Positions 1-64,000 are shown, counted from the stretch's first letter. The stretch is 64,000 nt of DNA from Oscillospiraceae bacterium (GCA_024404815.1 JAKSPL010000006.1:7414-71413); one strand, 5' to 3'. A program made the numbers and translations. Notes: a model not told the origin generated them from the letters alone.

Positions 1-198
1 CGGTTTCACAGTACGTGAAAAATTATCTACATTAGTATAGCATACTTTTTTTGAAAATGCAAGGGGTTTTCCAAAATTTTTTTGCACAGGGCGGTATGTC
101 TGTCTGCAGGAAATGATAAGCCTCACTCAAATTTATTGCAGGAACAGCTTGTTTTCTGGTAAAATGGTGAAGATTTGATGAAAAACGGCGCAATTTGC

Positions 199-227
199 TT
201 GTAAAACAGAAGAAGATGTGCTACAAT
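199..227 (+). promoter_or_regulatory. Putative sigma-A promoter, -35 TTGTAA / 17 nt / -10 TACAAT
   Basis: Hexamers read at 199-204 and 222-227 with an exact 17-nt spacer, about 40 nt upstream of the GTG start at 269. Confidence 0.5.
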
Positions 228-268
228 ATATAACGAATTATTATAGACAGAGAAAGGGATGAAACATT

Positions 269-1147
269 GTGATAGCATTTGAGGGCGAAAAATGTCTTGT
301 CTGCGGACAGGAAATGAAAAAAGATGATGAAATTGCCGTGTGTCCTGAATGCGGAACACCGTATCACAGAGCCTGTTATCTGGAAAAAGGACAATGTATC
401 AATACCGCGCTGCATCAGTCCGGCGTAAGCTGGCAGAAACAGCAGGAACAAGAACTGATCCGCCGCAAAAGCGAAGAAAAACGGGCGGAACAGATGGAAC
501 AGGCACTCGAACGCGAACAAAACGGCGGCAGCGGAATGTTTCAGGAATCGCTGTACGATGGTGTACGGCTGGACTCCGAGGAACCTTGTGTCGGACTGGA
601 TCCCACAGAGGAATATGACGGCGTGACGATGGGTGAACTGGCAGAATTTGTGCATACGAACAAATTCTACTATCTGCCGCTGTTCCGACTCATGAAGATG
701 ACGGGAAAGCGGATGTCGTTCAATCTGTCGGGACTGTTTTTCCCCGAACTGTATTTTGCAAATCGCAAAATGTGGGTGATGGCGATTATTTCGCTGGTGC
801 TGAAAATTCTGTTTTCGATCCCCACATGGCTGGAAATGATGGTCAGCGATATGGGCATTACGCTTTCGTGGCTGAATCTTGACAGCCCGCTGTTTTTGAA
901 CTGTGCCAGAGTGTCCAGCATCGGTGCGTTGATTTTCCCGCTTGTTTGCTGTGTATTTGCGAATTACTGGTACTATCGGTTTGCAGTCAAGAGAATTCGG
1001 AAACTGAAGCAGACCGCCCCCACCGAAGAAGATTTCCATACGGAGCTGAAAGTGTTCGGCGGAAGTAAGCTTTCCAATATCGCCATTATTTTCGTATTGG
1101 AAATGGCTTTGCTGTCCATTCTGTTGTTCTGCATCGAGAATATTTGA
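269..1147 (+). CDS. Membrane protein with N-terminal Cys/His zinc-finger and DUF2628-like TM region
   Basis: 292-aa ORF with GTG start. Residues 9-49 read C-x2-C-x12-C-x2-C-x4-H-x2-C-x6-C-x5-H (CLVCG...CPECGTPYHRAC). C-terminal half has FYYLPLF...FFPELYFANRKMW and several hydrophobic helices, as in DUF2628. Confidence 0.7.
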   Translation: MIAFEGEKCLVCGQEMKKDDEIAVCPECGTPYHRACYLEKGQCINTALHQSGVSWQKQQEQELIRRKSEEKRAEQMEQALEREQNGGSGMFQESLYDGVRLDSEEPCVGLDPTEEYDGVTMGELAEFVHTNKFYYLPLFRLMKMTGKRMSFNLSGLFFPELYFANRKMWVMAIISLVLKILFSIPTWLEMMVSDMGITLSWLNLDSPLFLNCARVSSIGALIFPLVCCVFANYWYYRFAVKRIRKLKQTAPTEEDFHTELKVFGGSKLSNIAIIFVLEMALLSILLFCIENI

Positions 1148-1197
1148 AAAAGCCATGTGTTTTTCAGGGAAGTAACCGTATTGTAACAAAATACCGC

Positions 1198-1226
1198 TTG
1201 CAATCCATCGCAGACCATGATATAAT
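1198..1226 (+). promoter_or_regulatory. Putative sigma-A promoter, -35 TTGCAA / 17 nt / -10 TATAAT
   Basis: TTGCAA at 1198-1203, TATAAT at 1221-1226, 17-nt spacer, upstream of the GT2-GtrA gene. Confidence 0.55.
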
Positions 1227-1322
1227 AGCAAATGATGATTTTTTTAAGAGTTTACGACAGTACGGCACGAAATAACAGATCAGATGCCGAACGAATATCA
1301 GAAACGGAGGATTTCAGCGTAT

Positions 1323-2387
1323 ATGAGATCATATGATGATATAACGGTTATCATCCCATCTCTGGATCCCGATGCGCGGCTGCTGGAAGTGATCGAAGGC
1401 GTCACGCAGAAAGGATTTTCTGATTTGCTGCTGGTGGATGATGGCTCAGCGCCTGAAAATCAGCATTTTTTTGAGGAAGCCGCAGAAAAATACGGCTGTG
1501 AAGTTCTGCATCATCCGCACAATCTCGGAAAGGGCAGAGCATTAAAGACCGCATTTGCGTGGATTGAGGAAAATCGTCAGAATATCCGCGGCTGTGTGAC
1601 CATTGACGGCGACAATCAGCACCATCCGGATGATATTGCCGCCTGTGTGGATAAAATGCTCGCAGGGGACTGCAAAGAACTTGTTTTGGGTGTCCGCGAT
1701 TTTGATGCGGAGAATGTACCGCCGAAAAGCAAATTCGGCAATAAATGTACATCGTTTGTATTTAAGGTGTTCTGCGGACTGAAAGTATCGGATACGCAGA
1801 CGGGACTTCGTGTGTTCCCGAAATTCTGCATCCCGACCATGCTGGAAATTGCAGGCGAACGGTTTGAATACGAAACCAATATGCTGCTGGTCTGCAAAAA
1901 CGCAGGCATTCCGCTTGTGGAACAGACCATCCGCACGATCTATATTGATGCGAATGCCACGACACATTTTCATCCGATCAAGGATTCTGTGCGTGTTTAC
2001 GGCATTATCATAAAGTTTTTCCTCAGCTCGATCCTCTCGTTTGTGATCGACTACGGGTTGTTTAACCTGCTTTATGCGCTGACAAAGCATCTGTTTGCAT
2101 CCACGGTGATCGCCAGAATCGTCAGCTCGCTGTTTAACTTTACCGTCAATCGAAAAGCGGTATTCAAGAGCAAAGCACCGCTTGCAGGCACGATGATACG
2201 TTATTATATCCTCTGTGCCGTGCAAATGCTGACCTCGTATCTGCTGGTTGCCCTGTTGTCGTGCATCTTCGGCAAGAGTTCACTGATCGTTGCGATTCTG
2301 AAGCTGTGTGTGGATATCTTCCTTTATTTTATCAGCTTCCGCATTCAGCAGGCTTGGGTATTTGCAGAAAAACCTGCTGAGAAATAA
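1323..2387 (+). CDS. Glycosyltransferase family 2 fused to a GtrA-like membrane domain
   Basis: ORF 1284-2387; ATG at 1323 preferred because GGAGGA lies upstream. N-terminal VIIPSLDP...VDDGS...DGDNQH is a GT2 fold. The C-terminal ~130 aa form hydrophobic helices with FNFTVNRKAVF, typical of GtrA. Confidence 0.85.
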   Translation: MRSYDDITVIIPSLDPDARLLEVIEGVTQKGFSDLLLVDDGSAPENQHFFEEAAEKYGCEVLHHPHNLGKGRALKTAFAWIEENRQNIRGCVTIDGDNQHHPDDIAACVDKMLAGDCKELVLGVRDFDAENVPPKSKFGNKCTSFVFKVFCGLKVSDTQTGLRVFPKFCIPTMLEIAGERFEYETNMLLVCKNAGIPLVEQTIRTIYIDANATTHFHPIKDSVRVYGIIIKFFLSSILSFVIDYGLFNLLYALTKHLFASTVIARIVSSLFNFTVNRKAVFKSKAPLAGTMIRYYILCAVQMLTSYLLVALLSCIFGKSSLIVAILKLCVDIFLYFISFRIQQAWVFAEKPAEK

Positions 2388-2415
2388 TTTATCTGTTCAT
2401 GAAAGGTGAGCGTTT

Positions 2416-3687
2416 ATGTCTTCTCCGAAAAAACCGATGCGGCTTGCGCTGTTGATCCCTCTGGATATTCTCCTGATCGCAAGCTGTAGTTTGTCCTTCT
2501 CGTATTTCCACCATGTACGGCCGCAGTCGTTGGAAAATGATCCTGCAAAACTGCAGCAGGCATTTATTCCCGACGGAAACCAGTACGGCAATGTTACAAC
2601 CGCGCCATTGTCGGCCGATGGAACAGACATCACGACACTTATATCAGGAATGACATCCAAAACGACTGCCGCAAACGGCGAAACGACCACGGGCGGCACG
2701 ACAGACAGCAAGGATGTGACAGGAGAAGAAACAACAGGTGACAGCAAATCGAAGGGCACAGATACTTCTGCGGCAGGCGGCGATTCGCATACGCAGCAGG
2801 GCGGTACTGACGCACACACCACGGCATCGAAAGTGAATGGTACAACGCAGTCCGCAGGAACTTCCAAAACGACGCGCCCTTCCACAACGACCACCACAAC
2901 GACCACGACACAGTTACAGCCCGATCTGAACGGCTGGGGATACAAATGGCCTGATGTGTTCCGTTTGGACAATGAGGTCGAAATTACAGAGAATTCCTAC
3001 CGCAGCCACGATGTCTGCATCAACATTGAAACCAGAAATGTCGGTGCGAGTGTGGCGTATATTGCGGACATTTATATCCGATACATCGAGAATTTCAAGT
3101 CGGCTTTCGCACAGGATACGTTCGGCAAGAATATCGTAGAAAATCAGGTGGCAATGGCACAGCGCAACAATGCGATCCTTGCCGTCAACGGTGACTACTA
3201 CGGTATCCGCGATACGGGTGTGATCGTCCGAAACTACACCTTGTTCCGCAACGAAACCAAGGGTGAACTTTGCGGCATCTACTACGACGGCACCGTGACC
3301 AACTATTTCAAGGACGGTATGGATGTCGAAACAGCTCTGCAAAGCGGACTTTATCAGACCATGACCTTCGGTCCGTATCTGATCATGGACGGCGTTGCAC
3401 GTACCAACATCGTTTCTGCGGTGACAGAAATCAATCCGAGAACCGGCTTCGGCTACTATGAACCCGGCCACTACTGCTTTATTGTTGTGGACGGCAGACA
3501 GGACGGCTACTCCGTCGGCATGACGCTTGATGAGTATACACAGCTGTTTGCAGAGCTTGGCTGCGTCAATGCCTACAATCTGGACGGCGGACAAAGCTCG
3601 GAAATGATTTTCAACGGCAATGTCTATAACAGACCGTATAACGGCGGCCGCTCTACCAGCGATATTTTCTTTATCGGCGAGCGGTAA
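2416..3687 (+). CDS. Phosphodiester glycosidase family protein (DUF2233/NAGPA-like), membrane-anchored with Thr-rich stalk
   Basis: 423-aa ORF with AAAGGTGA RBS. TM helix LALLIPLDILLIASC, then a Thr/Gly-rich stalk including TTTTTTTT. C-terminal AVNGDYYG ... NLDGGQSS motifs. Confidence 0.8.
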   Translation: MSSPKKPMRLALLIPLDILLIASCSLSFSYFHHVRPQSLENDPAKLQQAFIPDGNQYGNVTTAPLSADGTDITTLISGMTSKTTAANGETTTGGTTDSKDVTGEETTGDSKSKGTDTSAAGGDSHTQQGGTDAHTTASKVNGTTQSAGTSKTTRPSTTTTTTTTTQLQPDLNGWGYKWPDVFRLDNEVEITENSYRSHDVCINIETRNVGASVAYIADIYIRYIENFKSAFAQDTFGKNIVENQVAMAQRNNAILAVNGDYYGIRDTGVIVRNYTLFRNETKGELCGIYYDGTVTNYFKDGMDVETALQSGLYQTMTFGPYLIMDGVARTNIVSAVTEINPRTGFGYYEPGHYCFIVVDGRQDGYSVGMTLDEYTQLFAELGCVNAYNLDGGQSSEMIFNGNVYNRPYNGGRSTSDIFFIGER

Positions 3688-3713
3688 TTCCGAAAGGAGC
3701 ATGGCTTTCTCTT

Positions 3714-4175
3714 ATGAATGAAAAATCACTTTTCCGCCGCATTCTCGGCGGTTTGGATGCGTTTGCGCCGCATTTGCTGATGACGTTTTCGCTGATGATC
3801 ATGAGTTTTTACTTTATCACGATCGTGAATGACGCAATGGGATTCCTGACGGCAAGGATCTCTGCGTGCTTTCAGCTTGGCTACCTGACACTTTCTGCTG
3901 TTGTGGCATTGATCTGCCTGATCGCAGGGCGTGTCCGTCTTGCAGCAGTCCCGACGCTGGCAGTCAGCGCGGTGCTGTTTGTCCCGTCGCTGATCTCCAT
4001 TGTCAAAAACAGCAGCGAACTGCTTTCTAAGCCGCTTTATCAGAATGTGCTGATCGTCTGCGCATTCCTGACCTTTATCCTTGCAATCGCAGAGATCACG
4101 GTCATGCGGAAAAAAGCAATGGCGGAATATCAGGCTGCGAACCCCGAAAACAACGAAAAACCACAAGAAAAATAA
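3714..4175 (+). CDS. Hypothetical multi-pass membrane protein
   Basis: 153-aa ORF with about four hydrophobic helices and a charged C-terminal tail. No recognisable family; start uncertain. Confidence 0.5.
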   Translation: MNEKSLFRRILGGLDAFAPHLLMTFSLMIMSFYFITIVNDAMGFLTARISACFQLGYLTLSAVVALICLIAGRVRLAAVPTLAVSAVLFVPSLISIVKNSSELLSKPLYQNVLIVCAFLTFILAIAEITVMRKKAMAEYQAANPENNEKPQEK

Positions 4176-4376
4176 AAAGAAACGCCCACAGCCGTTCCTG
4201 TTGGGCGTTGCCGATTTTTCGGCTGAAAGGGTACGGGTAGGAGAAAATCGTATCCGCATTCTTATTATATCGTGTGTACCCTGCGAATTTTGTCAAAACA
4301 GCGCGGCGGCGGATTATTTTCGACCGCTGTGCAAATCATATCTACATATTTCACTTTATGACGAAAGGAAGATTAC

Positions 4377-5786
4377 ATGAAAAAGCATTGGATTCTTGCG
4401 CTGATGCTCACGGTGGCGATGCTGCTGCTTACAGGCTGCGAATGCCGCCACAAGGAGTGGACAGAAGCAGAATGCACGCATCCGAGAACCTGTGCGAAAT
4501 GCGGGGAAACGGAGGGCGAGGCTCTGGGACACGACTGGGTGGACGCGACTTGTGATGCTCCCCAGACCTGTTCGCGCTGCGGTGCAACGCTCGGTGAGCC
4601 GATCGGTCATTGCTGGAAGGGTGCGACCTGTGAAAACCCGAAAACCTGTGAGGTCTGCGGTGCAACAGAGGGCGAGCCTGTCGGTCATGTCTGGATGGAT
4701 GCAACCTGTGCCGCACCGAAAACCTGTGCAGTATGCGGCGCGACAGAGGGCGAATGCACCGACCACAGCTGGGCAGAAGCCACCTGTGAAAACCCGAAAA
4801 CCTGTGAGGTCTGCGGACTGACTGAGGGTGAGGCGCTCGGACATCAATGGACACAGGCAACGCTGAATATGCCTGCGGTCTGTTCTGTCTGCGGTGCGAT
4901 CGACGGAACGGCACTCGACTACACCTACGCAGGTCACGGTACCGTTAAGTGGAACGAAACGGGTTATATTCCGTTCTACACGGCGGAGAGCGAGGAGTCT
5001 GAACTGATCTGTTCGATTCCTGTCGGCACGGAACTGCGCTGCTATTTCCCGAAAACGGCAGGCTGGTACTGCACGACTTACAACGACCAGTGCGGTTATA
5101 TCCAGTCCACTGTCATGAATCAGCTGATCAATGAGAACCCGACCGACACCAGCCATGCAAATTCCGACCGCACATTTGATATGAAAACGATCGCAAATGC
5201 AAGCATTGGTTCGAAAGTCCAGTTTGGTCAGTTTACGCTGAACAGTGAATTCATTACGAAAAAGACTTCTCCGATCGAGTGGATCGTGATCGACAAGAGT
5301 GCAAACAAGATGCTGCTGCTGGCAGACCGTTCGCTGGAATGCCTGCCGTTCAGCGACCAGAAGACCAATACTTCCTGGGAAACCTCTACACTCCGCAAGT
5401 GGCTGAACAACGAATTCCTGAACACGGCATTCTCCTCGCAGGAACAGAATTATATCATGTCCACAACGCTGACAAATGCGGCGAACCCGAACAGCGGCAC
5501 CGCAGGAAACGGTACAACGGATAAGGTGTTCTTGCTCAGCTACGACGAATTCTTCAAGTATCTGAACAAGACACAGCACGCGACTACGACCATCACCTAC
5601 TACGCGCTGTGGCACCGCAAGGGCGCATTGAGCGGTATGCCGAGTGCATACTGGCTGCGTACCACGGGTGTATCTGACGGTACGGCGTGTGAAGTCGGTA
5701 CAAACGGCTATCCTGTCACCAACTACTGCACGGATGTCACTACACGCAGAGATGTTCGTCCTGCAATCTGGGTATCTGTTCCGTAA
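4377..5786 (+). CDS. Lipoprotein with six Cys-rich 26-27-aa repeats, SH3-like segment and DUF6273-like C-terminal domain
   Basis: Lipobox LLLTGC (Cys21). Repeats follow H-x-W-x2-ATC-x2-P-x-TC-x2-CG-x-TEGE. C-terminal IEWIVID...LRKWLNNEF...VFLLSYDE...YWLRT...VRPAIWV matches the DUF6273 pattern. Confidence 0.8.
   Translation: MKKHWILALMLTVAMLLLTGCECRHKEWTEAECTHPRTCAKCGETEGEALGHDWVDATCDAPQTCSRCGATLGEPIGHCWKGATCENPKTCEVCGATEGEPVGHVWMDATCAAPKTCAVCGATEGECTDHSWAEATCENPKTCEVCGLTEGEALGHQWTQATLNMPAVCSVCGAIDGTALDYTYAGHGTVKWNETGYIPFYTAESEESELICSIPVGTELRCYFPKTAGWYCTTYNDQCGYIQSTVMNQLINENPTDTSHANSDRTFDMKTIANASIGSKVQFGQFTLNSEFITKKTSPIEWIVIDKSANKMLLLADRSLECLPFSDQKTNTSWETSTLRKWLNNEFLNTAFSSQEQNYIMSTTLTNAANPNSGTAGNGTTDKVFLLSYDEFFKYLNKTQHATTTITYYALWHRKGALSGMPSAYWLRTTGVSDGTACEVGTNGYPVTNYCTDVTTRRDVRPAIWVSVP
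4449..4916 (+). repeat. In-frame tandem repeat, 78-nt period (six Cys-rich units)
   Basis: Units 3 and 5 share an identical string acctgtgaaaacccgaaaacctgtgaggtctgcgg at 4626 and 4782, an offset of 156 = 2x78. Confidence 0.8.
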
Positions 5787-5800
5787 TCAGTCAAACAGAC

Positions 5801-5840
5801 AAGCCTCCTATGGTATCAGACCGTAGGAGGCTTTTGCTTT
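5801..5840. terminator. Intrinsic terminator hairpin between convergent genes
   Basis: aagcctcctatgg / ccgtaggaggctt stem followed by ttgcttt, lying between the 4377-5786(+) and 5917-7347(-) genes. Confidence 0.7.
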
Positions 5841-5916
5841 GCCATGTAACAAGGCAAAAAAATGGAATCCCCTTTGCAGGAGATTCCAAAATACGAGAAG
5901 GATTTTGTTGAAAAGC

Positions 5917-7347
5917 TCATTGAATCTCTTCGACACGGACATTGGTGATATAGACCGTAGCGGTTTCGCCGTATTTGCCCATGTTGAATTCCAGTCTGCC
6001 GTTGTTGTCGTCTTTTGCAGTCATTTCGAAGTCGAATGTGTAGGTCTGCATCTCTGTGGTGATTGCCTGCTGTGTATCGGGCAGGTAACGCACCCAGTCA
6101 GCGGTCGGTGCTGTGACAGCAACGATAATATTGCGGTTCTCATCCGCCTTTGCGTCGAAGCTGACGCGGTATTTTTTGCCTTTGATCATCGGAAGCTCAG
6201 GCTGAACAAGCTGTACGGAATATTCTTCCGTGCCTGCATTTTCGGAGGAAATGACGATCATGTTGTCTTTGATTTCCGCCGCGCCGACGCCGCCGTTAAA
6301 GAGCAGGAACTTCCAGTTGACATCGTCATCCAGATCCTCAGCCTCTGCGAAATCGCCGTTGAAGATGTAGTTGCCGTCTTCCAGCGGTTCGCGGTAGTTC
6401 TTTTCGGGCTTTGTGACGTTGGTATCATAGGATTCTTTCTGATAAACACGGACATAGTCTACTTCGAATTCCGCCTTGTCGAAATCGGTCGAAGCGTCCG
6501 GATTGCCCGGCCATGTACCGCCGACTGCGAGATTCATCTGTACAAAGAATGTCTGGTCAAACGGTGCGGGGTATGGTTTTTCGTCCTCGCCCTCGACCGC
6601 AGAGAACCAGTCGTTTACGACCAGCACCTCGTTTCCGTCGATGTACCAGCGCATTTCACCGGGTTCCCATTCCACCGAATATTCGTGGAAGGAATCCGCA
6701 TAGGAACTGCCGTCTGTCAGCTGCCATGTGCCCTGTTGTTCGCCGTGCGGTTCGCCGTAGTGGAGGGTACTGTATGCCGTTTTGACATCGCTGCCCAGCA
6801 CTTCCATAATGTCAATCTCACCGCATTTCGGCCATTGACCGTAGTGCTGTTCGTCTGTCGGCATCATCCAGATCGCAGGCCACAAGCCCTGTCCCTCAGG
6901 AGCCTTTGCGCTGGCAACGACTTTTCCGTAGAGAAAGTCTTTTTTGCCCTGCGATTTGATTTTACCGGAAGTGTAATAGTCCTCGCCGCTGTCGGTTTTG
7001 GATTGAATGGCTTTCAGCACGAGTTTTCCGTCGCGTGTGAACACATTGTCTGTGGAGGTTGTGTATTCCTGCAATTCTTCGTTTGTCCAGCCCGGCTCAT
7101 GCGGATCGTAGCTCCAGATTTCCTCGTTCAGCTTGTCGTCTTCGAATTCATCATTCCAGAGAAGCTGATAGCCGTCCAGCTCGGGAGCTTCGGTTTTGAC
7201 CTTGGGAGCAGTTGTTTCGGTAGTGACTGCCACGGTCGTTTCCGCAGGCTCTGCTGCTGATTGACTGCCGCTGTCGCAGCCGCAAAGCATTGCCGTCAGT
7301 ACCGCAAAGGTTCCTGCTGCGGCACGTTTCCAGATTCGCTTTTGCAT
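5917..7347 (-). CDS. GH16 beta-glucanase (laminarinase-type) lipoprotein with C-terminal CBM4/9-like module
   Basis: Lipobox LCGC. GH16 catalytic strand GEIDIMEVLG. C-terminal ~150 aa NGDFAEAE...VQLVQPELPMIKGKKYRVSFDAKA...VYITNVRVEE resembles CBM4_9. Confidence 0.9.
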   Translation of the reverse strand: MQKRIWKRAAAGTFAVLTAMLCGCDSGSQSAAEPAETTVAVTTETTAPKVKTEAPELDGYQLLWNDEFEDDKLNEEIWSYDPHEPGWTNEELQEYTTSTDNVFTRDGKLVLKAIQSKTDSGEDYYTSGKIKSQGKKDFLYGKVVASAKAPEGQGLWPAIWMMPTDEQHYGQWPKCGEIDIMEVLGSDVKTAYSTLHYGEPHGEQQGTWQLTDGSSYADSFHEYSVEWEPGEMRWYIDGNEVLVVNDWFSAVEGEDEKPYPAPFDQTFFVQMNLAVGGTWPGNPDASTDFDKAEFEVDYVRVYQKESYDTNVTKPEKNYREPLEDGNYIFNGDFAEAEDLDDDVNWKFLLFNGGVGAAEIKDNMIVISSENAGTEEYSVQLVQPELPMIKGKKYRVSFDAKADENRNIIVAVTAPTADWVRYLPDTQQAITTEMQTYTFDFEMTAKDDNNGRLEFNMGKYGETATVYITNVRVEEIQ

Positions 7348-7538
7348 GATAGTTCTCGTCCTTTCTGGACAGTTTCGGGCGGCGTCTTCCGCGCAAGTGC
7401 ATACAGCCGAAGGGGGCGGCAGCAGGCATCTGCGCGTCAGATTGTCAGCCCGTTTGTCCGATACACCAATTATGCCATAATTCCGATGTAATTCCTACCA
7501 AAATCCCAACAGAAATGGTAATATCTTATCCTATTTAC

Positions 7539-7580
7539 AAAAACTCCGCCGTCAGGAACATTCCCGACAGCGGAGTCTTT
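7539..7580 (-). terminator. Intrinsic terminator of the LRR-dockerin-cohesin gene
   Basis: actccgccgtcagg / cccgacagcggagt stem; the minus-strand reading ends in a T-run (gagtttttg). Confidence 0.75.
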
Positions 7581-7586
7581 TGACAT

Positions 7587-9434
7587 TTATTTGATAACGG
7601 CGGCAATATAGCCTGAACCTGTGGATACGGAATATCTGGAACCTTTTTCATCTGCAAACGATGGAGTCATTGCGCTGAACACACTCAGCATTGTGTTGTA
7701 GTTGATATATTCACTCACTTCAAAGTCGATATATGCAATGACTGCGCCGTTTTCCGCGTACTGATTTTTGCCGTCTTTGGTGGTCCATGCGAAGTAGACG
7801 GGGTAGCCTTCTACGGTTTCATCCAATGTGATGTCGGTATAGGCATCGCCTGCGCGGACAGCTTTCGGGGTGAGGGCAGCATCGTAACCGATGTAGATCG
7901 CGCCGCCTGCGGTACCGTGGTCGTTGTAGATCATAACGGGGACGGTAATCGTTTCGCCGGGCTTTGCGGCAACTTTTCCAAGCGTAATGCTCATCGGGCG
8001 GAGCAGCCAGAGGATTTTCTGGAGGTCTTTGAGGTCAACCTTGCCATCTTTGTTGACATCGGGCTTTGCGTAGGTTTTCAGCGTAACATCCTTGTCCTCG
8101 TTGATCACACGGGCGAGCAGAACCGCATCCGCGATAGTCAGCGAGTTGTCAGCATTGACGTCACCCTGAATGTCTGCGAAGTAGACGGTCGTGGTCGCTC
8201 TGGTTGAGGTTGTAGTAGTTGTTGTTAATCTGGAAGTGGTGGTTGTTGTTGTGGTGGTAGTTGTTGTTGTTGTGGTAGTTGTTGTTGTAGTTGTAGTGGT
8301 CGTTGTTGTTGTCGTAGTCGTTTCGGTTGTGGTCAGCTCCGCAGGGATCGCGCCCAGAGAGATGAACGTCAGATTGTATTTTTCGGCGAATTTCTCTGTG
8401 GTGGAACCATCATAGCCGTAATAAGCGGGGGTACTGTTCACACCGTACCCTGGAAACTCCATATACGGATTGAGAATTTGAACAACTGTCAGCTTGTTGC
8501 AGTAGCTGAATGCGCTGGTGTTCATTTCCTGTACAGATGCAGGAATGGTAATTTCATGCAGAGTAGTACATGACTGAAACGCCCATAAATTGATGATTTC
8601 CAGATTTTCGGGAAGCGTGATGGTTTCGAGCGAGGTGCAGTCAGCGAATGCAGAGCTGTCAATACATTTCAGAGAGTTGGGAAGTTTGATGCTTGACAAT
8701 GACGAGCAAGCGGTAAAGCATTCGCTCGGGATGGATTCAATCCCCTCGGGAATCTCGATGGATTTTAGATTTTCGCAGTAGGCAAAAGTGCGTTTGCCCA
8801 GTTCCGTCAAGGAAGTAGACAGATGGATCTCTTCGATCGGTGTGTCTGAAAAAGCTGAATCGCCAATCGTTTCAACGGTATCAGGCATGGTAATGTTTTC
8901 CAGACCGTAGCACTGATAAAATGCTGATGCACCGATGTTGACAAGTGCTTTCGACAGGTTGATGTCAGTCAGTTTTTTACTCTCCTTAAATGCCCCATCG
9001 CCGATGAATGTGACGGTATCAGGCATAGTAATATTGGAAAGCGAGTTGCAGGAATAGAATGCGGATGCACCGATCGTGGTCAGCTTTTCAGGCAGGGTGA
9101 TCTCGGTGATGCCGTCACAGTCCGAAAACGCGCCGTCACCGATTTTTGTAACCGTTTTTGGCAGAGTGATCGATGTCAGGGTATCGTTGCCCTTGAACGC
9201 ATTCTGTCCAATGGATGTAACAGGACTGCCGTTGATTTCTGCGGGGATCTCGTAGGTTTCGGCTTCGTCAGTAAAGCCTGTGATGGATGCTTCGCCGCCG
9301 ACGATCATGTAGTAAAGGCCGTTGTCAAGCGTTTCGGCGTGGGCGATGTTTTGTGTCCAGCCGCTGAGATCTGCTGCGCCGATCGTGAGTGCGGCAGCCA
9401 GCAAACCTGCTGTGAGTTTCTTTTGCATTTGCAT
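7587..9434 (-). CDS. Secreted BspA-type leucine-rich-repeat protein with internal dockerin and C-terminal cohesin-like module
   Basis: Signal peptide MQMQKKLTAGLLAAALTIGAA. About 300 aa of LRR_5-type repeats (I..IG..AF..C..L..I.LP). Thr run, dockerin and cohesin-like C-terminus follow. GGAGG RBS 7 nt upstream. Confidence 0.85.
   Translation of the reverse strand: MQMQKKLTAGLLAAALTIGAADLSGWTQNIAHAETLDNGLYYMIVGGEASITGFTDEAETYEIPAEINGSPVTSIGQNAFKGNDTLTSITLPKTVTKIGDGAFSDCDGITEITLPEKLTTIGASAFYSCNSLSNITMPDTVTFIGDGAFKESKKLTDINLSKALVNIGASAFYQCYGLENITMPDTVETIGDSAFSDTPIEEIHLSTSLTELGKRTFAYCENLKSIEIPEGIESIPSECFTACSSLSSIKLPNSLKCIDSSAFADCTSLETITLPENLEIINLWAFQSCTTLHEITIPASVQEMNTSAFSYCNKLTVVQILNPYMEFPGYGVNSTPAYYGYDGSTTEKFAEKYNLTFISLGAIPAELTTTETTTTTTTTTTTTTTTTTTTTTTTTTTTTTSRLTTTTTTSTRATTTVYFADIQGDVNADNSLTIADAVLLARVINEDKDVTLKTYAKPDVNKDGKVDLKDLQKILWLLRPMSITLGKVAAKPGETITVPVMIYNDHGTAGGAIYIGYDAALTPKAVRAGDAYTDITLDETVEGYPVYFAWTTKDGKNQYAENGAVIAYIDFEVSEYINYNTMLSVFSAMTPSFADEKGSRYSVSTGSGYIAAVIK
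7590..8000 (-). other. Cohesin-like domain (C-terminal 137 aa)
   Basis: ITLGKVAAKPGETITVPVMIYNDHGTAGGAIYIGYDAALTPKAV...AYIDFEV pattern typical of type-I/ruminococcal cohesins; judged by eye only. Confidence 0.65.
8001..8174 (-). other. Dockerin module
   Basis: Two Ca-binding loop/helix segments, GDVNADNSLTIADAVLLARVI and DVNKDGKVDLKDLQKILWLL. Confidence 0.85.
8187..8333 (-). repeat. Low-complexity (NGT)n run encoding a ~49-residue Thr linker
   Basis: Plus strand reads ggt/tgt/agt triplets in frame with the minus-strand CDS: TTTETTTTT...SRLTTTTTTSTRATTT. Confidence 0.9.
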
Positions 9435-9484
9435 AATATTTCCTCCATTCCTGCTGTGTGTCTGTTTTTACATACAGCCTCATT

Positions 9485-9513
9485 ATTATACACTTTTTTT
9501 GACGAAATGTCAA
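9485..9513 (-). promoter_or_regulatory. Putative sigma-A promoter, -35 TTGACA / 17 nt / -10 TATAAT (minus strand)
   Basis: Reverse complement reads cTTGACAtttcgtcaaaaaaagtgTATAAT, about 50 nt upstream of the ATG at 9434. Confidence 0.65.
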
Positions 9514-9532
9514 GCAGATACGTTCCGTTGAA

Positions 9533-9581
9533 AAGCAAAAAAGTGCCGCTATCAGGACGATTGCCCCGATAACGGCGAGAG
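9533..9581 (-). terminator. Intrinsic terminator after the GH5 gene
   Basis: Imperfect stem gccgctatcagg / ccgataacggc; minus-strand reading followed by cacttttttgctttt. Confidence 0.55.
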
Positions 9582-9603
9582 AGATATATGTTAGGAAAGC
9601 ATA

Positions 9604-10629
9604 TCAAAGAAGCACACTGACTGCTGCAAAGGAATCGGCACGGTCGGCATCGACCAGACCGAAGTCCATTTCCTTGTAGCTCCAGACAGCTCTGCCGATG
9701 CCGTAATCCTCGAATGCCTCGTGAATCGCTTTGTGCCATTCAATCGTGCTTTCGGGGTCAGCAAGGGAGATGACGCCGTATTCGCCGCAGTAGAGCGGAA
9801 CATTTCGTTCTTCTGCGATACGGACAGCCTTTGCGAACATCTGTCGGAAGAAATCTGCGCCTCGTGCAGTCGGTGAGGAGAGGTACAGCAGATTTGCGTG
9901 ATACAGCTTCAAGTCATCGGAGAGCTTTTGATAGAATGCGGTAGGTTTCGGGAATTCCGTGCGGAAATCCGACGGCATATTCTCGACCCAGCCTGCACCC
10001 TGATGTGTGAAAATCAGGGGCTCATAGCAGTGGAAGTTGTAAACGATATTTTCGTCATACGGCATCAGCAGATCGGGAACAGCGAGTACGCTGTTGTTCC
10101 AGTAGCCGCCGACGAGGATCTTTGTATTCGGTGCAAATTTGCGGATGCGCTGAATGCAGATATCTGCGACGCTGTTCCATGTATTGCAGTAGGAGCGGTC
10201 TGTCACTTCGTTGAGCAGTTCGAATGCAACACGGTCTTCGTACTGACCGAACGCTTTTGCGAGCCGTTCCCAGAGCTGATAGAAGCGTTCCTGCAAAGCG
10301 GTGTCGAAGAAAAATCCGCTTTCCGCCTCTCCGACATCGAAAGAATAGCCTGCGGTTTTGTGGAGGTCGAGTACCATATTGAGGTGATACTTTCCGCACC
10401 AGTCCACCGCCGTCTGAATATACTGCATACCATAGTCCGTGGGTGTACCGTCTGCATTTTCCAGCAGGTCATAGTCTATCGGGATGCGTACATGGTCGAT
10501 CTCCCAGCCCGAAAGCCGTTCGAAATCCGCTTCGGTGATAAAAGTATCGTAATGCTCGGTGGTGTGGCAGCATTGTGAGAACCAGCCGCCGAGATTGATC
10601 CCTTTTTCATAGCCTGTGAATTTTAACAT
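9604..10629 (-). CDS. Glycoside hydrolase family 5 (cellulase-type) without signal peptide
   Basis: GINLGGWF, acid/base FELLNEV, nucleophile CGEYGV. The N-terminus MLKFTGYEKG has no hydrophobic leader. Lies 32 nt downstream of the 3xGH16 gene. Confidence 0.9.
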   Translation of the reverse strand: MLKFTGYEKGINLGGWFSQCCHTTEHYDTFITEADFERLSGWEIDHVRIPIDYDLLENADGTPTDYGMQYIQTAVDWCGKYHLNMVLDLHKTAGYSFDVGEAESGFFFDTALQERFYQLWERLAKAFGQYEDRVAFELLNEVTDRSYCNTWNSVADICIQRIRKFAPNTKILVGGYWNNSVLAVPDLLMPYDENIVYNFHCYEPLIFTHQGAGWVENMPSDFRTEFPKPTAFYQKLSDDLKLYHANLLYLSSPTARGADFFRQMFAKAVRIAEERNVPLYCGEYGVISLADPESTIEWHKAIHEAFEDYGIGRAVWSYKEMDFGLVDADRADSFAAVSVLL

Positions 10630-10661
10630 TGTTGTACCCCCGAATTCATGCTGCTCGCAGA

Positions 10662-12830
10662 TTATTGTTTATTGTAGGTAACCCATTCATACTGCGCGGT
10701 CAGCGGAGTGTTGCCGTTGAACGCATTGAGCCACTCGTCAACGCCTTTTCCGGGCCAGACATTCATCATGATCTTGCCGGCGGTTCTCGGGATGCTCTGT
10801 GTTGCGCGGTAGACTTCCTTGCCGTCTACATACCATGCGATGTAACCGGGCTGCCAGTCGAAACCGTAGCGGTGGAAGCCCTGTGAAGCATCAAAGCCGA
10901 GATTGTACATATACTCGTGTTTGCCCTGACCGTTGGTGTAGTAGTTGAACTGTACCTTTGTGGTGTCTTTGCCGAGAACTTCGACGTCGATCTCATCCCA
11001 CGGGTTGCCGTCGGATTCGCCTGTGTAGGTGAAGAACGAGGAAACGACACCGTCATTCTTGATCGCCTTCATAGAGGTTTCGTAGTAGCCGTAGCTGTAA
11101 AAATCGTTGGTGCGGTATTCTGCTGCGGAGTACGCATATTTGCCGCTGTAATCTCTGTCGATTTTGAGGGTGAGAACACCGTTGTCGAGAGAAGTATTGT
11201 TCTTATACCAGCCGCAGTTGAACGGATCGCCGTTCGTCCAGCCGTCAGATGCGATGAAGTATCTGCTCGAACCGTCGCGGAAATCCTCGACCATCGTAGC
11301 ATTCTTGTTCATGTAATCCGTAGAGGTCTGACCGCCCTGATTATTGTCGCCCTGATTCCAGTTCCAGCCGCCCTGGTTCCAGTCGCCTTGATTCCAGCCC
11401 TGGTTGTTATTGCCCTGCTGCTGACCGCTCGGAGAAGCATTGTTATAGGTGACCCACTGATAGCGAGCGGTGAGCGGAGTCTTGCCGTTGAACGCATTCA
11501 GCCATTCGTCAACGCCTTTGCCGGGCCATACGTTCATCATGATCTTGCCTGCGGTTTTCGGAATGTTTTGTGTTGCGCGGTAGACTTCCTTACCATCTAC
11601 ATACCATGCGATGTAGTTCGGCTGCCAGTCGAAGCCGTAGGTGTGGAAGCCCTGTGAAGCATCAAAGCCGAGATTGTACATATACTCGTGTTTGCCCTGA
11701 CCGTTGGTGTAGTAGTTGAACTGTACCTTTGTGGTGTCTTTGCCGAGAACTTCGATGTCGATCTCATCCCACGGGTTGCCGTCGGATTCGCCTGTGTAGG
11801 TGAAGAACGAAGAAACAACGCCGTCATTCTTGATCGCCTGCATGGAAGTTTCGTAGTAGCCGTAGCTGTAGAAATCGTTGGTGCGGTATTCTGCTGCGGA
11901 GTACGCATACTTTCCGCTGTAATCTTTGTCGATGGTCAGTGACAGATGCTGGTCATTCAGCGAGGTGTTGTTTTTATACCAGCCGCAGTTGAACGGATCG
12001 CCGTTTGTCCAGCCGTCAGAAGCGATGAAATACTGGCTGGAACCGTCACGGAAATCTTCATACATCTTTGCGGAGGTGTTCGGCGCGGTACCATAATCCT
12101 TGATGGAACCCTGATTCTGGTTGCCCTGATTCGGATCCCCACCCTGATTGTTGTTGCCCTGCTGGCTGCTCTTTTCGTAGGTGACCCACTGATAGCGAGC
12201 GGTGAGCGGAGTCTTGCCGTTGAACGCATTGAGCCATTCGTCAACGCCTGTGCCGGGCCATACGTTCATCATGATCTTGCCGGGCGTTTTCGGAATGTTT
12301 TGTGTTGCGCGGTAAACTTCCTTGCCGTCTATATACCATGCGATGTAGTTCGGCTGCCAGTCAAAGCCGTAGGTGTGGTATGCTTCGGAAGCATCGAAGC
12401 CGAGATTGTACATATACTCGTGTTTGCCCTGACCGTTGGTGTAGTAGTTGAACTGTACCTTTGTGGTGTCTTTGCCGAGAACTTCGATGTCGATCTCATC
12501 CCACGGGTTGCCGTCGGATTCGCCTGTATAGGTGAAGAACGAGGAAACAACACCATCGTTCTTGATCGCCTGCATGGAAGTTTCGTAGTAGCCGTAGCTG
12601 TAGAAATCATTGGTGCGGTATTCCGCTGCGGAGTACGCATATTTGCCGCTGTAATCTTTGTCGATGGTCAGCGACAGATGCTGGTCATTCAGCGAGGTGT
12701 TGTTCTTATACCAGCCGCAGTTGAACGGATTGCCGTTTGTCCAGCCGTCAGATGCGATGAAATACTGGCTGGAACCGTCACGGAAGTCCTCGAACATCGT
12801 TGCATTGGAATGCGGAGCCGTACCGAGGTC
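10662..12830 (-). repeat. Tandem triplication of a ~730-770-bp GH16-coding unit
   Basis: gccgagaacttcga(c/t)gtcgatctc occurs at 10971, 11742 and 12474 (offsets 771 and 732). Long stretches are nearly identical between units. Confidence 0.9.
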
Positions 12831-13109
12831 TTTGATGCCCGAACCGGATGATGACGGATTGAGGATGCCTCTTTTGAGAAGCGTCAGGTCAACAGCATTG
12901 ACCTTTCCGTCATTGTTCATATCCATATTGCCGCTGAGGTTTCTGGATTGTCCTGTGAGATAGCTGACAAGTGCCTTTGCATCCTGTGCATTGACCTGTC
13001 CGTCATTGTTGGCGTCGCCCTGTGCAGCTGCAAAGGCGGTCCATGTGACGGAACCTGCTGCCATCATGCCGCAAAGCGACAATGCGATAAGTTTCCGTTT
13101 GCGATTCAT
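10662..13109 (-). CDS. Cellulosomal enzyme: signal peptide, N-terminal dockerin, three tandem GH16 lichenase-type catalytic domains
   Basis: ATG at 13109 (MNRKRKL) preceded by AGGGAGGA. Three copies of [28 protein letters not shown]. Listed ORF start 13202 rejected because it lacks an RBS. Confidence 0.9.
12861..13019 (-). other. N-terminal dockerin module
   Basis: [21 protein letters not shown] ... [21 protein letters not shown] directly after the signal peptide. Confidence 0.85.
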
Positions 13110-13226
13110 AATAAATCCTCCCTTTTCATAAGTGCACACGAAATATGCAGACTGACTTATGCTACCATCAGTATGCCATATGAAACGGGAAAATTCTATC
13201 AAAATAATCGCGAAAATAGCAATCTC

Positions 13227-14027
13227 TTAACCTTTGTTTTGCAGGTCGAGATTCATCCAGCTCACGGAATAGAAGCGATCACGATATTCTTTGGGTGTGA
13301 TGCCGATATGCTTTTTGAATTGTTTGATAAAATAACTCTGTGAACTGAAACCGAGAAAGCTGCTGATCTCAAGGGCTGTGTAGTCTGAAAACTGGAGCAT
13401 ATTGGCAGCCGTTTCGATTTTCTTTCTCGTGATGTAGTCGGTAATGGTCGTATCCATTTCCTTTGCAAACAGGCGCGAAAGGTAGGGGACACTTTTCCCG
13501 AGCGCCTCAGCAATGTCATCAATATAAATGCGTTCATGAAGATGGTCGCTGATGTAGTCGAGGATCTGGAGCGTTGTGCGGGAATACTGCTGTCCGCTCT
13601 GGATCTGCCGCATTCGTTTGGTAAATTCGACAGTCATATTATAATGGAGTGCATGGATCTCTTCGATGGTGCGGCAGGCATCTGTTTTCTGGATGAACAC
13701 ATCACTTAAACTGTAAGCGTCCTCTGGCTGCATTCCGCCGTTGATGCAAAAGCGTGTGATCATGGCGATGCTGACTACCAGATGATATTTGAGGTTTTGG
13801 AGCGGATCGGGACAGAGTTTGCCGAACCCCTCGCCGCCGAGCGGTGTAAACAGCGTTTTGACGGTTTCGAGATTTCCCGAACGTACACTCTCATAGAATG
13901 CGATCTCACGCTCAAACGGTGCGTGACGGAATCCGAGTTCACGGTTTGCAAAAAAATGTTCTGCGAGTGCTTTTCGGGTATCCAGATGGTAAATCTCGTT
14001 CGGCTCCTCGAGCGGAAGCTCAGACAT
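13227..14027 (-). CDS. AraC family transcriptional regulator
   Basis: C-terminal double HTH IDDIAEALGKSVPYLSRLFAKEM...ISSFLGFSSQSYFIKQFKKHIGITPKEYR. AAGGAGGG RBS. Confidence 0.85.
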   Translation of the reverse strand: MSELPLEEPNEIYHLDTRKALAEHFFANRELGFRHAPFEREIAFYESVRSGNLETVKTLFTPLGGEGFGKLCPDPLQNLKYHLVVSIAMITRFCINGGMQPEDAYSLSDVFIQKTDACRTIEEIHALHYNMTVEFTKRMRQIQSGQQYSRTTLQILDYISDHLHERIYIDDIAEALGKSVPYLSRLFAKEMDTTITDYITRKKIETAANMLQFSDYTALEISSFLGFSSQSYFIKQFKKHIGITPKEYRDRFYSVSWMNLDLQNKG

Positions 14028-14333
14028 GGTGTATCCCTCCTTTACAGCAAGTCACCCGAAAGGATGCTTTCCTCTATTTTACCTGATTTTGCGCGTTTTT
14101 GTCATTATCAATCAGAGGTCTATCTGCCGAAAAAATCACTTTGAATTTGTGCAGACTGCGAGGGCATATGCAGGCAAAATCCCCTGCAATACTCTTTGTA
14201 TAATTCTTGTCTGAAATTGTACATTTCTATTTTCATGAAGCCGCAAAACTGACTATGTGCCTATTTTTCAGAATGGAAAATATACCGTAATTGTGAGAGC
14301 AAACAGCTTCCGAGAAAATATTTCAAAATCCTC

Positions 14334-14362
14334 TTGCAATTTTAGAAAAAATAGGCTATAAT
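14334..14362 (+). promoter_or_regulatory. Putative sigma-A promoter, -35 TTGCAA / 17 nt / -10 TATAAT
   Basis: TTGCAA at 14334-14339, TATAAT at 14357-14362, upstream of the LRR-dockerin gene. Confidence 0.6.
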
Positions 14363-14398
14363 AGAGATGCAATGAAATTGCAGGAGGGGGTAATTTCT

Positions 14399-16045
14399 AT
14401 GAAATTGAAAAAGGCAATGGTATTTGCTGCGGTACTCTGTATGCTGTCTGCACCGCTGACAGCAGCAAATTTCCCTGTACTGTCGGCAGCATCCGTTACA
14501 GCATCCGCAGCAGACCCTGTTTATGAGGGTGTCAAGTATACGGTCGTGGATGACCATGTTGAGATTACAGGCTGTACTGTCAAAGAGGGTACGCTGGAAA
14601 TTCCTGCCGAAATCGACGGCAAACCTGTCACTATGATTGGTGCAGCAGCGTTTTTCGGTGAGAAATTCGACAGCGTTGTGATTCCTGACAGCGTGACCGA
14701 GATCGGCGGCGGCGCATTTTGGAAGTGCGTCAATCTGACAAAAGTCAGCATCCCGTCCAGCGTTGTATCACTCGGAAACCACGCATTTGCGGATTGCAAA
14801 GCACTTGAAGAAATTGAAATTCCGGAAAAATTGACGGATATTCATGAGCTTGCGTTTGAAGGAAGTGCATGGCTGACTGCGAAACGTGCTGAGAATCCGT
14901 TCGTTGTTGTCAACGGTATCTGCATTGATGCCGCACAGGCACTGGACAATATTCTTGCAGAGCAGCAGGCGGCAGAAGAGGAACGCCAGAAAGCACTCGA
15001 TGACAAGAATATCGTACTGATCTATGTCAATGAGGATGAATCGGACGAGAAAGGGGTCGAAATCGACTTTCCTGAGGGGATCACCGCGATCGGTGAAACG
15101 GTTTTTGCGGATCTGAGACGTTCGATCAATGTGACGAAAATCGTGATTCCTGAGGGTGTGACGAATATCTATGCGAATGCGTTCTCGCTTTGCCATGAAT
15201 GTACAGAGGTTCAGCTTCCGAGCACGCTGGAAGAAGTCGGCGACAGCGCATTTGCCGATATGAAGTGGCTGGAACAGCAGCCGAAAGAGAACGGTCTGTT
15301 TATCATCAACGGTCTGCTGATCGACGGCAAAAATGCCGTGGGCGATATTGAAATTCCCGAGGGCGTGACCGCGATCTGCGGCAATGCGTTCCGCGGAAAT
15401 GCAGATATTACTTCTGTGACATTCCCAAGCAGTTTGACGATCATCCGTGATTTTGCATTCAAACGCTGCGCGAATCTGAAAACGGTAAACTTTGCAGAGG
15501 GCATTCAGACCATCGGTGAAGAAGCGTTTTCGGACTGTGGACTGACATCTCTGGTTCTGCCTGAAAGCCTGAAAGAACTGGAATACCGTGCGTTCATCAC
15601 CTGCAACAGTCTGCCGAAGGTATCTGTCCGCAATGATGATATGATTATCGGCGCAGAGTCTTTGGGCTATAAGAACACATTCCTGCCGACAGGTCAGTAT
15701 ATGTCTGTTTACGTACTTTCCGTGCGAAATGATTTCATCATCGAATGCCGCGAGGGTTCGACTGCGGAAGCCTATGCAAAGGCAAACGAACAGGTCGTTC
15801 AGCTGGGTGAAGCAGGCGATGCAAACGGCGACCTGACTGTTGATATTACCGATGTCATTCTGCTTTCCCGTTTTGCGGCAGAGGACAAGTCTGCACCGCA
15901 GATGACGGAAGCAGCGAAAAAACTTTGCGATATGAACAATGACGGCAAGACCAATGCCGAGGATGTATCGCTGATTCTCCGCAAAATTGCCCGCTTGGAC
16001 GAAGAAACAGAAGATGTTCCTGTTGAAGAAGCATCTGCTGAATGA
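14399..16045 (+). CDS. Secreted BspA-type leucine-rich-repeat protein with C-terminal dockerin
   Basis: ATG at 14399 (MKLKKAMVFAAVL) after GCAGGAGGGGG. LRR_5-type repeats (IPD.VT.IG..AF..C..L). C-terminal dockerin. Confidence 0.85.
   Translation: MKLKKAMVFAAVLCMLSAPLTAANFPVLSAASVTASAADPVYEGVKYTVVDDHVEITGCTVKEGTLEIPAEIDGKPVTMIGAAAFFGEKFDSVVIPDSVTEIGGGAFWKCVNLTKVSIPSSVVSLGNHAFADCKALEEIEIPEKLTDIHELAFEGSAWLTAKRAENPFVVVNGICIDAAQALDNILAEQQAAEEERQKALDDKNIVLIYVNEDESDEKGVEIDFPEGITAIGETVFADLRRSINVTKIVIPEGVTNIYANAFSLCHECTEVQLPSTLEEVGDSAFADMKWLEQQPKENGLFIINGLLIDGKNAVGDIEIPEGVTAICGNAFRGNADITSVTFPSSLTIIRDFAFKRCANLKTVNFAEGIQTIGEEAFSDCGLTSLVLPESLKELEYRAFITCNSLPKVSVRNDDMIIGAESLGYKNTFLPTGQYMSVYVLSVRNDFIIECREGSTAEAYAKANEQVVQLGEAGDANGDLTVDITDVILLSRFAAEDKSAPQMTEAAKKLCDMNNDGKTNAEDVSLILRKIARLDEETEDVPVEEASAE
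15815..15995 (+). other. Dockerin module
   Basis: GDANGDLTVDITDVILLSRF ... DMNNDGKTNAEDVSLILRKIA. Confidence 0.85.
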
Positions 16046-16086
16046 TTGCAAAACGGCAACAATCCGATAAAAATCTCCTGAAACGC

Positions 16087-16115
16087 TTGACAGTACGGCG
16101 GTTTTGGTGTATACT
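16087..16115 (+). promoter_or_regulatory. Putative sigma-A promoter, -35 TTGACA / 17 nt / -10 TATACT
   Basis: TTGACA at 16087-16092, TATACT at 16110-16115. Confidence 0.6.
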
Positions 16116-16139
16116 GAAAGCATCTTGAAACGGGAGGGA

Positions 16140-16382
16140 ATGCATATGTTTCGTCTTCTGATTGAAATTCTGGTCGGTGCGTTTGTCGGTTCGATTGCCG
16201 GCAAGATCATGGACAGCAAAAAAGGCTTCTGGATGAATGCGCTGCTTGGTATTGTGGGCGGATTTGTCGGCGGCTATATCGGAAATCTGATCGGCATCGG
16301 CGGCGGTTTGATATCCGGCTTGATTCTGTCGATTGTCGCGTCTTGTCTGATTATCTGGATTGTCCGCAAGCTGAAACAGTAA
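16140..16382 (+). CDS. GlsB/YeaQ/YmgE family (transglycosylase-associated) small membrane protein
   Basis: LIEILVGAFVGSIAGKIM...LLGIVGGFVGGYIGNLIG pattern. GGGAGGGA RBS before the ATG at 16140. Confidence 0.8.
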   Translation: MHMFRLLIEILVGAFVGSIAGKIMDSKKGFWMNALLGIVGGFVGGYIGNLIGIGGGLISGLILSIVASCLIIWIVRKLKQ

Positions 16383-16388
16383 ATCTTA

Positions 16389-16426
16389 CCCACAGCATAA
16401 GGTTGTACCTGTGCTGTGGGTTTTTC
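16389..16426 (+). terminator. Intrinsic terminator
   Basis: cccacagca / tgctgtggg stem followed by ttttt. Confidence 0.8.
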
Positions 16427-16449
16427 ATTCAATGCAGAAAGGAAGAAAC

Positions 16450-16941
16450 ATGAACGAGTCATACACTATCCGAAGATTTCAGCCGACAGATGCGGCAGAA
16501 GTATCCAACATGATCGCTGATACACTCCGAATTGTCAACAGCAAGGATTATACCGAAGCACAGATCGCGCATATTGTTGCTGCCATGTCGCCTGAAACGC
16601 TGACAACACGCGCCGCTGAGGGACATATGTATGTGGTGCTGGACGGAAGAAAGATCATCGGTGTAGGAGATATTGCAGGCTATTGGGGCAGTACGACTGA
16701 AAGCATCCTGCTGACGATTTTTGTCCACCATGACTATCATGGTCAGGGAATTGGTCGGCGTATCATTGAAACGCTGGAACAGGACGAATATTTCCTGCGT
16801 GCGAGCCGTATCGAAATCCCTGCGTCGATCACAGCGGTGGAGTTTTATCGGAAAATGGGATACGATTATAAAAACGGTGTCAGGGAACTGGACGAGGGTA
16901 CGATGTATCGTCTGGAAAAATTCCGCACACCGAATCCATGA
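16450..16941 (+). CDS. GNAT family N-acetyltransferase
   Basis: MNESYTIRRFQPTDAAEV...VHHDYHGQGIGRRIIETLE acetyl-CoA binding motif (Q/R-x-x-G-x-G/A). Confidence 0.85.
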   Translation: MNESYTIRRFQPTDAAEVSNMIADTLRIVNSKDYTEAQIAHIVAAMSPETLTTRAAEGHMYVVLDGRKIIGVGDIAGYWGSTTESILLTIFVHHDYHGQGIGRRIIETLEQDEYFLRASRIEIPASITAVEFYRKMGYDYKNGVRELDEGTMYRLEKFRTPNP

Positions 16942-16999
16942 AAAATAGTATCTTTGTGGACGGAAGAAAGAGGGCGTGTCCTTGGGGGAATGACAGCAT

Positions 17000-17030
17000 A
17001 AAAAGGGCGGAGTTTTGGTACTCCGCCCTT
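17000..17030. terminator. Bidirectional intrinsic terminator
   Basis: aaaaagggcggagt / actccgccctttgtt with A-run and T-run flanks, between convergent genes. Confidence 0.75.
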
Positions 17031-17035
17031 TGTTG

Positions 17036-17230
17036 TTATTGCTGAGTTGTGTTGTCGGGATTTTCCTTGTGACACGCGCCGCGCATGGCACAGCCTGCAC
17101 AGTTTCCGCCGCAGCCGCCTTTTCCGTTTTTTCGGTCACGCATGATTTTTATGACCGCCGCCAGAGCCGCCGCAAAGACCAGCAGTCCAACGAGCAGCGA
17201 AGCGAGATTTGCAGAGATCCAGTCTGCCAT
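17036..17230 (-). CDS. FeoB-associated Cys-rich small membrane protein
   Basis: One TM helix (LASLLVGLLVFAAALAAVI), then GGCGGNCAGCAMRGAC. ATG at 17230 lies 8 nt after GGAGG. Confidence 0.7.
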   Translation of the reverse strand: MADWISANLASLLVGLLVFAAALAAVIKIMRDRKNGKGGCGGNCAGCAMRGACHKENPDNTTQQ

Positions 17231-17406
17231 GTCTGCCACCTCCGTATCATTGTAATGTATACAGTATACCCGAAGAAAAGCCGTTTGTCAAATAGAAAAA
17301 CGCCGCTGCGTCCACAGAAAGCGGAGAGAAACCGCCCTGCACCCATCCAATCGCCAAAATCGGCATTCCTTACACAAAAACGTGCGAATTAAGCGGAAAA
17401 TCAGGC

Positions 17407-17435
17407 TTGCATTTTTCATTGCATTCTGGTATAAT
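17407..17435 (+). promoter_or_regulatory. Putative sigma-A promoter, -35 TTGCAT / 17 nt / -10 TATAAT
   Basis: TTGCAT at 17407-17412, TATAAT at 17430-17435. This implies the CNNM gene starts downstream of the listed ORF start. Confidence 0.55.
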
Positions 17436-17472
17436 AAAAAGTATCTTGATTATGAAAGGAACAACCATCTTT

Positions 17473-18714
17473 ATGTTACCCATAGCGATCCTATGTCTGT
17501 TGGTATTTTCAGCTTTGTTTTCAGCGTGTGAAACGGCGTTTTCCAGCGTTAATAAAATTCGTCTGAAACACAGCGCGATGCAGGGCGACAAGAAAGCGGA
17601 GAAGGCACTTTCTCTTGCGGAGTCGTTTGATAAAGCGCTTACTGCGATCCTGATAGGCAACAATCTGGTCAATATCGTATCTGCATCGCTTGGTACGATT
17701 TTATTTACCGCATGGTTTGGTGAGGGCGGTGTTGGAATCTCCTCGCTGATCATGACCGTACTGGTACTGATTTTCGGTGAGATCCTGCCGAAATCCTATG
17801 CGAAAACCCATGCAGAGCCGCTGACAAGGTTTTTTGCAGCACCGCTCTGCGGACTCATCTGGATTCTGACACCTGTCATTTTCCTGTTCAATCAACTGGC
17901 AAAGCTGGTCACGAGTAAAGATGAAGAACCATCTGTTACCGAGGACGAGCTGAAAGTCATTGTCGAACAGATCGAGGAGGAGGGCGTACTGGAAGAACAG
18001 GAAAGCGATTTGGTACGTTCTGCTTTGGAATTCGATGAAATCACGGTAACAGAAGTTCTGGTGCCGCGTGTGAATATTGTTGCTGTCCAGAAAGACACAC
18101 CGATCGAGGAGGTCAAGCAGATTTTCCTGCGCGAACGGTATTCCCGTCTGCCTGTGTACGATGAAACGCTCGATGACATCATCGGCTTTATTACGGAAAA
18201 GGATTTCTTCGGACTGTTGGAGGAAGGCGGCACTTCCCTGCGAAAGATTATCCAGAAGATTATCCGCCTGCCTGAATTTGCACGTATCAGCGACATTTTA
18301 GGGACGATGCAGCGCAACAAATCCCATATTGCCCTTGTCATCGACCAGTACGGCGGTACCAAAGGTATGGTGACACTGGAAGATATTATCGAGGAATTGG
18401 TCGGCGAGATCTATGACGAAGCCGATGAGATCGTTCCGATGATTACCCGTGTGGATGCAAATTCCTACGATGTGTCAGGTGAATACAGCATCGGCGATTT
18501 GTGTGACGCGCTGGAACTTTCCGAGGACAGCATCGAAACGGAATGTACTTCGCTGGGCGGCTGGGTCATGGAATTGTTCGGACATATCCCCGAGGTCGGC
18601 GAAAGCTATACGGGTGAATGGTTTACGCTGCGTGTCATAGCGGCGACAGAACAGAAAATTGAGCGTGTACGGTTTGCGCTGCGTGCAGCAGAGCATTCAG
18701 ACGCGGCGAAATAA
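17473..18714 (+). CDS. HlyC/CorC (CNNM, DUF21-CBS-CorC_HlyC) family transporter
   Basis: DUF21 TM domain (SACETAFSSVNKIRLK, ILIGNNLVNI), CBS pair and CorC_HlyC C-terminal domain. Start uncertain: 17452 or 17473. Confidence 0.9.
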   Translation: MLPIAILCLLVFSALFSACETAFSSVNKIRLKHSAMQGDKKAEKALSLAESFDKALTAILIGNNLVNIVSASLGTILFTAWFGEGGVGISSLIMTVLVLIFGEILPKSYAKTHAEPLTRFFAAPLCGLIWILTPVIFLFNQLAKLVTSKDEEPSVTEDELKVIVEQIEEEGVLEEQESDLVRSALEFDEITVTEVLVPRVNIVAVQKDTPIEEVKQIFLRERYSRLPVYDETLDDIIGFITEKDFFGLLEEGGTSLRKIIQKIIRLPEFARISDILGTMQRNKSHIALVIDQYGGTKGMVTLEDIIEELVGEIYDEADEIVPMITRVDANSYDVSGEYSIGDLCDALELSEDSIETECTSLGGWVMELFGHIPEVGESYTGEWFTLRVIAATEQKIERVRFALRAAEHSDAAK

Positions 18715-18726
18715 GGAGAAACGGAA

Positions 18727-19239
18727 ATGCTTGAAAAACTGCTGCAATTTGTATTAAAACTGATGCCGAAGCCGATCAAAAACCTATTTTATAAATATGA
18801 AAGCATCTGGCGGTACTGCTACTACGGCGCGTGGACAACGGTCGTATCCTTCGCGTCATTCCTGCTGGCAAAATTTGCATTGCAGGCAATGGGCTTCTCG
18901 CTGAAGAATTTCATCCCCCTTGCGATTGCGAATGTATTTTCGTGGATCTGCGCGGTCGTGTTTGCGTTTGTTGTCAATAAGAAGTACGTATTCATGAGCA
19001 AAACCGACACCAAAAAGGAACTGCTCTATGAACTTGGTACCTTTACGGGGGCGCGTGTGGCGTCGCTGGGCATCGAAGCAGGATTCATGGCGATCACGGT
19101 CAACCTGCTGCATTGGAACGATGTTCTGATGAAAATTATCGCACAGGTCGTTGTGCTGATCATCAACTATGTGTTCAGCAAACTCGTGATCTTCAAAAAG
19201 GCACGCGAGAATAAGGACAGCGAGAAACAGGCAGAGTGA
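18727..19239 (+). CDS. GtrA family membrane protein
   Basis: 170 aa with four helices, FAFVVNKKYVF and INYVFSKLVIFKK motifs. AAGGAGA RBS. Confidence 0.85.
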   Translation: MLEKLLQFVLKLMPKPIKNLFYKYESIWRYCYYGAWTTVVSFASFLLAKFALQAMGFSLKNFIPLAIANVFSWICAVVFAFVVNKKYVFMSKTDTKKELLYELGTFTGARVASLGIEAGFMAITVNLLHWNDVLMKIIAQVVVLIINYVFSKLVIFKKARENKDSEKQAE

Positions 19240-19257
19240 TTCTTATTAAAAACAGAA

Positions 19258-19298
19258 ACGCTTCATCCGATAAAGAATCGGGTGAAGCGTTTTTTTTG
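19258..19298 (+). terminator. Intrinsic terminator
   Basis: acgcttcatccgat / atcgggtgaagcgt stem followed by tttttttt. Confidence 0.85.
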
Positions 19299-19322
19299 CA
19301 GGTTATCGGTATTTCAAAGGTA

Positions 19323-21965
19323 CTACACATCCTTCATATGGAGCGTTGCGATCGTCAGCAGCGTCCAGAGAACGTGGTAGATGAGCATGATGCCGCCTGT
19401 GACGTAGTCATATGCGTGGAGCAGCAGGAAAATAATGACACAGAGGATGCCAAGGCAGGCAGAAACGACCTGCATGATCGCGCCAAGCATTGCGGTGGAA
19501 TAGATGCGTTTCGCACCGACGATCGTCTGGATGAATCCTGGGAGTCTGCCTGCGCAGACCATAGAGGGATTTGCAGTTTCAAGCGGTTTGGTTTCTGCGA
19601 CATAATCCTGTTCCATGCGTGTCGGAATGATTTTCAGCAGTTCCTCTGGGAATCCGAACATTCTCGACAGCCGCCGCTGAGAGAGCAATGCATCATTGCT
19701 GCGGACAAGCAGATGAATATCTTCGCGTTCCAGCTCGTGCAGCCATTTCTTGACGCTTCTGCTTGCGGTCAGACTGACGATAAACATAGCAGAGATCGTG
19801 CCCGAAACGGAGAGGTAGATCGCCTCAAAACTGCCGCCTGTCAGTTCATCCTCCTTGTGTGGTGCAGGGAGTCCTTCAATGCTGTGCTCGACCATCATTT
19901 CGCGCTTGCCGAGCAGGACACGTTTGTTGTGGATCCAGCCGCTGATACCACTTCCCTCGTCATATGCGTAATCTTCAACAGGGAGCAGCATTTGTTCCTC
20001 GGCGAGAATCGCACCGGAAAAAATATCTTTGAGAATACTGCCTGCGTGCTGTGTGAGACTTGCGGCGTACTGCAAAGCTTCTTCAATGCGGCTTTCGCCG
20101 ACGATCTGAATGGATTCGAGTTTTGTGGAACTCTGCGGAAACAGCGTCGCCGCATCCACCATGACCGTATTGACATCGTAGAAATCGTCAACACTCTGGT
20201 AGCCGAGCAGCAGACCGCTTCCGCGGACATACTGTTTTGTACCGAGTGCCATCGGGAGATTGGAAACAAGGGTGATACCTGCACAAGCCGCTGCGGCAAC
20301 GCAGAGAGCAAAGACAGCCAGACCATAGCAGATAGGATTTGCAACAGAGTCTGCACGGAGAATTGCAAGAAAAACGGAGAATATCAGCGAAATTGCCAGG
20401 ATGATCGGAACGGCAATCTTGCAGATATGGTCACCAAGATCGGAGGAGAATGTATACCGCAGGAAATCCGTGATCTGATTGGACGGCTGCATGGTCGCCA
20501 GAATCGGCAGATCACCGAGTGTGCCGCGTGTCAGATTTTCTGCACGTTTTTCGTCCTCGACGTAATGAATCGCATATTTCGGTTCATCGCCTGACAGGAT
20601 CTCGAAATTCCGCTGGGCACGCGAAACGATCATCTTTTTGGAGATGGCGTTCATCCAGACGGCAAGCAGACCGACTGCAATGTAAACAGAAGCGATGCCG
20701 TTTTGCAGGAGTTTCGGGAAAATCAGCATCGACAGCGCAGAAACCTCTGCGGTGGTGATGGCACAGGCGGCGAGGGAATCGCAGTCTGCCTTAAAGGAAA
20801 TCAGTTTTTTCAAACCGCTGCGGAGCAAATCGCCCGAAACGGGAACAGCGAGCAGACCAAGCAGAATCTGAATCAGCAGATAGCTGCGCGGAGATTCTGC
20901 GGAGGAAAGGAAATTCGGCATGGGAATCGCGGGGATCCAGTCGAGCAGCGTCAGCAGACAGCTGATGATAGTGACGATTCCGACCAGCACCACGCGCAGC
21001 GACAATGTCATTTTCAGTTCGTCAATGTCGCGGCGGATAGAGATTTTGTCCTCAGGGTGCTTGAAATCCTTTGCCTGTTTGGGGAGATCGGAGCGTTTGC
21101 GCCGTTCCTCATGGTAGTGAACGTCAATGTCAATGCCCTCCGATTCCGCAGGGGCAAGATTGATCTGTGTATATTCCGCTTTCTCTATGAGGTCTGTGGG
21201 TGCGGATACTTCCTCATAGGGCTGTTCCATGAACTGTTCGGGGATGCGGTCATCCTGCGGCACATTATTTTTGAGCTTCTTGCGTTTTTGGGGTGCCGCT
21301 GTTGGCTGTAAATGCTGTTCGGGGGATTCCTTTTCGTAGGGCAACGCCTCAGCATTGCGGTGGTGGCGTTTGCGGAGTTCTTTTGCGCGTGTCGAATCGC
21401 TCATGCGGCGGATTTTGGGCTGATAATCAGATTCCTGTGCAGGCTGTTCGGATTCCGAACGAACCGCATGGTCATATGCCTGTTCGGTGGTCGCCCCGGT
21501 CCATCTGGCACGCGATGCGGGTTCCAGATTCGCGATCGCATTCATAAAGGAAACCTGCGGCTTTTGAATATCGGCAGGTGTTACGGTGCGGACGGGTTCT
21601 GGTTTGCGAAGCGGTTCGCCTTTTTTGCGCTTTTTGACAGGATTGCCGTAGGGGTCGGTTTTGAGCGGTCTGCCGTTCTTTCCGACCTTTTCTTTTTTCT
21701 CCTGTTTCTTTTTATTGTGATGCGGTTTATCATTTTGAGGTGCCGATTCTGCTTCCTCGCTGACGGTTTGTGGCTGTTCTGCTTCCGTTTTGGTTTCCGT
21801 TGTGTCTTCGGAAGCTGCTTGCTCGGTTGTCTGCGGTTCGGCAGGCTGCTGTTCTTCGACAGGCTTTTGCGTCTCGGACGGCTGTGCAGCCGTGTCCGTC
21901 TGCGCCTGTTCGTTCAGCGGTTGCTCGTTCGGCTTCTCAATGGATTCACGTCGTTTGAATACCAT
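19323..21965 (-). CDS. P1B-type-ATPase-like membrane protein with degenerate catalytic motifs and long disordered N-terminus
   Basis: About 330 aa K/E/P/Q-rich N-terminus, then hydrophobic helices and a cytoplasmic loop colinear with heavy-metal ATPases (EEALQYAASLTQHAGS, GWIHNKRVLLGKREMM). VDAATLF replaces DKTGTLT, RSND replaces TGDN, CAGRLP replaces GDGxND. Confidence 0.75.
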   Translation of the reverse strand: MVFKRRESIEKPNEQPLNEQAQTDTAAQPSETQKPVEEQQPAEPQTTEQAASEDTTETKTEAEQPQTVSEEAESAPQNDKPHHNKKKQEKKEKVGKNGRPLKTDPYGNPVKKRKKGEPLRKPEPVRTVTPADIQKPQVSFMNAIANLEPASRARWTGATTEQAYDHAVRSESEQPAQESDYQPKIRRMSDSTRAKELRKRHHRNAEALPYEKESPEQHLQPTAAPQKRKKLKNNVPQDDRIPEQFMEQPYEEVSAPTDLIEKAEYTQINLAPAESEGIDIDVHYHEERRKRSDLPKQAKDFKHPEDKISIRRDIDELKMTLSLRVVLVGIVTIISCLLTLLDWIPAIPMPNFLSSAESPRSYLLIQILLGLLAVPVSGDLLRSGLKKLISFKADCDSLAACAITTAEVSALSMLIFPKLLQNGIASVYIAVGLLAVWMNAISKKMIVSRAQRNFEILSGDEPKYAIHYVEDEKRAENLTRGTLGDLPILATMQPSNQITDFLRYTFSSDLGDHICKIAVPIILAISLIFSVFLAILRADSVANPICYGLAVFALCVAAAACAGITLVSNLPMALGTKQYVRGSGLLLGYQSVDDFYDVNTVMVDAATLFPQSSTKLESIQIVGESRIEEALQYAASLTQHAGSILKDIFSGAILAEEQMLLPVEDYAYDEGSGISGWIHNKRVLLGKREMMVEHSIEGLPAPHKEDELTGGSFEAIYLSVSGTISAMFIVSLTASRSVKKWLHELEREDIHLLVRSNDALLSQRRLSRMFGFPEELLKIIPTRMEQDYVAETKPLETANPSMVCAGRLPGFIQTIVGAKRIYSTAMLGAIMQVVSACLGILCVIIFLLLHAYDYVTGGIMLIYHVLWTLLTIATLHMKDV

Positions 21966-22051
21966 TTGATGCGGCGATACTCCGTGCTGCGATTCGGAGA
22001 TGCCTGCTGCTCCTCTCTCGTTGATTATTCAGGATGCCTGTAAATTTTTGA

Positions 22052-22786
22052 TTATAGGGAATCGGTGCGCTGACGGACGACCTCATAGAGCAGGATACCT
22101 GCTGCAACGGAGGCGTTCAGCGAATTGATTTTTCCGAACATCGGAAGGCTGAGGATGCCGTCGCATTGTGCGCGGACAGGCGCACTCAGCCCGAAACCTT
22201 CGGAGCCGATGACGATACCGACTGCTCCGGTCATATCGGTTTTTGTCGCAGGCTGACCATCCATATCTGCGCCGAAAAACCAGATGCCGCGTTTTTTGAG
22301 GGCGATCATCTCGGTTGCGAGATTGCCGACACGGGCAACGGGGATCCAGCTGGCTGCGCCTGCGGAAGTTTTATAAACGGTTTGTGTGAGGGATGCGCTG
22401 CGGCGCTTTGGCAAAATGACACCGTCTGCACCTGCGGCTTCTGCGGTACGAAGGATCGCGCCGAGGTTATGGGGGTCTTCGATCCCGTCGCAGAGAATCA
22501 GAAACGGTGCGGTGCCTTTTTTCTCGCTGACGGCAAGAATATCCGCGACAGTCGCGTATTCTGCACACGCGCCCTCTGCGCAGACACCCTGATGATTGCC
22601 GCCGTCACACATGGCATCCAGCTTGCGGTTGTCGGTTGTTTTGACGACGATGCCGCGTTTTTTCGCCTCTTTGCAGATCGCACCGAGGCTGCCAGTCATC
22701 GACGTTACGAAAATATGGTCAATGGGTGTGTCGGCTTTGAGTGCCTCCATCACCGAGTTTCTTCCATAAATAATTTGTTCGTCCAT
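22052..22786 (-). CDS. rlmB: 23S rRNA (guanosine-2'-O)-methyltransferase, TrmH/SpoU family
   Basis: IIYGRNSVMEAL N-terminal domain, SpoU motifs LILCDGIEDPHNLGAILRTAEA, IVIGSEGFGL, INSLNASVAAGILLYE. ATG at 22786 after GGAGA. Confidence 0.9.
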   Translation of the reverse strand: MDEQIIYGRNSVMEALKADTPIDHIFVTSMTGSLGAICKEAKKRGIVVKTTDNRKLDAMCDGGNHQGVCAEGACAEYATVADILAVSEKKGTAPFLILCDGIEDPHNLGAILRTAEAAGADGVILPKRRSASLTQTVYKTSAGAASWIPVARVGNLATEMIALKKRGIWFFGADMDGQPATKTDMTGAVGIVIGSEGFGLSAPVRAQCDGILSLPMFGKINSLNASVAAGILLYEVVRQRTDSL

Positions 22787-22895
22787 GTGAATCTCCATTC
22801 GCATTCTGACAATTTATTCCCATTCCATTTTATTATACCATAACTCTGCGAAAAAGACAAGACGAAACAACAGGAATTTTTTCATTCCGAATTGG

Positions 22896-23159
22896 CTATT
22901 TTAACCAGAAGGCCATGAGCGCGGCACCGCACGCACCACTGGCGGCAACCACGAATATGCGCATCAGCAATCGTTTTCCGATTTGCAGCGGCTTTCTTGG
23001 AGAAAGTTCCGAGAGGAGCTTCTGCGTTTCCGTTCGGACGGCATTGCGGTCTTTTCGGCTGAGATTCGGTTTGAGATAGAGGACAACGCGTTCAAAATAA
23101 TCGCTGTTGGGATTTGCAAGTTCGATGACGGTTTTGCTGACACCGCGAAAAGTGGTCAT
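22896..23159 (-). CDS. Hypothetical small protein with C-terminal TM helix
   Basis: 87-aa ORF with hydrophobic C-terminus IFVVAASGACGAALMAFWL; no family recognised. Confidence 0.45.
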   Translation of the reverse strand: MTTFRGVSKTVIELANPNSDYFERVVLYLKPNLSRKDRNAVRTETQKLLSELSPRKPLQIGKRLLMRIFVVAASGACGAALMAFWLK

Positions 23160-23218
23160 AGGACAACCTCCCCATAAATAGAATTACGGAGAGTATGGGC
23201 AGAGAGCGGGGATTTATG

Positions 23219-23253
23219 CAAAAAAAGCCGCCGACAGGGGGATCCTGTCGGCG
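23219..23253 (-). terminator. Intrinsic terminator after hom
   Basis: gccgacagg / cctgtcggc stem; minus-strand reading followed by ggcttttttt. Confidence 0.75.
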
Positions 23254-23280
23254 TGATATGGGTTTTTCGGAAGGTATCCT

Positions 23281-24525
23281 TTATGCAGGCAGTACCGGCA
23301 TCCAATGGGCGATTTTCAAACCGGCACCGCGCAGTGCATCGAGCAGTTCGTCACGCTGGACCGCATTGAGCGGCATGGTGACGCAGGCTTTGTCGGAAGC
23401 GGAGATCGTACCGTTGATGGCTTCCTTTGCACAGAATGCAGCTGCAGTTTCACTGATGGTTTTGCTGCTTCCTGCCTGTTCGAAGCGAATGAACATACCG
23501 CAGACGAGTTCGCTGACGGGTGCGATGAAATCCTGATTTCCTGCATCTGTCCAGTCCTGAGAAAAGACAGTCTTGTCGTGCTTTGCGGCTTCAATGATGT
23601 CACCCATGACAGCCGAAGCGGTCGGGAACTTTCCTGCGCCGCGTCCGCAGAAATAAGCCTTGTCGATGGCATCGCCGCAGACTTCCACGCAGTTGAAAAC
23701 GTCGTCTACACGCGACAACATATTGTCGTGCGGAACAAACATCGGCATAACTGCGGGGAGAATTTTTTCGTTTTCGAGCTGCTTGACGAATGCGATCAGT
23801 TTAACCGCACCGTCGAGTTTGTCAGCTTCCGCCGCATCTTCGAGCGAAATTTCCCGAATGCCCGTGGTCGGAACACTTTCGGGGTAGACATGGCTGCCGA
23901 ATGCGAGCGAGGAGAGAATGCAGATCTTGCGGCAGGCATCGTGGCCGTCCACATCCGCGCTGGGATCACGTTCTGCATAACCGAGTTCCTGCGCCATTTT
24001 CAGCGCATCTTCGAAGCTCATATGGTCGGTCAGCATTTTGTTGAGAATGAAGTTTGTTGTGCCGTTGAGAATGCCGTAAATATCGGTGATCTCGTTGGCA
24101 GCGAGGCAGCGGTGAAGCGGACGGATGATCGGAATTGCACCGCCGACGCTTGCCTCAAAGAAGCAGTTGCAGGAATGGGCTTTTGCATTTGCGAGCAGTT
24201 CCGCGCCTTTCTTGGCAATCAGTTCCTTGTTGGAGGTCGTGACGCTGATGCCTTTTTCCAGACACTGCATGAGATATGTAAAGGCAGGTTCGACGCCGCC
24301 CATGCATTCAGCAACGACCGAAACCTCAGGATCTGCGAGAATATTATCAATCGACTTGACAAATTTTCCTGCATAGGGAGAATCAGGGAAGTCGCGCAGA
24401 TCAAGAATATATGCGAGGTCAAGCGGCTGACCTGCTTTCTGTTCGATTTTCTGCTGATTCTTGAAGAACAGCTCGACAACGCCCGAACCGACCGTGCCGA
24501 AGCCTAAAACAGCGATTTTTTTCAT
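23281..24525 (-). CDS. hom: Homoserine dehydrogenase with C-terminal ACT domain
   Basis: MKKIAVLGFGTVGSG Rossmann start, TSNKELIA, NGTTNFIL, AERDPSADVDGHDA motifs. Confidence 0.95.
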   Translation of the reverse strand: MKKIAVLGFGTVGSGVVELFFKNQQKIEQKAGQPLDLAYILDLRDFPDSPYAGKFVKSIDNILADPEVSVVAECMGGVEPAFTYLMQCLEKGISVTTSNKELIAKKGAELLANAKAHSCNCFFEASVGGAIPIIRPLHRCLAANEITDIYGILNGTTNFILNKMLTDHMSFEDALKMAQELGYAERDPSADVDGHDACRKICILSSLAFGSHVYPESVPTTGIREISLEDAAEADKLDGAVKLIAFVKQLENEKILPAVMPMFVPHDNMLSRVDDVFNCVEVCGDAIDKAYFCGRGAGKFPTASAVMGDIIEAAKHDKTVFSQDWTDAGNQDFIAPVSELVCGMFIRFEQAGSSKTISETAAAFCAKEAINGTISASDKACVTMPLNAVQRDELLDALRGAGLKIAHWMPVLPA

Positions 24526-24602
24526 AGTGGGTTCACCATGCTCTGCGGAAATGCCGCAGAAACGTCCTTTCTGATTGGAATATAACGACAGCCGCCCGAA
24601 GT

Positions 24603-25040
24603 TCAGGAGCCTGAGAGCATCCGCACATCGACTACGCCCGAAAGTCCTTTGAGGTTATCGCAGAGCGGACGAACCTGTGCGGCATCTTCCAGACGAAACG
24701 ATACCGTGACCGTTGCAGCCCCGTCTACGGGAATGCTCTGATTGACGGTCAGGATGTTAGCCTGAGCGGCATACAATGCAGCCAGAACGCCGGAAAGTAC
24801 TCCCGATTTATCATGCAGCAGCAGATAAACGGTGAAGATATGCTGATTCATCTGTTCCTCATAGATGAACACAGAATCGCGGTATTTATAGAATGCGCTG
24901 CGGGAGATCCCGACTTTGCGGCAGGCAGCGGCGGAACTTTTCTCCTCGCGGTTTGCGAGCAGACGCTTGACCAGCAGCGTTTTGATGATGACTTCCGGCA
25001 GTACGCCGACATCAACAACGACCCAGTTTTTTTCGGGCAT
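24603..25040 (-). CDS. ACT domain-containing protein (UPF0735/PheB-like)
   Basis: N-terminal HTH-like GISRSAFYKYRD, then ACT fold TVYLLLHDKSGVLSGVLAALYAAQANILTVNQSIP. Immediately upstream of hom; start uncertain (25040 ATG or 25070 TTG). Confidence 0.8.
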   Translation of the reverse strand: MPEKNWVVVDVGVLPEVIIKTLLVKRLLANREEKSSAAACRKVGISRSAFYKYRDSVFIYEEQMNQHIFTVYLLLHDKSGVLSGVLAALYAAQANILTVNQSIPVDGAATVTVSFRLEDAAQVRPLCDNLKGLSGVVDVRMLSGS

Positions 25041-25165
25041 TTGCAACGGAAGCACATCTCCTTTCTCCAAAACTTTCCACGTTAGGCGGACATCTGTGCG
25101 TTTGATGAAATCATTATAGCATATTTCAGAATGTTTGTCAAGCCTTTTGGTCTGCGGAATTGCAG

Positions 25166-25211
25166 GAAAAAAGCAATCCGCACGCTGTTTTCGGGCGTGA
25201 TCGGATTGCTT
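25166..25211 (-). terminator. Intrinsic terminator after GNAT gene
   Basis: aagcaatccgcacgc / gcgtgatcggattgctt stem; minus-strand reading followed by tttttcc. Confidence 0.7.
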
Positions 25212-25657
25212 TACAGGAATTTTCGGAGACAGATCATGTCTTTGAGCTGTACGCCGCCCTCGAAAATCGGGTGGTCATAGTGCAGCAGGAAGAAATCAGG
25301 GATAACGCGAAACCTCGTAAAACCGCAGCTTTCATAGAACGGAATGGTCAGCGGACTGTCACCTGTGCCGACATGAAGAACGTTATAATCGTTTCGGAAT
25401 TGTTCACAGAGAAATTCGATCAGCATTCTGCCGATGCCTTTTCGCTGTGCCGAGGGTGCGACTGCGATGTTTTTGAGTTCCAGCACGCCGTTTCCCTCGT
25501 CTGTGACGACACATTCCGCGAGAATGTCCTGTCCGTCTGATGCGGCAAACATTCTGCCGCGTGGCAAATAGCAGTCAATCATGCTTTCTTGTTCATCACC
25601 AAGCAGAAGAAGCGGAAGATACTGCTTTTTGTTCGTTGTTACTTCAAAAATCGTCAT
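25211..25657 (-). CDS. GNAT family N-acetyltransferase
   Basis: LKNIAVAPSAQRKGIGRMLIEFL acetyl-CoA motif. 4-nt ATGA overlap with the upstream GNAT gene. Confidence 0.85.
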   Translation of the reverse strand: MTIFEVTTNKKQYLPLLLLGDEQESMIDCYLPRGRMFAASDGQDILAECVVTDEGNGVLELKNIAVAPSAQRKGIGRMLIEFLCEQFRNDYNVLHVGTGDSPLTIPFYESCGFTRFRVIPDFFLLHYDHPIFEGGVQLKDMICLRKFL

Positions 25658-26109
25658 TTTATCATTTGCAGGAGATACTCTGTGGTATCTTCCTCAAGTT
25701 TCTTTTGTTGGGTGAGGCGGAAGCCGTTTCGCTGATAAAAACGGACCGCTCGCGGATTTTTTTCGAGGACCCAAAGGTGATCTGCGCCAAGCCGTTCGAC
25801 TGCAAAATGCAGCAGCTTCGCACCGATCTGCTGATTCTGAAATGTCGGTTCCACAAACAGCTTTTCGATCTCTGTCCCGTTCATACGAAGCACACCTTTG
25901 ACGATGCCGTTCTCCTCAAAGACATAGGTATTCTCCAGAATCAACGGATCTTCGCGGTATTGCTGTATGGCATCTGCGACATTCAGCTCGAAAAAATAGA
26001 ACGCATCGTTCCGAAAAATCGGGTAGAAATTCACGCGGTAATTTGTGATGATGATTTCTGCCACACGGGAAGCGTCCGTCTGTGCGGCTTGTCGAATCGT
26101 TTGTTCCAT
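25654..26109 (-). CDS. GNAT family N-acetyltransferase
   Basis: MEQTIRQAAQTDASRVAEI...LFVEPTFQNQQIGAKLLHFAVE. ATG at 26109 chosen because the listed 26199 start would overlap the MscS gene. Confidence 0.8.
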   Translation of the reverse strand: MEQTIRQAAQTDASRVAEIIITNYRVNFYPIFRNDAFYFFELNVADAIQQYREDPLILENTYVFEENGIVKGVLRMNGTEIEKLFVEPTFQNQQIGAKLLHFAVERLGADHLWVLEKNPRAVRFYQRNGFRLTQQKKLEEDTTEYLLQMIK

Positions 26110-26113
26110 GTGT

Positions 26114-26989
26114 TTACTCCCTGCCTGACGGCATATTGTGTACACAGATCTGCGGATAGGGAATCTCGATATCGGCAGCGTCCAAAGCCTTTTTGGCAAT
26201 GCGCAGAAGTTCAGGTTTTGCTGTGAAATAATCTTTTGCCTCTACCCAGACCAACAGCGTCAGCTTGATGGCGCTGTCGCCGTGTTCGGACATCGAAACA
26301 GACGGCGGCGGTGATGAAAGTGCAGGTTTGTAGGTCTTGACTGCATCCAGCAGCACCGTGCAGACGGTATCGAAATCCGCATCGTAGACAACCGAAAGCG
26401 GTACGCTGATTCGCACATCGCCCTGCTGCGAGAGATTGATAATTTCGCCGGAGGACACCATACCGTTCGGCAGGTAAAATGTGCGGTGGTCGCGTGCAGT
26501 CAGTCGGGTATAGAGAATCGACACAGATTCGACATATCCCTCCGCATCTCCGACAATGATATAATCCCCGACGGAGAACAGCTTTGCAAAGAGAATAATA
26601 AAACCGCCGGCGACATTCGAGAGGGAATTTTGCAGCGCAAGTCCGACCGCAAGACCGGCCGCACCAACGACCGCCACAATACTTGTCATCGGTACACCGA
26701 GAATGGCAAGGCAGATGATGGTCAGCAGCGCATAGAGGAGAATGCGGCAGAGGGAATGTCCGAAAGAGGAGGCGGTTTTCTCGACACTTGCACGTTTGAC
26801 GGCGTGTGTGATCAGTTTGGAGAACAGCTTTGCGAGAAGCAGTCCGACCAGAAAGACGATGCACGCGATGACGAGATTCGGCAGAAAGGCAAGAAATTTT
26901 GCGCCAAGCTGTGCAAAGAGGCCCCCTGTCTGCTTGACGGCGGCTTCACCGTTTTCAAGATAATTCATCGAAGTATCAAGCATCAGCAT
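26114..26989 (-). CDS. Mechanosensitive ion channel (MscS family)
   Basis: TM3/beta-domain signature LQNSLSNVAGGFIILFAKLFSVGDYIIVGDAEGYVESVSILYTRLTARDHRTFYLPNG. Start uncertain (26968-27028). Confidence 0.85.
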   Translation of the reverse strand: MLMLDTSMNYLENGEAAVKQTGGLFAQLGAKFLAFLPNLVIACIVFLVGLLLAKLFSKLITHAVKRASVEKTASSFGHSLCRILLYALLTIICLAILGVPMTSIVAVVGAAGLAVGLALQNSLSNVAGGFIILFAKLFSVGDYIIVGDAEGYVESVSILYTRLTARDHRTFYLPNGMVSSGEIINLSQQGDVRISVPLSVVYDADFDTVCTVLLDAVKTYKPALSSPPPSVSMSEHGDSAIKLTLLVWVEAKDYFTAKPELLRIAKKALDAADIEIPYPQICVHNMPSGRE

Positions 26990-27707
26990 CTTTTTTTGCC
27001 TCTTTCGGATTGTCCGTTTTCGGGACACGCTTTTTCTTTTTCGTATCTTTCAGCGGAGTGATCTCATCGAACATTGCAAAATATTTGACAGGAATGTAGC
27101 GGTTCAGGTGGCATTTTCCGAAATACCATGCCTGAAATTCGCAGACGGTGATCAGATCCTCAAAGAATGCATGGACTTCCAATCGCTGCATCGTATCGAC
27201 GCGCAGGCAGTCCTTGACAGAAGCAGGCGGTTCATGTGTAATGATATAATCGACTTTGTTTCCGTGCTTTTTGAGGGTATCAGCGGCGGCAAGTATCTCC
27301 TGATAGGTCGGCTGTTCGCGTTCCCACCAGTTTTCTGACGAGCGAAATTCGAAATCCTGACTGTGACCGCCGCCGAATGTAAAGAATTTCTTGCCGCAGA
27401 TGGTATAGACCTGACCGCGCATGAGGTGGATAAGGTTGGGGGCGATAATGCGGGCAGTACCGCCGTTCCAGTTTTCTGTCGGGTACTTTTCGAGCAGATC
27501 GAAATTCTCGTGACAGCCGTCCACAAAGCAGACGGTATATTTCAGTTCCGCGATTTTGCGGAGCAGTTTTTGTTCTTTTTTGGAATCGTTCCAGATAAAA
27601 CCGAAATCACCGCAGATGATAAGAAAATCGTTTTCGGTGGCTTTTTTGAGGATCGGAGCCTGAAAACGGGAAAAATCTCCGTGCGTATCGCCTGTGACGT
27701 AAACCAA
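26976..27707 (-). CDS. Metallophosphoesterase (calcineurin-like)
   Basis: VYVTGDTHGD, ICGDFGF, GCHEN, ITHEPP motifs. TTG start 8 nt after AAAGGAG. Confidence 0.85.
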   Translation of the reverse strand: MVYVTGDTHGDFSRFQAPILKKATENDFLIICGDFGFIWNDSKKEQKLLRKIAELKYTVCFVDGCHENFDLLEKYPTENWNGGTARIIAPNLIHLMRGQVYTICGKKFFTFGGGHSQDFEFRSSENWWEREQPTYQEILAAADTLKKHGNKVDYIITHEPPASVKDCLRVDTMQRLEVHAFFEDLITVCEFQAWYFGKCHLNRYIPVKYFAMFDEITPLKDTKKKKRVPKTDNPKEAKKDADA

Positions 27708-27880
27708 TTTGCTTACTCCTTTCGAATGGGTGTACTAGGGCAACACCGCACAAAGTACGCCTGACGGCTTGGCGGTATTGCCATAGAACATTATACCCGT
27801 TTCGGAGTAGAATGTCAAGCGGAACGATTCTGTGCAGGTGACTTTGCCCGAAATTGAGAGAAAAAAGGACGGTGTCGGTA

Positions 27881-28135
27881 AAGTTGTATCTGCGATTACA
27901 GCAGAAATCATTTGTTGAATGCGGGCGGCCACAAGTCGCCCTACGAATCGCATATGAAAGGTTCTTATATCGAAAGCTTTACTCGATTTTTCTCGAAAAA
28001 TCGCAGGTTCTTAGGGCAGCGCCCTAAGTCGCGCTCCGCAGAGCGCGAAACACCCCTCTCCTTAAAAAACGCAGGAAAGGGTGAATTTGATTGCGGAGCA
28101 ATCAAAGAGGGGAAACCCCAACGAGGGGTTTCCCC
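27881..28135 (+). repeat. Structured multi-hairpin intergenic repeat, copy 1 (MITE-like)
   Basis: Chain of hairpins: gggcggc/gtcgccc, cgattttt/aaaaatcg, cttagggc/gccctaag, tcgcgctc/gagcgcga, ggggaaacccc/ggggtttcccc. Homologous in inverted orientation to 46605-46840. Confidence 0.8.
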
Positions 28136-28163
28136 TTGTTCATCCATGCTTTTCCGACAGAAT

Positions 28164-28196
28164 GAAAAGGACGGCCAAAGACCGTCCTTTTCTTAC
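28164..28196. terminator. Intrinsic terminator after the AraC/GyrI gene
   Basis: aaaaggacgg / ccgtcctttt stem with A- and T-runs, 9 nt beyond the stop at 28205. Confidence 0.75.
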
Positions 28197-28204
28197 GTTA
28201 ACCG

Positions 28205-29107
28205 TTATTTCTTTTTCTTTACAGGCACCCAGATGGCAGACTCATAGTCCGCGTCTGATTTTTCACCGTCACAGCTATACCACTCGATATTGAGCGGTGC
28301 GGCGATCTCATAGTCGGGATTATTCGGCAGCCAACTGCGGAACACTTCTGTATTGAGGGTTTGGAGCGCATCCGGCATCGGACCGAATGTCTTGAATTTT
28401 GCCCATTGGAAGTACGGGATCTCGACAAGCGTCATGCCCTCAGGTACTTCGCCGCCTGTATACTTTCCGCCGATGAGATAGCGGAATTTTCCGCCGCCGA
28501 TGTCATCTATGCACACGCCGTATTCTCCGATGCAGTTGTCCATAATTGCCTGCTCAAAGGGATTTTTCGGCTGCATGGTTTCATAGAGCGGATTGGCATA
28601 CTTTTCGCAGATCTCGTCCCAGAATTTCGGGATCTCCGCATACGCTGTTTCATAGTCGAAATCTCTTGCAAATCCGATGATTTTGAACGGGAACATCGGA
28701 GAAACCGTAAAGTGTAGATCCTGCATACTGTTTCCTCCCTGAATTGACAGATTGATTTTCAGAGGCAGATAAACGACAGGCTTTGCATTTGCCTTGCGGA
28801 TCTGTGCTGGAGAAATGCCGTGGAAACGGGTGAATGCTTTTGTGAAGCTTTCGGGGGTATCGTAGCCGTATTTGTAAGCCGCGTCGATGATCTTGATATC
28901 CGTCGAAAGAATCTCCTCCGCGGCGAGAGATAGTCTGCGATTACGGATATATTCGGAAATCGTGCTGCCTGAGAGAATCTGAAATCCTTTTTGGAGATAG
29001 AGCGGAGAGAGATACACCTGCTCCGCTATCTCCGAAAGTGTCAGATTTTCGAGCAAATGCGCTTCGATATACTGAATCGTATTGCTGAGTGCGGTGACCC
29101 ATTCCAT
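28205..29107 (-). CDS. AraC family regulator with GyrI-like effector-binding domain
   Basis: N-terminal HTH LTLSEIAEQVYLSPLYLQKGF...DTPESFTKAFTRFHGISP. The C-terminal ~160 aa are GyrI-like (IIGFARDFDYE...YESAIWVPV). Confidence 0.9.
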   Translation of the reverse strand: MEWVTALSNTIQYIEAHLLENLTLSEIAEQVYLSPLYLQKGFQILSGSTISEYIRNRRLSLAAEEILSTDIKIIDAAYKYGYDTPESFTKAFTRFHGISPAQIRKANAKPVVYLPLKINLSIQGGNSMQDLHFTVSPMFPFKIIGFARDFDYETAYAEIPKFWDEICEKYANPLYETMQPKNPFEQAIMDNCIGEYGVCIDDIGGGKFRYLIGGKYTGGEVPEGMTLVEIPYFQWAKFKTFGPMPDALQTLNTEVFRSWLPNNPDYEIAAPLNIEWYSCDGEKSDADYESAIWVPVKKKK

Positions 29108-29210
29108 GTCAGAACCCTGCCTTTCGTTTGCCTCTGTTCTTATGATAGCACAGAACGGGGAGAAATTCCTGTCTTTTTCGGCAGGATTTTGTCAGTATAA
29201 AACGGAAGGC

Positions 29211-30293
29211 TCATCCGCGGTACATATAGTATGTAGAATCGCCATAGAACCGTACTGCATAGCCGTTGTTGGTGCTGACACCGCGTGCAGGGTAAATGTA
29301 GACATAGGCTTCAACAGTTTCACCGATCGAGTAGTCATATCCTGAAACCCACATGGAAAAGGCTCTGCTGTCATTCAGAAGTACCTGACTTTCGTCCACT
29401 TCTTCGGCTGCCCAGTAGGTTTTGTCGTTGATCGTAATGGAGGGGAACTTTTCGATCGGGTTACTGTATCCCTCCGTGTACGAAGAAACAGGAGGACAAG
29501 TGGTTGTATTATATTCGATGGACGAAGAAATAGGAGGACGAGTGTACGAGGTATAAGCTGTAGTGGTGGTCGTCGTTCTAATCGTCGTTCTAGTCGTTGT
29601 AGTGGTCGTTGTGCTGCGTGAGGAAGAAGTCGTTCTGGTGATTCTGCTTGAGGTATATGTGCTTTCAGCTGTGGTACGGCTTGATGATGTAGTACGTGAG
29701 GTGGTATGCGAGGTAGTCGTAGGAATATAGTGCGTTGTGGAAGCTGTTGTTCTGGTACCGGAATTTGTCAGCGAGGTGGAAGTTCTGGCTGTGGTGGAGG
29801 TGCTGATGTGCGGAGTTGTGGCAAGGGTTGCCGTTGTACTGCCGCTCAGGTTTTCGGTCGATGTGGTATGCGTCATGCCCGATTCCGAAGCAGATGCAGA
29901 CGAACTGCTGCTGGAGGTGCCTGTACTGCTGCTGCCCGATGCAGAACTGTCAGAAGAAGCGCTGCTGCTTGCAGACGACTGGCTGTCAGAGGAAATATCC
30001 CAAGTATTGTCGGTCACAATGCCCGAATCGGAAACAGATGTATTGTCTGTCAGAGAAGTGACGGTGGAAGTGGTTGTCGTGGTTGGCGGTTCAGGCTTGA
30101 TCTGCGGTTTGGACTTTGCGGCATAGAATACCAGACCGCCGCAGGCAAGTGCGATACACGCAGCCATTACCGCCCATTTTCTCCATGCGATAATAGGCTT
30201 CTTTTCGGAGGCTTCTGCATCTATCGGTTCTGCGTCAAGGATCCACTCATCGGAAAGGTCGCCGATTGCGGAAAATAACGATTTCACGTTCAT
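29211..30293 (-). CDS. Putative anti-sigma factor: N-terminal cytoplasmic segment, one TM helix, ~200-aa Ser/Thr-rich region, C-terminal globular domain
   Basis: ATG at 30293 overlaps the sigma-factor stop (ATGA). WRKWAVMAACIALACGGLVFYA is the TM helix, followed by a long S/T-rich tract. Confidence 0.7.
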   Translation of the reverse strand: MNVKSLFSAIGDLSDEWILDAEPIDAEASEKKPIIAWRKWAVMAACIALACGGLVFYAAKSKPQIKPEPPTTTTTSTVTSLTDNTSVSDSGIVTDNTWDISSDSQSSASSSASSDSSASGSSSTGTSSSSSSASASESGMTHTTSTENLSGSTTATLATTPHISTSTTARTSTSLTNSGTRTTASTTHYIPTTTSHTTSRTTSSSRTTAESTYTSSRITRTTSSSRSTTTTTTTRTTIRTTTTTTAYTSYTRPPISSSIEYNTTTCPPVSSYTEGYSNPIEKFPSITINDKTYWAAEEVDESQVLLNDSRAFSMWVSGYDYSIGETVEAYVYIYPARGVSTNNGYAVRFYGDSTYYMYRG

Positions 30294-30853
30294 AGATTCC
30301 AGTCCTCCTTTCCAAGCCATTCGCGCAGTTCTTCGCGCATACGGAGCAGACGCATTTTGACACGGCTTTCTTTCATGCCATAGCGTTCTGCAATATCGGA
30401 GATGGAACAGCAGTACCAGTATCTTTGGAGAAACATTCTGCGGTTTTCATCGGACTGTGTGGCAAGGTAGCCTGTAATACAGTCGCGGAGCGCAGACTGT
30501 TCTGCGGTTTCATCAGGGGAGGCTTCGCTGCTGGGAAGACATTCTGCAAGCTCATCGAGTGTTTGGGTCGTGTTGTCACCGCCGCGTTTGAGGGAATGTT
30601 GACTTGAATGGCGGTCGATGGCGAGGTTTCGAACAATTTTACCCAGATAGGCTTTCAGATTATCGGGACAGGCAGGCGGAATGCTGTTCCACGCACGGAA
30701 AATCGTATCATTGACGCATTCTTTGGCATCTTCGAGATTGCCGAGGATACGCTGTGCAACGGAAGTCAGGTAGTTGCCGAATTTGGATTCTGTGTGAGCG
30801 ATCGCCTGTTCGTTGCGGGCGTTAAAGAATGCGATTAACGCTTTGTCATCCAT
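30290..30853 (-). CDS. ECF-type RNA polymerase sigma-70 family factor
   Basis: Region 2 (DAKECVNDTIFRAWNSI) and region 4 (MFLQRYWYCCSISDIAERYGMKESRVKMRLLRMREEL). ATG at 30853 after AAGGAGG. Confidence 0.9.
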   Translation of the reverse strand: MDDKALIAFFNARNEQAIAHTESKFGNYLTSVAQRILGNLEDAKECVNDTIFRAWNSIPPACPDNLKAYLGKIVRNLAIDRHSSQHSLKRGGDNTTQTLDELAECLPSSEASPDETAEQSALRDCITGYLATQSDENRRMFLQRYWYCCSISDIAERYGMKESRVKMRLLRMREELREWLGKEDWNL

Positions 30854-30907
30854 GCAGAAGCCTCCTTTCATAGATATAGACGGTAAAACGATGCAAACCG
30901 TCACATT

Positions 30908-31123
30908 TTATTTTTCGGAATCTCTTTGAAATTCCAGAATGTCGCCCGGCTGACAGTCGAGGACATCACAAATCGCGTTGAGGGTGGAGAATCGCACCGC
31001 GCTGACCTTTCCCGTTTTGAGTTTGGAGAGGTTGACGTTTGCGACGCCGACCTTTTCGGAAAGCTCATTGAGCGAGATCTTTCGGTCAGCCATTACGCGG
31101 TCAAGCCGAAGAATAATTGCCAT
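30908..31123 (-). CDS. XRE-family HTH transcriptional regulator (YozG-like)
   Basis: MAIILRLDRVMADRKISLNELSEKVGVANVNLSKLKTGKVSAVRFSTLNAICDVLDCQPGDILEF. AAAGGAGA RBS. Confidence 0.9.
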   Translation of the reverse strand: MAIILRLDRVMADRKISLNELSEKVGVANVNLSKLKTGKVSAVRFSTLNAICDVLDCQPGDILEFQRDSEK

Positions 31124-31141
31124 ATTGCGAATTCTCCTTTC

Positions 31142-31765
31142 TTACAGCGTTTCGTCGGATTCCTGCTGGAGTTCTGCACCGTAGCGAAATACACGGGCGA
31201 GCAAAAGGATAATCAGGAATGCGACAAAGTATTTGGGCGTCGCGGTCAAGTTGATGTTCAGGTAGGGTTTATCTACAATGTTTGTATTCAGAAGCTGTGT
31301 GAAATCAATGCTCTTGAACAGAATAACGGATGAGATACCGTGCAGAACATCTGTCAGAATGCCGTCAATCAGAACAACAATGCCGATATTGCGAATGTTC
31401 TTTGAAACAGAAAGCGCAAACGGTTTTCCTTCACAGACGGATTGGAGAATGCGGGCGGCAAATGCAAACTCCACGGCGATGATCGCAAATACAGGCAGAA
31501 AGCTGCCGAGAAGGATGAGTGCCTGTTGTTTGGTGAACGACGAAACCACACCGTTCATATCTTTGAGTGGGAAACAGATGTCTGCCAGTTGGAGAAGCGG
31601 CGTACCTGTGCCGTTCAGACTGATGGCTTCGGGATCAACAACACCCGCTGCAATGAGGATGAATACAAAGAGAATAAGGATGCTGCAGGCAATGCTTAAT
31701 ACACAGAGAATGTTGAAGAATGTACGAAAACCTTTCGCACTTTTTTGCATTTTATTCATTTCCAT
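31142..31765 (-). CDS. DUF2975-like membrane protein
   Basis: Multi-pass membrane protein directly upstream of a YozG-type XRE gene, the usual DUF2975 pairing. Start uncertain (31750-31765). Confidence 0.7.
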   Translation of the reverse strand: MEMNKMQKSAKGFRTFFNILCVLSIACSILILFVFILIAAGVVDPEAISLNGTGTPLLQLADICFPLKDMNGVVSSFTKQQALILLGSFLPVFAIIAVEFAFAARILQSVCEGKPFALSVSKNIRNIGIVVLIDGILTDVLHGISSVILFKSIDFTQLLNTNIVDKPYLNINLTATPKYFVAFLIILLLARVFRYGAELQQESDETL

Positions 31766-31851
31766 AAGTATACCAATCCTTTCGCAGGGGAGAAAAATTA
31801 TTTTTGGCTGTCCTTGTACTTCGGATCGCCTTGTTCCCCTGTCATGATTGT

Positions 31852-31880
31852 AGTATACCACGGAAGTTTACGCTTGTCAA
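31852..31880 (-). promoter_or_regulatory. Putative sigma-A promoter, -35 TTGACA / 17 nt / -10 TATACT (minus strand)
   Basis: Reverse complement reads aTTGACAagcgtaaacttccgtggTATACT. The palindrome TTAACG-n5-CGTTAA lies just upstream at 31888-31904. Confidence 0.6.
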
Positions 31881-31964
31881 TAACTAATTAACGATAAACG
31901 TTAAAATTCTAATGAGAAATATAAAACGAGAAGCAAAATCAAGATTCGGATTGGTAATTATTCA

Positions 31965-32002
31965 CAAAAACGCCCTATGCGTTTCACATCAGGGCGTTTT
32001 CG
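31965..32002 (-). terminator. Intrinsic terminator after the M15 peptidase gene
   Basis: aaaacgccct / agggcgtttt stem; minus-strand reading followed by tttttgtg. Confidence 0.8.
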
Positions 32003-32012
32003 GAATGATGTA

Positions 32013-33104
32013 TTATTCGTCTAGGACGATTGCTTCGGTCGTGGTCGTTTCGGGTGCTGCGGCATCCGTGTCAGGTGTGGTGCCTGCTGCGCCGCCGCGC
32101 TGTAAGGTAATGATATAGCCGCTGAGGTTATCGCCCGAGATCACATAGTCTGCGTCCGCAGGGACAGAAACATCTGTTGCGGTCGCACCGACAGCGGCAG
32201 GGTAGTAGTAGACTTCGTAGCTTGTGCCGCCTGCGTCCACCATCAGGTGCTGTTTTTCATAGGAATGCTCGTTTTTCAGCAGTTCGAGGTATTCTTCCAG
32301 ACAGAGATTCTGCGCGGACATATAGGTTGCGTGCGGAACGCCGACATAGCGGTAGTGCCATGTGCAGCCGGGCTGACCTGTAATTGCGGACTTATCGTCT
32401 GCAAAACGGAGGACAAAGCCGTATTCTGCGGCGTGCTGCGGGAACCATGCGAATTTATCTGTGCCTGTAAACGGAGTGTGGCTGCTGACGGCATCGTCCC
32501 AGACGGCAAGGTCTATGGTCAGACCTGTCAGACGTTCGGGGATGACAGCGCTGTATGCAGCGGCAGTCGTTGAGTTCATTGTGCAGTAGATCATCGTATT
32601 TCCGAAGTTCGACACTTTATAGAAGTCGTTGAACATACTGACCAGCGGTTCGATCATCTCGTTGTTGATGGTGAGATTTTTGGTGGGCAGACGGAAATGG
32701 TCATAGGTGATGTTGAGGAAAGGTGTTGTTGCGGGTGTAGAAGTCAGCGGATGTGCGCTGTCCACAAGAAGCAGGTTACCTGTGTGAACATCGTTCGCAG
32801 GGACAGAGATCGTTTTGTCGCCTGTCGGTGCAGCGGCTGCTGTTGTGGTGACATCGGTCACAAGTCCAACACTGTTGTTTGCATCCGTCACACGCGGCGA
32901 ACTCTGTGCGGCACCGTTGGTGACATCTGTGGTGGCAGGTTCATCGGGTTCTGTGCCGTCAGAGGAAACGCTGACGATCTCGGGTTCTTTGCGCAATCCT
33001 CGCATATCAATGACACGTCTGCGGACAAAGTCCACCACAAAGATTCCCATGATCAGAAATACCAGCAGAAAAATCAAACTGCCATAATCAACGCGCCGTT
33101 TCAT
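32013..33104 (-). CDS. D-alanyl-D-alanine carboxypeptidase family protein (VanY/M15B-like), membrane-anchored
   Basis: N-terminal TM helix (LIFLLVFLIMGIFVV). C-terminal EYGFVLRF...CTWHYRYVGVPHA, characteristic of VanY-type peptidases. Confidence 0.8.
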   Translation of the reverse strand: MKRRVDYGSLIFLLVFLIMGIFVVDFVRRRVIDMRGLRKEPEIVSVSSDGTEPDEPATTDVTNGAAQSSPRVTDANNSVGLVTDVTTTAAAAPTGDKTISVPANDVHTGNLLLVDSAHPLTSTPATTPFLNITYDHFRLPTKNLTINNEMIEPLVSMFNDFYKVSNFGNTMIYCTMNSTTAAAYSAVIPERLTGLTIDLAVWDDAVSSHTPFTGTDKFAWFPQHAAEYGFVLRFADDKSAITGQPGCTWHYRYVGVPHATYMSAQNLCLEEYLELLKNEHSYEKQHLMVDAGGTSYEVYYYPAAVGATATDVSVPADADYVISGDNLSGYIITLQRGGAAGTTPDTDAAAPETTTTEAIVLDE

Positions 33105-33137
33105 AGATACGACTCCTTTCAGTAAACATCCTGAATT

Positions 33138-33761
33138 TTAATTTTGTGCCTGTGAATCGGGTAATGCGGGGGGGATTAAATCTGCGACCGCCTTTGTCAT
33201 GGCGATTTTGATTGCTTTCAGTTCTGCGGGACGGGGGTCGGCAGGATTGTCGCAGGGGAGTGCGAGCGGTTTTCCGTACTGCACGCAGATCTTGCTGCGG
33301 AAATGCAGGTTTCCTTCGAACGAGATACCGACAGGAACAACAGGAACACCTGTTTGTGCGGCGATGAGTGCAGCACCGGTTTTGAATTTGCCGAGGGTGC
33401 CGTCTTTGGAGCGGGTGCCTTCCGGGAAAATGAGTGCATTTTCGCCGTTTTTCAGCTTTCCGCACAGTTCTTCGATCGGGGAGAGGTCGCCTGCACCGCG
33501 GTCAACGGCAATGGCACCGAGTTTTTTCAGCAGCCAGCCGATAAAACCGCTTTCGAACAATTCCTGCTTTGCAAGAAAACAAAACGGTGTTTTGGCATTC
33601 TGAATGCCGATCAGAATCGGGTCAGCCATGCTTCTGTGGTTGCTGATGAACAAATATCCGCCGTCAGTCGGCAGTTGTTCTGCGCCTTTGGTTTCGATTT
33701 TGTACCAGAGCGGCATGACCACTTTGAGAACATGGACTGCAAAAGAATAAAATCCGCTCAT
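33138..33761 (-). CDS. plsC: 1-acyl-sn-glycerol-3-phosphate acyltransferase
   Basis: HX4D motif NHRSMADP and FPEGTRS motif. ATGA overlap with cmk. Confidence 0.9.
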   Translation of the reverse strand: MSGFYSFAVHVLKVVMPLWYKIETKGAEQLPTDGGYLFISNHRSMADPILIGIQNAKTPFCFLAKQELFESGFIGWLLKKLGAIAVDRGAGDLSPIEELCGKLKNGENALIFPEGTRSKDGTLGKFKTGAALIAAQTGVPVVPVGISFEGNLHFRSKICVQYGKPLALPCDNPADPRPAELKAIKIAMTKAVADLIPPALPDSQAQN

Positions 33762-34435
33762 TGTGCCAGTTTCTCCTGACAGATGCGGAGCAAAAGTGCT
33801 TCGGATTCTTCCAGCGTCAGATCGCTGGTTTCCGCAAGAACAGCATCCTCTGCCTGTTTGAGCGGTGCGATCTCGCGTGACATATCCTGTTTGTCGCGCT
33901 GAATGACATCCGCCAGCACTTCTTCAAAGGTCGGTGCGGAATCAGGCTGTTTTTCCTGCAATTCGAGGAAACGGCGCATTGCACGTTTCTCCGCAGATGC
34001 GGTGAGATAAATTTTCACCTGCGCGTCGGGCAGTACCACTGTACCGATATCTCTGCCGTCCATGACGACATTGGTCTGCTTGGCAAGATTTCTCTGGGTA
34101 TCGAGCAGGAATGCGCGGACTTCAGGAATCGCCGACACTCTGGATGCACCCATAGAAACTTCGGGTGTGCGGATAAAATCAGATACATCCTCGCCGTTTG
34201 CATAAACGTGCTGGACACCGTCTGTACCGTAGCCGAGCGACACGGTCAATGTCGGGAGCAGGGCAATGACTGCCTCTGCGGTCAGCGCATTCTTTTGAAT
34301 GGTGTAGTAGGCGATGGTGCGGTACATCGCACCCGTATCGACATAGACATAGCCGAGATTTTTCGCAAGACGGCGTGCGAGTGTGCTTTTTCCTGCACCG
34401 CTCGGGCCGTCAATGGCAATGCTGACAGGTTTCAT
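33758..34435 (-). CDS. cmk: Cytidylate kinase
   Basis: IAIDGPSGAGKST P-loop, YVDTGAMYR, MDGRDIGTVVLPDA. Confidence 0.95.
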   Translation of the reverse strand: MKPVSIAIDGPSGAGKSTLARRLAKNLGYVYVDTGAMYRTIAYYTIQKNALTAEAVIALLPTLTVSLGYGTDGVQHVYANGEDVSDFIRTPEVSMGASRVSAIPEVRAFLLDTQRNLAKQTNVVMDGRDIGTVVLPDAQVKIYLTASAEKRAMRRFLELQEKQPDSAPTFEEVLADVIQRDKQDMSREIAPLKQAEDAVLAETSDLTLEESEALLLRICQEKLAQ

Positions 34436-34451
34436 ATAGGAGAGCCTCCGA

Positions 34452-35672
34452 TTATAGATTCATTCCGGCGGTATAGCCGGTAGCAAATGCGATTTGGAGA
34501 TTATAGCCGCCCGTGAAAGCATCCACGTCCAGCACCTCGCCGGCAAAGAACAGTCCGTTTACCAGCTTGGACTCCATTGTTTTGGGCTTCACCTCGCGGA
34601 CATTGATGCCGCCTCTGGTGACGATCGCTTCTGCGATGGGACGCATGGCTTTGACCGACAGCGGATAAGCTTTGATGGTCTTACCGAGCTGTAAGCGTTC
34701 CTCGCGCTTCATATCGTGGATGCGCAGGTCAGGAGAAAGACCTGCCGCACGAATCATCACAGGGATCATGGAGCTTGGGAGCAGCTTGCTGAGCGCGTTG
34801 CCCAGCACACGGTTTTGCAGTTCGGAAAAATCACGCTGAATGCGCAGATCGAGTTGTTCATGGGTAAGTGCAGGCTTCATGTCGATTTGCAGCTTGTAGT
34901 CTGTCGGGTGCTGTGCATCCATCGCGGCACTTGCGGACAGCACCAGCGGTCCTGACACGCCGAAATGCGTAAAGAGCATTTCACCCTGTTCGGCATAGAT
35001 GACCTTATTCTCACGCAGAACCGTCAGTTTTACATTTTTGAGCGACAGACCCTGCATTTCCTTCGGATCTGCTTCGACAGTTTCAAGGGGAATCAAAGAC
35101 GGCTGTGGTGTGATGATCGTATGCCCTGCCTGTTTGGCAAGGGTATAACCGTCACCGCGAGAGCCTGTCCGCGGATAGGACATACCGCCCGTTGCGATCA
35201 GCACCGATTCCGCACGGTATTCCGTGTTGTCAGCGATCACACCGACACAGCATCCGTCCTCGAGGCAGAGCTTTTGCACACGGGCATGAATAATCTTGAC
35301 ATTCAGGCGGTGCATGGCGTTTTTGAGAGCATTGACAATATCAGCCGCGCAGTCGCTGACAGGGAATACCCGTCTTCCGCGTTCTGTTTTGAGCGGTACG
35401 CCCTCCGCTTCAAAAAAGTCCATAACATCCTGCGGCATACAGTTGGAGAATGCCGAGTAGAGAAACCGCGGATTGCGCGGAATGTTGGCGGTCAGAGTAT
35501 CGAGGTCGCAGGCGTTGGTGACATTGCATCTGCCCTTGCCCGTGATGGACAGCTTGTGCCCGATGCGATCATTGCCCTCCAACAGCAACACACGCCTGCC
35601 GAGATTTGCAGCAGTCACAGCCGCATAGCAGCCTGCCGCACCGCCGCCAATAATAATCGTATCTGCGTTCAT
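34452..35672 (-). CDS. NAD(P)/FAD-dependent oxidoreductase, HI0933/BaiN family
   Basis: IIIGGGAAGCYAA dinucleotide motif, GKGRCNVTN, C-terminal GLFFAGEVLDVDAFTGGYNLQIAFATG. Confidence 0.9.
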   Translation of the reverse strand: MNADTIIIGGGAAGCYAAVTAANLGRRVLLLEGNDRIGHKLSITGKGRCNVTNACDLDTLTANIPRNPRFLYSAFSNCMPQDVMDFFEAEGVPLKTERGRRVFPVSDCAADIVNALKNAMHRLNVKIIHARVQKLCLEDGCCVGVIADNTEYRAESVLIATGGMSYPRTGSRGDGYTLAKQAGHTIITPQPSLIPLETVEADPKEMQGLSLKNVKLTVLRENKVIYAEQGEMLFTHFGVSGPLVLSASAAMDAQHPTDYKLQIDMKPALTHEQLDLRIQRDFSELQNRVLGNALSKLLPSSMIPVMIRAAGLSPDLRIHDMKREERLQLGKTIKAYPLSVKAMRPIAEAIVTRGGINVREVKPKTMESKLVNGLFFAGEVLDVDAFTGGYNLQIAFATGYTAGMNL

Positions 35673-35896
35673 TCCGTTTCCAGTTGATGCAGACGCTCAG
35701 CAGCCTGTGCGCGGCGTTTTCTGGTTTCGGTTTCGTCGATGGCATAGCCATCGGGTGTTTTGCAGAGGACATCGCCCTCCTGAATATCGCCAAGAATCCA
35801 TGTGCGGGGGATATTTTGCATGATTACTTCACCGGTTGCAGGATTCGAGCATTCCACCACCGCGGTGTCTTCTTCGATGCGGTCGATAATCAGCAT
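35669..35896 (-). CDS. DUF3006 domain protein
   Basis: MLIIDRIEEDTAVVE...GDVL pattern. ATG at 35896 preferred over GTG at 35905 on GGAG spacing. 4-nt overlap with the downstream gene. Confidence 0.7.
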   Translation of the reverse strand: MLIIDRIEEDTAVVECSNPATGEVIMQNIPRTWILGDIQEGDVLCKTPDGYAIDETETRKRRAQAAERLHQLETE

Positions 35897-35917
35897 CTCC
35901 TGCACCTCCTCTCACAG

Positions 35918-36871
35918 TCATTTGAAGGTTACGTGGGTATTCGGTTGAATGGTTTTGCCATTCGAGAAAAACAGGATCGTACCGTCAATATCGGTACGGT
36001 AAACGCTGTCTGTACGGGCAAAGAGCCGTTCCAGACAGGCATCGGACGGGTGTCCGTAGTCATTGAACGCGCCCACCGAGATCACAGCGATCTTTGGAGA
36101 AACGGCATCGAGAAATTCGTTTGATGAGGAATTGCCGCTGCCGTGGTGCGCACATTTCAGGAATTTTGAAGGGGCGATGAGTTCGGCGGCAAGGAAATCC
36201 TGTTCCGCCTCCTTAGAAATATCGCCCGTAAAGAGAAAGCTGTTGTCGCCGTGGGTAATACGGCAGACCAGCGAACAGTCGTTGAGATCTTCACGCAGGG
36301 AATTGTCTATGCAGAAGAATGTGATCTCCACCTGACCAAACTTTGCGGTTTCGCCGCAGTTCGGGTTGACGATTTGCAAATGCTGTTCCTGTACGAGTTC
36401 TAAAAACCGCTCGAAATTGTACCCTGTGGGAATCAGCGTGTCGGGGTATGTCGGCTGATAGACCATATCGGTCGGGATGTTTTCCAGTACGGTATTGAGT
36501 CCGCCAAGATGGTCGGAATGGGGATGCGAGTTGATGACCGCATCCAGCCTGCGGATCTTCAGCGCACGGAGTGCATCCAGCACCTTTGTGCCGTACTCTG
36601 CTTCGCCGCCGTCAATGAGAATGGCGGTGTCGGGATTATAGAGGATCGTGCAGTCGCCCTGCCCGACATCTAGAACATACACGCAGAGGTCATCGGCGGT
36701 GCATTCGACAGGTGTTTCCCTGTTTTTCAGCAGATACACCGAAACACCGATGACAACGACCGCGAGCAGAATCAGCGGGAACCAGTATTTCGACCACCAC
36801 GCTTTTGCGGTGAGCGGGATGATTTTTCTGCGGATTTTACGGCTTTCTTTGGAGCGTTTTGGGTGGCGCAT
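35918..36871 (-). CDS. Membrane-anchored MBL-fold hydrolase (ComEC/Rec2 C-terminal-domain-like)
   Basis: TM helix FPLILLAVVVIGVSVYLL, then VLDVGQGDC and NSHPHSDHLGG metallo-beta-lactamase motifs, and AHHGS. Confidence 0.85.
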   Translation of the reverse strand: MRHPKRSKESRKIRRKIIPLTAKAWWSKYWFPLILLAVVVIGVSVYLLKNRETPVECTADDLCVYVLDVGQGDCTILYNPDTAILIDGGEAEYGTKVLDALRALKIRRLDAVINSHPHSDHLGGLNTVLENIPTDMVYQPTYPDTLIPTGYNFERFLELVQEQHLQIVNPNCGETAKFGQVEITFFCIDNSLREDLNDCSLVCRITHGDNSFLFTGDISKEAEQDFLAAELIAPSKFLKCAHHGSGNSSSNEFLDAVSPKIAVISVGAFNDYGHPSDACLERLFARTDSVYRTDIDGTILFFSNGKTIQPNTHVTFK

Positions 36872-38736
36872 CCTGAACGGCTGCCCCCTTTCGCAGCATT
36901 CTGTTTGGCTAAATGCTTGTCATGCGGATTTTTTGCATTGGCAGGCGGTACGGCAGGAATCAGGCAATGCGGACCGTTTCCGATCAGATCGCGTCTGCCT
37001 GCCTTGATGAGTGCCGCACGGATGACAGCATCGTTTTCGGGTTTGAAATATTGCAGCATAGCACGCTGTTCCGCCTTTTCCTTTGCGGTGCGCGGTACAT
37101 AGATCGGCTGCATGGTATAGGGGTCGAGTCCCGTGTAGAACATACAGGTGGAAATCGTTCCCGGTGTGGGATAGAAATCCTGCACCTGTTCCGGACGGAT
37201 GCCCTCCTCTTTAAGGAAGCACGCCAGCGCGATGGCATCGCGGATGGTGCTGCCGGGGTGGGAACTCATCAGATACGGCACGAGATACTGTTCCATGCCC
37301 ATGCCTTTTGTCAGCTCATAAAAGCGTTTCTGGAATTTCTTATAGGTTTCGATGTGCGGTTTGCCCATCGCATCGAGTACCGCAGGCGCACAATGTTCAG
37401 GCGCAACTTTGAGCTGTCCGCTGACATGGTGTCTGACCAGTTCGCGGAAGAAGCTTTCGTCCTTGTCCGCCATCAGGTAATCATAGCGGATACCCGAACG
37501 GATAAATACGCGCTTGACCTTTGGAATTTCGCGGAGTTTACGCAGCAGCCGCAGATAGTCCTTGTGGTCTACGGTGAGATTTTTACAGGGTGTCGGTGCA
37601 AGGCATTTTCTGCCCTTGCAGAGACCGTTCGCCGCCTGTTTTTCACAGGACGGGTGACGGAAGTTGGCAGTCGGGCCGCCGACATCGTGAATATAGCCCT
37701 TGAAATCGGGCAGTTCGGTGAGCAGCTTTGCCTCTTGAAGAACGGATTCCTCGCTTCTGGTAGTAATTTTTCGTCCCTGATGGAGCGCGATGGAACAGAA
37801 ATTGCAGAAGCCGAAACAGCCTCGGTTATGGGTAATGGAAAAGCGCACCTCTAAAATAGCAGGGACACCACCCTCTTTTTCGTACATCGGATGGTAAGTG
37901 CGTGCGTAGGGGAGGGCGTAAACCGCGTCCATTTCCTCCTGTGTGAGGGAAATGGCAGGTTCGTTCTGTACAAGCATTTTGTCGCCGTGCCGCTGAATCA
38001 CACGTTTGCCGCTGACCTCGTCCTGCTGGTCATACTGAATGCGGCAGGCTTTGGCGTAGGATTCCTTTTTCTCGGAAACCTGTGCAAACGAGGGGCATTC
38101 CGCGCATCCGAACGGGGTTTTGTCGGGGGTGGTAAGATAGCAGGTTCCGCGTACATCGGTAATTTCCGACACGGGAACACCGTCACGCAGACGGTCAGCC
38201 AGTTCGATAATGCTGTGCTCGCCCATGCCGAACATCAGAATATCCGCGCCGCTGTCCACGAGAATGGAGGGGCGCACCGCGTCATCCCAGTAGTCATAAT
38301 GTGCAAATCTGCGGAGCGATGCTTCCAGTCCGCCAATCAGAATCGGCACATCGCCGTAGATCTCGCGAATCTTTTTGCAGTAGACAATGACCGCACGGTC
38401 GGGACGCTTGCCTGCCTTGTTTCCTGCGGAATAGGCATCGTCGGAGCGTTTTTTCTTTGCGGCGGTGTAGTGGGCAACCATGCTGTCGATATTGCCTGCG
38501 GTCACGAGAAAACCGAGTTTCGGTCTGCCAAAACGCATAAAATCCTCGTTGGTACGCCAATTCGGCTGCGGCAGAATCGCAACGGAGTAGCCCTTTGCAG
38601 CAAGGACACGGGAAATAATAGCGACACCGAAGCTGGGATGGTCTACATACGCATCCCCTGTGATATAGACAAAATCGGGGCGGTGAATACCGACAGCTTC
38701 CAGTTCTTCCATGCTGACAGGCAGAAAGTCACTCAT
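36772..38736 (-). CDS. YgiQ family radical SAM protein (UPF0313)
   Basis: N-terminal DFVYITGDAYVDHPSFG and radical SAM cluster CFGFCNFCS. Basic C-terminal tail overlaps the next gene by 100 nt. Confidence 0.9.
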   Translation of the reverse strand: MSDFLPVSMEELEAVGIHRPDFVYITGDAYVDHPSFGVAIISRVLAAKGYSVAILPQPNWRTNEDFMRFGRPKLGFLVTAGNIDSMVAHYTAAKKKRSDDAYSAGNKAGKRPDRAVIVYCKKIREIYGDVPILIGGLEASLRRFAHYDYWDDAVRPSILVDSGADILMFGMGEHSIIELADRLRDGVPVSEITDVRGTCYLTTPDKTPFGCAECPSFAQVSEKKESYAKACRIQYDQQDEVSGKRVIQRHGDKMLVQNEPAISLTQEEMDAVYALPYARTYHPMYEKEGGVPAILEVRFSITHNRGCFGFCNFCSIALHQGRKITTRSEESVLQEAKLLTELPDFKGYIHDVGGPTANFRHPSCEKQAANGLCKGRKCLAPTPCKNLTVDHKDYLRLLRKLREIPKVKRVFIRSGIRYDYLMADKDESFFRELVRHHVSGQLKVAPEHCAPAVLDAMGKPHIETYKKFQKRFYELTKGMGMEQYLVPYLMSSHPGSTIRDAIALACFLKEEGIRPEQVQDFYPTPGTISTCMFYTGLDPYTMQPIYVPRTAKEKAEQRAMLQYFKPENDAVIRAALIKAGRRDLIGNGPHCLIPAVPPANAKNPHDKHLAKQNAAKGGSRSGCATQNAPKKAVKSAEKSSRSPQKRGGRNTGSR

Positions 38737-38759
38737 TATTTCACGTCCTTTCGTTGATT

Positions 38760-39224
38760 TTAATTCAGTGCCATGACATAGATCTGGCAGGGATTCGCTT
38801 CATCCCACAGCGGCAGGACTTCAAGCTCCTGAAAGCCGACTGCGAGATAGAAGCGGTTGGTATCGTCATATTCGGGATATACGCCCATTTTCACGGTTTT
38901 CACCTGCATGAACGCATAGCCGATGGTTTGTGCGGTTTTCTTTGCGGCATCGAACAAAAGCTTGCCGACACCCATGCGGTGGTGAGATTTCAGTACACCC
39001 ATGACTGCAAGTTCGACAGTCGCTTTGCCTGTCTCTTTCAGGCATAGAAAACCGACACATTCGCCGTTTTCGTATGCACCAAAACAGAGTTGCTGCGCAC
39101 TTTCGCGGATGTACGCTTCTCTGCTCGCCTCAATCTCAAACCATTCGGGGAGAGCTTCCAGTATTTTGCGGACGGCGGCTTGTTTTTCTGCCGCGTCCGA
39201 GAGTTGTTTAACGGTGATAGTCAT
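38760..39224 (-). CDS. GNAT family N-acetyltransferase
   Basis: LAVMGVLKSHHRMGVGKLLFDAA acetyl-CoA motif. Confidence 0.85.
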   Translation of the reverse strand: MTITVKQLSDAAEKQAAVRKILEALPEWFEIEASREAYIRESAQQLCFGAYENGECVGFLCLKETGKATVELAVMGVLKSHHRMGVGKLLFDAAKKTAQTIGYAFMQVKTVKMGVYPEYDDTNRFYLAVGFQELEVLPLWDEANPCQIYVMALN

Positions 39225-39254
39225 ATGCTGCCTTTCAAATGATGGCGAGGTTGC

Positions 39255-41999
39255 TTATTCCTCAAACTTCCCGCCCTTTGAAGCGATTCTGAGCTTCCAT
39301 TCGGTGAGTTCCTGCGGAGACATGAGGACTCTGCGCGGCTTTGCGCCCTCGGAGGGACCGATCACGCCGCGGTCTTCGAGTTCATCGACAATTCTTGCGG
39401 CTCTTGCGTAGCCGAGTTTCAGTCTGCGCTGCAATGCGGTCGTGGAAAGCTGACCTGCGTCCACAGCGTACTCTGCGGCACGAATGACCAGTTCTTCGTC
39501 GCCGCTGACCTCAGTATTATCGTCCATACCCATCGGTTTTTCACCCTTTGCTGTCGGGATATTCTGTTCAACTGCTTCGATAATGGACGCATCGTAATCG
39601 GAAGAACCGTTGTTTTTGAGAAAGCTGGTGACTGCTTCGACCTCTGCGTCAGAGCAGAAACAGCCCTGTACACGCTTGGGTTCGCGCCAGCCGTTCGGAT
39701 AGAACAGCAGGTCACCGTTTCCGAGCAGGGTTTCCGCGCCCGAACAGTCGAGGATGATACGGGAATCCTGCGAGGATTTGACCGACATACCGATACGGGA
39801 GGGGACATTTGCTTTGATCAAGCCCGTAATGACATCGACAGTCGGACGCTGTGTTGCGATAATCAGGTGCAGACCTGCGGCACGCGCTTTCTGTGCCAGT
39901 CGGATGACTGACGTTTCGACTTCCTTTGCCGCGGACATCATCAAGTCTGCAAACTCGTCGATGATAATGAGGATCTGCGGCATTTTTTTGATTTCCTCGT
40001 TGCGTTCGGCGAGGGCGTTGTAGCCTTTCAGGTCACGAACGCTGTATTCAGCGAAAAGTCCGTATCTGCGTTCCATTTCGATAACTGCCCAGTTGAGTGC
40101 GCCTGCCGCTTTCTGCGGATTGGTCACAACAGGGATGAGCAGATGCGGAATGCCGTCATAGGGTGCAAATTCAACGACCTTCGGGTCGATCAGCACCATG
40201 CGCACCTCATCAGGGGAGGCATGGAACAGCACACTCATGATGATCGAGTTGGTGCAGACAGATTTACCGGAACCTGTTGTACCTGCAATGATCATGTGGG
40301 GCATTTTTGCGATGTCGCCGAGAATGACATTGCCGTCGATGTCCTTGCCGACTGCAAAGGTCAGCTTGCTTTTGGATTCCTGAAATTCCACAGATTCGAG
40401 AATATCACGAATCGGAACAATGTCTTTGGTGTTGTTGGCGACTTCGACACCGACTGCGGGCTTTCCGGGAATCGGTGCTTCGATACGCACCTTTTCACCG
40501 CCGAGGTTCATGCCGATATCGTCAGCAAGTGCGGTGATTTTTGAAATTTTCACGCCTGCTGCCGGCTGAATCTCATAGCGGGTAACAGACGGGCCGCGGC
40601 GCATACCGACAATGCGCACCTCCACGCCGAAGCTTGCCAGCGTTTCTTTGAGCAGGGTGCTTTTTTCACGCAGCTCCGCAGATTTCTCTGCACTGTTCGA
40701 GGTGTTGTCCACATGGGAAAGCAGGGAGATCGGCGGTGCGATATACGGAATGACCGCTGTTTCCTCGTAGATGCTTTCATCAGCAGCTTCTTCCTGTTCT
40801 GTTGCCCACGGGAGCAGATTGCCGTTTGCAGAGCTGCCGTCCGAAAGATTTCCTTCGGCATTGGCGATCATCCGCTGCAATTCTTCTTCCTCGTCTGCGG
40901 ACATTCGCATATTAAAGTCAGTATCTGTGTGTGAATCGGGTGTCAGAATATTGGTATCTTCTTTTGCGAGCATCGGGTCTGTATCCGTGATCGGAATATC
41001 GACGTCGATGTTGTCAAACATATCCGACATCAGTTCGAGCTGGTTGCCGTCAGGGAGAAATTCTGGCTGCTTTTGTTTTCTGTGCGAGAAGCGTGTTCTG
41101 CGCGGCAGCGACGGGAAGAAATGCAGTTCTTCCTCCTCCTCGTCATCGTCCCAGACATCTTCCTCCTCCTCAATGTATTCGTCTTCTTCATCGTAGGGCA
41201 TTTCATCGTCCTCGCCGTAGAAGAATACACCGTGGGTAGCGACTTTTGCGATGCCGTTCCAGATCCAGCGGAACGGGGAGCCGATAATGTGGAACAGTTC
41301 AGCCACGCCGAGATTGGTCAGCAGCATGATAAAGACGAAAATTGCAAGAATAATGACGATTTTCGCGCCGATCTCCGCAAACATTGCGATGAGCGGCCAT
41401 GCGACAATACCCGAAAGGAGTCCGCCGCCGCGGAGATTCTTGCCCTCGTCATAGAGGTAGCGGATGGTCATGGCAAAGCCGTCCGACCAGACGGTCTTGC
41501 CGAAGAAAATCTGAATAAATCCGCTGCAAAAGATGGTCAGCAGAACGCCCCAGATGGCGCGTTTGGAGGCCTGTTTGCTTTTGTCCTGTCCGACGAGTGC
41601 CGCTGTATAAATGAGGATGGCAGGCACCAGAAAGACGCTGACGCCGAACAATCCGAGCAGCAGATCGTGGAGCATTCCCCAGCCTTTTGTGCCGGGAACA
41701 ATGGAGATCAGCAGCACCAGAATACCGATTGCAAACAGAATGACCGACCAGAGCTGATTATTCTGTGCAGGTGCAGTAATAATGGTCTGCTGCTTGACAG
41801 GTTCTGCTGCGGGAACCGATTTGGACGATGCGGATTTGGCGACAGGTGTATTTCTCTTTGCTGTCGTTGTTGTTTTCCGAGCAGAATTCGAGCTTGCAGA
41901 ACGCTTCACGGGGGCTTTCTGTCTGGAGCCTGCGGAAGCAGAGGGTGCAGTTTTTCTTTTTGCCGAACCGGAATTTCCGGTACTGCGTGACTGTGCCAT
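39255..41999 (-). CDS. ftsK: DNA translocase FtsK/SpoIIIE
   Basis: N-terminal TM helices, acidic linker, motor domain with Walker A IAGTTGSGKSV and Walker B ILIIIDEFADL, and C-terminal gamma wHTH (LQRRLKLGYARAARIVDELE). Confidence 0.95.
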   Translation of the reverse strand: MAQSRSTGNSGSAKRKTAPSASAGSRQKAPVKRSASSNSARKTTTTAKRNTPVAKSASSKSVPAAEPVKQQTIITAPAQNNQLWSVILFAIGILVLLISIVPGTKGWGMLHDLLLGLFGVSVFLVPAILIYTAALVGQDKSKQASKRAIWGVLLTIFCSGFIQIFFGKTVWSDGFAMTIRYLYDEGKNLRGGGLLSGIVAWPLIAMFAEIGAKIVIILAIFVFIMLLTNLGVAELFHIIGSPFRWIWNGIAKVATHGVFFYGEDDEMPYDEEDEYIEEEEDVWDDDEEEEELHFFPSLPRRTRFSHRKQKQPEFLPDGNQLELMSDMFDNIDVDIPITDTDPMLAKEDTNILTPDSHTDTDFNMRMSADEEEELQRMIANAEGNLSDGSSANGNLLPWATEQEEAADESIYEETAVIPYIAPPISLLSHVDNTSNSAEKSAELREKSTLLKETLASFGVEVRIVGMRRGPSVTRYEIQPAAGVKISKITALADDIGMNLGGEKVRIEAPIPGKPAVGVEVANNTKDIVPIRDILESVEFQESKSKLTFAVGKDIDGNVILGDIAKMPHMIIAGTTGSGKSVCTNSIIMSVLFHASPDEVRMVLIDPKVVEFAPYDGIPHLLIPVVTNPQKAAGALNWAVIEMERRYGLFAEYSVRDLKGYNALAERNEEIKKMPQILIIIDEFADLMMSAAKEVETSVIRLAQKARAAGLHLIIATQRPTVDVITGLIKANVPSRIGMSVKSSQDSRIILDCSGAETLLGNGDLLFYPNGWREPKRVQGCFCSDAEVEAVTSFLKNNGSSDYDASIIEAVEQNIPTAKGEKPMGMDDNTEVSGDEELVIRAAEYAVDAGQLSTTALQRRLKLGYARAARIVDELEDRGVIGPSEGAKPRRVLMSPQELTEWKLRIASKGGKFEE

Positions 42000-42040
42000 A
42001 ATGAATCCTTCCTTATGTTCTTACTGCGGAATCTTTCTGA

Positions 42041-42865
42041 TCAGTGCTTGAAAATCCAGAGCCCGAAGGTGAACAGACTGACAAGCAGAGTATAAATCGA
42101 GAATACGTGGAAGTTGTCGGACTTGATGAGCCATTTTACCATTTTGATGGCGAGGATACCGACAACGGCAGATACAATAAAACCGATAACGGTTGCGGCG
42201 ATGTTGATCTCAAATGCGCCGTCTGCAACATCCATGAGTTCAGACAAACAGCCGCCGAGAATTGCAGGAATGCCGAGAATAAAGGAATAGCGGACAGCGG
42301 TTTCCTTTTCAAGACCGGAGAACAGACCGCCGCTGATGGTCGAGCCGGAACGGGATACACCCGGAAACAGCGCAACGCACTGGAACAGACCGATGACCAC
42401 AGCGTCCTTTACGGTAATATCGCCTGCGGTTTTCTTGTTGTTCTTGACACGGTTTGCAAAGAACAGAATAATAGATGTATACAGGAAGCAAAGTCCCAGA
42501 ACAGGGAGCGGAATGTTTTCAAACACATCCTTGATCAGGTAGAACGGTACGAGAAGCACCAACGAGATGATCAGCATGATGATCATACGGCGTTCGGGAT
42601 TCATCGCAGACCATTTGAACTTGCCTGTGAATACATCTTTTAACAGGACGAAAAATTCTTTGATGAGTGCCCATATGGTATCCCAGAACGCGATGCAGAC
42701 AGCCACCAGCGTACCGAGGTGAAGAATGACCAGCAGAAACGTGCCTTCTTCCACAGACTGACCTGTCATGGTCTGATACAGACGGAGATGTCCGGAGCTG
42801 GAAACGGGAAGAAACTCAGTCAGTCCCTGAATAATAGCCTGAATAATTGCGTGCAGAATGTCCAT
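42041..42865 (-). CDS. uppP: Undecaprenyl-diphosphate phosphatase
   Basis: ATG at 42865 gives MDILHAIIQAIIQGLTEFLPVSSSGH; also PGVSRSGSTI motif. Confidence 0.95.
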   Translation of the reverse strand: MDILHAIIQAIIQGLTEFLPVSSSGHLRLYQTMTGQSVEEGTFLLVILHLGTLVAVCIAFWDTIWALIKEFFVLLKDVFTGKFKWSAMNPERRMIIMLIISLVLLVPFYLIKDVFENIPLPVLGLCFLYTSIILFFANRVKNNKKTAGDITVKDAVVIGLFQCVALFPGVSRSGSTISGGLFSGLEKETAVRYSFILGIPAILGGCLSELMDVADGAFEINIAATVIGFIVSAVVGILAIKMVKWLIKSDNFHVFSIYTLLVSLFTFGLWIFKH

Positions 42866-43087
42866 ATGAAAGCCCTCCGAGGATACTATAAATAATGCAG
42901 GGGATATGCAGTATGAAATGCACATACCAATACTTTTCTATCATACCATATTTTCGCTGCGCTGTCAAGAAATAGTTTCAAAGCGATGAAAAGTCTGAAA
43001 AATATGGCATGAGTGCTAAAAAGTGGTAGCGTTTTTTCTGTAATGCACAAAAAAGTAGACAAATTTCATTTTATCTTCAAAAAAGTG

Positions 43088-43116
43088 TTGATTTTTTGGA
43101 GAGATTGATGTATAAT
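43088..43116 (+). promoter_or_regulatory. Putative sigma-A promoter, -35 TTGATT / 17 nt / -10 TATAAT
   Basis: TTGATT at 43088-43093, TATAAT at 43111-43116. Confidence 0.55.
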
Positions 43117-43157
43117 AGAGAATATGGAAAATTATATCCGTTTCGGAGGTATATCCT

Positions 43158-45452
43158 ATGCGCGTTGATTTGATATCAGCAACCAGATCTCATTCCAAAG
43201 AGATTCATGCAACCGTCAACGGCAAGCATACTGCGTGCCGTATCAATTTGAATAAGCCTGAGAACATTGGTCACTATACATCTGTCGGCGAGATGAAGGA
43301 TCTTGTCGAGATCACTTGTGAAAAATGTAAAAACGCGATCGCAAAGCAGCTCATTCGTGAATCCAATAAGGAAATGAAGATGATGCTGAAAGCGGAGCAG
43401 AAGCAGCTCAAACAGGATGATATGGCAATGCGTAAGAGCGGTGCCGTACCGAGCAGAGAGGCTTCTCCGATCGCTGCACCGCCTGCATATACGCCGCCGA
43501 GCAGCGACGGGGAATATATCCCGCCTTCGATGCGCCGTCAGCAGGGAAACCAGCCGATCGTATCTCCGACGCCGTCTGTATCTGTTCCGATTTCTGCACC
43601 GGAATCTTCCTTAGAAGTTCCGACAGTTCCGACCGCGCCGCAGATCCCGCGCCCTGCACAGAGCAGCAATGATGTTCTGTCGCAGTTTGCGATTCCTGCC
43701 GTTCCGACTGCACCGCAGACACCGCAGCCGAACACAAATGACGTCCTGTCGCAGTTCTCGATCCCGACACCGCCGACTGCACCGACACTTGATAAAGTCG
43801 ATGATGTGCTGGCACAGTTTGCCGTTCCGACTGCACCGCAGACGCCGCAGCCGAGCACAAATGACGTTCTGTCGCAGTTCTCGATCCCGACACCGCCGAC
43901 TGCACCGACACTTGATAAAGTCGATGATGTGCTGGCACAGTTTGCCGTTCCGACTGCACCGCAGATGCCGCAGCCGAGCACAAATGACGTCCTGTCGCAG
44001 TTCTCGGTTCCGACACCGCCGACCGCACCGACACTTGAGAATGTTGATGATGTACTGTCGCAGTTCAATGTGCCGACTGCTCCGCAGATGCAGAGCGGTG
44101 TACCGAGTGTTTCTGTACCCGAACTGCCTGAACAGGAAGTACCGACGCTCGAACCGTATGTTCCTTCGAACGGTGCGCCGACACTTTCCGAACCGGATGA
44201 TATTCTCGCACAGTTTGCAGTTCCGAAACAGCCTGTCAATGCAGCACCTGCCGCAGAGCAGTCTGCATCCTTTGATAATCTGGCGAACAGTCTGTTCCAT
44301 TCGACCGCACCGACAGATGAGATTCCTTCTGTGCCGACTGCACCGCAGGTTCCGTCTTTCAATGCACAGCTTGCTGAACCTGAGATTCCGTCTCTGGAAC
44401 CTGTCGGTCAGCCGCCTGTCCTTGACGATATGGCAGATTTGAGCGACTTTTCCGCTAGTTTGTCCGATGAGGAGGAAATCATCGAGGTACTGCCTGAGGC
44501 ACTGAAGGAAACTGCCAACCCGTTTGAAGAACTGTCCTCGGAGGTCCCGAGTCTTGACGATTCTCTGGATGATCTGATGGTCATGCCGTCGTCCTTAAGC
44601 GAGGTTCCGTCTGCACCGTCCGTACCGAACATCTCGAATGTTGCTTCTGTACCGGAAGAAGATGTTTTTGCCGCGCTTGACGATGTACTGCCCGATTTGA
44701 ATACGGTTCCGACAGCACCGACTTCGGAACTGCCGAACATTCCCGAACTGCTGAATGTACCTGAGGCACCTTCGATGCCGATTCCGGAACAGCCGATTCC
44801 TCCGCAGATGCAGCCGCCGCAGCAGCCGCTTCCGCAGTATAATATGCAGAGCGATGTGGATGCGCTGAATGGTGAGAATGTTCCGACACCGCAGTATCAG
44901 AAACCTGAAAGCAATTTGTTTGCAGTTCCGAAAGCACGTAAAGAACGGAAACCCGGCACTCCGCCTCCGCTTTTTGTCGGTTACAGCGCAGAGGGACGTC
45001 AGGTGTTCCAGGAATATGATGAATTCGGCAGACCGATTCCGATTACGGAGCCTGTATACAGCACACCGCCGCAGGAACCTGAAAATCCGTTTGTACAGGC
45101 TGCAAAGAGTGCGAACGGACTGCAGCAGAATGCCGCACCGGTTCTGGACGTCGAAGATCTGATGGATGCTATGGGCATCGAGAATCCGAAAAAGAATCAG
45201 CCGAAGCCTTCTGATAAGCCTGTTAATTTCACGGAATACAAGATGCCGCAGAAGACAGCGAAGAAGCAGATGGCTTCCGTACCGTCTTCCGCCGTGCCGA
45301 GTGCGCAGCCGAAACAGGAAGGTCCTGTATCTGTTGCAGAAGCAAAACGCCGTAAGAAGCTCGATAAGATCAATAAGGAATTTGAAAAGCAGCTTCGTGC
45401 CCGCGGTCTGGATCCGCAGACGGGTGCTTATGTCGGCAAGCAGAAGAAGTAA
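43158..45452 (+). CDS. Proline-rich repeat protein with small N-terminal Cys/His domain and basic C-terminus
   Basis: 764-aa ORF with GGAGG RBS and no signal peptide or TM helix. N-terminus has HTACRIN...CEKCKNA. Eight DVL(S/A)QFx(V/I)P motifs in a P/T/A/Q-rich matrix. C-terminal KRRKKLDKINKEFEKQLR. Confidence 0.7.
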   Translation: MRVDLISATRSHSKEIHATVNGKHTACRINLNKPENIGHYTSVGEMKDLVEITCEKCKNAIAKQLIRESNKEMKMMLKAEQKQLKQDDMAMRKSGAVPSREASPIAAPPAYTPPSSDGEYIPPSMRRQQGNQPIVSPTPSVSVPISAPESSLEVPTVPTAPQIPRPAQSSNDVLSQFAIPAVPTAPQTPQPNTNDVLSQFSIPTPPTAPTLDKVDDVLAQFAVPTAPQTPQPSTNDVLSQFSIPTPPTAPTLDKVDDVLAQFAVPTAPQMPQPSTNDVLSQFSVPTPPTAPTLENVDDVLSQFNVPTAPQMQSGVPSVSVPELPEQEVPTLEPYVPSNGAPTLSEPDDILAQFAVPKQPVNAAPAAEQSASFDNLANSLFHSTAPTDEIPSVPTAPQVPSFNAQLAEPEIPSLEPVGQPPVLDDMADLSDFSASLSDEEEIIEVLPEALKETANPFEELSSEVPSLDDSLDDLMVMPSSLSEVPSAPSVPNISNVASVPEEDVFAALDDVLPDLNTVPTAPTSELPNIPELLNVPEAPSMPIPEQPIPPQMQPPQQPLPQYNMQSDVDALNGENVPTPQYQKPESNLFAVPKARKERKPGTPPPLFVGYSAEGRQVFQEYDEFGRPIPITEPVYSTPPQEPENPFVQAAKSANGLQQNAAPVLDVEDLMDAMGIENPKKNQPKPSDKPVNFTEYKMPQKTAKKQMASVPSSAVPSAQPKQEGPVSVAEAKRRKKLDKINKEFEKQLRARGLDPQTGAYVGKQKK
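43737..44105 (+). repeat. In-frame tandem repeat, 123-nt (41-aa) period, three copies
   Basis: aatgacgt(c/t)ctgtcgcagttctcg... recurs at 43737, 43860 and 43983. Unit is NDVLSQFSIPTPPTAPTLDKVDDVLAQFAVPTAPQTPQPST. Confidence 0.85.
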
Positions 45453-45467
45453 TTGTTGAACCAAACA

Positions 45468-45510
45468 AACAGCGGTTCTTCTCTGAAAAACGAGAAAGCC
45501 GCTGTTTTTA
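45468..45510 (+). terminator. Intrinsic terminator
   Basis: aacagcggttcttctc / gagaaagccgctgtt stem followed by tttta. Confidence 0.65.
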
Positions 45511-45535
45511 TCCTGTTTAGGAGGAATGTTATATC

Positions 45536-46549
45536 ATGGAACAGGAAATCACATCACAAAATGAACCACAGGCAGATGTTGTAGCCAAAGCAAACAAGTC
45601 GTATTCTCATGCTGTATTGAATATCGGAATTTTCACCTGTTTGTCGATTGGATTACAGTTTCTGCTCGGCAAATTGGTATGGCAGCTGTTTCCGAATTTG
45701 GAAGGGTCAACAGCAGAAAATGTCAGCTATCTTCTGGCGTTTCTCCCTATGTACTGTATCGCTTTTCCAATATATGTGCTGCTTTCGCGGAAGCAGGAGA
45801 CCGCGCCGCCGAAGCAGGAAAAGCTTAGCATCGGCTGGTTTTTCGGTTATCTGATGATCGGAAAGGCACTGGCACAGGTCGGTACGTATATGTCCATGAT
45901 TCTGGGTGCGATCGTATCGAAGATCTGCGGCGCAGATATTCAGGACACAACGCTTTCGGATGCGATCACGGGTGACAATCCCGGTCTGATTTTGCTGTTT
46001 GCGGTATGTGGTGCGCCGATCGTCGAAGAATTGATTTGCCGAAAGATTTTCATTGACCGAGTACGAAAATACGGCGACGGCAAAGCCATTGTTATGTCAG
46101 GTCTGCTGTTTGGTATGCTGCACGGCAATTTTACACAATTATTCTATACGGCAGGTCTGGGCTTCCTTTTGGCATTTGTCTACGTCAAAACAGGACGTAT
46201 TATTTATACGATCCTGCTGCATATGGCGTTCAATTTCCTTGGAAGTGTTGCGCCGCTGCTGATGAATGTAGATAAACTGCTGAATGTGATGAGCCCTGAG
46301 GCCGATCTCGCCACGCTGCAATCGGGCGAAATGGTGCCCGCAGGCATTTACTTGCTGCTGAATTGTACGCTGATAATTGGCGGTGCGATTTTGCTGATCG
46401 TTGAAATTGCAAAGGGCAGGTTGTTCCATGTGGAGGAACCTGAGGAAGCGATTCCTGCGAAGAAGAATTTCTATGTAACTTGTCTGCATATCGGTATGGC
46501 TGTATTCCTTGCGGTAACGATCGCGACATTTGTATTGAGTATCATATAA
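45536..46549 (+). CDS. CPBP family intramembrane glutamic endopeptidase (CAAX/Abi)
   Basis: Motifs APIVEELICRKIF, LLFGMLH and HMAFNF within a multi-pass membrane protein. GGAGGA RBS. Confidence 0.85.
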   Translation: MEQEITSQNEPQADVVAKANKSYSHAVLNIGIFTCLSIGLQFLLGKLVWQLFPNLEGSTAENVSYLLAFLPMYCIAFPIYVLLSRKQETAPPKQEKLSIGWFFGYLMIGKALAQVGTYMSMILGAIVSKICGADIQDTTLSDAITGDNPGLILLFAVCGAPIVEELICRKIFIDRVRKYGDGKAIVMSGLLFGMLHGNFTQLFYTAGLGFLLAFVYVKTGRIIYTILLHMAFNFLGSVAPLLMNVDKLLNVMSPEADLATLQSGEMVPAGIYLLLNCTLIIGGAILLIVEIAKGRLFHVEEPEEAIPAKKNFYVTCLHIGMAVFLAVTIATFVLSII

Positions 46550-46604
46550 GAAAAAAGGGCATCCCTGAAATCCATCAGGGATGTTCGATTTATTAAAAAA
46601 GTAT

Positions 46605-46840
46605 GGGGGAACCCCTTGATAGGGTTCCCCCAAGCCCCCTCCTGATCTTTTGGAAGGAGGGGGTATTTCGCGCTCTGCGGAGCGCGATGAGGGGCGCCGC
46701 CCCCTCAACCCCTGCGATTTTTTGAAAAAAATCGAGTAAAACTTTTGATATGAGAACCTTTCATATGCGATTCGTAGGGGCGACCTGTGGTCGCCCGCAT
46801 CCCATAAATGATTCCTGCTGTCATTGCAGAGATACAACTT
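46605..46840 (-). repeat. Structured multi-hairpin intergenic repeat, copy 2 (inverted relative to copy 1)
   Basis: Reverse complement aligns with 27881-28135 (aagttgtatct...atcgcatatgaaaggttct...tcgcgctccgcagagcgcga...). Some hairpins differ in sequence but still pair. Confidence 0.8.
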
Positions 46841-46850
46841 AATCGACAAA

Positions 46851-46890
46851 AAGAGCATCCCTGAAATCCATCAGGGATGCTCTTTTTGAT
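46851..46890. terminator. Bidirectional intrinsic terminator
   Basis: aaaaagagcatccctga / tcagggatgctcttttt perfect stem with A- and T-runs, 15 nt beyond the aqpZ stop. Confidence 0.85.
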
Positions 46891-46904
46891 ACGTGATACA
46901 AGAA

Positions 46905-47609
46905 TTATTTCTTGTCAGATTCGAGGAATTTGTAGGTGACTGCTGCAATCGCTGCACCAACGAGCGGACCAACGATGAATACCCACAGGCAGGAAATCGG
47001 TGCGCTGTTGCCATCGAACAGAGCAACGAGTGCAGGACCGAAACTTCTTGCAGGGTTGACAGAAGTGCCTGTCAGACCGATGCCGAGGATATGTACAAGG
47101 GTGAGCGTAAAGCCGATAACCACGCCGCCGAAGCTGCCGTGACCTGCTTTTTTCGAGGTGACGCCGAGAATGGTCAGGACAAAGAAGAAGGTCAGGATGA
47201 TCTCAACAAGCAGACCTGCAACAGCATTGTCACCGACACCTGCCAGACTGTTTGTGCCGAAGCCGCCTGTTTTGTCCTCGACATTACCGAGCGAGAAGAT
47301 GAGTGCGAGCAGACCGGAACCTGCAAATGCACCCAGACACTGCGAAATGACATAGCCGATGAATTCCGAAACGCTCATGCCGCCGCTCAGCAGAACACCG
47401 AGCGAAACTGCAGGGTTGATGTGACAGCCGGAGATATTGCCGACACAGTAAGCCATGCCGACCATCGTCAGGCCGAATGCGAATGCGGTCAGCAGATAAC
47501 CGCAGCCGCTTGCCGCGTCACAGCCGACCAGCATTGCCGTACCGCAGCCCAGTACGACGAGGGTGAGGGTGCCGATGAACTCGGCGATGTACTTTTTGAT
47601 GTTTTCCAT
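46905..47609 (-). CDS. aqpZ: Aquaporin (MIP family channel)
   Basis: Two NPA boxes (HINPAVS, SVNPARS) and six hydrophobic helices. GGAGG RBS. Confidence 0.9.
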   Translation of the reverse strand: MENIKKYIAEFIGTLTLVVLGCGTAMLVGCDAASGCGYLLTAFAFGLTMVGMAYCVGNISGCHINPAVSLGVLLSGGMSVSEFIGYVISQCLGAFAGSGLLALIFSLGNVEDKTGGFGTNSLAGVGDNAVAGLLVEIILTFFFVLTILGVTSKKAGHGSFGGVVIGFTLTLVHILGIGLTGTSVNPARSFGPALVALFDGNSAPISCLWVFIVGPLVGAAIAAVTYKFLESDKK

Positions 47610-47666
47610 TTGATTGCCTCCGTTTCATATTTTTTTGCAGAGAAAATGGCATCCCTGCTTGTTATT

Positions 47667-47695
47667 ATTATACTACGGGAATTCGGTTTCGTCAA
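47667..47695 (-). promoter_or_regulatory. Putative sigma-A promoter, -35 TTGACG / 17 nt / -10 TATAAT (minus strand)
   Basis: Reverse complement reads cTTGACGaaaccgaattcccgtagTATAAT, upstream of aqpZ. Confidence 0.6.
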
Positions 47696-47707
47696 GTCCA
47701 TTCTGAC

Positions 47708-47746
47708 AAAAAATACACCTCCCATGCGATTGGGAGGTGTATTTTC
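47708..47746 (-). terminator. Intrinsic terminator after thrH
   Basis: atacacctccca / tgggaggtgtat stem; minus-strand reading followed by tttttt. Confidence 0.85.
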
Positions 47747-47759
47747 ATGTGATATGATT

Positions 47760-48371
47760 TCAGAGTGCTTCGCAGATCGCCGCCAGCAGTTCGTCATAGG
47801 TTTCGAATGCAGGATACTGCGGATAGTCTGCCTTGATCTGTTCGGTACTGCGGAACAGGAAACCGGCCTTGCTTGCCTGGATCATACCGAGGTCATTGAA
47901 GCTGTCACCGCTTGCAATGGTATCAAAGCCGATGGACTGCAAAGCCTTGACGGTTGCAAGTTTCGACTGTGCGATACGCATTTTGAAGCCTGTGATCTCG
48001 CCGTTTTCTGCGACTTCAAGCGTGTTGCAGAAAATTGTGGGCATACCGAGTTTTTCCATGAGCGGTGCGGCAAACTGTGTGAAGGTGTCGCTGATAATAA
48101 TGACCTGCGTTGTTTTGCGGAGGGTATCGAGGAATTCCTTTGCGCCGGGCATCGGTTCGATTTTGGCGATGGTAGCCTGAATTTCTTTCAGTCCCAAACC
48201 GTGTTCTTTGAGAATGCCAAGACGCCAGCGCATCAGTTTATCGTAATCGGGTTCATCGCGTGTGGTGCGTTTGAGTTCGGGAATGCCGCTTGCTTCGGCA
48301 AAAGCGATCCAGATTTCGGGAACCAGAACGCCTTCGAGGTCCAGACAGACAATATTCATTTCGCTTTTCAT
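47760..48371 (-). CDS. thrH: HAD-family phosphoserine phosphatase/homoserine phosphotransferase (ThrH-like)
   Basis: NIVCLDLEGVLVPEIWIAFAE...TTRDEPDYDKLM...ISDTF...GDSFNDLGM, closely colinear with Pseudomonas ThrH as recalled. ATG at 48371 after GGGAGGAA. Confidence 0.8.
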   Translation of the reverse strand: MKSEMNIVCLDLEGVLVPEIWIAFAEASGIPELKRTTRDEPDYDKLMRWRLGILKEHGLGLKEIQATIAKIEPMPGAKEFLDTLRKTTQVIIISDTFTQFAAPLMEKLGMPTIFCNTLEVAENGEITGFKMRIAQSKLATVKALQSIGFDTIASGDSFNDLGMIQASKAGFLFRSTEQIKADYPQYPAFETYDELLAAICEAL

Positions 48372-48522
48372 AGAATCAGATTCCTCCCTGAATGTTATGC
48401 AATTCTGCAATCAATGATACATCTATTATACACCAAAAACGACAGTTTGTAAAGGGCGGACAGAGCATTTCTTTCAGAATTCACAAAAAATGTCGAAATG
48501 TTACGCATTTACAAAATATTCA

Positions 48523-48551
48523 TAGACAATCAGGATGAAGTATGGTATAAT
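48523..48551 (+). promoter_or_regulatory. Putative sigma-A promoter, -35 TAGACA / 17 nt / -10 TATAAT
   Basis: TAGACA at 48523-48528, TATAAT at 48546-48551, upstream of the giant S8 gene. Confidence 0.5.
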
Positions 48552-48582
48552 ATAAAAGCATTACATAACAGGAGGTGCTTGA

Positions 48583-51500
48583 ATGCACAACAGACATTAT
48601 CGAAAGGCTTTGGCGTTTCTGACCTCGCTGGTTCTGGTCGGGACGGCAATGCCGGAAAGTATCGTGACAGAAGTCAGATCCTCTGCACGCACGAAAAATC
48701 TCTCTCTTGCAGACTTTTCGGCGGAGATCAAGGCGATGGAACCGACTTCTGACAGCAGCGGACGATTTGAAAAACTTCGGTTTGACGCTGCGGAGAAAAA
48801 GCTGTATCAGGATGAGCAGGAAGTGACAGGTTCCTGCGGCGGTTTTGTCGTGAAAAACGGCAGTCTGTGCGTAAAAGCATCCTATGCGGCAACTGCAAAG
48901 GAACAAGCAGAGGTTGCTTCTGATGCGACAATTTCCTTGGAGGAAGCACGCAGTAAGATCGGCTGTGAGGTGCTGGAGAAAGCGGACGGCAGTATGGAGA
49001 TCATCTCTCCGTTCCAGCTTGCCCGTCTGATTGTCAAATCGGAAAATGCGGTTGACAGTCTGAATGCAGTTTCGACTGTTGAGGACTATCGGAATCTTCA
49101 TGTTCTGCAATTTGAAACACCTGCCGATGCGTATACGGCATATCAGCATTATCAGAAGCTGGACAATATTGAGTTTGTCACGCCTGACCGTGTGGTACAT
49201 ACCTGTATAAACGCTTCGACACCGTCCTATGCGAAAGAACTCTGCTGGGGCAATCAGGCGATCGGCTCCAAAGAATTCTGCGAGCGTCTGACATCTGAAC
49301 ATGAGGAACTGCCCGACATTAAAGTCGCTGTCATTGATACAGGCTATTATGCAGACCATGAACTGCTTCGTGACAGAATAGCTGACGGGGCGAAGAGCTT
49401 TATCTATAAAGACAGAGAATTTCCGATTGATGTATTCGGACACGGTACGCATTGTGCAGGCATTATCGCTGCTTCTACGGCAGATAATGTCAGCATTCTG
49501 CCGATTTCTGTATTAGGTGACGACGGCTATGGCGATACATTGGAGATCTATTGCGGAATGATGTACGCCGCAGAACAGAATGCGGATGTTGTCAGCATGA
49601 GTCTGAGCGGTTATGGTGAAGAACCGCTGGAAGATGAGGCGGCAAAAGTATTGGCTGAATGCGGTACTGTGCTTTGTGCTGCTGCTTCGAATGATGACGG
49701 TGACGATGCAAGAAACTATGCGCCCGCAAACTGTCCCGGTGCGATTACGGTTTCTGCAATAGATTCAGACTATGAGCTGGCGTATTTCTCGAATATCGGC
49801 GAGATCGTGGATATTGCCGCACCCGGCGTGGATATTTTGAGTGCAGGTAATCAGTATCCCACGGAGTATGTGTCGATGGACGGTACCAGTATGGCGACAC
49901 CGTATGTTGCAGCTTGCTGTGCGGATATTCTCTCTGCGCAGCCCGATTTGTCCGTTGATGAACTGAAAGCACTGCTGTTTGCCAATGCTGTGGATCTCGG
50001 CGAAGAAGGCCGCGATGAGAAATACGGTTACGGTATGGTGTGCCTGAAAGATTTCGATTTCCATATTCTGGACTGTGCCGCACCGAATGCGACATTAGAA
50101 TCAGGCAGCTACGAAGAAGCACAGTCCACTCTGTTGGAATGTGACACCGAGGGCGCAGTGATTTACTATACGACAGACGGTACTGCACCCGACAAGGAGA
50201 ACGGCATTCTTTATCAGAATAAGGCAATCAAAATCGGGCAGTCCATGACGCTGCGTGCTGTTGCAATGCTGGACGGCAAATACAGTTCAGAACGCAGTTT
50301 TGTCTATGAGATCGCTAGGAAAGATACTGCGAATGCGCTGGAGATCAAAGACGGTGTTCTGACGGCATATCACGGCTGCATGATTGATCTGAATTTGTCC
50401 GATGAGAAAATCACGGAAATCGGCGAGGGAGCATTTGCAGGCAATGATACGCTTGAAACCGTCATTCTTCCGAGTTCATTGAAAAAAATCGGCGCACGCG
50501 CATTTGCGGATTGTGACGCGCTTTGTTCTGTGGAAGGAAAATGTGCAGAAACGATTGGCGATGAAGCATTTCGCAGTTGTGATGTTTTGTATAACTTCCG
50601 CCTGAATACGGATGTTAAGGAACTGGGCGAAGCCTGCTTTATGGAATGTCCGTCGCTGAATGAATGTATCGGACTGGAATCCCTGACTGAATTGCCTGCG
50701 TATACGTTCTGCGGTGATGAACAGCTTTCTGTTCAGCTTCCGAATCTGACGGTCATTGGTGACTATGCATTCAAAAACTCCATTCTGGAATCGGAAACGC
50801 TGTGTTGGGAGAAACTGACCAAAATCGGCGCACACGCAATGGAGAATTCGTCTATCCAAAATTCTGTGCTTTCGCTTCCGAATGTCACAGAATTTGGCGA
50901 ATATGCGCTGGCTTCTTCATATGCTGAACAATATGAATTTTCAGAAAAACTGACAGCACTTCCTGAGGGATTGCTGATGAATTGTACGCTGATGACGAAG
51001 CTTTCCGCGCCGAATGTGACAAAAATCGGTGCATATGCGCTTGCACTGTATCCGGATGCTGCATACCGCTTCCCGATCATCGGTTTTGAGAATCCGCTGG
51101 AATGGGATATTGACTGCACAAAGGTCACAGAGGTTGGTGCGGCGGCGTTTGCAGGTCTTTGGATCGATCAGGATCTGTCCTTTGATTCGCTGACATCTGA
51201 TGCGGCGGATAGTTTTGCAGGATTCATGGTGTCACAGCTGAATCTTCCTTCTGTGAAACGGATTCGTTCGAACAGCGAACAGCTCAATTCGACGTTTGGA
51301 CTGTATTTCTTTGCAAATGTGCTGTGTATGGAAAATCTGGAAGAAGTATACAGCGATGATATCGGCTATGCGACGGCACTTGTATGCGGCGATAAGGTCA
51401 AGAAATTCTCGCTGTCCGAACAGAATCCTATGTTAGAGGAGATCATGCTGGCGGCACCGAAAGACAGCCTTGTTGAAACCTATGCAAAGAATCACGGATA

Positions 51501-54500
51501 TTCTTTCTATGTATCTCCGTTTATGAAGCTGTGGTATCCGACAGAAGATGTCATCTGTTATGATGAGATTTCTCTTGAGGCTGACCTGCTGGGCTTTGGT
51601 CTGACAGGTAAATGGTATGTATACAAGAACGGTGAACTGGACTTCACCAGTACCCAGAGTGTTGTATCATGGGTCCCGACAGAACCCTGCGAATATGCGG
51701 TCCATTATGAGATGCTGAAAGACGGCGAAATGCTGGATGAAGCATCGTTCGGATTCAATGTAGTGGACGATGGCTGTTCCTATGACATTACGTATGATAA
51801 GCAGATGATCGTCAAGCGTCCGGAGAAGAAGATTGAATATTTTGAGGACGGTACATCGTATTCTTATTATCCGACTTTGAATTTGGTATACAAGCCGACA
51901 GAATCTTCCTACCAGCAGGTGCGGTATTCTGCGGGTTCTATGTTCATTTCCGATGTGGATGGCACACAGGCGAGTGATTATAGTGAGAAAGGCTGTATAT
52001 GGTATACATTTGAAGCAGGAAAAACCTATGTCCTGCGTCTGGACTGCTATGATGCGTATAGTGTTGTTCTGATTACCGATGAAGATGCAGAATTCAAAGA
52101 TTTCTCCGAGAACGGCTTTGCATCGTTTGAGTCTTTGGAGATGTATGAGGATGAACTTCCGCCTGCTGCGGAACCGATTGTGAAATACTATGTGCCGAAC
52201 GAAGAGGACGATTATGATTCGGCTTGGGTGACACTGGACGAAGAATCCTATGAGATGATTCCTGAACCGTTCAAGGATCATTACAATTATCTGTACTATT
52301 ATTTTGTTGGCAAGGGCGAATATTTCGGCATGGTCGGTGCCTGCTGCACCGTATTGCAGACGATAGAAGCGGAAAAACCCGTGACAACATCCAACATGAG
52401 AGAAACATACACATTTGTTCCGGAAAAGGACGGTGAGTATGTGTTCATGAGTGCGCCGTCAGATGCTGCGATTGCAGACTGCAAGCGTGATGCGGTGATG
52501 CCGAACTTCGATCTCAGTTTGATCGTGCAACCCTCTGACTATGAAAACTATGAAACTGTTCTGGAAGATTACGGAATAGACCTGTATTGGACGAACGGAC
52601 AGCTTTGCGACAGTATGTATCTGCAAGCAGGTGTGGAATATTGGTTCAATGTCGTAAACTACACCGGACCGGACGAGCCGATCGTCCCGATCGTCCCGAT
52701 GACCTATCTGCTGACACAGAAAAAGCAATCTCTGTATACCTGTAATGTGATGGAGCCGACCTATGATATGGTGGACGGCAAACTGGAGAATTTCAATATT
52801 GCAGTTCTTACGGCAGACGAGGAAGAAACACCGCTGACAGAGGGCGAAGACTTCACCTGTGAATACTGGTACGACTATGCTGAATCGCCGAGCTGTCTGT
52901 TCTACTGCGTAAAGGGTATCGGCGACTACTATGGTACGATTCTGAAAGGCATTTCGCTGCTGAATGGCACGATGCTTTCTGACGGAAAGATCCCGATCGA
53001 ACTGAACAAGCCGTTCGTGGTCAACAAGAACAGAAATCTGTTTTCTCTGACGATGGAGGAAGGCTCAAAGATCAGTCTGGAAGTGCTGGAAGGTACATTC
53101 AGCGACGGATTGGCACCGACCGTATCCTTTGTAGAGATAGATGAGTACTATATTGCTTCTTATGGGATGCTCAATGCCGAAAATCCGACTGTGACTTTGG
53201 ATATGTATAGTATTGACGTTCTGGTCAATGTCAGAACACTGGAAGACGACAACTGTGTGCTGATGCTGAAAAGCGAAGAATGCAAACCTTGGTATGAACT
53301 TTCGGTCGCTTATACTGAACGCTTAGACTATACCGGAGAAGTGTGTGTACCGGAGGATGTGGTGATCACCACAGAGGACGGCGATGTACTGGAAGAAGGC
53401 GTGGATTATATTCTTCGGTTTGAAGATACGGTCGAGTGCGGATGGTATCAGTTTGAGGTTGAATATATCAAAGACTATTTTGGAACGACAAATTGTGAAT
53501 ATTTCATTATGAATGAGATCCATACAGAAAACGCACAGGAACTGAAACTCGGTGAAAATACAGCAGTCATTGAAACTCCGGGTGAATTTGCAGTATACCA
53601 TATTGATGGCGATATAGAATCCTATATATTATCCAAAGAGATTCTTGATCCGGTGGTTATGTATATTTATAACAAAGAAACAGACTTCTTGTCGCGTGTC
53701 TGCGATGGTATGATTGGCGAATACAGTACAATGCTTTATAAGGATGAAGGGGATGAATATCTGCTGGTCGGCTTTGAGGGCAATTTCCGAACCGGTGAGA
53801 TTCCGTTCCAATTTAATCAGGGTATCAATGAGCTTTGGAACTGTACTTACGAGTGCCCTGAAACCGTCATGTACACAGGCGAGGATGTCCGTCCTGACAT
53901 TCAGATTTATGACGGCGAGAAGCTGCTGCAGGAGGGTACTGACTACGAATTGCAAATGGACTGCAACTCGACAGGTGTCGGCTATGCGTCCTATACGTTT
54001 GTCGGAAAGGGCGGCTATTCCGGTGAGATAGATGTTCCGACCGCGATTTATTATCCGAATGTACAGGATTATTTCGGTGCTGCGGATACAGAGAACATAG
54101 ATGAACTTTGTACGGCGGTAGATGTCGGGATGGCTGTGAACTTCTGTCCGCAGACGATTAACGGATATGCAGTATACTGTCTGTCAAATAATTCCGAAAC
54201 ACCGCTGGAACTGCGTATGATGTATTCCGATGCAGGATCTTCTACGGAGGACTGGACAGAATGGGCAGGTATCTGCAATACGGAGGAAGAATACGATTCT
54301 GATAATTTTGAAGTGCCCGATCCGTTTTATTATATGCACGTTCTCGGTTTTGTATATGATTCGGACGGAAACTTTGTGGAACTGAGCGGAAATTATCAGA
54401 AGCTGACGATTGCACCGAATGACTGTGTGTATGTAGCAGTTGTTGCATCTCCGGCATACACCGATATCACCAATCTGGACATTACGTTCCATGACATTGC

Positions 54501-55002
54501 AGAGCATGATCCGTTGGATGATGTCGTGTCATATTATACGCTGGATGGCGTAACTTATATGCTGTGCGAAGGTTATGAAGCATATGTGGTATCGTTTGAT
54601 GAAGACCGTCGGGCAGTGGTTCTGCATGACTGGATCGAAGTGAACGGCAAAACGTACTATCTGTCCGGTTTCAGCGTAGATGATAAACAGCTTGCGTATG
54701 CAGAGGATCAGATCCTATTCTACTTGGAGGACAATGGAACCATGTGGTCTGGAAGCCAAGCCCTCGCAGACAAATACGGCTGGCATACCGCATCGCTGGA
54801 TTGGTGTTCTGTGGTCAAAGGCGACTGGAATGTGAACGGCGAACTGGATGTAATGGATGCAGGGTCGCTGAACCTTTCGATCGCAGAGGGCAATGGTGTT
54901 GTGATGACACCGCAGATGGAAGAAACGGATATGAACGATGACGGTATTGTCAATGTTCTCGACGTTTTGATGATCTTGCAGCAAGCACAGACTCAGGCAT
55001 AA
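48583..55002 (+). CDS. Giant (2139 aa) cellulosomal subtilisin-family (S8) protease with Fn3-associated, BspA-LRR, repeated Ig-like/PPC-like modules and C-terminal dockerin
   Basis: AGGAGG RBS and signal peptide. I9-like propeptide (HVLQFETPADAYTAYQ). S8 triad D252 (VAVIDTGY), H287 (HGTHCAG), S436 (GTSMATP). LRR_5 repeats at about aa 590-900. Dockerin at the C-terminus. Confidence 0.9.
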   Translation: MHNRHYRKALAFLTSLVLVGTAMPESIVTEVRSSARTKNLSLADFSAEIKAMEPTSDSSGRFEKLRFDAAEKKLYQDEQEVTGSCGGFVVKNGSLCVKASYAATAKEQAEVASDATISLEEARSKIGCEVLEKADGSMEIISPFQLARLIVKSENAVDSLNAVSTVEDYRNLHVLQFETPADAYTAYQHYQKLDNIEFVTPDRVVHTCINASTPSYAKELCWGNQAIGSKEFCERLTSEHEELPDIKVAVIDTGYYADHELLRDRIADGAKSFIYKDREFPIDVFGHGTHCAGIIAASTADNVSILPISVLGDDGYGDTLEIYCGMMYAAEQNADVVSMSLSGYGEEPLEDEAAKVLAECGTVLCAAASNDDGDDARNYAPANCPGAITVSAIDSDYELAYFSNIGEIVDIAAPGVDILSAGNQYPTEYVSMDGTSMATPYVAACCADILSAQPDLSVDELKALLFANAVDLGEEGRDEKYGYGMVCLKDFDFHILDCAAPNATLESGSYEEAQSTLLECDTEGAVIYYTTDGTAPDKENGILYQNKAIKIGQSMTLRAVAMLDGKYSSERSFVYEIARKDTANALEIKDGVLTAYHGCMIDLNLSDEKITEIGEGAFAGNDTLETVILPSSLKKIGARAFADCDALCSVEGKCAETIGDEAFRSCDVLYNFRLNTDVKELGEACFMECPSLNECIGLESLTELPAYTFCGDEQLSVQLPNLTVIGDYAFKNSILESETLCWEKLTKIGAHAMENSSIQNSVLSLPNVTEFGEYALASSYAEQYEFSEKLTALPEGLLMNCTLMTKLSAPNVTKIGAYALALYPDAAYRFPIIGFENPLEWDIDCTKVTEVGAAAFAGLWIDQDLSFDSLTSDAADSFAGFMVSQLNLPSVKRIRSNSEQLNSTFGLYFFANVLCMENLEEVYSDDIGYATALVCGDKVKKFSLSEQNPMLEEIMLAAPKDSLVETYAKNHGYSFYVSPFMKLWYPTEDVICYDEISLEADLLGFGLTGKWYVYKNGELDFTSTQSVVSWVPTEPCEYAVHYEMLKDGEMLDEASFGFNVVDDGCSYDITYDKQMIVKRPEKKIEYFEDGTSYSYYPTLNLVYKPTESSYQQVRYSAGSMFISDVDGTQASDYSEKGCIWYTFEAGKTYVLRLDCYDAYSVVLITDEDAEFKDFSENGFASFESLEMYEDELPPAAEPIVKYYVPNEEDDYDSAWVTLDEESYEMIPEPFKDHYNYLYYYFVGKGEYFGMVGACCTVLQTIEAEKPVTTSNMRETYTFVPEKDGEYVFMSAPSDAAIADCKRDAVMPNFDLSLIVQPSDYENYETVLEDYGIDLYWTNGQLCDSMYLQAGVEYWFNVVNYTGPDEPIVPIVPMTYLLTQKKQSLYTCNVMEPTYDMVDGKLENFNIAVLTADEEETPLTEGEDFTCEYWYDYAESPSCLFYCVKGIGDYYGTILKGISLLNGTMLSDGKIPIELNKPFVVNKNRNLFSLTMEEGSKISLEVLEGTFSDGLAPTVSFVEIDEYYIASYGMLNAENPTVTLDMYSIDVLVNVRTLEDDNCVLMLKSEECKPWYELSVAYTERLDYTGEVCVPEDVVITTEDGDVLEEGVDYILRFEDTVECGWYQFEVEYIKDYFGTTNCEYFIMNEIHTENAQELKLGENTAVIETPGEFAVYHIDGDIESYILSKEILDPVVMYIYNKETDFLSRVCDGMIGEYSTMLYKDEGDEYLLVGFEGNFRTGEIPFQFNQGINELWNCTYECPETVMYTGEDVRPDIQIYDGEKLLQEGTDYELQMDCNSTGVGYASYTFVGKGGYSGEIDVPTAIYYPNVQDYFGAADTENIDELCTAVDVGMAVNFCPQTINGYAVYCLSNNSETPLELRMMYSDAGSSTEDWTEWAGICNTEEEYDSDNFEVPDPFYYMHVLGFVYDSDGNFVELSGNYQKLTIAPNDCVYVAVVASPAYTDITNLDITFHDIAEHDPLDDVVSYYTLDGVTYMLCEGYEAYVVSFDEDRRAVVLHDWIEVNGKTYYLSGFSVDDKQLAYAEDQILFYLEDNGTMWSGSQALADKYGWHTASLDWCSVVKGDWNVNGELDVMDAGSLNLSIAEGNGVVMTPQMEETDMNDDGIVNVLDVLMILQQAQTQA
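54820..54990 (+). other. Dockerin module
   Basis: GDWNVNGELDVMDAGSLNLSI ... DMNDDGIVNVLDVLMILQQ. Confidence 0.8.
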
Positions 55003-55021
55003 GAATAGAGCCATAAGGCAT

Positions 55022-55060
55022 AAAAAACCGCCGCTCGGAATGAACTCCGGGCGGCGGCTT
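55022..55060. terminator. Bidirectional intrinsic terminator
   Basis: aaaaaaccgccgctcgg / ccgggcggcggctt stem between convergent genes. Confidence 0.75.
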
Positions 55061-55064
55061 AATT

Positions 55065-56726
55065 TTATTCGTGGAATCTTGCGGTATAGAAGCCATCGAG
55101 TACATAGACGGTCAGGTGATCGCTTTGCGGAATGTCCTCTTCATTGAAGAACACATAAAGCGCGTCCGTTCGTCCTTTTCCGTCACAGAGCGCATTGTAG
55201 GCGGAATCCGCATATGCGGCAAGCGTATCATAGTTGCAGCGTGCAGCGTAGAACGAACTGAGTGTCATATCGTGTTCCAATGCGAAGAAGCCTAACGGCA
55301 GATACAGTTCACTATATGCAAGGAAGTCAAGCGGAAGCGGCGCAAATATGATTTCATCCGTTCCCTCCGCTGCGGTTTCCCAGAGGGGATCCTGCAAAGG
55401 AAGCGTATAGTTGGAGTATTGGTCGTAGCAGAGGTGTTTCACAAGGAGATCTCCGTGAACATCCCACATCTGTATCGCACAGAAAAACGCAGCAAACATC
55501 GGCGGCAGAACTTTTTTGACATTCAGCTTGGACATTCCGTAGAATACGCCGAGATAGATCAGATAGACATTCACCCACATCAGGCGTCCCGAAGCACGGA
55601 AAATGCCAAGTGCAGAAACGAACAGATGCGGCAGGGGAATGGTGTAGAGAACGTGCGTGCCGAGTGCGACAATGTGGCTCAGAGCCCAGACTGCCGTCGC
55701 CACAAAAGTCACGCTCCCGCCAATCAGCAGGGAAATGTGCGCAGAAGCCCATTTGCGGAGTGCGCCTTTGCCGCGGTTGGAAAGTGTCATCAGCAGATGC
55801 ACAGCTGTAACAAAGCCGCCTGCGATGATGCCGAAGCCAAGGTATGCATAGCCCTCAAATGTCTGTTCTTCGCGCACCTGAATTGGGAAGAAGGAGATAC
55901 AGCCGATATCACCGGGGAAAAACAGGCTGAGCAGATTCGAGCTGAATACGCCGAAGCCGCTCACTGCATAGCTGCCTACCCCGACGAAAGCACCGAGTAT
56001 GAACATCCAGAGCAATGTTGCCACGACAGAGAGAATGCCTGTGAATAAGACGTATTTCCATGATTTCGTGCGGATCAGCGCATCGAGCAGCGCACCCATC
56101 ATGACAAGAAAGACCATCGGTACAAAGTACATATGCACCGAAACGGCAATGACTGCAACTCCTGCCCAGAGGAGTGATGGCGTGAACCAATGCTTCCACT
56201 TGCGGTTTTGGTACACCCAGAGTGCGATCGCCATAACGATTACCCATTGTCCTGCGAGCGATTCATGTCCGTAAAGACGGCGCAGCAATGAGGGCGAGAG
56301 AATGAAGCAGAGCGCACCGCTCAGGCAGAATAATGCGTTCTTGCTGTATTTTTGCAGCAGGATTGTCGAGAACAGCCCCATCATTCCGAACGAGAACACG
56401 CCCCAGATACCGAAATACTGGAATGTTTCCGGCAGAATCGGGGAGAGCAGCTTGAAAAAAACAGCAAACAGCGGAATGGTATCCATATAGATGCAGGAGA
56501 ACGCACCGTCGCATGACAGCCCGTCTATCATGCCGATCGGGAATGTCCAAGGTGTTTGGCGGTAATAGAGCCAGCCAAGATAGTGCTGTGTGGAGTCGTC
56601 GCCCGTGGTCATCCAAGTGTCATAGGTCGGATTGATGATGCGCACACCGAAGACAATACAAAATATGAGGATGCCAAAAAGCATCCCCATAAGCGGCAAT
56701 ATCCATTGCCGGGATTTCATTTTCAT
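55065..56726 (-). CDS. DUF6311-like polytopic membrane protein (glycosyltransferase-C-like)
   Basis: DSTQHYLGWLYYRQTPWTFPIGMIDGL...YMDTIPLFAVFFKLLSPILPETFQYFGIWG, then more than 10 hydrophobic helices. ATGA overlap with the upstream PBP5-like gene. Confidence 0.7.
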   Translation of the reverse strand: MKMKSRQWILPLMGMLFGILIFCIVFGVRIINPTYDTWMTTGDDSTQHYLGWLYYRQTPWTFPIGMIDGLSCDGAFSCIYMDTIPLFAVFFKLLSPILPETFQYFGIWGVFSFGMMGLFSTILLQKYSKNALFCLSGALCFILSPSLLRRLYGHESLAGQWVIVMAIALWVYQNRKWKHWFTPSLLWAGVAVIAVSVHMYFVPMVFLVMMGALLDALIRTKSWKYVLFTGILSVVATLLWMFILGAFVGVGSYAVSGFGVFSSNLLSLFFPGDIGCISFFPIQVREEQTFEGYAYLGFGIIAGGFVTAVHLLMTLSNRGKGALRKWASAHISLLIGGSVTFVATAVWALSHIVALGTHVLYTIPLPHLFVSALGIFRASGRLMWVNVYLIYLGVFYGMSKLNVKKVLPPMFAAFFCAIQMWDVHGDLLVKHLCYDQYSNYTLPLQDPLWETAAEGTDEIIFAPLPLDFLAYSELYLPLGFFALEHDMTLSSFYAARCNYDTLAAYADSAYNALCDGKGRTDALYVFFNEEDIPQSDHLTVYVLDGFYTARFHE

Positions 56727-58090
56727 GCCTTGTGCTCCTTTCCGGCATTCTGCTTTCTGCGCTTGCGTTCCGTTTTATAGCGGGCAAAGAAGAAAATGCA
56801 CGCGCCGACATAGAGAATCGAGAGGAGCAGCGCGGTTTTCAGGGCTTTGCCGAGCGCTGAGGAGCGGAAAAAGCCGGGAATCAGGCTGACGTTGTATTTC
56901 CAGAGTGAGCGTTCAACGGACGATGCCGCAACGAGATTGACTTCTGCAAGGGTCTCACCGGAAAGTTTCAGGGAAATCGTACCGAGTTTGTCGCCTGTCT
57001 TGACAGGAGCCTGTACATTCTCATCAAGCGTGACGATCTGCTGGATGGAGTCCATGTCAGCGGTATCGCACCAGATACAGGAGAAACCCTGTTCCGGTTT
57101 GACGATGACAAAATCATTGCCGTCTGCATTTGCGACCTGAACTTCATCAATTTCATCGTTATCGCCGAGGAGTTTCTGGTAGGTCAGATGTGCAAACGCC
57201 CATTCAAAGATGTTTTTCACATCTTCGAGGTGGAAGAAATTTGAGTTACCTTCTGCATCGGTCAGCGGTGCGTTCAGGCAGACCAGCAGGTAGTTGTTGC
57301 CGTCGCGGGCAGCTTTGCAGCAGATATTTCTGCCGCCTTCCCGCAAAGTACCTGTTTTAATGCCGCGGACACCTGCACAGTAGTATTCGCTTTCGCTGTT
57401 GCTCATCGGGTTGGAATGTTCCCAAGCCCAGTCGCCTTGCTTGCCGACGCTTTCAGCGGTTGCAGGTGTATAGTTGCTCGCGCAGGAGATGGTCTCAAAC
57501 TGCGAAACGGTCATTGCATATTGCAGCAGTTTCATCATATCGCGAGCGGTCGTGACCTGACGGGCGCTGTACAGACCTGTTGCATTGGTAAAACGGGTGG
57601 AGGTCATGCCGAGCTGGGAGGCTTTTTCGTTCATCTTCTCGACAAACGCATCTTCTGAGCCGCCAAAGTGATTGGCAAGCATCAGCGAGGCTTCGACCGA
57701 GGATGTCAGCATCATCGCGTAGAGCAGGTCCTCGACTGTGAGGGTATCACCTGCGTCGATTTCCGCATAGCGAAGGTCGCCCTGATTCTCATAGTTTGCG
57801 AGCGGTGCGAACAGTTCAGCATCGCCCGTAATGGTTTCCTCCGAAATTTTCGGACAGCTTTCGAGCGCGATGACTGCGGTCATCACCTGTGTGAGATATG
57901 CAGGCATTTCCTTCATGTCCGCGTTTTTTTCATAGACGATTTCTCCGATGTCCATATTGAGCAGGACGGCAGCTTCGCTGGAAACTGTGCAGTTCGGAGT
58001 AAAGACAAGTGCGCTGGCGGAATTCTTCGGCGGCAGCATCAGGATGCAGGTCGCAAATGTCAGAATGACCGCCAAAATACGTTTTTTCAT
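56723..58090 (-). CDS. PBP5/S11 D-Ala-D-Ala carboxypeptidase homologue with substituted active-site motifs, C-terminal TM anchor
   Basis: Colinear with DacA/DacF-type PBPs (FTNATGL, GIKTGTL, C-terminal beta domain). AYLTQVMT replaces ASxTKxMT and SSV replaces SGN. Confidence 0.8.
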   Translation of the reverse strand: MKKRILAVILTFATCILMLPPKNSASALVFTPNCTVSSEAAVLLNMDIGEIVYEKNADMKEMPAYLTQVMTAVIALESCPKISEETITGDAELFAPLANYENQGDLRYAEIDAGDTLTVEDLLYAMMLTSSVEASLMLANHFGGSEDAFVEKMNEKASQLGMTSTRFTNATGLYSARQVTTARDMMKLLQYAMTVSQFETISCASNYTPATAESVGKQGDWAWEHSNPMSNSESEYYCAGVRGIKTGTLREGGRNICCKAARDGNNYLLVCLNAPLTDAEGNSNFFHLEDVKNIFEWAFAHLTYQKLLGDNDEIDEVQVANADGNDFVIVKPEQGFSCIWCDTADMDSIQQIVTLDENVQAPVKTGDKLGTISLKLSGETLAEVNLVAASSVERSLWKYNVSLIPGFFRSSALGKALKTALLLSILYVGACIFFFARYKTERKRRKQNAGKEHKA

Positions 58091-58245
58091 GTGAATCATC
58101 TCCTATTGTTGATAAAAGATGCGCCATAAGGCATCATACAAAATTATTATACCAGAAAATGAAGAAAAATGGAATACCTTTTTTCAAATTTTTCTGATTT
58201 TTTTCGGAATTCTTTCGATTGCTGCGAGCGGGGTGTGAATTTACA

Positions 58246-58283
58246 GAAAAATGCGCCTGACCGTACAGACGGACGGGCGCATG
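58246..58283 (-). terminator. Intrinsic terminator
   Basis: atgcgcc...ggcgcat stem; minus-strand reading followed by tttttctg. Confidence 0.6.
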
Positions 58284-58337
58284 GTCTGCTTGACTTTTGT
58301 GGGATACTGTGCTATCATAAAAAGCAGAAATACACAG

Positions 58338-58835
58338 TTATGGCGTTTGCTGTTCTGCCATATGAACGGGCGGTTTGCGGTGTCTGTGTTTGCGGATGCG
58401 GCGAATGAGCAGGATCGTGCCGCAAAGGAACGAACTGCCCATGAAGCAGCCGCCGATCCGATAGACAAATGAAGTGCCGCCGAAATCGACGATCCGTTCG
58501 TCTGTTTTTTCGGGATCGTAATACATGGTCAGGACATCGCCGACTTCCAGACGGTAGTTGACGGTCTGGGCGTAAGTGTTTTCTCTGATGACATCTTGTG
58601 TGTCAGACGTGGGACAGAGCGTGACGGTGAACCAGAGCGGCGCGTTGAATGCACGCTGCATTTTGGTAATACGAACAGGAACCGACGGATACTCTGCTTT
58701 TGCGTGACGGACGGATTTTTCAAAGCTGAACGCCATGAAAAACAGCGCAGCCCCGTATAAAAACAAGACTGTCAGCAGCATGGCGGCAAACACTTTGCAA
58801 AAGCGTCTGAAATATTTTTTTGTTTTTTTATTCAT
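58338..58835 (-). CDS. Hypothetical membrane protein (two TM helices flanking a beta-rich domain; DUF3592-like topology)
   Basis: 165-aa ORF with N-terminal helix VFAAMLLTVLFLYGAALFFMAF and C-terminal helix GGCFMGSSFLCGTILLI. Family assignment tentative. Confidence 0.5.
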   Translation of the reverse strand: MNKKTKKYFRRFCKVFAAMLLTVLFLYGAALFFMAFSFEKSVRHAKAEYPSVPVRITKMQRAFNAPLWFTVTLCPTSDTQDVIRENTYAQTVNYRLEVGDVLTMYYDPEKTDERIVDFGGTSFVYRIGGCFMGSSFLCGTILLIRRIRKHRHRKPPVHMAEQQTP

Positions 58836-58952
58836 GGAAAATTCCCTATTCCTCTGAGAATCAATCTATTTCTGCTTCTATTGTAACATATTTTCTTCCG
58901 ATTTGCAAGCAGAAATTTCAAAAGAGATCCGCCGCGGAAAGGAGCGTGTCAT

Positions 58953-59939
58953 ATGGATTTGCACCGCGAGGAAAACCCGATGTTTTTCAACGATTATCTG
59001 ACCTATCTGGACGTCATTCGCGGACGTTCTCAGCGCACGGTCACAGAATATTATCACGATGCGTCGCTGTTTCTGCGATGGCTTTATGCCCGTCAAAACG
59101 GACTTCCCGCAGATGAGATCGAGAATGTCAGACTGCTCGATGTTACCGTAGAACTGGTGAAAACCGTTACAGTATCGGTGCTGTATGACTATATCCGCTA
59201 TCTGCGCGATACAAGAGGGAATACACCGCGTTCGGTTTCCAGAAGAATGAGTGCAGTACGGAGTTTGTTCCGCTACCTGACGAAGAATCAGGGACTTCTC
59301 CAGACGGATCCCTGCCAGAATCTGGAACTGCCATCGGTCAAGAAAGCACTTCCGAAATTCATGACACTCAACGAAAGCCAGCGGATGCTTGAAACTGTTG
59401 AGGAACAGGATACGCCTGACGGACTGCGCGATTACTGCATTATTACGCTGTTTTTGAACTGCGGTTTCCGACTGAGCGAACTGGTCGGGATGAATATCGG
59501 AGATGTGGATTTTTTCAATCGGCAGGTGCGCGTATTGGGAAAGGGCAACAAGGAGCGCATTGTCTATCTGAACGATGCGTGTCTGGCGGCGATCTCCGAG
59601 TATCTCGAATCGAGAACGAATCCGCCTGAGGAACCGCGTGCGCTGTTCCTGAGCCGCATGAACCGCCGTATCAGCAAGCGGCGTGTTCAGCAGATCGTCG
59701 AGAATGCCTTGCAGGCGGCAGGACTGGGCGGCAGAGGATTATCCACGCACAAGCTGCGCCATACTGCCGCGACACTAATGTACCAGCACGCACACGTTGA
59801 CACGCTGACACTCCGCGATATTCTCGGCCATCAGTCGATTGCGACAACGGAAATCTATACGCATCTTTCGAGCGAACAGCGGCAGGACGCCATCGACAGC
59901 AATCCGCTGGCAGGTGAACGCCGTAAGTCTAAGAAATAA
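58953..59939 (+). CDS. Tyrosine site-specific recombinase (XerC/XerD family)
   Basis: SAM-like N-domain (RTVTEYYHDASLFLRWL). Catalytic RHRY elements: GFRLSEL, HKLRHTAAT, LGHQSIATTEIYTHL. AAAGGAG RBS. Confidence 0.9.
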   Translation: MDLHREENPMFFNDYLTYLDVIRGRSQRTVTEYYHDASLFLRWLYARQNGLPADEIENVRLLDVTVELVKTVTVSVLYDYIRYLRDTRGNTPRSVSRRMSAVRSLFRYLTKNQGLLQTDPCQNLELPSVKKALPKFMTLNESQRMLETVEEQDTPDGLRDYCIITLFLNCGFRLSELVGMNIGDVDFFNRQVRVLGKGNKERIVYLNDACLAAISEYLESRTNPPEEPRALFLSRMNRRISKRRVQQIVENALQAAGLGGRGLSTHKLRHTAATLMYQHAHVDTLTLRDILGHQSIATTEIYTHLSSEQRQDAIDSNPLAGERRKSKK

Positions 59940-59956
59940 CCGCAGGTAAGCCGAAG

Positions 59957-59995
59957 AAAACGCGCTCTCTGTTTTGTGCAGAGAGCGCGTTTTCA
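59957..59995 (+). terminator. Intrinsic terminator
   Basis: aaaacgcgctctctg / cagagagcgcgtttt perfect stem with T-run. Confidence 0.85.
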
Positions 59996-60007
59996 TTTGG
60001 AAAACTC

Positions 60008-60036
60008 TTGACTTTTCCCCCTCGGTATTGTATAAT
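60008..60036 (+). promoter_or_regulatory. Putative sigma-A promoter, -35 TTGACT / 17 nt / -10 TATAAT
   Basis: TTGACT at 60008-60013, TATAAT at 60031-60036, upstream of luxS. Confidence 0.6.
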
Positions 60037-60092
60037 AAAAGCAGTATGTGCATTGCAAACAGAAACCCTAAGATTCGAAAGGAGCTTTTCGC

Positions 60093-60566
60093 ATGAGCGA
60101 AGAAATCAGCAGAATCCAGAGCTTTCAGGTAGACCATGACCTGCTCGACCCCGGATTCTATATTTCCAGAAAAGACGGCGATATCATCACTTATGACCTG
60201 CGCACGCGCAAGCCGAATGCAGGCGATTATATGGACAATCCGACAATGCATAGTGTTGAGCATATGTTTGCGACCTATATCCGCAATAGTGCGATCAAGG
60301 ATGACGTTGTGTACTTCGGACCGATGGGTTGTCAGACAGGATTCTATCTGGTCGTACAGAAACAGACACCGCAGACTGTTTTTGCAGAAACCCTGCGTGT
60401 GGTGGAGCAGATCCTTGCCCATGAGGGCGCAGTGTTCGGTGCATCCCGCAAGGAATGCGGTCACTATGAAAATCTCTCGCTGGAAGCTGCAAAAATCGAG
60501 ATGCAGCGGTATTATGAAGTATTATCGAAATGGGAGGACATGACCTATGCTTATCGGAAAGAGTAA
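60093..60566 (+). CDS. luxS: S-ribosylhomocysteine lyase
   Basis: HSVEHMFATYIRN (HxxEH metal site) and GPMGCQTGFY (catalytic Cys). AAAGGAG RBS. Confidence 0.95.
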   Translation: MSEEISRIQSFQVDHDLLDPGFYISRKDGDIITYDLRTRKPNAGDYMDNPTMHSVEHMFATYIRNSAIKDDVVYFGPMGCQTGFYLVVQKQTPQTVFAETLRVVEQILAHEGAVFGASRKECGHYENLSLEAAKIEMQRYYEVLSKWEDMTYAYRKE

Positions 60567-61266
60567 TCCGACCATCGGCATTATCGGCGCGATGAAATCG
60601 GAGGTGGACTATGTCAAGGGCATCCTGACGGAAACCTCTGTGACGACCATCAGCGGTGTGGAATTTGTCACGGGCAAATACGGCAGACTGAACTGTGTGG
60701 TCGCAGTCTGCGGCATCGGCAAGGTTTTTGCGGCGATTTGCGCCCAGACTATGATTCTGACCTATCATCCTGATTTTCTGGTCAACATCGGTGTCGGCGG
60801 TTCGCTGACGCAGGGTTTGCAGATCGGCGATGTGGCGATTGCGACTTCTGTCGTACAGCACGACATGGACACAAGTCCTCTGGGCGATCCTGTCGGACTG
60901 ATCTCGGGTATCAATGTCATCCATTTCCTCTGTGCGCCGTTCTATGTCGGTGACTTTGCGCTGGCAGCGGATGCTGTCGGTGTACGCTGGCGCAAGGGCG
61001 TTGTGGCATCGGGTGACTGTTTTGTCTGCGACAGCGCGAAAAAACAGCAGATCGCGGAACGCTTCGATGCAATCGTCTGCGAAATGGAGGGCGGTGCCAT
61101 CGGACACGTCTGCTATGTCAATCAGGTGGATTTCTGTGTTCTGCGTGCAGTATCCGACAACGGCGATGAGAATGCAAATCAGGATTATTCGATCGCGCTG
61201 GAACTGGCATCGGGCAACGCGCTGAAAGTGCTGGAGGAATTCCTCAAGCGACTGGCAAAGGCATAA
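60547..61266 (+). CDS. mtnN: 5'-methylthioadenosine/S-adenosylhomocysteine nucleosidase
   Basis: [36 protein letters not shown] motifs. 20-nt overlap with luxS. Confidence 0.9.
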
Positions 61267-61283
61267 ACGAAAGGATTTTTCAC

Positions 61284-61631
61284 ATGATAAAGGTAGATTT
61301 GAATGACCTCGACCGCTTCTTTCAGAAAAGTGAGCTGATTCCTGCAATCTGTTACGAGGTCGATACGAAAACCGTGCTGATGCTTGCATATATGAACAAG
61401 GAGAGCCTGAAGCGGACACTTGAAACGGGCTACACATGGTTTTGGAGCCGTTCCAGACAGGAATACTGGAACAAGGGCGCAACATCGGGACATCTGCAAA
61501 AGGTCGTTTCGATTTTTGCAGACTGTGACGATGATACGCTGCTGGTGAATGTCAAGCAGACGGGTGTCGCCTGCCATACAGGCTCATACAGCTGCTTTTT
61601 CAAGGAATTATATACCGAGGAGGATACATAA
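61284..61631 (+). CDS. hisI: Phosphoribosyl-AMP cyclohydrolase
   Basis: [43 protein letters not shown]...DCDDDTLL...[12 protein letters not shown]. Confidence 0.95.
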
Positions 61632-61970
61632 ATGAACGTATATCAGGAGATTTTTGAAGTCATCAAGGCGCGTAAGGCTGCCTTTGAAGCAGGTCAGGCG
61701 CAGGAGAATTCCTACACCGCATACCTGTTTGACAAGGGTGTGGATAAGATCTGCAAGAAGGTCGGCGAGGAAGCGACCGAAACCGTTATCGCCGCAAAGA
61801 ACGGCGACAATGACGAACTGATGAACGAGATCAACGATCTGCTGTATCATGTGATGGTGCTTGCGGCAAATCAGGGACTGGACTGGACGGATGTCGAGCG
61901 TGTTCTGGAAGAACGCAACGAGAAGATCGGCAATCTCAAACAGTTCCATCAGGTCGATAAAAACACCTGA
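61632..61970 (+). CDS. hisE: Phosphoribosyl-ATP pyrophosphatase
   Basis: SYTAYLFDKGVDKICKKVGEEATETVIAAKN...EINDLLYHVMVL. ATG immediately follows the hisI TAA. Confidence 0.9.
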   Translation: MNVYQEIFEVIKARKAAFEAGQAQENSYTAYLFDKGVDKICKKVGEEATETVIAAKNGDNDELMNEINDLLYHVMVLAANQGLDWTDVERVLEERNEKIGNLKQFHQVDKNT

Positions 61971-61991
61971 ACAATCTGCATATCCGAATGG

Positions 61992-62026
61992 AAACCGCGT
62001 GGGCGGATGGGCGCACGCGGTTTTGT
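61992..62026 (+). terminator. Intrinsic terminator
   Basis: aaccgcgtg / cacgcggtt stem followed by tttg. Confidence 0.65.
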
Positions 62027-62060
62027 ATATCCAAATACTGCATGAGGGGAGGGAATACGG

Positions 62061-64000
62061 ATGGAGGATTTTGTACATCTGCACGTACATACGGAATACT
62101 CGCTGCTGGACGGTGCGTGCCGTATTGACAAGCTGATCGAACAGGTAAAGCAACTGGGGCAGAAGTCTGTTGCAATCACCGATCACGGTGTTATGTACGG
62201 TGTGATTCCGTTCTATCAGGCGGCAAAAGCGGCAGGCATTCACCCGATCATCGGCTGTGAGATCTATGTCGCGCCGCGTTCACGATTCGACAAAGAAACG
62301 ATGGCAGACCGCCGTCCGTATCACCTGACGCTGCTCTGCGAGAATTTGCAGGGCTACCGCAATCTCGTACAGATCGTATCGAAAGCGCAGTTAGAGGGAT
62401 TCTATAACCGTCCGCGTGCCGACTGGGAACTGCTGACACAGTACCATGAGGGTTTGGTTGCGCTTTCAGGCTGCATGAGCGGTGAGGTCGCAAGACTCTT
62501 GCTCGCAGGGGACTATCAGGCGGCAAAGGCAACGGCGGTACGCTATGCGGAGCTGTTTGGAAAAGACCACTACTATCTGGAGATACAGCGGCACGATTTG
62601 CGCGAAGATCTGACGGTCTGCAATGGCCTGCGGCATATCTCCGAGGAAACAGGCATTCCGCTTGCGGCGACTAACGATGCACACTACCTGACCAAAGAGG
62701 ATGCGACGCTCCAGAAACTGCTGGTCTGCATCCAGACGGGCTCAACGCTTTCTTCGCCGTCTGCAATGACTATGCCGAACGACACATTTTGTCTGCACTC
62801 CACCGAGGAGATGAACGCACGGTTTTCGGATTTCCCCGATGCACTTCGCAACACGGTGAAAATCGCAGAGATGTGTCAGGTGGAGTTTACGTTCGGACAA
62901 ATTGCCCTGCCGAAATACCATGCGGAGGGTGTGACCGATACCACCGCATATTTCCGTTCTCTGCTGGAGGAGGGACTGCACAGGCGTTACGGGGACACTC
63001 CCGATGATGCTGTCAAAGCGCGTCTTTCCTATGAATTCGATGTGATTGTCCGCATGGGCTATGTGGACTATTTCCTGATCGTCTGGGATTTTGTCCACTA
63101 TGCAAAGAGCCACGATATTCCCGTTGGACCTGGGCGCGGTTCGGGTGCAGGCAGTCTGTGTGCCTATCTCATCGGTATTACGGACATTGATCCGCTGAAA
63201 AACGGACTGCTGTTTGAACGATTTCTGAACCCTGAGCGTGTGTCGATGCCTGACTTTGATATTGATTTCTGCATTGAGGGCAGACAGCGCGTGATTGATT
63301 ATGTCACGGGACGGTACGGCGAGGAGCGTGTTGCACAGATCATTGCGTTCGATACGCTGAAAGCGCGTGCGGCGGTGCGCGATACGGGCAGAGCGATGGA
63401 TCTGCCCTATGCGCTCTGCGATCAGGTCGCAAAACTGATCCCGCACGATTTGAATATGACGCTTTCCCGTGCATTGGAAGAATCGGAGGAGCTTGCGGAA
63501 CTGAACCGCACGGATACACAGGTGCATCGGCTTTTGGAACTTGCCATGCAGCTGGAGGGAATGCCGCGCCATGCGTCTACGCACGCGGCTGGTGTGGTGA
63601 TCTCTGCTGTGCCTGTTGCGGAGCAGGTGCCGCTGCAAAAGAACGATGATGCTGTGATCACGCAGTATACGATGACGATTCTCGAAAGCCTCGGACTGCT
63701 GAAAATGGATTTTCTGGGACTGAGAAATCTGACAGTCATTCACGATGCGGAGCGGCAGATCCAGAAGCGGCTGCCGAATTTCCGAATGCAGACAATCCCC
63801 GAAGACGATGCGGCGGTGTTTCGGATGCTTGCAAAGGGCGACAGTCTGGGCGTGTTCCAGCTGGAGTCCGACGGCATCCGACGGGTGTTGATGCAGATGC
63901 AGCCGACCTGTCTTGCGGATATTACCGCGGTGATTTCGCTCTACCGTCCCGGCCCGATGGATTCCATTCCGCAGTATCTCAAATGTCGGAGCAATCCTGC
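62061..64000 (+). CDS. dnaE: DNA polymerase III alpha subunit, N-terminal part (runs off the window)
   Basis: Not in the ORF track because no stop occurs before the window end. ATG at 62061 after GAGGGGAGGGA. My translation MEDFVHLHVHTEYSLLDGACRIDKLIEQ...ITDHGVMYG...HPIIGCEIYV is a PHP domain, followed by GPGRGSGAGSL. Confidence 0.9.
   Translation, partial: MEDFVHLHVHTEYSLLDGACRIDKLIEQVKQLGQKSVAITDHGVMYGVIPFYQAAKAAGIHPIIGCEIYVAPRSRFDKETMADRRPYHLTLLCENLQGYRNLVQIVSKAQLEGFYNRPRADWELLTQYHEGLVALSGCMSGEVARLLLAGDYQAAKATAVRYAELFGKDHYYLEIQRHDLREDLTVCNGLRHISEETGIPLAATNDAHYLTKEDATLQKLLVCIQTGSTLSSPSAMTMPNDTFCLHSTEEMNARFSDFPDALRNTVKIAEMCQVEFTFGQIALPKYHAEGVTDTTAYFRSLLEEGLHRRYGDTPDDAVKARLSYEFDVIVRMGYVDYFLIVWDFVHYAKSHDIPVGPGRGSGAGSLCAYLIGITDIDPLKNGLLFERFLNPERVSMPDFDIDFCIEGRQRVIDYVTGRYGEERVAQIIAFDTLKARAAVRDTGRAMDLPYALCDQVAKLIPHDLNMTLSRALEESEELAELNRTDTQVHRLLELAMQLEGMPRHASTHAAGVVISAVPVAEQVPLQKNDDAVITQYTMTILESLGLLKMDFLGLRNLTVIHDAERQIQKRLPNFRMQTIPEDDAAVFRMLAKGDSLGVFQLESDGIRRVLMQMQPTCLADITAVISLYRPGPMDSIPQYLKCRSNP

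Follow-up and report, generated by a model that had tools for sequence, protein, structure and literature searches.

A conserved Oscillospirales membrane protein of P1B-type ATPase descent, predicted to be a non-catalytic pseudo-pump

Results

The window analysed here, a stretch of 64,000 nucleotides from an Oscillospiraceae bacterium, carries a gene for a pseudo-P1B-ATPase, hereafter called X, whose features and neighbours are collected in Table 1. The ORF is intact at 880 codons, as the original prediction had it, and every peptide string quoted there was recovered from the translation at the place given for it. The start of X (MVFKRRESIEK...) is kept in close relatives.

Table 1. Features of X and of the surrounding gene cluster in the window.
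Feature	Residues	Position	Strand	Basis or detail
Pseudo-P1B-ATPase X, complete CDS	880 aa	19323..21965	minus	ORF list
Cytoplasmic disordered tail	1-300	21066..21965	minus	pLDDT mostly <50
Tail, acidic/Q/T/P-rich part	1-80		minus
Tail, basic cluster	85-118	21612-21713	minus
Short linear motif Y-Q-PKIRRMSDSTRAKE	181-196	21378..21425	minus	predicted helix
MA, MB, amphipathic MB' platform, M1, M2	316-457	20595..21020	minus	G384 kink in MB'; A-D394-C-D396-S in M1
A-domain remnant, between M2 and M3	458-509	20439..20594	minus	52 aa
M3-M4	510-581	20223..20438	minus
CPC-equivalent A559-A560-C561 (N569-x-P571 follows)	559-561	20283-20291	minus	HMMER register vs LpCopA 'IACPCA'
P domain, first half	582-612	20130..20222	minus	L-G-Y-Q-S-V-D-D-F-Y-D-x-N-T-V-M-V-D604-A-A-T-L-F-P
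D604 codon	604	20154-20156	minus
N-domain homologue	613-733	19767..20129	minus	aligned to LpCopA N domain
P domain, second half	734-807	19545..19766	minus
TGD equivalent R-S756-N-D758		19692-19700	minus	'LLVRSNDA' aligns to 'VMLTGDS'
M5-M6	808-880	19326..19544	minus	G828, Q832, Y863, N/Q/H864 conserved
Intrinsic terminator after X		19248..19292	minus	15-bp stem with one mismatch, loop, U-tract
rlmB (23S rRNA Gm2251 2'-O-methyltransferase)		22052..22804	minus	TIGR00186 equivalog, 241 bits vs 160 cut-off
Candidate sigma-70-like promoter, before rlmB		22832..22860	minus	TTGTCT-17-TATAAT with TG; consensus scan 10/12
Small protein with C-terminal TM segment, upstream of rlmB	87 aa	22896..23159	minus

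Directly upstream of X, on the same strand and after a gap of 86 bp, lies rlmB, whose product has the Pfam domains SpoU_methylase and SpoU_sub_bind. This order was found at 75 of 84 loci, and at the other nine X sits at a contig edge without upstream DNA. It extends to X members that are ~25% identical and held in nine lineages examined by gene context, the exception being a divergent 715-aa clade in which X directly follows rodA/ftsW (SEDS), beside mreB and before DUF4321. The small protein upstream of rlmB is a conserved cluster partner in distant lineages, with the consensus M-x2-[KR]GV-x-K-x-VIE...YFE[RK]..L[YF][LV][KR] across seven of them; tblastn matched it in 13 loci in one scan and in 10 in another, and no Pfam or NCBIfam family matched it. 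An rlmB-X transcript may begin at the promoter-like site before rlmB, which counts as a candidate only, the scan overall not being enriched over shuffles. The scan for terminator-like sites found none between rlmB and X. After X, the predicted terminator folds at -20.7 kcal/mol (z = -5.5; 0/200 shuffles as stable), and an A-run upstream of it makes it bidirectional and shared with a convergent GtrA-like gene. In some loci envelope genes (VanY, GH25/LysM, PASTA kinase, SpoIIE) are scattered near X. As to anti-phage defence, three X family members gave no PADLOC match, and X has housekeeping genes as neighbours, not a defence island. Co-expression of housekeeping genes that are otherwise unrelated may account for the conserved order with rlmB.

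The C-terminal ~570 residues of X are a genuine P1B-type ATPase homologue. A phmmer search matched residues 510-783 to CopA of Legionella pneumophila (LpCopA, 3rfu; E=2.2e-14), and the X family profile gave E=2.4e-15; together with Foldseek these matches lie far above chance, which bears out the colinearity with heavy-metal P-type ATPases noted at the outset. The top 14 Foldseek matches were all P1B ATPases (LpCopA, ATP7B, ZntA, CadA and HMA4 among them; E 5e-19 to 6e-11), with KdpB next, so that the structural comparison called for in the original prediction places the model on this group at E=5e-19. The AF2 model has pLDDT >90 over about residues 300-880, and its helices correspond to MA, MB, the MB' platform and M1-M6 (8 TM), with M4 broken at 559-563. 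Fold and topology thus match the P1B pattern, the A domain being present only as a 52-aa stump. In P1B topology almost all non-membrane mass is cytoplasmic. Curated models place X at a distance: NCBIfam CopA/TIGR01525 matched at ~1e-11, yet with 42.4 bits against a cut-off of 346 (~12%), and PRK10671 gave 44.5 bits against 1316, missing its curated threshold. The proposed profile search with Pfam E1-E2_ATPase, Hydrolase and HMA returned no match in X at E<=10, five distant members had no Pfam match, and no Pfam model exists for the family.

In the P domain, 'VNTVMVDAATLF' of X aligns to 'VNTLVVDKTGTL' of LpCopA in the HMMER register, which puts D604 (VMV-D-AATLF) in register with the Asp of DKTGT, with the K, T, G and T all replaced. 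Among 120 close sequences this position is D100/N12/S7/E1. Conservation of the DAATL substitution, which the original prediction had put forward for checking, did not hold in 149 family representatives: position 604 takes 13 residue types, R, K, G, P and H included, Asp accounts for 78/149 (52%), and non-Asp residues are spread over 49 separate groups of the family. The L608-F609-P610 that follows is nearly invariant. Further on, S756 and D758 fall on the T and D of TGD, so that two of the four TGD(N) positions are kept; column 756 counts T74/S61, and 148 of the 149 representatives have D758. P781-x-[RK]783 is a possible HAD motif III, with R/K783 in 86/151 members. The place of GDGxND reads S801-M-V-C804-A-G806-R-L-P (strand 802-804, then helix), in a register that comes from position and predicted secondary structure, sequence-only searches leaving that part unaligned. 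The equivalent positions 805 and 809 hold no conserved Asp (at 805 just 16/151 have D), and a helix begins at 808 in the model, which means that X lacks the beta-alpha-beta with which a canonical P domain ends. Among ~390 family members none carries DKTGT or GDGxND.

As a phosphotransferase, X is therefore incompetent by its HAD motifs I-IV: the motif I Asp is variable, the S/T of motif II is kept and the acidic pair of motif IV is absent. Since position 604 varies while D758, G673 and G686 stay (near-)invariant across the family, a phospho-enzyme cycle is excluded. The initial claim that every catalytic motif is lost was accordingly overstated: D604, S756, D758 and the N-domain glycines are kept in register, while KTGT, the TGE glutamate, both GDGxND Asp, CPC, the SEHPL His and the HMA domain are gone. 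That GDGxNDxP reads CAGRLP holds as to the missing Asp pair, its register being positional and from secondary structure only. A look for the motifs in another register found the GDGxND Asp absent and D604 in register; D604 is unconserved across the family and therefore does not rescue catalysis.

The N domain is the most conserved module of X. Its conserved residues are A634-A-S636, S643, G671-x-G673-x-x-G676-W677, K681-R682, G686, R688, M691, H694 and P700, of which G673 and G686 occur in 149/149 members, W677 in 148/151, R682 in 147, H694 in 145 and P700 in 150. In ATP7B and CopA the ATP pocket comprises the SEHPL His, the GxG and the GN glycines. In the HMMER register G671, G673 and G676 align with GxGxxG and G686 with the Gly of the GN dyad; the Asn of this dyad (position 687) is N in 96/151 members and K in the window protein, and the SEHPL His is replaced by S643 (column S118/G26). 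Nucleotide binding is suggested by the retained glycines only, and the loss of the SEHPL His counts against it.

Between M2 and M3 a canonical P1B A domain would span ~115 aa. Here a remnant with the consensus Y-V-E-D-E-x-R-A-E-x-L-T-R-G-T-x-G-D-F/L-P-I-L-A is modelled as two strands and two short helices. Its loop, L-T-R-G-T-x-G-D, stands where an actuator domain has the TGE(S) dephosphorylation loop, and position 482 is T/L/A/V and never a conserved Glu in the columns of both the close and the wide family. The absence of TGE had been noted correctly, and the region is ~52 aa (458-509) and not the ~80 aa first given. It is the most constrained segment of X (dN/dS 0.008).

The membrane part comprises DSSP helices at 304-343, 359-376, 378-389, 395-415 and 429-457 and, for M5-M6, at 808-848 and 857-879, all at pLDDT >90; G384, D396, N439, G442, K443, R449 and N453 are >=85% conserved across the family. 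C561 occurs in 118/120 members of the close clade, and in the wide family its column is P77/C30. More broadly, the CPC-site columns hold C/S/A/G/T at 559, S/A/T/C at 560 and P/C/S/G at 561, with N569 in 121/151 and P571 in 140/151 members. Column counts show neither the MxxSS nor the NY metal ligands in M5/M6, and X thus lacks the combination of CPx/xPC metal site and M5/M6 ligands that marks P1B pumps. With conserved polar membrane-core residues (N439, N569, Q832, Y863, N/Q864) and the M4 break still there, the TM domain could still bind or conduct.

The tail of X consists of K 10.5%, E 13%, P 9.8%, Q 8.6% and no Cys, and Pfam HMA gave no match in it at E<=10; an N-terminal HMA domain (CxxC) is common, not universal, among P1B pumps. 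Across the family the tails measure 100-1073 aa (median 300). The low-complexity N-terminus described in the original prediction is thus K/E/P/Q-rich and Cys-free, with its first ~300 aa mostly at pLDDT <50, but it is not featureless, containing conserved blocks such as 181-196. Within this motif, Y-x-PKIRRMSDSTRAKE in its general form, R186, M188, S191, R193 and A194 are invariant in 76 sequences; its helix has pLDDT ~71 in X and 70-84 in P0083. The motif is clade-specific, with matches in 11/275 distant members. A different element, the tag [FY]S[LVI][DE]DILxE[YI], starts 74% of family members and is missing from the window protein itself. In AF2 models the tag found no confident docking on the core (pLDDT ~57), and this fits binding in trans.

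Selection acts on all of these parts, in line with the dN/dS survey that had been proposed. Against a 91%-identical orthologue (dS 0.75) X as a whole has a dN/dS of 0.062 and its core 0.034, and no region exceeds 0.17: 0.026 for the P/N domains, 0.02-0.07 for the TM segments, 0.125 for the tail, which is constrained less than the core, and 0.065 for its block 128-215. The ORF is intact at 81/84 species-level loci (700-950 aa), the short ones being contig-edge truncations, and no decaying orthologues of the kind that would mark a pseudogene were seen. X thus shows neither frameshifts or stops nor a dN/dS near 1, and it combines enzyme homology, loss of essential catalytic residues and purifying selection, as a pseudoenzyme does. 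The family comprises at least 1,310 clusters at 50% identity (E<=1e-30) with a conserved tail-plus-core architecture. It occurs in 283 species genomes, including cultured R. flavefaciens as well as Anaerotruncus and Acutalibacter, and all named members are Oscillospirales; the hosts are gut and rumen bacteria of the Ruminococcus type. Members are annotated as 'hypothetical' or, some of them by PGAP, as 'cation-translocating P-type ATPase'.

Discussion

The original view of X as a repurposed, non-pumping fold encoded by an intact gene is supported by the variable position 604, the core dN/dS of 0.034 and the 81/84 intact loci. We lean towards X being a non-catalytic pseudo-pump of P1B descent that would serve as a cytoplasm-facing scaffold or ligand sensor with a partner-recruiting tail. 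The pump body would then be a static membrane anchor and a conformational or ligand-sensing module, not a transporter. The cleft between N and P domains may bind nucleotide or a similar anionic ligand without hydrolysis, as in pseudokinases; we propose this because the cleft is the best-conserved part of X, keeps the adenine-pocket glycines (GxG, G686) and D758, and may be lined by the newly gained invariant residues W677, R682, R688 and H694. Such a module could position or regulate the disordered cytoplasmic tail of 100-1000 residues, whose motifs (the N-terminal tag, or IRRMSDSTRAKE and basic clusters in the clade of the window protein) might recruit soluble partners to the membrane. The tail motifs are clade-specific, and the idea of one partner may therefore be wrong.

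Other readings of the membrane part have to be weighed. A passive permease, channel or ion-sensing TM module, with the cytoplasmic part as a gate or regulator working without ATP, is unlikely in our estimate. It would explain why M4 is still unwound at the CPC-equivalent position in the model, why about half of the wide family keeps C-[SA]-P with near-invariant N569/P571, why polar N439, Q832, Y863 and N/Q864 are conserved at P1B metal-binding places, and why the TM segments are so constrained. However, the M4 ligand columns 559 and 561 vary, the canonical M5/M6 ligands are absent, and conservation peaks outside the membrane, in the N domain and A-stump. Moreover, the ion path of P-type ATPases is occluded and opened only through A-domain movements, which should be impossible for X. 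The evidence favours a scaffold or ligand sensor over a channel. A divergent pump that is still active through a D604 nucleophile, S756/D758 and R/K783 is very improbable, even though the window protein has in register an Asp at position 604, a motif II Ser, the Asp of TGD and, close to motif III, a basic residue, and PGAP labels some members as cation-translocating. In 48% of representatives position 604 carries a residue other than Asp, motif IV has neither of its Mg-coordinating Asp, DKTGT has lost its Lys, and the score of 42 vs 346 bits is far under curated cut-offs; with no TGE glutamate and an A stump of 52 aa only, X has no dephosphorylation machinery. The lost catalytic motifs, the low-complexity N-terminus and the lack of a Pfam family might also suggest a decaying pseudogene or an annotation artefact such as a two-gene fusion. 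This has practically no probability given the low dN/dS in all regions, a tail-plus-core architecture in at least 1,310 clusters and a confident AF2 fold; a pseudogene was rejected on dN/dS and intact ORFs at 81/84 loci.

As to partners, gene linkage gives X a weak tie to factors of the ribosome or of translation, namely rlmB and a recurrent EF-G paralogue; in one clade the tie, also weak, is to the cell-wall elongation machinery. That the pseudo-pump scaffolds the envelope, division or elongation machinery, with the SEDS/MreB system as its partner, seems improbable to us. The 715-aa clade, in which X adjoins rodA/ftsW, mreB and DUF4321, and the VanY, GH25/LysM, PASTA kinase and SpoIIE genes near X elsewhere would fit this idea, and the tail of X resembles those of divisome and elongasome adaptors, which typically reach into the cytoplasm with long, disordered tails that carry short motifs. 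Against it, the SEDS linkage is confined to one clade, nine lineages and 75/75 informative loci link X to rlmB, and conservation is lacking for the scattered envelope neighbours, which may be there by chance. It is likewise a long shot that X is a nucleotide-sensing anchor whose tail tethers or regulates RlmB, the EF-G paralogue, ribosomes or assembly intermediates, with one clade rewired to RodA/MreB; if true, a dead P-type ATPase would provide a new, Oscillospirales-wide link from the membrane to ribosome biogenesis and translation.

Few membrane machines are understood as well as P-type ATPases, whose signature motifs are taken to be universal. The X family drops the entire phospho-enzyme chemistry yet keeps the fold, the N-domain pocket and the A-stump under strong selection. 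Present in abundant rumen and gut Oscillospirales, it would offer a natural experiment on a pump scaffold without pumping, and it would add a membrane protein to the pseudoenzyme field. Its members pose a systematic annotation problem, being wrongly called 'cation-translocating P-type ATPase' or just 'hypothetical'. The family would also define a new peptide tag at the N-terminus and an operon, conserved but uncharacterised, in which a small membrane protein, rlmB and X follow one another. A full-text literature search of partial coverage found no description of a bacterial pseudo-P-type-ATPase family.

Among known systems CopA (LpCopA, PDB 3RFU/4BBJ; ATP7A/B) is the best match to X in sequence and structure. 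Both have eight helices, the MA/MB pair, a kinked platform, M4 unwinding and an N domain inserted in the P domain, as well as the adenine-pocket GxGxxG and G(N) glycines and the TGD Asp. Unlike CopA, X has no HMA domain and no tail Cys, DKTGT reads D-A-A-T-L and CPC reads AAC, the A domain is cut to 52 aa without TGE, GDGxND has disappeared and Ser replaces the SEHPL His; new are the near-invariant W677, R682, R688 and H694 and the L-F-P after the phosphorylation position. KdpB (P1A, KdpFABC), the second Foldseek tier (E 1e-10), shares the P-type scaffold and works within a larger assembly, not as a stand-alone ion pump; in contrast to X it has its full catalytic set (DKTGT, TGES, GDGxND), and kdpA and kdpC are encoded alongside it.

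Retention of a degenerate P-type ATPase body is best documented for the P4-ATPase-like module of guanylate cyclases (P4GC; Plasmodium GC-beta, Cryptosporidium), in which DKTGT and (L)DGET are degenerate and the body is retained and needed, and is considered a regulatory or sensing module, not a pump (PMC13466520). P4GC is eukaryotic (alveolate/stramenopile), of P4 (flippase) origin, fused to a cyclase and degenerate in some lineages only, whereas X represents a whole degenerate bacterial family of P1B origin with only a disordered tail appended. That tail is reminiscent of the N- and C-terminal extensions of Pma1 and of the MBD-linked autoinhibitory tails of P1B pumps (PMC11970713), in being a long flexible cytoplasmic terminus with short conserved segments. 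Across the X family it is far longer (300 aa at the median, 1,073 at most) and has a family-specific N-terminal tag, and the pump tails regulate catalysis, of which X has none to regulate. Finally, like the pseudokinases and pseudophosphatases that exemplify pseudoenzymes (reviewed in PMC10211241), X has enzyme homology and replaced catalytic residues, and it keeps the fold and part of the ligand pocket under purifying selection.

Kinship with P1B-type ATPases and extent of the family

The protein encoded at 19323..21965 on the reverse strand (880 aa; hereafter X) is a relative of the P-type ATPases, well beyond what chance would produce. When all PDB sequences were searched with phmmer, the sole significant family was Legionella CopA (3RFU; E=2.2e-14, residues 510-783), and a profile of 76 family sequences matched CopA at E=2.4e-15. 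The only NCBIfam match was CopA/TIGR01525 (E ~1e-11), at ~43 bits relative to cut-offs of 346-1316. An AlphaFold2 (AF2) model built from 76 homologues reached pLDDT >90 at about residues 300-880 and displayed the P1B helix pattern: MA (to 343), MB (359-376) and an amphipathic platform MB' (378-389) with a kink at G384, followed by M1, M2, a small insert, M3, M4 broken at 559-563, the phosphorylation (P) and nucleotide-binding (N) domains, M5 and M6. The top Foldseek matches in the PDB were LpCopA (E=5e-19), ATP7B, ZntA, CadA and HMA4, followed by KdpB and then by P2 and P3 pumps; a second AF2 model, of the 40%-identical member P0083, gave the same fold picture. These results bear out the homology to heavy-metal P-type ATPases in the original prediction, although the Pfam search that it proposed for E1-E2_ATPase, Hydrolase and HMA returned nothing at E<=10 for X. 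Seven long-tailed and five distant members likewise had no usable Pfam match; hits to DUF6594 and DUF2951 were rejected as sub-threshold and within low-complexity or TM regions. Three family proteins were without a PADLOC match, and no P-type protein was recovered when the PDB was searched by sequence alone with residues 756-880 and 316-510. A kallikrein hit ('SMLCAGYLPG' versus 'SMVCAGRLPG', E=0.05) was dismissed as coincidence.

A word-indexed search retrieved 294 relatives, 790-916 aa long and as little as 38% identical, each labelled 'hypothetical' and without a precomputed Pfam domain. When 1.84 billion representatives were searched exhaustively with a profile, 1,310 clusters were recovered at E<=1e-30; in the best 150 of these every score exceeded 400 bits, and lengths ranged from 386 to 1,638 aa because the tail varies. 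Named members come from Ruminococcus, Oscillospiraceae/Ruminococcaceae, Anaerotruncus rubiinfantis and Acutalibacter. Scanning GTDB species genomes with a motif seed located the family in 283, including cultured R. flavefaciens 007c, ATCC 19208, ND2009 and YL228, a count biased toward the Ruminococcus clade by seeding from the family alignment A1; the more diverse alignment A2 had no stretch conserved enough to serve as seed. R. flavefaciens is not known to sporulate, and since it carries the gene a sporulation-specific role is unlikely. Public labels are inconsistent: most members are 'hypothetical protein', and some are 'cation-translocating P-type ATPase' or 'Cu+-exporting ATPase'. The mislabelled P0246 (MBE6885613.1), P0274 (MBQ8732733.1), P0281 and P0111 lack DKTGT, TGE and GDGxND.

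X is intact and under strong constraint

The ORF list confirmed the 880-codon frame as uninterrupted, and each peptide quoted in the original prediction was found in the translation where it had been placed. The start (MVFKRRESIEK...) is common to the closest relatives, a weak GGAG lies 14 nt 5' of the ATG, and the stop codon is followed by a strong stem-loop with a U-tract (RNA fold, -20.7 kcal/mol, z = -5.5). Three antisense frames are shadow ORFs (see table). Extreme AT skew at 21000-22000 of the window (-0.35 to -0.52) arises because the K/E/Q codons of the tail are A-rich on the coding strand.

The proposed survey of orthologues revealed strong constraint. Relative to a 91%-identical orthologue (dS 0.75), dN/dS was 0.062 overall, 0.034 in the core, 0.026 in the degenerate P/N domains, 0.008 in the actuator-domain remnant (A-stump, residues 458-509) and 0.125 in the tail, with 0.065 in the motif-rich tail block 128-215; more distant pairs, in which dS was saturated, agreed. 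The long ORF was intact in 81/84 species-level loci, the shortest ORFs being cut by contig ends, so the decay that would mark a pseudogene was absent. X is not a pseudogene.

Catalytic residues are absent or unconstrained

Motif registers were taken from the HMMER alignment and columns were counted in 120 close and 151 diverse members (149 at some columns). Phosphoryl transfer by P-type/HAD enzymes depends on the Asp nucleophile, on the Lys of DKTGT and on Mg2+ bound by the motif IV aspartates, and dephosphorylation of P-type ATPases on the Glu of TGE, carried by a mobile A domain. DKTGT occurred in 0 of ~390 family sequences inspected, and no canonical DKTGT ATPase was present in the genomic DNA examined. 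Position 604 holds 13 residue types (besides Asp: S, E, N, T, R, G, H, K, P, A, Q and Y), the non-Asp sequences being spread over 49 separate groups, while the L-F-P that follows is nearly invariant family-wide. N569-x-P571, beyond the CPC equivalent, is also near-invariant.

The claim that every catalytic motif had been lost was too sweeping: X retains, in register, the Asp, the Ser and Asp of TGD and the glycines of the adenine pocket. KTGT, the TGE Glu, the GDGxND Asp, CPC, the SEHPL His and the HMA domain are gone. A catalytic Asp and TGDN/GDGxND motifs in another register had been named as evidence against a non-pumping fold; X does have an Asp in register, but it is unconserved in the family (78/149), and TGD is kept in part. 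The peptide CAGRLP does stand at the place assigned to GDGxND, with no conserved Asp; since the sequence-only PDB searches gave no P-type match, this register comes from position and secondary structure only. In the model the helix into M5 begins at 808, so the last beta-alpha-beta unit of the canonical P domain is missing. Of the features of a P1B ATPase, X has the fold and topology and lacks nearly all those defined by sequence, the TGD and N-domain pocket motifs being retained in part. Because catalytic residues are either missing or free to vary, the family cannot run a Post-Albers cycle, which upholds the proposed repurposed, non-pumping fold in a gene under strong constraint.

In the diverse set, columns with an identity of 85% or more are concentrated in three places: the N domain, the adjacent P-domain face, and the A-stump with its linkers. 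The family keeps the adenine-pocket skeleton, has lost the ligands of catalytic metal and of phosphate, and has gained invariant residues of aromatic and basic type, a pattern that would be expected of a ligand-binding, non-hydrolysing module. Metal sensing was rejected as a family-level explanation, since the Cys residues of the close clade (C515, C561, C804) are unconserved in the wide family.

The disordered tail

Family N-termini measure 100-1,073 aa (median 300) and are net acidic, rich in E, K, D, S and P and poor in hydrophobics. At residues ~6-16, 287/386 members (74%) carry a tag, M-x4-6-[FY]S[LVI][DE]DIL-x-E[YI] (for example L003:8016 and L087:7013), and 25/26 occurrences of this pattern across the genomic DNA examined were the N-terminus of an X family gene; we know of no described motif to which it corresponds. 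In the subclade of X the tag is replaced by a basic start (MSSKRRKSKK...) or a remnant (MVFKRRESIEK). The tail blocks of the window clade are GKNGRPLKTD, VSFxNxxA, YDxAV and Y-x-PKIRRMSDSTRAKE, the last with five invariant residues; their HMMs matched at most 12/275 distant members, so these motifs are clade-specific. IRRMSDSTRAKE in the tail is a predicted helix, and the IRRM...AKE block is helical at pLDDT 70-84 in AF2 models. The tag of family member P0083 was modelled as a helix at pLDDT ~57, hence not confidently docked on the core, which would be consistent with its binding a partner in trans. The database protein P0001 is 100% identical to X over the C-terminal 550 aa and differs at two tail positions, H82Y (21720-21722) and Q226P (21288-21290), which fits faster tail evolution.

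Genomic neighbourhood

The gene directly upstream of X on the same strand is rlmB (23S rRNA Gm2251 2'-O-methyltransferase) in 75/84 loci, the remaining nine being contig-edge cases. This rlmB is a true TIGR00186 equivalog (241 bits, cut-off 160), the rlmB-X gaps are 3-100 bp, and the linkage extends to ~25%-identical members in Anaerotruncus, an Acutalibacter-like genome and three others. A small protein (76-89 aa) with a C-terminal TM segment usually precedes rlmB, even where X is only ~25% identical. It has the N-terminal motif M-x2-[KR]GV-x-K-x-VIE...YFE[RK]..L[YF][LV][KR], had no Pfam or NCBIfam family, and may be the third member of a small-protein/rlmB/X cluster. In the window, the terminator after hom (homoserine dehydrogenase) and the promoter-like site before rlmB suggest an rlmB-X unit; the same terminator and a perfect sigma-70 consensus promoter delimit a separate ACT-hom operon.

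In several distant lineages an EF-G paralogue (GTP_EFTU, EFG_III, EFG_IV, EFG_C) lies just downstream, which places X between two ribosome-related genes there, an arrangement absent from the window; OGG is divergently upstream in distant-lineage loci. In a divergent 715-aa clade (P0246/P0274; L089:4623-9441), X is away from rlmB: it directly follows rodA/ftsW (SEDS) and precedes a DUF4321 gene, and mreB lies divergently on the upstream side, a cell-wall elongation context. Elsewhere in the window, dockerin-bearing GH16 and LRR proteins indicate a cellulosome-producing Ruminococcus-like organism.

Coordinates of features and conserved residues in the window, in X and at related loci (L numbers)
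Feature	Position	Strand	Remark
GH16 enzyme	10662-13202	-	three GH16 stretches, type I dockerin domains
BspA-type LRR protein	14372-16045	+	type I dockerin domains
ORF, 452 aa	19236-20594	+	antisense to X; shadow ORF, no gene
ORF, 202 aa	20703-21311	+	antisense to X; shadow ORF, no gene
ORF, 243 aa	21312-22043	+	antisense to X; shadow ORF, no gene
Promoter-like site	22860-22832	-	before rlmB
Small TM protein	22896-23159	-	precedes rlmB
Strong terminator after hom	23253-23229	-	10-bp, GC-rich
Sigma-70 consensus promoter	25113-25141	-	TTGACA-17-TATAAT with TG; upstream of ACT-domain gene
Very long ORF, 2,139 aa	48583-55002	+	
Small TM protein, other loci	L087:5769-6032, L090:5810-6067, L091:5844-6113, L085:4822-5085		
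EF-G paralogue	L003:10643-12730, L087:9989-12064, L090:9576-11642		also L052, L091
DKTGT	D604-A-A-T-L		Asp in register in X; D78/149 family-wide
TGD	S756-N-D758		756 always Ser/Thr-like (T74/S61); D758 148/149
Motif III Lys	P781-x-[RK]783		basic in 86/151; one residue off canonical register
GDGxND	S-M-V-C-A-G-R-L-P		conserved Asp absent
TGE	L-T-R-G-T-x-G-D		M2-M3 insert only 52 aa (458-509); conserved Glu absent
CPC	A-A-C561		C561 kept in close clade; column P77/C30 family-wide
SEHPL	A-G-S643-I-L		His lost
GxGxxG + G(N) dyad	G671/G673/G676, G686-K687		G673, G686 149/149; 687 N in 96/151
HMA domain	none		tail without cysteine; no Pfam match
N domain, conserved, first part	A634, A635, S636, F649, L660, V663, E669, G673, W677, R682		
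N domain, conserved, second part	G686, R688, M691, H694, P700, E705, Y717, G722, F728		
P-domain face beside N domain, conserved	G588, N599, L608-F609-P610, D758, P781, G806		
A-stump and linkers, conserved	R449, N453, F454, G481, F501, D509		
Membrane part, conserved	G384, D396, N439, G442, K443, P520, P571		

Interpretation

The X family consists of P1B-ATPase-derived, catalytically incompetent and strongly constrained membrane proteins; its named members are all Oscillospirales, and it combines a disordered, motif-bearing cytoplasmic tail with linkage to rlmB. X behaves as a pseudoenzyme and not as a pump. With moderate confidence, we propose that the pump body serves as a membrane anchor and a sensor of ligand or conformation, in which the N-P cleft and the A-stump would do the sensing and the body would present the tail to soluble partners.

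Other readings draw on parts of the same evidence. A passive permease or ion-sensing TM module, to which the break in M4 and the conserved membrane residues could be fitted, is unlikely; the conserved columns cluster outside the membrane. A dedicated elongasome or divisome scaffold would suit the SEDS and mreB neighbours of the 715-aa clade and is rather improbable for a family otherwise found beside rlmB. That linkage and the EF-G paralogue invite the boldest reading, in which X would tether ribosome-related factors (RlmB and the EF-G paralogue) at the membrane or regulate them there; we hold this to be similarly doubtful. A non-canonical active pump is very improbable, the Asp of X notwithstanding, given the state of the catalytic residues, and decay to a pseudogene has practically no probability in view of the dN/dS values. 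Anchoring and sensing by the pump body remains our preferred reading.

The finding is firm, and its scale is surprising. The literature searched contained no account of a family of bacterial pseudo-P-type ATPases, nor is one mentioned in a recent review on the diversity of P-type ATPases (PMC10654040). Conceptually, the closest documented counterpart is found in alveolate guanylate cyclases, whose degenerate P4-ATPase module differs from X in that it is eukaryotic, derives from a P4 ATPase and is fused to an enzyme (PMC13466520).
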